DNA from: Promethearchaeia archaeon
GTDB lineage: Archaea > Asgardarchaeota > Lokiarchaeia > Sigyniarchaeales > SOKP01
Direction of reading: 5' to 3'
NCBI GenBank assembly: GCA_046497275.1
Contig: JAWOFX010000020.1
Span: 1-14,943 of the forward strand
Length of the DNA: 14,943 nt
Shown here: piece after piece, positions 1 to 14,943 of the stretch
Layout: every line of letters starts with the position of its first letter
Numbering within the stretch: position 1 is the first letter of the stretch
The notes under the pieces: generated by a model
The model's input: the letters and a program-made list of their open reading frames with translations, nothing else
Databases searched by the model: none
Told to the model about the DNA's origin: nothing
Program-made: the position numbers and the translations under genes

Positions 1-80
1 AATTTGTTATGTTTTCTAAAGATAAGAAAAAAATTTTGCTATATAAAAATATTCTTAATTATCAAAAAGTGCTTTTAGGT

Positions 81-962
81 TCACAACTTTGAAGTTTTTT
101 TATGATTATTTCTATATTTTTCTAAATCTTCTTGAATTTCTTGCTCATTCATCCCAAAAGAGTTTAAAAGAATTTTTAATTGTTGAATAGCGTTTTTAGC
201 ATTGATTTTTTCAGCTAAATCTAAAGCTTTGAGGAATTGATTTTTCGCATCTTTAATTCTGCCAAGATAATACAAAGATTCCCCAATATAGGATAACCCT
301 TTTAATATTAACTCGGAATAATTAACATCAATCGCTTTATTAGTACCCTTTTGAAAAAAATTCAATGCCTTTTCAAACTTTTGCTCATGATTTTTTTCAA
401 TAATTCCGAGATTAAATAATGAAGTTATAATCCCTCTATCATCCTTTATTTTTTTAAAAGCCTTTAGAGATTTTTTATACAATTCAAAAACTACATCCCA
501 ATCTCCTTTTTTTTCATATATAAAAATTAAGTTTCCTAAACAATCTAAAAAATCATAAATTGCCTTATTTTCAGAAGACAGATCAGCACATTCAAAAAAA
601 ATATCAGCTGCTTCATCAAATCTATTCATTTTAATATAGGAATTACCAATACCTTTCAAGCTCATAATATATTCTTCAATCTGATTTAATTCCTTATAAA
701 TATCTAATCCTTTTTTATAAGTTTCTATAGATTGAGTGTAATTACCCTTCTTATAATTTAAAGTTCCCAAAATGCCAAAAATTGAAGCTTGACCTAATCT
801 ATCCTTTTGTTTTTCAAAATATTCCAGACAAGTTAACAAATTTTTTTCAGAATTCTCATATTGGCCGATTTCTAACTGTAATAAAGCAATATCACTCAAT
901 TCTTTAATATATTCTGAACCTTTTTCTAAATTTTGGAGATTATTTTTCTTAGTTTTTATCAT
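81..962 (-). CDS. Tetratricopeptide-repeat (TPR) protein
   Basis: 293-aa ORF with tandem TPR-like helical repeats (e.g. ASIFGILGTLNYKKGNYTQSIETYKKGLDIY, SLKGIGNSYIKMNRFDEAADIF, SLFNLGIIEKN, GLSYIGESLYYLGRIKDAKNQFLKALDL). The frame stays open upstream to 1022, so the start is uncertain. Confidence 0.85.
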   Translation of the reverse strand: MIKTKKNNLQNLEKGSEYIKELSDIALLQLEIGQYENSEKNLLTCLEYFEKQKDRLGQASIFGILGTLNYKKGNYTQSIETYKKGLDIYKELNQIEEYIMSLKGIGNSYIKMNRFDEAADIFFECADLSSENKAIYDFLDCLGNLIFIYEKKGDWDVVFELYKKSLKAFKKIKDDRGIITSLFNLGIIEKNHEQKFEKALNFFQKGTNKAIDVNYSELILKGLSYIGESLYYLGRIKDAKNQFLKALDLAEKINAKNAIQQLKILLNSFGMNEQEIQEDLEKYRNNHKKTSKL

Positions 963-1133
963 ATTTTCAAGATCATGCTTAGAAATTTCCTTATCATTAT
1001 GATCCTTAAAAGTTATGTATGATCATCTCCCTTACGAATTCTAAATTAATAAATGAAACAATTCTAAATTTATAATTTATATTATTAATTCTTAAAAAAT
1101 TGAAAATACAATTTATAGTTAGAGGTCATCAAA

Positions 1134-2246
1134 ATGAAAGTGAAAGCGCGATTATGGGAAAAAGTGGAAGATGAAAAAGTGAAATGTCATGTATGTGCAA
1201 ATGAATGTATAATTAATCCTGGAAAAGTTGGAATCTGTAGAACGAGGAAAAATATCGATGGTGATTTATATACTTTGATTTACGGTTCGATGATCTCCCA
1301 AGGAAGTTTAGATCCAATAGAGAAAAAACCTCTATATAATTTTTGGCCAGGACATACTGCCTATTCCATAGCTTCAATAGGATGCTCCTTTAGGTGTCTA
1401 AACTGTCAGAATTGGTCAATCAGTCAAGCAACCCCTTCAGAAAATGGAGACAAAGGCTCTTATGATTTTGAAGATTATAAAAATCGAGAAATGTCTCTCG
1501 TTGAAATGACACCAAAAGAACTTGTAAAAAAAGTGAAAAAAAGTGGAGCAAAAACATTAGCATACACTTACAATGAACCTTTAATCTGGCATGAATGGAT
1601 TATCGATACTGCGCGACTATTACATGAAGAAGATATTAAAACTATTTTAGTAACAAATGGATTCTCAACTCCAGAAGCTAGAGAGGAACTTATAGAAGTT
1701 GGGATAGGCGCAGCAAATGTTGATATCAAAGGAATGACCGACCAATTCTATAAAAAAATATGTGGAGTGAAATCAGTCCAGCCTGTATTGGACACAGCCA
1801 AAAAATTTAAAGAGGGAGGAATTCATGTTGAGGTTACAAATTTAATCATTCCAGATTTAAATGATGATGAAGAGGATATTAGAAGTCTTTGTGAATGGGT
1901 GGTTGAAAATTTGGGAAAAGATACACCAACTCATTTTTCTGCTTATCATCCCGATTATAAAATGCCCTCCCAAGACAGAACCCCACTTAAAACATTAAAT
2001 TTAGCATATAAGACTGCTAAAGAAAGTGGGTTAAATTTTCCCTATATTGGAAATTTAAGACATGAAAAAGGAGCAAACTCTTACTGTCCAAATTGCGGGC
2101 AATTAATCATAAAAAGAGATGGCTATAGATTCTCAGAAATCAACATTACAGAAGATAAGAAGTGCAGTAACTGTGGCTACAATTTAAAAAATGATATAAT
2201 AGGAGAAATTAATCGCAATCCGTCTCATAGATTTTCATTATATTAA
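1134..2246 (+). CDS. amrS: AmmeMemoRadiSam system radical SAM enzyme (PFL-activase-like)
   Basis: N-terminal CHVCANEC...GICRTRKN, DPIEKKPLYNFWPG, radical SAM CxxxCxxC (CSFRCLNC-QNWSISQ), YTYNEPLIWHE, C-terminal CPNC..CSNC. SD-like AGAGGTCAT precedes the ATG. Confidence 0.88.
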   Translation: MKVKARLWEKVEDEKVKCHVCANECIINPGKVGICRTRKNIDGDLYTLIYGSMISQGSLDPIEKKPLYNFWPGHTAYSIASIGCSFRCLNCQNWSISQATPSENGDKGSYDFEDYKNREMSLVEMTPKELVKKVKKSGAKTLAYTYNEPLIWHEWIIDTARLLHEEDIKTILVTNGFSTPEAREELIEVGIGAANVDIKGMTDQFYKKICGVKSVQPVLDTAKKFKEGGIHVEVTNLIIPDLNDDEEDIRSLCEWVVENLGKDTPTHFSAYHPDYKMPSQDRTPLKTLNLAYKTAKESGLNFPYIGNLRHEKGANSYCPNCGQLIIKRDGYRFSEINITEDKKCSNCGYNLKNDIIGEINRNPSHRFSLY

Positions 2247-2274
2247 AAAAAGGGAGAAAAAATAAAGATTTGAA

Positions 2275-2946
2275 TTAAATTAGAGAAACTCCAACGGCTA
2301 GAAGCAAAAAACTTTGAATGAAGCAAAGCACCGAAAGAATTATTGCTAATGGAGGCCAAGACACAAGTTTACTCAATGTCATCAAGCCACCAATATAAAA
2401 TTTAACAACTAAAGCTGCAATAGCGAAAATCACTATAAATAAGATTACAAGGAAAAGTCTTGGTTCGATAAATTCACCAATAAGATCAACAGCATATTGA
2501 GGTATCATTAGAGATACAAGTATAACCACTAGGGTGGCTGCGGCTAATCCGATTATTGACGAGATTGGGAGGTCATTTAATGGTTTTAAAAATGCGAATA
2601 ACCCAATAAGGATTAATAAAACTGCTGTAAAGATATTTCGACTGTATCCAATTGTGTTTCCATATGCTAAACTTGGAGGTTCATTAAGAATTAATTCAGC
2701 TACTCCCGACATCACTGCTAAAATCCCTACTACAAAACCTAAAGCGGTTAATATTTTTAGGGACAATGTAATTTTGAAATCCCAGTCCTCTGTTTTCCTT
2801 TTAGTAAAAGATTTTCTTCTTTTCCCTTCAAATACACCGTATACTATCCAAATAATTCCCAAGAGTAATAAAAATACTGCTCCAAGTCTCGCCATTGGAA
2901 TAAAAATAACATTGGTATAATCAATTTGAAAAAACATTTGAATCAC
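2275..2946 (-). CDS. Hypothetical multi-pass membrane protein
   Basis: 223-aa ORF (GTG start; alternative ATG at 2937) with about 6-7 long hydrophobic segments. No family motif recognised. Confidence 0.75.
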   Translation of the reverse strand: MIQMFFQIDYTNVIFIPMARLGAVFLLLLGIIWIVYGVFEGKRRKSFTKRKTEDWDFKITLSLKILTALGFVVGILAVMSGVAELILNEPPSLAYGNTIGYSRNIFTAVLLILIGLFAFLKPLNDLPISSIIGLAAATLVVILVSLMIPQYAVDLIGEFIEPRLFLVILFIVIFAIAALVVKFYIGGLMTLSKLVSWPPLAIILSVLCFIQSFLLLAVGVSLI

Positions 2947-3036
2947 ATATTTTTTTGATTACTATTATGACTAAATAAAATTATGAATTTATTATTTTAT
3001 TTGTAGTCCAATTTTTTTAAAAAATAAAAATGAGAA

Positions 3037-4722
3037 TTAAATAAATTCAACGGTTTTATTAACGTAATCCATATAATTCTGTATCTCTTCCTGTTTCTTA
3101 TTATTATCCCAAGAATATTCTTGGGCCATAATATTTGCAACTTTCTCTGCAGCCTCTAATTGTCTTTTGTGATCGATAAATAAACTCATTTCTGTTCTTC
3201 GACAAAAAACATCAATTATATGAGGAGTTATCTCATAACGGAGTGTATAGAGTATTTCTGCTTTTATAAAATCGTTTTGATCAATTATTTTCTCTTTTAA
3301 ATTGGGATTTTTTTTGATCATTTCAAGGATTTTGAGAGCACCGCGACCATATTGTATATAAAGATGATCTGCTATTTTATCATCAATATCAAGATTATAT
3401 TTATTCAATTTCTTTTCCCACTCATCCTTTTCAAGTCCTATCGCAAATTTTAGTTTTGAAAATCCTTCCTCGCGTCTAATATCTGGAAATATATTCTTAT
3501 TTTCTACTTCACTGAAGAGGTCTTCTGCCATCTTACGCCATGTTGTTAGTTTACCCCCAGCAATAGTTAACAATCCTTTTTCATTAAAAAAGATAATATG
3601 TTTTCTCGAAACATCGCTTTCGGATTTTCCCTTTTCTTTTACTAGAGGTCTGATCCCGGCATAAGTTTCTAAGAGATTATCTTCATAATCTAATTTTGCA
3701 TCAGGAAAATAATACTTGACTGATTTAATAAGATAATCAGCATCGTCTTTATTACAATAAGGATTTGTGAGATCATCATCATAATCTGTATCGGTAGTCC
3801 CAATAATTGTAAAATTCTCTCGAGGCAGAACAAAAAATGACCTTTGGTCTGTGATTGAGGTTATGATAGTTGCCATTTCATTTCCTACATCTTCACGTTT
3901 ATATGTTAGATGAACTCCCTTGGTAGGCCTTATTAACGGTTCTGGCACATCATCTGGATATTGATTTAATAATTCATCGCTCCAAATTCCAGTTGCATTG
4001 ACAACTAGAGTACCTTTTACTATAAATTCTTCTCCATTTTCTCTATCTATACATTTAACTCCAGAAATAGTTTCATTCTCCAAAATATAATCGATAACTT
4101 CACAATAATTAATAATATCAGCCCCCCTTATTACGGCTTCTTTTAAAGTCTCTATAGTTAAACGGGCATCATCCACATTGCAATCATAATAGACCGCTCC
4201 ACCTTTATTTCCTTCTTTTTTGATTTTTGGTTCTTTTTTTAATACTTCTTCTTTATCTAAAAGACTATGTTGTTTGTAATTTTTGAATTCCTCGCCTTTA
4301 TCGCTTAAGATATCATACATTTTTACTGCTGCCTTAATATCTCTCTTCTTGTATTTTCCATCTTCCCATTCAACAAACAAAAAGGGAATAGGTCTAATTA
4401 AATTAGGTATATGTGCTATCATCCAATTTCTCTCAGTTGTGGCCTCTTTAACGAGATCCATATCCCCTTGTCCTAAATAACGTATTCCACCATGAGCTAA
4501 TTTAGAGCTTCGTGAAGATGTTCCAGCGGCAAAATCCTGCATTTCTAATAAAGCCACCTTTAAACCTCTCATTGTCGCCTCACGTGCAACCCCTGCTCCA
4601 GTTATACCTCCGCCTATGATAATAACATCATATTTATTTTCTTTTAATCGATTTTTAATAGTCCCTCTGTTCTGTAAATTCCAGTTATTATCATCAAATA
4701 ATTTGTTTTCTAAGTCCTCCAT
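3037..4722 (-). CDS. glpD: FAD-dependent glycerol-3-phosphate dehydrogenase/oxidase (GlpD/GlpA family)
   Basis: DVIIIGGGITGAGVAREA FAD motif, DFAAGTSSRSSKLAHGGIRYL, VDDARL, VVNATGIWSD, RPTKGVHL, IIGTTD, YAGIRPL, SRKH, GGKLTTWRKMAE. Confidence 0.9.
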   Translation of the reverse strand: MEDLENKLFDDNNWNLQNRGTIKNRLKENKYDVIIIGGGITGAGVAREATMRGLKVALLEMQDFAAGTSSRSSKLAHGGIRYLGQGDMDLVKEATTERNWMIAHIPNLIRPIPFLFVEWEDGKYKKRDIKAAVKMYDILSDKGEEFKNYKQHSLLDKEEVLKKEPKIKKEGNKGGAVYYDCNVDDARLTIETLKEAVIRGADIINYCEVIDYILENETISGVKCIDRENGEEFIVKGTLVVNATGIWSDELLNQYPDDVPEPLIRPTKGVHLTYKREDVGNEMATIITSITDQRSFFVLPRENFTIIGTTDTDYDDDLTNPYCNKDDADYLIKSVKYYFPDAKLDYEDNLLETYAGIRPLVKEKGKSESDVSRKHIIFFNEKGLLTIAGGKLTTWRKMAEDLFSEVENKNIFPDIRREEGFSKLKFAIGLEKDEWEKKLNKYNLDIDDKIADHLYIQYGRGALKILEMIKKNPNLKEKIIDQNDFIKAEILYTLRYEITPHIIDVFCRRTEMSLFIDHKRQLEAAEKVANIMAQEYSWDNNKKQEEIQNYMDYVNKTVEFI

Positions 4723-4746
4723 AATTATCAGATTTTTAAATGTTTT

Positions 4747-4754
4747 TTATATAA
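4747..4754 (-). promoter_or_regulatory. Candidate archaeal TATA box for glpD
   Basis: TTATATAA lies 25 nt upstream of the glpD ATG (4722), a spacing compatible with a leaderless or short-leader archaeal transcript. The AT-rich background limits certainty. Confidence 0.4.
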
Positions 4755-4940
4755 TTAAGATTATTCTAATAAAATTTTAATACTTATGTTATATGATTAA
4801 GGGAAATTGGAATTAACATGACTAATATAAAACATACAATTTTCAATAAGGATGTCCAATTGAAACATGATTGTTTAAAAAAACCATCCTCATTTCAAAT
4901 TCGATTGATTAATTAGCTGAAAAATTTGATTTTAAAAAAA

Positions 4941-5918
4941 TTAGATACATGCTAATAATTTATCGAAAATCAGTGGGAGAGATAAAATATCATAATAATT
5001 ATGATCTATACATTCTTTTATGAGTCCGATATATTTTTTCTGATCCTTTAAATATTTGTTATAACACACACCCACTAAATTACTTGGCAATTCATTCTTT
5101 CTTTTCCAGTTTAATAATTCCTGCTCTATCGTCGTTAGAGTATAATCTGAAAATTGTCCTTTATATTTTCTTCGGCAGTTATGGTAAAGATCTATATGTC
5201 CGAATCTAGTGTTAAAGTCTTTATATGGAATAGCATTGTCAGAAATCATTGGATTTTCGTCAAAATAGTATAAAAATCTGTTAGCCAAATATGGAATATC
5301 AAAACTTTTTCCATTGTATGTTATAAAACACTTAAATCGCGGGAGAATTTTGGTTCTTAGCTGTTCACATAAAGCAATTTCCTCTTCTAAGCCTCTCGCA
5401 AATAATTGAACAATATGATAGGTTTTTCCTATATAATAGCCTAAGCCTACGATAATTATGGGGCTGTCATACAACCCTAATGTTTCAATATCAAAAAAAA
5501 GAAATTCGTTTTGATTAAAACAAAAAGATGTGTCTAAATCATAAACATATCTATTGTTTATAAGGGTTTGAAAATCTTTATTTTTTACTTGTTTAATTAC
5601 TTTAATGGCTCCCTGTCTAAATCTTAAATTAGATCTTAGGTCATATATCGTTTTAATCCCTCTTTTAATAAATTGCCTTTCAATTGCTTCTCCAATATTA
5701 TATACTGTTTTTAAGTTACATAACAAATTTATTTTAGAGGATTTTAAATTGAGATTTTGAGGGATATTTTCATCGCATTGCCATGAAATTTCCAAAAATT
5801 CCCCCAGACCATTCTCTATAACTTCTTGATTTTCAAATAAATCATCAAGTCTTTTTCCTTTATGTTTATCTATATGAGTGGTAATATCAAAACTTTCGAA
5901 GTTATAAGAGAACTCCAT
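4941..5918 (-). CDS. RNase H-like (YprB/RNase_H_2-type) DEDDh exonuclease with an N-terminal helix-hairpin-helix segment
   Basis: FFDIETLGL (ExoI), TYNGKSFDIPYL (ExoII), HIDLYH, HNYYDILSL (ExoIII). VYNIGEAIERQFIKRGIKTIYDL is HhH-like. Confidence 0.8.
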   Translation of the reverse strand: MEFSYNFESFDITTHIDKHKGKRLDDLFENQEVIENGLGEFLEISWQCDENIPQNLNLKSSKINLLCNLKTVYNIGEAIERQFIKRGIKTIYDLRSNLRFRQGAIKVIKQVKNKDFQTLINNRYVYDLDTSFCFNQNEFLFFDIETLGLYDSPIIIVGLGYYIGKTYHIVQLFARGLEEEIALCEQLRTKILPRFKCFITYNGKSFDIPYLANRFLYYFDENPMISDNAIPYKDFNTRFGHIDLYHNCRRKYKGQFSDYTLTTIEQELLNWKRKNELPSNLVGVCYNKYLKDQKKYIGLIKECIDHNYYDILSLPLIFDKLLACI

Positions 5919-6018
5919 TATATATCTTGTTGTAAACTATGCTATTTAAAATATCATTCTGTGATAATTTATAATGAAACAGTTTTTTAATTTTCCAGAA
6001 AGTAAAAATAAAAAGAGA

Positions 6019-7365
6019 TTATTCGAAAAACAAATCGATCTTAGGAACTTCATCTTTTAGGTGCCGTTTCGAAGGCTTAGTCTTGAAGAAGCGGCGGGAC
6101 TCGCTATCCTCCAGAACGTAATTGCTACCTCCACCGTGAATCATGCAATATGGGTCCAAAAGCCCGATCTGGTTAGAATATTGCCGAATAAATCCCCTCC
6201 CACCCATAGTTCGAAAACAATGTTCAGAGCTTTCAAACGCTAATTCTGTTGTTTGAATTTTAAGCCCCATTGTATTAGCTGCCATTAATTTAGAACTCAC
6301 TAATTCGGGTTTTCTATCTAAATTGCGAGCATATTGAAAAAGCGCAGAAATTAATAAATTTAATTGTCGTATATTTTCGGAAATTGGAAATCGTAAAACT
6401 TGGTATTGATGTAATCTTCTTCCAAATTGTTCTCTATGAGAAGCCCAAGTATGGGAATATAATATCTTTTTCATAGCGTCTCCTAAGGCTTCCGCACTTA
6501 TTACTAATCTTTCTTCTGTAAGTTGATGGAACATTATATCTATTCCATTCCCTTCTAAAAGATTTTCTATAGGAATTCTTGTCCTATCAAATATCAACCT
6601 ACTTACAAAAGCATCTCTCATTCCATAGGTATAAACTCTTGTTGCTCGAAAATCGTTCAATGAAAGATTCTTAGTTGGCACTACAACAGCCCCTAATTGT
6701 CCATTATTTAAACGACCATAGACAATAATATAATCTGCGATTAATCCGTTAGTAATAAATACCTTCTTACCTTTTATTACCACTGAATCATCTTCTTCCA
6801 TAAGACGAAGTTCCATGTTAAAGATATCACTTCCTGCATTGAATTCCGTCATTGCAGACGCTCCTATAGCTCCATCTCTATTTACAGGATATAAAAAATT
6901 GTCTCTTTGATAATTATTTGCTTTATAATTCACAGGATTACAATATAACGTCCCTCCTGCAAGTCTACCCATTTCTATGCTCCAATTTCCTGCAATATAT
7001 CGCTCAGAATAGTCTGACCATCTTCCCCCACACAATGCATATGCTATAAGACAATTCCTCATAATAGGACCTAGCTCATATTCCGGGTCTTCAGTGCCTA
7101 CAGTGCTGTAATATCCTTTCTTAGAGAGTTTTTTCATTATTCCAACAACGAGTTCTTTCTTTTTTTCTTCGATAGGTTCTTGTATATGATAATTTAATTC
7201 CTCAAGTTTTCTCAATTCCGCATCAAGATCATTTTCCAAAAATTCATAAAAATCTTCTAAAAATCTTTTTTCATTTTCTTCGAGTAAAGGATTATTCAAG
7301 ATATCAAGCTCAGGAACATATTTATTGATCCTTATAGGTTGGAATTCTGCTAATCTAGTATCCAT
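6019..7365 (-). CDS. Acyl-CoA dehydrogenase family protein
   Basis: AMTEFNAGSD, IKGKKVFITNG, LTEERL, REQFGRRLHQYQ, MGGRGF motifs. Confidence 0.88.
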   Translation of the reverse strand: MDTRLAEFQPIRINKYVPELDILNNPLLEENEKRFLEDFYEFLENDLDAELRKLEELNYHIQEPIEEKKKELVVGIMKKLSKKGYYSTVGTEDPEYELGPIMRNCLIAYALCGGRWSDYSERYIAGNWSIEMGRLAGGTLYCNPVNYKANNYQRDNFLYPVNRDGAIGASAMTEFNAGSDIFNMELRLMEEDDSVVIKGKKVFITNGLIADYIIVYGRLNNGQLGAVVVPTKNLSLNDFRATRVYTYGMRDAFVSRLIFDRTRIPIENLLEGNGIDIMFHQLTEERLVISAEALGDAMKKILYSHTWASHREQFGRRLHQYQVLRFPISENIRQLNLLISALFQYARNLDRKPELVSSKLMAANTMGLKIQTTELAFESSEHCFRTMGGRGFIRQYSNQIGLLDPYCMIHGGGSNYVLEDSESRRFFKTKPSKRHLKDEVPKIDLFFE

Positions 7366-7781
7366 TTTTGTTCTCTTAATTTTTTGTTATTATTAAATAA
7401 TTTTAATAAAATTAATATATAATAGATCTAAAAATCTCCAAAATAAAGGTTTTTTGCTCATATCCTAAAATTAATCTTGAAAAATATGAAAGAATAAGTC
7501 CGAAATAAGAAAAAAATAGGGAAAAAGAAAGTTAAGAAATTATTAACTTAGAAAAAATCAACTTTGCAATAGTCAAGAAAGCAATTAATAATACGAATTT
7601 TCAGATCATTACCTTTCAATTTTTTAATAATAACCTAATGGTTGCATTCTTGATAATCTTCATTATTAAATAAAAAAAATAGTCTGTACAAACAGAAAAT
7701 TATTGAGACAATGCAGTGCCATCGGAATCGAGACTCTTCGTGTTTTGTAGTAAATGAGAAAATAAAGAATTCTTAGTATTG

Positions 7782-7788
7782 TTATAAA
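7782..7788 (+). promoter_or_regulatory. Candidate TATA box for the tnpB-like gene
   Basis: TTATAAA ends 36 nt before the ATG at 7825. Weak evidence in an AT-rich context. Confidence 0.25.
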
Positions 7789-7824
7789 CAGAATCGCCCT
7801 CTGATCTGTCTCATAAACTAAATT

Positions 7825-10461
7825 ATGGAGAAGTGCGAAACTAACAGTGATCGCAATGCCCGATCAAACATCTCAAAGCAAGGTGATTTTATTTCTGATG
7901 TGGAATTTTATGTAAATGATCAAGCTTACAAGGACAATTTCTTACTTAAAAACAATATGAAGCAGACTTTTAAAACCGATATTGTGTTAGGGTTGGATGC
8001 GATAAATAAAATCTTGATGAGAAATTATGGGGTCCCTTTTTATCCTTTATTTGAGAAAATTGTACAAGAAAAAATTAATGATTCCCGATTATTATTGCCA
8101 AATTTAAATGAAGAGAAGAAAAAGAATTCATCTGATGATATTTCGAAGAATTCCAATGTAGGAATCCCTAAAGATCATATCAACCCAAATTCTATTGATA
8201 ATAAGCAGCCTACTTCGAGATCTTTTGTAATAAAACAGAAGCGCATTGAGGAAATGGAATCGATGGTAGGAGAAAAGGGTCGTTATTCCACTGAATCGAT
8301 ACGGATTTCTCGGGCTAAATTAGATTTAAAAGAGTTGGATCGTCTTGCCAACCGCTCTCGTGCACTTGCGAATGATACTTTGTATTTATTGCGGCAATAT
8401 TACTTTTATAATAATACGAAAGATCCTGTGAAGAAAAACCTATATCGTAAAATCATCGAGAGCAAATTTTACAAAATCATAAAAGAATCCGAATATCCAA
8501 CTAAGAAAAAAGAGCGAGCGATAGAAATTTTGGATAATTTATTTGTCAAATTAAAGGCTTTAAAGAGTATTGTTCCAACGATAATGAAATTTATGGAATC
8601 TTACAAAGATATTGGATATTCCATATGTGCTCAGCAAATCGTTAAATCAGTCTGTGAGGCATTTATTAGTCATTTAGAATTAATAAGGAAATATTATAAG
8701 GATCTAAAAAAGTGGAATCACACCGCCGAAAATCGACGGAGACAAAAACCATTACGACCTGGTCTACCCCGCTACATCGGCAAAAAAATAAAGGGAGAGC
8801 GAAAAGGGAAATGGAAATTGATCTATACAAGACAAACACTTCAACATAGGAAGAATTTGGAAAGCCTTAAAAACGCCATCGATAACCAGCGATATACGTG
8901 TTATATGTATGTGCCACCCTCACACAATCATTTAATCCCCCCTATACGAATCAGAGCTAATATATTACGACAATTATTTGGTAATGGCGGGTTTGTGGAA
9001 ATCATACCAAAAGGAAGAAATTACTCATTTAACATCCAATATATCAAGACTCAAAGGCAACGAGTCAGAGAATATGGTCTTGATCTCAACAGATACGAGC
9101 AAAACCCTAATAGAGCGATTTCTATCGACTTCGGAGTAAACAATTTTCTCACAGTCTTTAACAACTTTGGTGCGAGATTTCCTATATTTAAAGGTTCAGC
9201 GTTAAAGCGATGGAACTATAAAATAAATCATATAATTCCCAGACTGCAGCGCAGGGTTGATGTGCTTACCGATGTGTTAGAACGATATGAAGAGAAGAAA
9301 AAAACGGGAAGATTACTTTCATTGGAATCAATTATCAATTCTCGAATTCACACCTATCACGACGAATTTGAGATATTGAAACAGATGATTCTTTATATTT
9401 TTAGAAGAATTTTTGAACTTTCCAAAATAGATAAAGCGGAATTAGACGAAAAAGATTTTTTTCTTAAATGTTTTCGTTCCAAATTTTTTTATGGAACGAT
9501 AAAAAAGACGAATTGGAACGACTTCAAAAAAATTGCTGAAAACGATGGTAAAAGAGTCTATAAAGGCATTTTCAATAAGGTCAGAAAGGTTATCTTGATG
9601 GATCTTACGCCACGTGAAAAAAATTCTCTCTTAAATAAGTATTTTCACTATTTACAGAACAAAAGAGATTATAAGGTAAGAATTCTCAGAAAGATTTTTG
9701 GGTATCCAATTCAAGATTTACGAGATTACTTAGAATCACTTGGGTTAAGGATTGATGAGTTATGGGCCAAATATAACCGAGTGAAGAGGGATACCATTAA
9801 CAAGATTGCCAAAAGGTTAATATATTATTGCCTATACTATAAAGTAGCAATGATTACTTTCGGCTATAACAAGGGGTGGCAAAAGCAGCAAAATAATACT
9901 ATTAAACTGAGAAAACTGACCAGAGTTTTATTCGTTTCACTGCCATTTAGCCAGATGTTTGAACGAATTCAACAAGAAGCAGTTTATTTTGGGATAAAAG
10001 TGGATTATATGCCCGAATGGTATACAAGCAAATGTTCATATATCGACGAAGAATCAATTGGGAGGAAAGAAGAAGGGAAATATGCTGGATTACGTAGGTT
10101 TAACAAGAACGGAGTTAAGCATAATGGGTTATTCCGCTCCAAAAACGGATATATCATTCACGGAGATATCAATGGTGCGGCAAATATCGGCAGAAAAAAA
10201 CATCCAAAATTATTTTCATTTCGTGCTATTGCCTACAATTTAGGCTTGATTTCCGATCCTCACCGACCTCTAACCAATCAAATAAAACAAAGAGTCTCTA
10301 AATTTATTACCGCCCCCCCGATCAGTTTTTCCCCCTCAAACGGACTCCCCACCAAAGAATTAAAATTTAACGATAGAGTAGGAATAAGTGAGATTAGAGC
10401 TCAAAGGTATCAAATGGGTCCAAAAGAATTTTTGGCAATGACTCAAACTACTTATGTGTAG
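7825..10461 (+). CDS. tnpB: Oversized TnpB-family RNA-guided endonuclease (IS607-type rearranged RuvC), 878 aa
   Basis: REC/WED motifs ELDRLANRSRALANDTLYLLRQ, AQQIVKSVCEAF, RPGLPRY, VEIIPKGRNY. RuvC-I ISIDFGVNN (D435), ITFGYNKGWQ (G680 at the canonical Glu site), PEWYTSKCS (E731), GLFRSKNGYIIHGDINGAANIGRK (D781). Confidence 0.9.
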   Translation: MEKCETNSDRNARSNISKQGDFISDVEFYVNDQAYKDNFLLKNNMKQTFKTDIVLGLDAINKILMRNYGVPFYPLFEKIVQEKINDSRLLLPNLNEEKKKNSSDDISKNSNVGIPKDHINPNSIDNKQPTSRSFVIKQKRIEEMESMVGEKGRYSTESIRISRAKLDLKELDRLANRSRALANDTLYLLRQYYFYNNTKDPVKKNLYRKIIESKFYKIIKESEYPTKKKERAIEILDNLFVKLKALKSIVPTIMKFMESYKDIGYSICAQQIVKSVCEAFISHLELIRKYYKDLKKWNHTAENRRRQKPLRPGLPRYIGKKIKGERKGKWKLIYTRQTLQHRKNLESLKNAIDNQRYTCYMYVPPSHNHLIPPIRIRANILRQLFGNGGFVEIIPKGRNYSFNIQYIKTQRQRVREYGLDLNRYEQNPNRAISIDFGVNNFLTVFNNFGARFPIFKGSALKRWNYKINHIIPRLQRRVDVLTDVLERYEEKKKTGRLLSLESIINSRIHTYHDEFEILKQMILYIFRRIFELSKIDKAELDEKDFFLKCFRSKFFYGTIKKTNWNDFKKIAENDGKRVYKGIFNKVRKVILMDLTPREKNSLLNKYFHYLQNKRDYKVRILRKIFGYPIQDLRDYLESLGLRIDELWAKYNRVKRDTINKIAKRLIYYCLYYKVAMITFGYNKGWQKQQNNTIKLRKLTRVLFVSLPFSQMFERIQQEAVYFGIKVDYMPEWYTSKCSYIDEESIGRKEEGKYAGLRRFNKNGVKHNGLFRSKNGYIIHGDINGAANIGRKKHPKLFSFRAIAYNLGLISDPHRPLTNQIKQRVSKFITAPPISFSPSNGLPTKELKFNDRVGISEIRAQRYQMGPKEFLAMTQTTYV

Positions 10462-10480
10462 TAGTAATAAATAATACCAA

Positions 10481-10649
10481 TTCACGAAAGTGTTGCGGTC
10501 TACAGAGATGTGCGCTCTTAAAAATGCATGAAATCTCCAAAGTTATTAAGCCTTTCCGTGAAATAAATACAGAAAAAGGAATAAATGTTTGTTATTCTGA
10601 CACGAATGTAAAATAAGTCTGTATACTGGTAAAATTTTAATTTTCAAAC
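10481..10649 (+). ncRNA. Candidate omega/reRNA (scaffold ~10481-10629 plus putative guide ~10630-10649); the 5' end may begin inside the CDS
   Basis: Stems found by eye: 10481-10490/10552-10562 (one bulge), 10505-10514/10525-10537, 10567-10573/10618-10624 (perfect 7 bp) and 10579-10584/10592-10597. Located directly 3' of tnpB, where TnpB guide RNAs are encoded. Confidence 0.55.
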
Positions 10650-10792
10650 AAAAATGAATTTTTGAACTAAATTTCCTTATTGCAAACTTAAACAGAATTT
10701 CATTTAACATTTAGTTTAACCAATTTATTGGATCTTTTTTAGAAAGTGTTATTTTTAATTATTGGATTTAAACAAAAAACTTTATTAAATTC

Positions 10793-10813
10793 TTAAATTA
10801 AAGTTAATTTAAT
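10793..10813. repeat. Inverted repeat TTAAATTAA-aag-TTAATTTAA upstream of the thiolase-like gene (possible operator)
   Basis: Perfect 9-bp arms with a 3-nt spacer, between a TATA-like TTTATTAA (10781-10788) and the ATG at 10837. The arms are AT-only. Confidence 0.3.
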
Positions 10814-10836
10814 GATTAAAAGGTAATTGAAGAAAA

Positions 10837-12258
10837 ATGATAAAATTTAGCGAGAAACAATTAAAAATTCCAAAGTTATTACGACCCGTGTACTTAGTTA
10901 CAGCTGGAATGTCTAAATTTGACAGAGCATTCCCAGAAACACGAACAGAAGAGTTATGTATAGATGCATTAACTGCAGCAGCAGATTTTGTTAATATGAC
11001 ACCAACAGAATTAAAACAATATATTCATACTGCTTACTATGGTCATTTCGCTGACCATTTCGGAGACCAACTTCTTGGAGAGGCAGTAATCCACGACAGA
11101 TTAGGATTAGATCCCTTGGGAACAATTGGTGTCAAAACTGGTGGTGCTACTGGAGGTTCTACAATGTGGGAAGCTATCAAAGCTGTCGCATCAGGGTATA
11201 GCGATTGTGCCTTGGCTTTAGGATGGGAACGTATGGATGAAGTCCCAACAGATGAGGGAAATCATTTAATCGCGTGTGCTGCTGATAAAGATTGGGAAAC
11301 TCCTTTAGGGCATATCTATACTGGCTATTATGCTGTAATGGCCCAAAGGTATTGGAAAATTTTTGGGAAAGAAGAACCATCTTTTCGAGATACTATGGCT
11401 GAGATTGCTGTGAAAAATAGAGGATATGCAAGAATGAATCCTCATGCCCATGGACCAATGGATATTAATATCGAAGATGTTAAAAATTCACCCGTCATCG
11501 CACATCCTTTAAGAGCATTAGATTGCTGCTTAATGAGTGTTGGAGCTGCTTGTGGAATTGTCTGTGATGAAAAAACTGCATATGAAATCACTGATCATCC
11601 CCTTAGAATCTATATTGGAGCTGGAAGTCACACGTTGAGAGTAGGAGATCGAAGGGATATGAAGGTACCGCTATTACCAAATGAAAAACCAGATCAATAT
11701 GATGATTTAGGGAAAGAATTCCCAGGTGGTGATCGTTATCCTGGATTTACAAGCTTCTTAGCTGCTCGAGTGGCAGCTTATTATGCTTATAATATGGCTG
11801 GAATCAATGATCCCCTAGAAGATTTAGATGTAATTGAGACGCATGACGCGTTTACGATCAGTGATATTCAAACATACGAAGATGTCGGGATTAAACCATA
11901 TGGTCATGGTCGAGAATATATCGAATCTGGTGAAGCATATCTTATAAATCCTAAGACTAATAAACCAGGTAAATTACCATCAAACCCCTCTGGAGGATTA
12001 ATTGGGTGCATGCATGCTGTTGGAGCTACGGGTTTAATGCAGATAGCAGAAATAGGCTACCATATTTGGAATAGATGGGATGAGATACACGAACCCCAAG
12101 AAAAATGGGATGCTTTTGGAAGAGAGAAACCAAAAGATTGGAGGAGTTTACAAGTCGAAAGAGCTAAAAGAGGTCTGGCAATAAGTCATGCTGGAGTAGG
12201 ATCCCATGTTACGTGTACCATTTTAATGGATCCAAATAATTTGTTAAAGGAGGATTAA
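10837..12258 (+). CDS. Thiolase-fold protein (SCP2/type-2-like) lacking the canonical nucleophilic Cys
   Basis: VYLVTAGMSKF, IAVKNRGYARMNPHA, PLRALDCCLMSVGAA, ETHDAFT, NPSGGLIGCMHAVGATG. VKTGGATGG occupies the position of the usual VENACASG. Confidence 0.85.
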   Translation: MIKFSEKQLKIPKLLRPVYLVTAGMSKFDRAFPETRTEELCIDALTAAADFVNMTPTELKQYIHTAYYGHFADHFGDQLLGEAVIHDRLGLDPLGTIGVKTGGATGGSTMWEAIKAVASGYSDCALALGWERMDEVPTDEGNHLIACAADKDWETPLGHIYTGYYAVMAQRYWKIFGKEEPSFRDTMAEIAVKNRGYARMNPHAHGPMDINIEDVKNSPVIAHPLRALDCCLMSVGAACGIVCDEKTAYEITDHPLRIYIGAGSHTLRVGDRRDMKVPLLPNEKPDQYDDLGKEFPGGDRYPGFTSFLAARVAAYYAYNMAGINDPLEDLDVIETHDAFTISDIQTYEDVGIKPYGHGREYIESGEAYLINPKTNKPGKLPSNPSGGLIGCMHAVGATGLMQIAEIGYHIWNRWDEIHEPQEKWDAFGREKPKDWRSLQVERAKRGLAISHAGVGSHVTCTILMDPNNLLKED

Positions 12259-12262
12259 AAAA

Positions 12263-12865
12263 ATGCCAAAAACAGAAGAAGAAAAAGGATTTGTTGAGAT
12301 TGTTGACGGAAATTATAAAATTAAAGGAAAATTTCATATAGTCGAAGAAAACCAACCGATTTTTGATAAAGATACTGGGAAATTAGCTGGAGTGACTAAC
12401 CCACGTGATATGACTTATATCCACTCTTATGGGGGTGAAGCACCATTTTTTGAAGGGATAACACAAGGAAAATTGCTTGCTACGAGATGTGACAATGAAA
12501 ACTGCCTTTCAAAAGGGAAAATTTTTGAACCATTTAGAATTCATTGTCCAGATTGTCTTAGAAAAAATACCATCGTAGATATCACCGATAAAGCAAAAAA
12601 TAAAGCAAAAATACATACTTTTATCATCACTCATCGTGCTGGTGCATTTAACACCTTACCAAAACCAATTAAATTCATTAATGTAGAATTTGATGAAGAA
12701 GTCGCTACCATATTAATGAGCATTTTAGCGGTCGGAGAACCAAGTATTGGAAAAAAAGTTGTGCCCATCTTTCAGACCAAAGACCCAACTTATACTATTA
12801 TGGATTTAAGATTTGTTCCTGAAGGAACTCCAGTAACTGAATTACCAGAAGGGTTTACTTTTTAG
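12263..12865 (+). CDS. DUF35-type Zn-ribbon/OB-fold protein (thiolase partner)
   Basis: FFEGITQGKLLATRCDNENC...CPDC zinc ribbon followed by an OB-fold-like segment (IHTFII...FINVEFD). Starts 4 nt after the thiolase stop, with SD AAGGAGG. Confidence 0.85.
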   Translation: MPKTEEEKGFVEIVDGNYKIKGKFHIVEENQPIFDKDTGKLAGVTNPRDMTYIHSYGGEAPFFEGITQGKLLATRCDNENCLSKGKIFEPFRIHCPDCLRKNTIVDITDKAKNKAKIHTFIITHRAGAFNTLPKPIKFINVEFDEEVATILMSILAVGEPSIGKKVVPIFQTKDPTYTIMDLRFVPEGTPVTELPEGFTF

Positions 12866-12890
12866 TAATAAAAATCTCAAAAGAAATTAA

Positions 12891-12907
12891 TTTTTTTTTA
12901 TTTTTTT
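12891..12907 (+). terminator. Oligo-T archaeal-type terminator after the thiolase/DUF35 operon
   Basis: T9-A-T7 tract 25 nt after the DUF35 stop, in a convergent intergenic region. Confidence 0.5.
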
Positions 12908-13011
12908 CAAAAAGGAATGTCTGTGATTTTGTTCTTTTTACTTTGATTAAGAGAACATTATCTTATTTTTTCTTAGAGTTTCAAAATGATGAGGAAATAT
13001 AATTTTAATAG

Positions 13012-13025
13012 AAAAAAAGAAAAAA
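13012..13025 (-). terminator. Oligo-T terminator candidate after the kce-like gene
   Basis: A7-G-A6 on the plus strand (T6-C-T7 on minus), about 25 nt past the stop. Confidence 0.4.
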
Positions 13026-13049
13026 TAAATTAATTATTTATAGATCTCT

Positions 13050-13940
13050 CTATAAGGTTACTGATGCATTTTTGATATTGAATTCTTTCCTTGCTTCTTC
13101 TCCTTGAACTACTCTTCTCCCCGATTTTTCTGCCATCTCTTTCGCCCAAGCAACTTGTTCCCAACTTCCTTTCGCTAAAACCCCATTGGGCATTCTGATA
13201 TTATCTTCTAACCCAACTCTTACATGTCCACCCCATGCAATTGCGCATAAGGCGGCTTGGAATTGCTGGTTAGAAACACCACAGACACTCCAAGTTGCAT
13301 CTTCTGGCATATCAGCTAGCATATGAGCGAAATTCATTGGTGTAAAGGGAATTCCGCCACAGACACCAAATACGCATTGAAAATGGAGAGGTTGGTCGAA
13401 CATTCCCTCTTGTTTGTTTAAAAGAAGCATATTATATAATCCTCCCATATCGTAAATTTCCATTTCCGGTTTAGTGCCAGCTTTTTGAAAATAACTTGCA
13501 AATCTCTGAATTGTTTTAAATGTATTGGTAAACACATTATCGGCAGCCATTACAACTTCTCCTGTTTTCCAATTTGCGACGGAAAAATTCATCGAATTTG
13601 TATTTAATGACCCTAAGGGAGGTTTAAAAGTTCGTACAGGTTTAATTCTATCCCTATCAGTAGCATTTATGCTAATCGCAGTGCTTAAATTAATCATAAT
13701 ATCTGGGGCTTTACTCTTAATATTTTCTAATGTTGCCCTGATTATATCTAAGTCTGGGGTTGGAAGCCCTTGTTCATCTCGTGCGTGAATATGGACTATT
13801 GCCGCTCCAGCATCATAACATTTTTTAGCTTCATCGCCAAACTCTTCTGGACTATATGGAACTGCTTCATTCTGATTCTTTCGGGTAACTGCTCCAGCTA
13901 ATGCTGCTGATATTACTAAATTATCTGTTCTATGGACCAT
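13050..13940 (-). CDS. kce: Beta-keto acid cleavage enzyme (BKACE/DUF849, 3-keto-5-aminohexanoate cleavage enzyme family)
   Basis: ISAALAGA, VPYSPEE, GAAIVHIHARD (Zn-binding HxH), KPEMEIYD, GGHVRVGLEDN. The symbol denotes the family; substrate unknown. Confidence 0.88.
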   Translation of the reverse strand: MVHRTDNLVISAALAGAVTRKNQNEAVPYSPEEFGDEAKKCYDAGAAIVHIHARDEQGLPTPDLDIIRATLENIKSKAPDIMINLSTAISINATDRDRIKPVRTFKPPLGSLNTNSMNFSVANWKTGEVVMAADNVFTNTFKTIQRFASYFQKAGTKPEMEIYDMGGLYNMLLLNKQEGMFDQPLHFQCVFGVCGGIPFTPMNFAHMLADMPEDATWSVCGVSNQQFQAALCAIAWGGHVRVGLEDNIRMPNGVLAKGSWEQVAWAKEMAEKSGRRVVQGEEARKEFNIKNASVTL

Positions 13941-14103
13941 TTCATCTCACTTTTTTAAATTTTTGGATTCACAATAAATTGAATAATTTATATTTGTTGT
14001 GAAATTGCTAAATAAAATATTAATTTTCAAATTATTTAAATGTTAAATCACTTTGAGCCTAAAATTTCAATTTTTTTATTCAATGACGTAAGACCTTATG
14101 GAT

Positions 14104-14140
14104 TTTGATATGATTTTTCAAATTTGAAAAAACTATCAAA
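14104..14140. repeat. Imperfect 37-bp palindrome with a perfect 18-bp core TTTTTCAAATTTGAAAAA (14114-14131)
   Basis: Read directly from the sequence. Outer arms TTTGATA (14104-14110) and TATCAAA (14134-14140). Intergenic between the ligase and kce. Confidence 0.6.
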
Positions 14141-14242
14141 TTATGCTGAAAAACAAGAAAAATTAATTATAGATTGTAAGTCAATCAAATAAATTATAGA
14201 AAAAAAATAGTGTAAAAAAATAATTAAATTAGAAATTAAATT

Positions 14243-14943
14243 TTATTCTCGCGCTTCTTTTCTAAGGACTTTTTTATCGATTTTACCTACAGCAGTTAAA
14301 GGAATTTCTTTCGTGATCTCAATCAGTTTAGGAACTTCATAAGGAGCACATTTTTCCTTAGCATAGGAGATTATCTCTTCCTTCAATTCCTCTGGATCTT
14401 TATCGATATATTGAGGACTAGGTTGGACATAGGCTTTCACAATTTCAGAACCTGGTCTATCTGGGTTAGGAATACCCACAAGTGCCAACATATCAATTGC
14501 CGGGTGTTTAGAAAGTACGTCTTCAACCTTGCTCGAGAATACTTTATATCCTCCTACAATGATCATATCTTTAGTCCTATCCACAATTTTTATATATCCA
14601 TCTCCGTCCATAATTCCCACATCACCAGTATGCATATATCCATCCTTATCGATTGCTTTTTCTGTTTCTTCTGGTTTATTATAGTAACCTTTCATAACTA
14701 ATGGTCCCTTAATTAATATCTCACCTGGTTCACCAAGCGGAACGGGTTCTGAAGTTTCTGGATCAGCAATTTTACAATCTACATTTAAAAATGGCATACC
14801 AACCGTTCCTAACTTTTTATTACCTAATGATGGATTCATAGTCGATACGGGGGAGGTTTCTGTCATTCCGTATAGTTCCAACAACTTTCCTTTTCCAATA
14901 ATGCTTTCTAATTCCACTTGTGATTCTTTTGGAAAGGGGGACG
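14243..14943 (-). CDS. Long-chain fatty-acid/acyl-CoA ligase (ANL adenylate-forming family), C-terminal part; 5' end beyond the window
   Basis: ELYGMTETSP, GEILIKGPLVMKGYYN, HTGDVG, IVDRTKDMIIVGG, TAVGKIDKK. The frame is open to the window edge, so the GTG at 14917 is not the real start. Confidence 0.9.
   Translation of the reverse strand, partial: SPFPKESQVELESIIGKGKLLELYGMTETSPVSTMNPSLGNKKLGTVGMPFLNVDCKIADPETSEPVPLGEPGEILIKGPLVMKGYYNKPEETEKAIDKDGYMHTGDVGIMDGDGYIKIVDRTKDMIIVGGYKVFSSKVEDVLSKHPAIDMLALVGIPNPDRPGSEIVKAYVQPSPQYIDKDPEELKEEIISYAKEKCAPYEVPKLIEITKEIPLTAVGKIDKKVLRKEARE

Follow-up and report, generated by a model that had tools for sequence, protein, structure and literature searches.

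A very large TnpB of one Lokiarchaeal genus, probably the core of a 5'-truncated mobile-element copy

How does a TnpB-family gene come to be as long as that of a Cas12 effector, with neither a CRISPR array nor a transposase gene near it? The Cas12 enzymes descend from TnpB, which is also a source of compact genome editors, and Asgard archaea are the closest prokaryotic relatives of eukaryotes. The gene that raises this question locates at 7825–10461 on the forward strand of a 14,943-nt stretch of DNA (hereafter the window), between an acyl-CoA dehydrogenase gene and a thiolase gene. We think it likely that the gene is part of a mobile-element copy truncated at its 5' end, in a family found in one Lokiarchaeal genus, and that its core is a very large nuclease of the rearranged TnpB2/RIIr type, which is probably RNA-guided.

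The TnpB core and its active site

The open reading frame starts at ATG 7825 and its stop codon ends at 10461, giving 878 codons plus the stop. It is a genuine gene, and its product is a TnpB homologue. Two Pfam families match above their cut-offs, OrfB_IS605 at residues 423–497 (36.6 bits, cut-off 30.5) and Cas12f1-like_TNB (PF07282) at residues 708–788 (28.4 bits, cut-off 26.3), which confirms the family assignment made earlier from the letters of the window. The NCBIfam model guided_TnpB scores 76.3 bits, under its cut-off of 100, and this weighs against our best explanation. A profile built from 120 relatives matched Cas12f and TnpB structures with E-values of 3e-18 to 2e-11, and the nearest relatives by sequence are TnpBs. 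Together with 12 other proteins of 645–1,806 aa, the family forms one clade (SH-aLRT 98). Throughout the window, we detected no tnpA, cas gene, CRISPR-like array, tRNA or Rfam match, in agreement with the sequence-only reading, which had reported no array, cas genes or tnpA. That reading had also called the host possibly Asgard. This is borne out by the named genomes that carry the family, which are only Promethearchaeota/Lokiarchaeota MAGs, and by the Ras/Arf GTPases that adjoin one paralogue of the window gene.

The conserved large TnpB core comprises residues 133–878 (8221–10458, forward strand) and is about 745 aa in size, as supported by blastn against the own genome, Pfam and NCBIfam, AlphaFold, VIA-align and dN/dS. 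In the blastn comparison, the nucleotide homology common to all paralogues begins at 8230. The AlphaFold model has a mean pLDDT of 80.9 and is confident over residues 134–838, with a pLDDT of ~90 in the core. A superposition on ISDra2 TnpB, Cas12f and Fanzor had been proposed earlier. With VIA-align, the model gave Z-scores of 14.9 for AsCas12f (380 residues aligned), 13.3 for Fanzor2 and 10.5–12.7 for the ISFba1 and ISDra2 TnpBs (best values 12.7 and 12.1, respectively). The matches to TnpB and Cas12f structures span model residues 151–795, and the predicted structure shows the WED-REC-RuvC-TNB fold expected of a TnpB.

The extra size of this TnpB comes mostly from a helical insertion of ~165 aa (residues 477–643; 9253–9753, forward strand), which is flanked by the helix that follows RuvC-I and the one that precedes RuvC-II, at the position equivalent to REC2. 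The insertion is absent from ordinary relatives (61 proteins of 380–470 aa), whereas the clade of other large TnpBs (645–1,806 aa) shares it, with partial presence in other large relatives. Its pLDDT is ~90 within the whole model and 93.5 when it is modelled alone. Searching 48,161 PDB representatives with the insertion alone produced no match more specific than generic helical-hairpin or coiled-coil folds (Z ≤9.3), so a link to the REC2 of Cas12 is neither supported nor excluded. Further size is contributed by an enlarged REC region and by a C-terminal tail of ~80 aa (residues 801–878; 10225–10458, forward strand). The tail is mostly absent from ordinary TnpBs and partly poorly modelled, with a pLDDT below 50 at residues 839–862. 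Its dS is the lowest of the protein (0.54 versus 0.65–0.86 for other regions), which is compatible with the constraint of an overlapping RNA or transposon end. With the well-supported clade of large proteins and ~165 extra helical residues, the earlier proposal of an enlarged TnpB lineage holds.

At RuvC-I, Asp435 (9127–9129, codon GAC) sits in the motif 'SIDFGVNNF'. The canonical RuvC-II Glu position is occupied by Gly680 (9862–9864, motif 'ITFGYNKGW'), which aligns to the Glu-bearing strand of canonical-type Cas12f. Glu731 (10015–10017), 51 residues downstream of Gly680, and the RuvC-III Asp781 (10165–10167) are both located inside a TNB-like region at 9946–10188, delimited by the PF07282 match and by invariant columns; all of these features are on the forward strand. 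D435, G437, G680, E731, T734, R757 and D781 are kept in 120/120 sequences, and none of these relatives shows decay of D435, E731 or D781. The C4 zinc finger of the TNB is usual in TnpBs and has been lost in some branches. Here the finger (CxxC...CxxC) is absent across the whole family and its ~400-aa relatives; C737 alone remains of it, H766 is invariant and H779 is nearly invariant. The missing finger is a point against our best explanation.

In the TnpB2/RIIr-5 type, an inert residue, either Gly or Pro, stands where the canonical RuvC-II Glu would be. Because an invariant Gly occupies this position here, we assign the active site by its residue pattern to the rearranged TnpB2/RIIr type, with E731 as the putative alternative catalytic Glu rather than the canonical RuvC-II Glu. 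The sequence-only reading had described an intact RuvC triad of D435, E731 and D781. The three residues are indeed found at the nucleotides it gave and are invariant, but E731 does not stand at the canonical RuvC-II position. Nor is the active site part of an undescribed system, as that reading had suggested for the gene, since both the Gly-for-Glu replacement and the alternative Glu have been published (TnpB2, PMC10530073; RIIr-5, PMC10691335).

The left end and the full-length relatives

Homology to every relative sets in at nt 7866, which places ATG 7825 and codons 1–14 in flank DNA. The left flank (7670–7865, no strand assigned), in which they lie, is unrelated to the TnpB family and is 78.5% identical to a stretch ~0.5–0.7 kb upstream of a gene for a 1,751-aa protein on contig C111. 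On this contig, 42723–42524 corresponds to window positions 7670–7868, and 39142–38936 corresponds to 7867–8073. By this comparison, the left junction resembles the scar of a deletion of ~3.4 kb. The native 5' region, where the promoter and true start codon of the window copy would have been, was apparently removed in this way, and this counts against our best explanation.

Residues 15–132 (7866–8220, forward strand) consist of a retropepsin-like remnant and a low-complexity linker, as judged by alignment, by RVP/Asp_protease matches in relatives and by similarity to P0178, a relative of 1,819 aa, whose residues 954–1075 are 85% identical to residues 15–136 of the window protein. The remnant keeps the motif 'IVLGLDAINK' and has lost the catalytic D-S/T-G motif. 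The N-terminal part is modelled poorly, with a pLDDT below 50 at residues 1–57 and 83–133 and a mean of 53–57 between them, and GTG 7900 is the start called in close homologues. The alignments indicate that the window gene is a 5'-truncated fusion gene and that 878 aa is an inflated length, an artefact of truncation. The label 'Cas12-sized (878 aa)' was therefore correct for the open reading frame but not for the natural length, as codons 1–14 derive from the flank, residues 15–132 are a remnant and the core has ~745 aa. The origin by 5'-truncation from a gene that joins an N-terminal module and a retropepsin-like domain to TnpB had been overlooked in the first reading. A left boundary common to the window copy and the C25 copy was considered and dropped. 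By tblastn, the C25 copy retains ~16 more codons and a stop there, so the two truncations differ.

In the full-length relatives, an N-terminal module of ~900–950 aa and a retropepsin-like domain are joined to TnpB. P0178 is 79% identical to the window core, P0177 (L023) reads through for at least 1,562 aa without a break, and continuous fusion frames are found in three independent sequences, namely these two and the distant P0035. RVP/Asp_protease matches were obtained in P0176, P0035 and P0177, and in P0032 the protease domain is fused to TnpB. The D-S/T-G motif is conserved in 5/5 proteins carrying the module. In two sister proteins, P0176 and P0179, this N-terminal half is followed by another C-terminal half. 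The dN/dS of the N-terminal module is 0.37, and a search of the ESM Atlas with it gave no usable match. We also tried the C-terminal half of the giant C111 protein as a hidden TnpB, which was ruled out by an hhalign probability of 0.2%. The description of the window gene as stand-alone is right within the window, but the gene is one of a multicopy family and its full-length relatives are fusions of ~1,800 aa.

One tentative reading of these proteins, which we consider possible but rather doubtful, is modelled on the polyproteins of retroelements. The natural form would be a polyprotein of ~1,800 aa, made up of an N-terminal module of ~900 aa with no assigned fold, a retropepsin-like aspartic protease and a TnpB of Cas12 size, in which the protease would free the nuclease and the module would give mobility, replacing the missing TnpA function. 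The family would then be a new Asgard mobile element with a swappable TnpB/HNH-like cassette, and the window gene would be its deletion derivative.

Copies, right end and competing explanations

The own genome contains 17 family matches, of which eight are full-length open frames at 69–74% identity and the others have stop codons; the window gene is one of a set of paralogues of which at least eight are intact and several decayed. Outside one Lokiarchaeal genus, no member was found among 41 relatives. The copies have in common a sharp right end at 10529, 68 nt past the stop codon, with unrelated flanks beyond. The loss of similarity after this position is seen in 10 own-genome copies and also in metagenome copies. 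The conserved non-coding right end (10462–10529, forward strand, ending in '...CTCTTAAAAATGCAT') shows a mean pairwise identity of 83.5% versus 75% in the adjacent coding sequence.

The left boundaries vary among copies, with truncated protease remnants in subfamily A and a divergent small ORF in subfamily B. Contigs C18 and C116 end inside the repeat. The informative left junctions are '...AAATTTAT|' at C130 ('TTTAT|') and '...TTAATAT|' at C92 ('AATAT|'); two junctions are too few, and no TAM motif is derivable from them. The copy at C92 is missing at the orthologous site in the same-genus genome G002. Likewise, the P0178 element is missing at the own-genome site C130, where the flank is 91% identical. 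The window locus is not syntenic with G006 of the same genus, in which the neighbouring genes are adjacent in another order and without the element. Since the flanking genes are rearranged in G006, there is no clean empty site for the window copy. An earlier suggestion was to see whether size and neighbourhood are conserved among homologues. The large TnpB core is conserved and the neighbourhood is not, for the flanks are unrelated and the copies keep no neighbouring gene in common.

Searches for a Y1 TnpA (PF01797) and a serine recombinase (PF00239) found none in the 98.9%-complete genome, with positive controls matched; the lack of a transposase that could have spread the copies counts against our best explanation. 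Six intact paralogues have dN/dS values of 0.21–0.27 at dS of 0.49–0.89. By region, dN/dS is 0.13–0.15 in RuvC and 0.31 in the insertion, and it is 0.26 between the cores of the window protein and P0178, a comparison from which C25 was left out, its rows being an artefact of the C25 stop. The TnpB core is under purifying selection. The paralogues are old (dS 0.5–0.9), so recent transposition is unsupported.

By analogy with TnpB systems, we presume that 10462–10529 is the 3' part of an omega/reRNA scaffold and that the guide segment would be at 10530–10549 on the forward strand. The latter is given by position only and is unique in the genome, with no second perfect match. The presumed guides of the copies likewise have no off-target matches except for a 23-nt tandem duplication at the orphan right end on C115. 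Folded as a single sequence, 10290–10529 did not outperform shuffled controls on either strand (z = +0.18), RNAalifold on 15 copies predicted 21 pairs with compensatory change in 0/21, and an Rfam search of the 3' end gave no match. The sharp, conserved right end speaks for such an RNA, and these three results speak against it. From the analogy, we infer that the nuclease is guided by an omega RNA.

We propose the following mechanism, in which the window copy would be expressed as an active nuclease. A deletion of ~3.4 kb would have removed the N-terminal module and most of the retropepsin-like domain, leaving residues 15–132 as a catalytically dead remnant behind 14 residues from the flank. 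A transcript reaching across the gene's 3' end would give rise to the omega/reRNA, whose scaffold would span the final codons plus the tail of 68 nt, ending at 10529, and whose guide would be the following ~16–20 nt of the flank. The ribonucleoprotein would cut DNA in which a TAM adjoins a guide-matching target, that is, element-free alleles, and their cleavage would favour retention or homing of the element.

This explanation, a truncated copy of a mobile element with a probably RNA-guided nuclease core, builds on what is established: homology, fold, invariant residues, copy number, the sharp right end, purifying selection and truncation. The rival that survives best, although we regard it as unlikely, is that the window copy is an inert relic, which lost its promoter, true N-terminus and N-terminal module, has neither expression nor activity, and carries a selection signal predating its truncation. 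The flank-derived codons 1–14 behind a scar-like junction, the half protease remnant devoid of D-S/T-G, the many decayed copies in the own genome and in its relatives, and the lack of a transposase in the 98.9%-complete genome all speak for it. However, a stop-free frame of 2.6 kb at 31–34% GC would hardly survive by chance at a dS of ~0.4 from the nearest relative, the core has the constraint described above relative to P0178, and the seven superfamily-invariant columns are all retained. Moreover, the N-terminal module is likewise missing from most intact paralogues (subfamily B), which are equally constrained, so the core needs no such module.

A domesticated host gene, fixed at the window locus and acting as an RNA-guided regulator or as a nuclease for defence, is quite improbable. 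It would fit with the absence of a transposase from window and genome and with old paralogues under purifying selection, and exapted TnpBs are on record (PMC10691335). The number of copies (at least eight intact, several decayed), their unrelated flanks, the varying presence at orthologous sites (C92 in G002; P0178 at C130), the lack of synteny with G006 and the lack of any neighbour gene shared across copies argue against it, as do the catalytic residues, which are intact here, unlike in most exapted TnpBs. We therefore do not retain the option of a domesticated system offered by the sequence-only reading. Finally, a type V CRISPR effector (Cas12) with its array elsewhere is hardly credible: the Cas12-like size, the best Foldseek E-values (Cas12o1, Cas12X and Cas12-2) and the insertion at the REC2-equivalent position agree with it, but the window has no array or cas genes, every copy has the same transposon-like right end with unique flank directly after it, and the closest relatives by sequence are TnpBs.

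The family represents Cas12-like growth in a transposon lineage that never gained a CRISPR array. An insertion at the REC2 position, a larger REC and a tail, without CRISPR and in an Asgard archaeon, offer a natural test of the roles of such insertions in guide and target handling. The lack of a known partner transposase, together with the protease fusion in some members, raises the question of how elements carrying only TnpB spread, and whether the processing of a polyprotein plays a part. The active-site arrangement is already known. For the fusion of TnpB, as it appears from these sequences, to a retropepsin-like domain and an N-terminal module of ~950 aa, we found no published description. 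In practice, bench work should use the core of ~745 aa or a full-length relative, not the 878-aa product.

Comparison with known systems

TnpB2 (Jiang et al. 2023, PMC10530073) is the same group as clade RIIr-5 (Altae-Tran et al. 2023, PMC10691335), and both are defined by Gly in place of the RuvC-II Glu and an alternative Glu ~45 residues downstream (PMC10530073, PMC10691335). One TnpB2, the Thermoplasma volcanium TvTnpB, is an RE-RNA-guided, TAM-dependent nuclease (PMC10530073). The window family shares the Gly, an alternative Glu ~45–50 residues on, just before a 'TS.C' motif, and the location of the gene within an element whose right end is defined. Among the ~400-aa proteins picked up by the family profile, those inspected show the Gly/alternative-Glu pattern. 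In contrast to TnpB2/RIIr-5, the core has ~745 aa instead of ~400 aa, with the ~165-aa helical insertion between RuvC-I and RuvC-II, a long C-terminal tail and no C4 zinc finger. The family also differs in being confined to one Lokiarchaeal genus and in having relatives fused to a retropepsin-like domain and the ~950-aa N-terminal module.

The predicted WED-REC-RuvC-TNB core fold is shared with ISDra2 TnpB, ISFba1 TnpB and Cas12f. In these proteins, however, the RuvC-II Glu is at its canonical place and a zinc finger is present. Their size is about half that of the window protein, and Cas12f uses a CRISPR array, of which the window has none. Fanzors are the TnpB homologues of eukaryotes and their viruses. 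Fanzor1 has REC-domain insertions relative to TnpB, and the hallmark of Fanzor at RuvC-I is D-P-G (PMC10711439). The window protein has the alternative RuvC-II Glu in common with Fanzor1 and Fanzor2, and Fanzor2 is a structural match (Z 13.3). Unlike Fanzor, the window protein has D435-F436-G437 at RuvC-I, no zinc finger and an archaeal host, and it is found with no serine recombinase or eukaryotic transposon context.

In the large effectors Cas12b, Cas12e, Cas12i and Cas12j, a helical domain interrupts RuvC. The window protein resembles the large Cas12s in its extra helical residues between RuvC-I and RuvC-II and in overall size, and VIA-align against Cas12b, Cas12i2 and CasPhi aligned ~420–445 residues at Z 11–12, whereas it has no CRISPR array and no adaptation genes. 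Compared with TldR and exapted nuclease-dead TnpBs, the family is distinguished by invariant catalytic residues, many copies and variable genomic contexts.

Copies, boundaries and right end of the element

The window gene belongs to a multicopy family of very large TnpB2-type nucleases that is restricted to one genus, and it is truncated at its 5' end. Its ORF, on the + strand, has 878 codons, with the ATG at 7825 and the stop at 10461. In Pfam, OrfB_IS605 (residues 423–497) and Cas12f1-like_TNB (residues 708–788) both exceed their curated cut-offs; the NCBIfam guided_TnpB match scores 76.3 bits, under its cut-off of 100. Searching PDB chains with the single window-protein sequence gave no match. 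Searches of the window found no transposase, cas gene, tandem array, tRNA or Rfam family, bearing out the sequence-only reading that tnpA, cas genes and an array are absent. Pfam identifies metabolic neighbours of an ordinary kind (acyl-CoA dehydrogenase, thiolase, an OB-fold protein and BKACE). On contig C3 of the same-genus genome G006 (locus L041), the thiolase, OB-fold and acyl-CoA dehydrogenase genes are adjacent on one strand. The gene order round the element (window 3445–7368 and 10782–14893) is unlike that of this contig, which places the element at a rearrangement breakpoint.

The window's own genome (3.85 Mb, 188 contigs, 98.9% complete) contains 17 matches to the window protein. Eight are full-length open frames at 69–74% identity, and the remainder are fragments, several with stop codons. 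Nucleotide similarity among these copies spans window 8230 to 10529, and the right boundary is very sharp: every copy terminates with '...CTCTT(A/T)AAAATGCAT', followed by unrelated sequence. The gene is therefore not the stand-alone one first described. The right end lies 68 nt past the stop codon in the window copy and ~70–80 nt past it in copies with a small indel. Neither a Y1 TnpA nor a serine recombinase was found anywhere in this 98.9%-complete genome.

The copy on contig C92 sits between two genes that adjoin each other without it in the same-genus genome G002. A full-length relative at locus L051 has an empty counterpart site in the own genome, where the flank on contig C130 is 91% identical. 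Since the element is multicopy and its presence varies at orthologous sites, the earlier suggestion of a domesticated system is not borne out, and we reject a domesticated gene. Among 41 related genomes the family is confined to the same genus, mostly as decayed pieces, and other genera carry ordinary ~400-aa relatives; the only named genomes with the family are Promethearchaeota/Lokiarchaeota MAGs. Six intact paralogues show dN/dS of 0.21–0.27 at dS of 0.49–0.89, indicating that the protein was maintained by selection in several old lineages; by region, dN/dS is 0.13–0.15 in RuvC and 0.31 in the insertion. Two small GTPase genes (Ras/Arf family), expected for an Asgard archaeon, flank the paralogous copy at L012 (C71:36000–44000).

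The 68-nt tail has 83.5% mean pairwise identity, compared with 75% in the adjacent coding sequence, and is conserved far above synonymous sites. dS is lowest over the final ~80 codons, where model confidence is also partly low. Both observations agree with a constraint from an overlapping RNA or transposon end, of the kind known in TnpB elements, and we infer a guide RNA for the window element. The 3' end gave no thermodynamic signal, covariation or Rfam family. Each presumed 20-nt guide matches the genome perfectly at its own site alone, except on contig C115. This contig carries two right ends 2.5 kb apart (C115:3726 and C115:6273, - strand) with incomplete tnpB, the last ~150 codons at one and ~65 at the other. 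Beyond one of them, 23 nt of the flank are perfectly duplicated in tandem, so that the presumed guide recurs 23 nt downstream.

Paralogues of subfamily B carry a Cys-rich frame of ~98 codons upstream of tnpB in divergent orientation (C71:40652–41039, C92:7397–7768, C133:417–798, C116:10510–10896 and C18:10155–10541). Substitutions in this frame fall preferentially at third codon positions, so it is probably coding; Pfam finds nothing in it, and a start codon is not obvious. The ~95-nt spacer between it and tnpB is nearly invariant and AT-rich, with TATA-like boxes. The window retains just a 36-nt remnant of this upstream region (7513–7548).

The truncated N-terminus and the fusion relatives

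Homology to every relative starts at nt 7866, so ATG 7825 and codons 1–14 belong to the flank. Residues 15–136 are 85% identical to residues 954–1075 of P0178, a 1,819-aa full-length relative; over its C-terminal 745 aa, P0178 shares 79% identity with the window TnpB core. In a second relative, at locus L023, the frame stays open for at least 1,562 aa and runs off the contig. In the stretch common to the window and P0178, a low-complexity linker accompanies the C-terminal half of a retropepsin-like domain. On its own, this domain matches Pfam RVP with 22.4 bits in the own-genome paralogue P0176, and the fusion proteins P0035 and P0177 match the same aspartyl-protease families more weakly. D-S/T-G is kept in all five proteins carrying the whole domain; the window copy begins past this motif, and its protease remnant therefore cannot be catalytic.

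P0176 (1,751 aa; C111:36752–42007, - strand; L011:753–6008) also bears on the junction. Left of 7866 the window resembles the stretch upstream of its gene, and right of 7866 the middle of the gene. The two stretches lie 3.4 kb apart in C111, the pattern that would be expected of a ~3.4-kb deletion. The large TnpB ORF is real but was mis-sized at 878 aa, its N-terminus being a truncation scar, and its sequence-only interpretation holds in part. In close homologues the called start is a GTG equivalent to window 7900, and subfamily-B copies start near the core. The nuclease core encoded by the window gene is probably still functional and RNA-guided; that this truncated copy is instead a relic no longer expressed seems unlikely.

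P0176 comprises an N-terminal module of ~900 aa with no Pfam match, the retropepsin-like domain with D-S-G near residue 924, weak HTH matches and an HNH-like motif near the C-terminus ('ILHHIDFEKYNLDPNNLVYLFRDNHGF'). P0179, its orthologue, is 67% identical. The N-terminal half of P0178 is closely related to that of P0176, with TnpB replacing the P0176-type C-terminal half, which suggests that the nuclease half is swappable. P0035, a distant 1,806-aa protein of the clade of large TnpBs (L050, Logan SRR7716471 contig, gene 6001–11421), has the same order of N-terminal module, protease domain and TnpB. Its gene adjoins a PCNA-like gene and an MmeI/Eco57I-type methyltransferase-restriction gene, neighbours that may point to a virus or plasmid. 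A metagenome relative has its N-terminal module and TnpB in different frames that overlap by 16 nt (L020:13924–13939); a frameshift mutation, a sequencing error or programmed frameshifting could account for this.

The enlarged TnpB fold

An AlphaFold2 model built with a 120-sequence alignment is confident at residues 134–838 and poor at 1–133. The sequence-only reading had proposed structural superposition, and every structure matched by the model is a TnpB, Cas12 or Fanzor: AsCas12f best (Z 14.9, 380 residues aligned), then Fanzor2 (13.3), ISFba1 TnpB (12.7) and ISDra2 TnpB (12.1). Compared with 61 relatives of 380–470 aa, the extra residues form an all-helical insertion (477–643), bounded by the helices that follow RuvC-I and precede RuvC-II, together with smaller REC-region additions and a C-terminal tail (801–878). 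Folded alone, the insertion reaches pLDDT 93.5 and matches generic helical hairpins only. Some large Cas12s bear a helical domain at the equivalent site. In position, the window insertion corresponds to the point at which the paired RuvC helices reach into REC2 (PMC10711439). When the core is placed on a tree with the insertion removed, the family groups with 12 other proteins of 645–1,806 aa in one clade (SH-aLRT 98), separate from the ~400-aa proteins, so enlargement characterises a broader clade that is poorly sampled; the window family is a long branch inside it.

Active site and relation to known nucleases

Across the window protein and 119 relatives (identity 77% down to ~21%), seven columns are invariant: D435, G437, G680, E731, T734, R757 and D781. 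D435 (nt 9127), E731 (nt 10015) and D781 (nt 10165) confirm the residues first picked out; the RuvC triad is intact, but in a known alternative form. G680 lies within 'ITFGYNKGW', the strand bearing the RuvC-II glutamate in canonical TnpB and Cas12f, and the alternative E731 lies 51 residues further on in 'PEWYTSKC'. The CxxC...CxxC zinc finger is gone: C737 is its sole remainder, H766 is invariant and H779 nearly so. As read from the alignment, the G680/E731 layout is the published rearranged arrangement.

The nuclease type is already known (rearranged, TnpB2-type), and Cas12 is rejected as the gene's identity. The literature searched contains no description of the doubled size, the missing zinc finger or the lack of a known transposase. 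Most notably, it describes no fusion to a retropepsin-like protease and a ~950-aa module like that in the relatives. Jiang et al. named the rearranged clade TnpB2, demonstrated TAM-dependent nuclease activity, with a guide RNA from the right end, for its member TvTnpB, and found the alternative Glu essential in a Fanzor (PMC10530073). In Altae-Tran et al., the largest rearranged clade is RIIr-5, with Gly in place of Glu, and some branches have lost zinc fingers (PMC10691335). The window family shares Gly-for-Glu and the alternative Glu with this published clade. Its RuvC-I motif is D-F-G and not D-P-G, the mark of Fanzors and 'pro-Fanzors' (PMC10711439).

Follow-up and report, generated by a model that had tools for sequence, protein, structure and literature searches.

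The omega RNA (also named reRNA) of TnpB from the IS200/IS605-type element ISDra2 was reportedly described by Karvelis 2021 and its structure by Nakagawa 2023. In this system, a sense-strand RNA is found at the 3' end of tnpB (PMC10097598). The right end of the transposon is also the end of the scaffold, the guide is taken from the flank and a pseudoknot is located just before the guide. The bases −5 to −3 before the guide form this pseudoknot, which is conserved in Cas12 guide RNAs (PMC10097598), and also in the other characterized TnpBs the guide follows the scaffold (PMC10097598, PMC10530073).

TnpB proteins referred to as TnpB2 (PMC10530073) or RIIr-5 (PMC10691335) harbor a glycine at the canonical RuvC-II glutamate position and an alternative glutamate in an E-x-Y-T-S-K-C-S motif. 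A member of this group, TvTnpB, is an active nuclease whose cleavage is guided by a noncoding RNA mapping to the right end, and the reassigned glutamate is essential in the Fanzor protein ApmFNuc (PMC10530073). The TnpBs of IS607 elements such as ISFba1, which are also of a RuvC-II-rearranged type, are linked to reRNAs derived from RAGATH-18 that are located wholly downstream of the ORF and composed of stem-loops and pseudoknots (PMC11061315). The 5' handle of Cas12a-type crRNAs is, in addition, a short hairpin with a pseudoknot that directly precedes the guide. The papers searched contain no description of TnpB guide RNAs in Lokiarchaeota, nor of the large TnpB lineage considered here.

We analyzed a window of 14,943 nucleotides (the whole stretch of DNA, on one contig) from an Asgard archaeon of the Lokiarchaeota/Promethearchaeota, in which a gene encoding a large TnpB-family nuclease is followed by a short conserved tail. 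This tail (10462-10529) is probably the right end of a multicopy Asgard TnpB element that encodes a guide-RNA 3' module on the tnpB sense strand. An initial annotation had placed a candidate omega RNA 3' of the nuclease; a structured and conserved sense-strand element with a sharp end is found there, but the end, most of the stems and the guide differ from those that were proposed. The data place the scaffold-guide junction at an exact base, provide a fold, supported by covariation, for the putative guide RNA of an Asgard lineage of unusually large TnpBs, and add a compact variant to the guide-adjacent pseudoknot common to TnpB and Cas12 RNAs. Biologically, such an RNA is expected for an element of a known kind and is no surprise.

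The nuclease gene

7825-10461, plus strand: large TnpB-family nuclease ORF, 878 aa as an open frame (Pfam, NCBIfam, RuvC alignment)

The neighbors of the gene are ordinary metabolic genes. The core that is common to all copies of the gene begins near 8218, i.e., at residue ~132 of the ORF. Pfam identifies an OrfB_IS605 domain (residues 423-497) and a Cas12f1-like TNB domain (residues 708-788), and the NCBIfam model guided_TnpB scores 76 bits, which is under its cut-off of 100. In an alignment with ordinary 400-aa relatives, the RuvC-I and RuvC-III aspartates are found in invariant columns at D435 and D781, respectively. Gly680, in a G-Y-N motif, occupies the canonical RuvC-II glutamate position and the alternative glutamate, Glu731, likewise in an invariant column, resides in an E-x-Y-T-S-K-C-S motif, as in TvTnpB. 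Judged from these residues, the nuclease has a complete, rearranged RuvC triad, D435/E731/D781, for which catalysis is predicted; it is of the RIIr-5/TnpB2 type, a clade placement judged from motifs alone. In contrast to TnpB2/RIIr-5 proteins, members of the window's lineage are composed of 745-880 residues, harbor a helical insertion of ~150-200 residues between RuvC-I and RuvC-II and have no C4 zinc finger.

In an exhaustive protein search, the family was found to form one 50%-identity cluster, around which lie more distant large relatives (670-1800 aa) that share 32-38% identity. Searches of PDB sequences with either the protein or the family profile gave no match to a solved structure, and Pfam gave nothing significant for the N-terminal extension of the nuclease or for a small ORF found upstream of other copies (see below).

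Copies of the element and its right end

10462-10529, plus strand: conserved 68-nt noncoding tail, i.e., the element right end and the 3' module of a candidate omega-RNA scaffold (identity among copies, shared ATGCAT end)
10550-10649, plus strand: unique AT-rich intergenic DNA upstream of a thiolase-like gene, holding the rest of the initially annotated region (the 3' half of its outer stem, its domain 2 and its guide)

The genome to which the window belongs (3.85 Mb, 188 contigs) harbors ~10 paralogous copies of the gene at 66-80% identity. The similarity extends ~68 nt past the stop codon and stops after ATGCAT (window 10529) in every copy. The shared sequence terminates with ATGCAT in ten copies of this genome, 15 copies of two congeneric genomes and four metagenome loci, and from the following base onward their sequences are unrelated, such that about 29 copies (three genomes and metagenomes) carry the 68-nt tail. 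An nhmmer profile of the tail has 11 matches in the window's genome, all of which immediately follow a TnpB ORF or what is left of one. By this comparison of copies, the element ends at 10529. Pairwise identities among the seven intact copies are

tail: 0.84
codon positions 1+2: 0.85
four-fold degenerate sites: 0.70
60 nt after 10529: 0.27

The higher identity of the tail (0.84) than of the four-fold degenerate sites (0.70) and the flank (0.27) indicates that the tail is under purifying selection. Within the last 100 codons the four-fold identity is 0.76-0.77, compared to 0.70 overall, which is too weak a difference to place the 5' end of the scaffold.

A scaffold end at ~10629, with a sharp drop in conservation at that point, had been proposed initially. 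The drop is absent there and is instead found after 10529 in all copies, i.e., the real end is exactly 100 nt earlier. The segment 10550-10649 is common to no paralogue, and similarity to the congeneric genome G006 begins only at window 10782.

In one locus (L151:1880-1942, identical to contig C57 of genome G107), a second, decayed right-end module is located 88 nt downstream of the intact one. The final codons of a dead TnpB ORF lie before this decayed module, i.e., the two modules are tandem ends.

Fold of the tail

10476-10499, plus strand: stem-loop 1, with outer stem ACC/GGU, an internal loop, inner stem CAC/GUG and a GAAA loop
10476-10478 with 10497-10499, plus strand: outer stem ACC/GGU (covariation)
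10483-10485 with 10490-10492, plus strand: inner stem CAC/GUG, with the GAAA loop at 10486-10489
10504-10507 with 10515-10518, plus strand: hairpin 2, AGAG/CUCU, with the 7-nt loop AUGUGCG
10510-10514 with 10525-10529, plus strand: pseudoknot between GUGCG of the hairpin-2 loop and the terminal UGCAU, directly before the boundary
10519-10524, plus strand: A-rich linker of variable length between hairpin 2 and the terminal pentamer
10400-10458, plus strand: possible further scaffold helix in the last ORF codons, including UGGGUC (10415-10420) with GACUCA (10440-10445) (RNAalifold, 25 copies)

The comparison of homologous tails predicts a compact pseudoknotted RNA module at 10476-10529 on the sense strand. 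In the predicted module, a stem-loop comes first and a small H-type pseudoknot second, the 3' strand of the latter being composed of the last five bases (UGCAU, 10525-10529). The tails of relatives are 45-94 nt in length (most 64-70 nt) and display the same architecture with different sequence. The outer stem is found elsewhere as ACCUC/GAGGU, GCUUC/GAAGC, GGCUCU/AGAGUC or UUCCUC/GGGGAA; the inner stem is 2-3 bp long with a GAAA, UUCG, CUAG or GUAA tetraloop. Within the genus, the loop of stem-loop 1 varies freely and the stem is kept. Hairpin 2 is elsewhere AAGG/CCUU, ACGG/CCGU or GAGG/CCUC, with a conserved GUGCR or GUACC in the loop, and the terminal pentamer, elsewhere GGUAU or CGUGU, is complementary to this loop.

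A covariance model, R1, was built from the three nested helices, leaving out the pseudoknot. It scores 80 bits on 10468-10529 and was used to align 27 distinct instances, including relatives at ~34% protein identity; the pseudoknot was then counted as a fourth helix. In this alignment, which is fitted to three of the four helices and holds related sequences with independent compensatory events in ~two to four lineages per pair, 91.4% of the cells are paired compared to 85.1% in shuffles, the number of cells changed on both sides is 29 (8.9 ± 2.2 in shuffles) and the covariation score is 0.245 (0.137 in shuffles; slid controls ≤ 0.11). None of these three values was reached in 500 shuffles, and the outcome was the same with 18 sequences. 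All three pairs of the outer stem have changed on both sides, yet only 75% of its cells pair in the automatic alignment. In hairpin 2, 95% of the cells pair; pair 2 is found as G-C, A-U and C-G, and pair 3 as A-U and G-C (both sides changed in 8-9 sequences). The pseudoknot is 97% paired although it is outside the alignment model. Its position 3 is G-C, A-U or G·U, and its position 5 A-U, G·U, C-G or G-C. The first pair is G·U in 26/27 sequences, which is possible only on the tnpB sense strand and therefore points to a sense-strand fold.

The covariation signal emerged only once the relatives at ~34% protein identity were added. With the 25 copies of the genus, for which RNAalifold proposed several helices, covariation was not above shuffles; the tail is too conserved there to reveal a compensatory signal. 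Folding of the single sequence 10395-10529 gave z = −0.99. For the possible further helix at 10400-10458, covariation was not above that of shuffles, and this stretch is coding.

The structure drawn in the initial annotation was different:

10481-10490 with 10552-10562: TTCACGAAAG with CTTTcCGTGAA, outer stem of domain 1
10505-10509 with 10533-10537: GAGAT with ATCTC, hairpin arm in domain 1
10510-10514 with 10525-10529: GTGCG with TGCAT, second pairing of the domain-1 hairpin
10567-10573 with 10618-10624: ATACAGA with TCTGTAT, outer stem of domain 2
10579-10584 with 10592-10597: GAATAA with TTATTC, inner stem of domain 2

In this model, the scaffold is a two-domain RNA at 10481-10629 and the guide is found at 10630-10649. 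The complementary segments are all present in the sequence as listed, and the minimum-energy fold of 10481-10629 is exactly the two-domain structure. The energy of this fold is, however, no better than that of shuffled sequences: z = −1.06 with 31 of 200 dinucleotide shuffles equally good, and z = −1.01 for 10462-10660. For 10250-10660, the range suggested for a folding comparison, z = +0.26 and 59 of 100 shuffles were as good, i.e., there is no excess stability. Furthermore, all sequence past 10529 is unique to the window copy, and the drawn structure is neither conserved nor covarying among homologues. Two of the three stems of domain 1 have their 3' halves (CTTTcCGTGAA at 10552-10562 and ATCTC) in the nonconserved flank, partly inside the candidate guide, and domain 2 (10567-10624) is located entirely within this copy-specific flank. 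Covariation instead pairs GAGA with CUCU (10515-10518) and CAC with GUG (10490-10492), such that TTCACGAAAG forms a local CAC-GAAA-GUG hairpin. Pairing of the conserved tail with the window's own 100-nt flank (RNAduplex) is at chance level, −17.0 kcal/mol compared to a mean of −19.1 kcal/mol for shuffled flanks, 71% of which pair equally well or better. The sole genuine pairing of the list is GTGCG/TGCAT, which is conserved and covarying and corresponds to the pseudoknot. Because the RNA scaffold ends at 10529, most of the proposed stems, as well as the proposed guide, are chance features. The two-domain model, which thereby fails on shuffles and covariation, i.e., on the grounds chosen for it by its own authors, is hardly credible.

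Another possibility is that the tail functions within the 3' UTR of the tnpB mRNA, in stability, termination or translational control, and has no guide role. A structured tail on the sense strand, directly after the stop codon, is what such an element would look like. However, the tail lacks a T-run terminator, and in every copy the conservation breaks off at the same single base, which is the pattern of an element end. The pseudoknot, at the extreme 3' edge, corresponds to the one next to the guide in TnpB/Cas12 RNAs. In addition, a truncated mini-copy on contig C115 retains the tail and ~190 nt of dead coding sequence but no nuclease gene. We consider a 3' UTR function very improbable. The last ~255 nt of the mini-copy hint at an upper bound for the length of the scaffold, as read from what this copy retains.

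Candidate guide

10530-10549, plus strand: candidate guide, i.e., the first bases of the unique flank (unrelated sequence after ATGCAT in every copy; expected length ~16-21 nt)

The candidate RNA resembles the TnpB-omega RNA systems in the features seen in its sequence, i.e., the protein, a conserved 3' scaffold, a sharp junction and a guide-adjacent pseudoknot. If the RNA guides the nuclease, then by analogy with characterized TnpBs the guide would start at 10530 and not at 10630. The guide previously assigned to 10630-10649 is wrong because the scaffold ends at 10529, and the candidate guide is found instead from 10530 to ~10549. Tests of a guide at 10630-10649, or of an IS607-style junction at ~10629, would have probed ordinary intergenic DNA; a plausible but mislocated annotation is now corrected.

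In the proposed mechanism, the RNA would arise by transcription that includes the 3' end of tnpB or starts inside it, and the transcript would cross the element boundary; by analogy, it should run from upstream of 10476 across 10529. The pseudoknotted scaffold would be held by TnpB and the next ~16-21 nt (from 10530 on) would serve as the guide for cleavage of matching DNA beside a TAM.

Comparison with described guide RNAs

The candidate RNA is like the ISDra2 omega RNA in its sense-strand location at the tnpB 3' end, the scaffold end at the element right end, the guide that would be taken from the flank and the (here candidate) pseudoknot just before the guide. In ISDra2, the partner strand of the pseudoknot is located ~100 nt upstream, whereas here it is a hairpin loop 11-15 nt upstream. 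Furthermore, the ISDra2 scaffold overlaps the ORF, whereas the supported module here is made up of 62 nt of noncoding tail. There is no sequence similarity between the two RNAs, the protein is about twice as large here, and no Y1 TnpA was found in the genome. The RNA thus differs from described omega RNAs in its compact pseudoknot (partner at 11-15 compared to ~100 nt), the large protein and the Asgard host.

The RAGATH-18-derived reRNAs share with the present candidate a TnpB of the RuvC-II-rearranged type, a position wholly downstream of the ORF and a composition of stem-loops and pseudoknots. However, no serine recombinase was found here, and a search of the whole window against Rfam (E up to 1) gave no matching family, RAGATH-18 included; as far as this search goes, the candidate RNA is not a RAGATH-18 member. 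The likeness to the Cas12a-type 5' handle is one of form only, as there is no CRISPR array or repeat unit and one copy of the RNA is found per nuclease gene.

The 62-nt tail could also be the whole scaffold, i.e., a crRNA-like minimal guide RNA for a Cas12-sized, CRISPR-less Asgard TnpB, with the diverged copies being stationary nuclease genes that would persist without any transposase and each have their own guide. This idea is unlikely. If true, a minimal 62-nt scaffold would represent a step from long omega RNAs toward short Cas12a-like guides that was taken independently.

Transposase, left side and mobility

7463-7571, plus strand: remnant of a left-side module, i.e., the sequence before, and the last codons of, a small Cys-rich ORF (72-94% identity to the copies on contigs C133, C18, C116, C71, C134 and C115)

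In IS608-type elements, subterminal hairpins and pairing between an internal guide sequence and the cleavage site act in single-stranded DNA. This precedent suggests an alternative in which the tail is a DNA signal alone, i.e., a transposon right end that folds as single-stranded DNA for an IS200/IS605-like transposase, with the terminal ATGCAT being the cleavage site recognized by pairing with the internal GTGCA and with no guide RNA. The sharp end after the palindromic ATGCAT resembles a recombination site, and G·T wobbles are tolerated in DNA hairpins, such that covariation alone cannot separate RNA from DNA. Yet searches for a Y1 transposase (PF01797), a serine recombinase (PF00239) and Cas1 (PF01867) gave no match in the genome (98.9% complete, 188-contig draft), while control genomes do match. 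A comparison of the left sides of the copies, which differ widely, identified no consistent left end, no TAM and no matching left-end hairpin. In addition, the tail and the ORF stay under selection in copies that have diverged by 20-30%, which fits a part that is used by the nuclease. A tail that is a DNA signal alone appears quite unlikely, and the same bases serve both roles in known TnpB elements, i.e., a DNA role is compatible with a tail that encodes a guide-RNA module. Judged from the gene content of this genome, the element would be nonautonomous or immobile. Most of the ~10 TnpB copies have open frames and are under purifying selection.

On the left side, no fewer than three distinct 5' configurations are seen among the copies. 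In 4-5 copies only, the left-end homology is preceded by an A-rich stretch that closes with ATCT(T), and the boundary there is uncertain. In the first configuration, seven copies in the same genome carry a small, divergent Cys-rich ORF upstream, and metagenome locus L115 shares this module. These small ORFs (contigs C18, C116, C92, C133, C134, C71 and C118 of the window's genome, G000; e.g., L017:1562-1945, minus strand) are composed of ~100-128 codons with a C-x2-C...C-x-C...C motif and are decayed in some copies. The window harbors the remnant at 7463-7571, in which there is no intact small ORF. In the second configuration, the window copy and that on C25 start at the same point (window 7866), within a segment homologous to a retropepsin-like part of a 1758-aa ORF on C111. 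Residues 14-113 of the nuclease ORF (N-terminal extension, window 7825-8217) are homologous to residues ~962-1061 of the C111 ORF, where the segment follows an L-D-S-G-S retropepsin-like motif; the C111 ORF ends in an HNH-like H-H...N...H motif. In the third configuration, at metagenome locus L117, a long upstream ORF of the same kind as the 1758-aa C111 ORF leads into the TnpB frame via a frameshift located in an A-run.

Other short repeats were observed near these left sides. Directly left of the remnant, the 44 nt at 7419-7462 are 100% identical to C169:21928-21971, while the loci differ on both sides; on the minus strand, each of the two starts a short open frame, M-S-K-K-P-L-F-W.... A repeat of ~190-230 nt ending in GGGACAAAGAAAC adjoins several TnpB copies on their left and also occurs once by itself (C71:41084-41274, C134:1-191, C133:1-191 and C168:~14575-14792 in G000) and may be a MITE-like element. 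The C115 mini-copy (C115:3680-4010, minus strand) is a ~310-nt mini-element in which a piece of the left module is joined to the last ~255 nt at an AAAGGTT microhomology, followed by a near-perfect (22/23) tandem duplication of 23 nt of right-end flank.

The flank at 10530-10545 matches 7431-7446, ~30 nt left of the left-end remnant, at 13 of 16 bases with the shared 11-mer AAATCTCCAAA. A target-site duplication or a guide self-match was considered and rejected, as 140 sites of the genome match the 10530-10545 sequence with ≤ 3 mismatches and other copies have no flanking repeat; the likeness could be an old flanking direct repeat or chance.

Searches with both window flanks and with the left flank of the C25 copy revealed no empty site; even within genes, identity to the congeneric genomes is no more than 65-79%. 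In G006 (C3:108976-111884, compared to window 6019-12865), a pair of thiolase-like and DUF35 genes is inverted relative to the acyl-CoA-dehydrogenase-like gene, without a TnpB in between. Because of this inversion there is no clean empty site in G006. In the window's genome, the TnpB element is located at the rearrangement junction of the thiolase-like/DUF35 pair.

Distribution and transcripts

Matches to R1 are found only directly after large TnpB genes or their remains, in 9 of 121 genomes of the order and 3 of 23 genera. There was no match at the loci of ordinary 400-aa archaeal relatives or at the fetched loci of bacterial RIIr-5 relatives, and a tRNA/tmRNA search of the window found none.

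In metatranscriptomes from four salt-lake runs (two studies), there are contigs that match, at full identity, parts of the window ORF (no further than 10398) and the thiolase-like gene (from ~10829 on). No assembled metatranscriptome contig identical to the window spans 10399-10828, in a data set that is blind to strand, ends and level. For the C71 copy, contigs, which are assembled and blind to strand and ends, begin ~12 nt before AAUACC and run 104-255 nt into the flank. At the thiolase-like gene, contigs of four runs begin at 10815-10832, some with adapter, i.e., 5-22 nt before the ATG (10837), which hints at a very short 5' leader of this gene.
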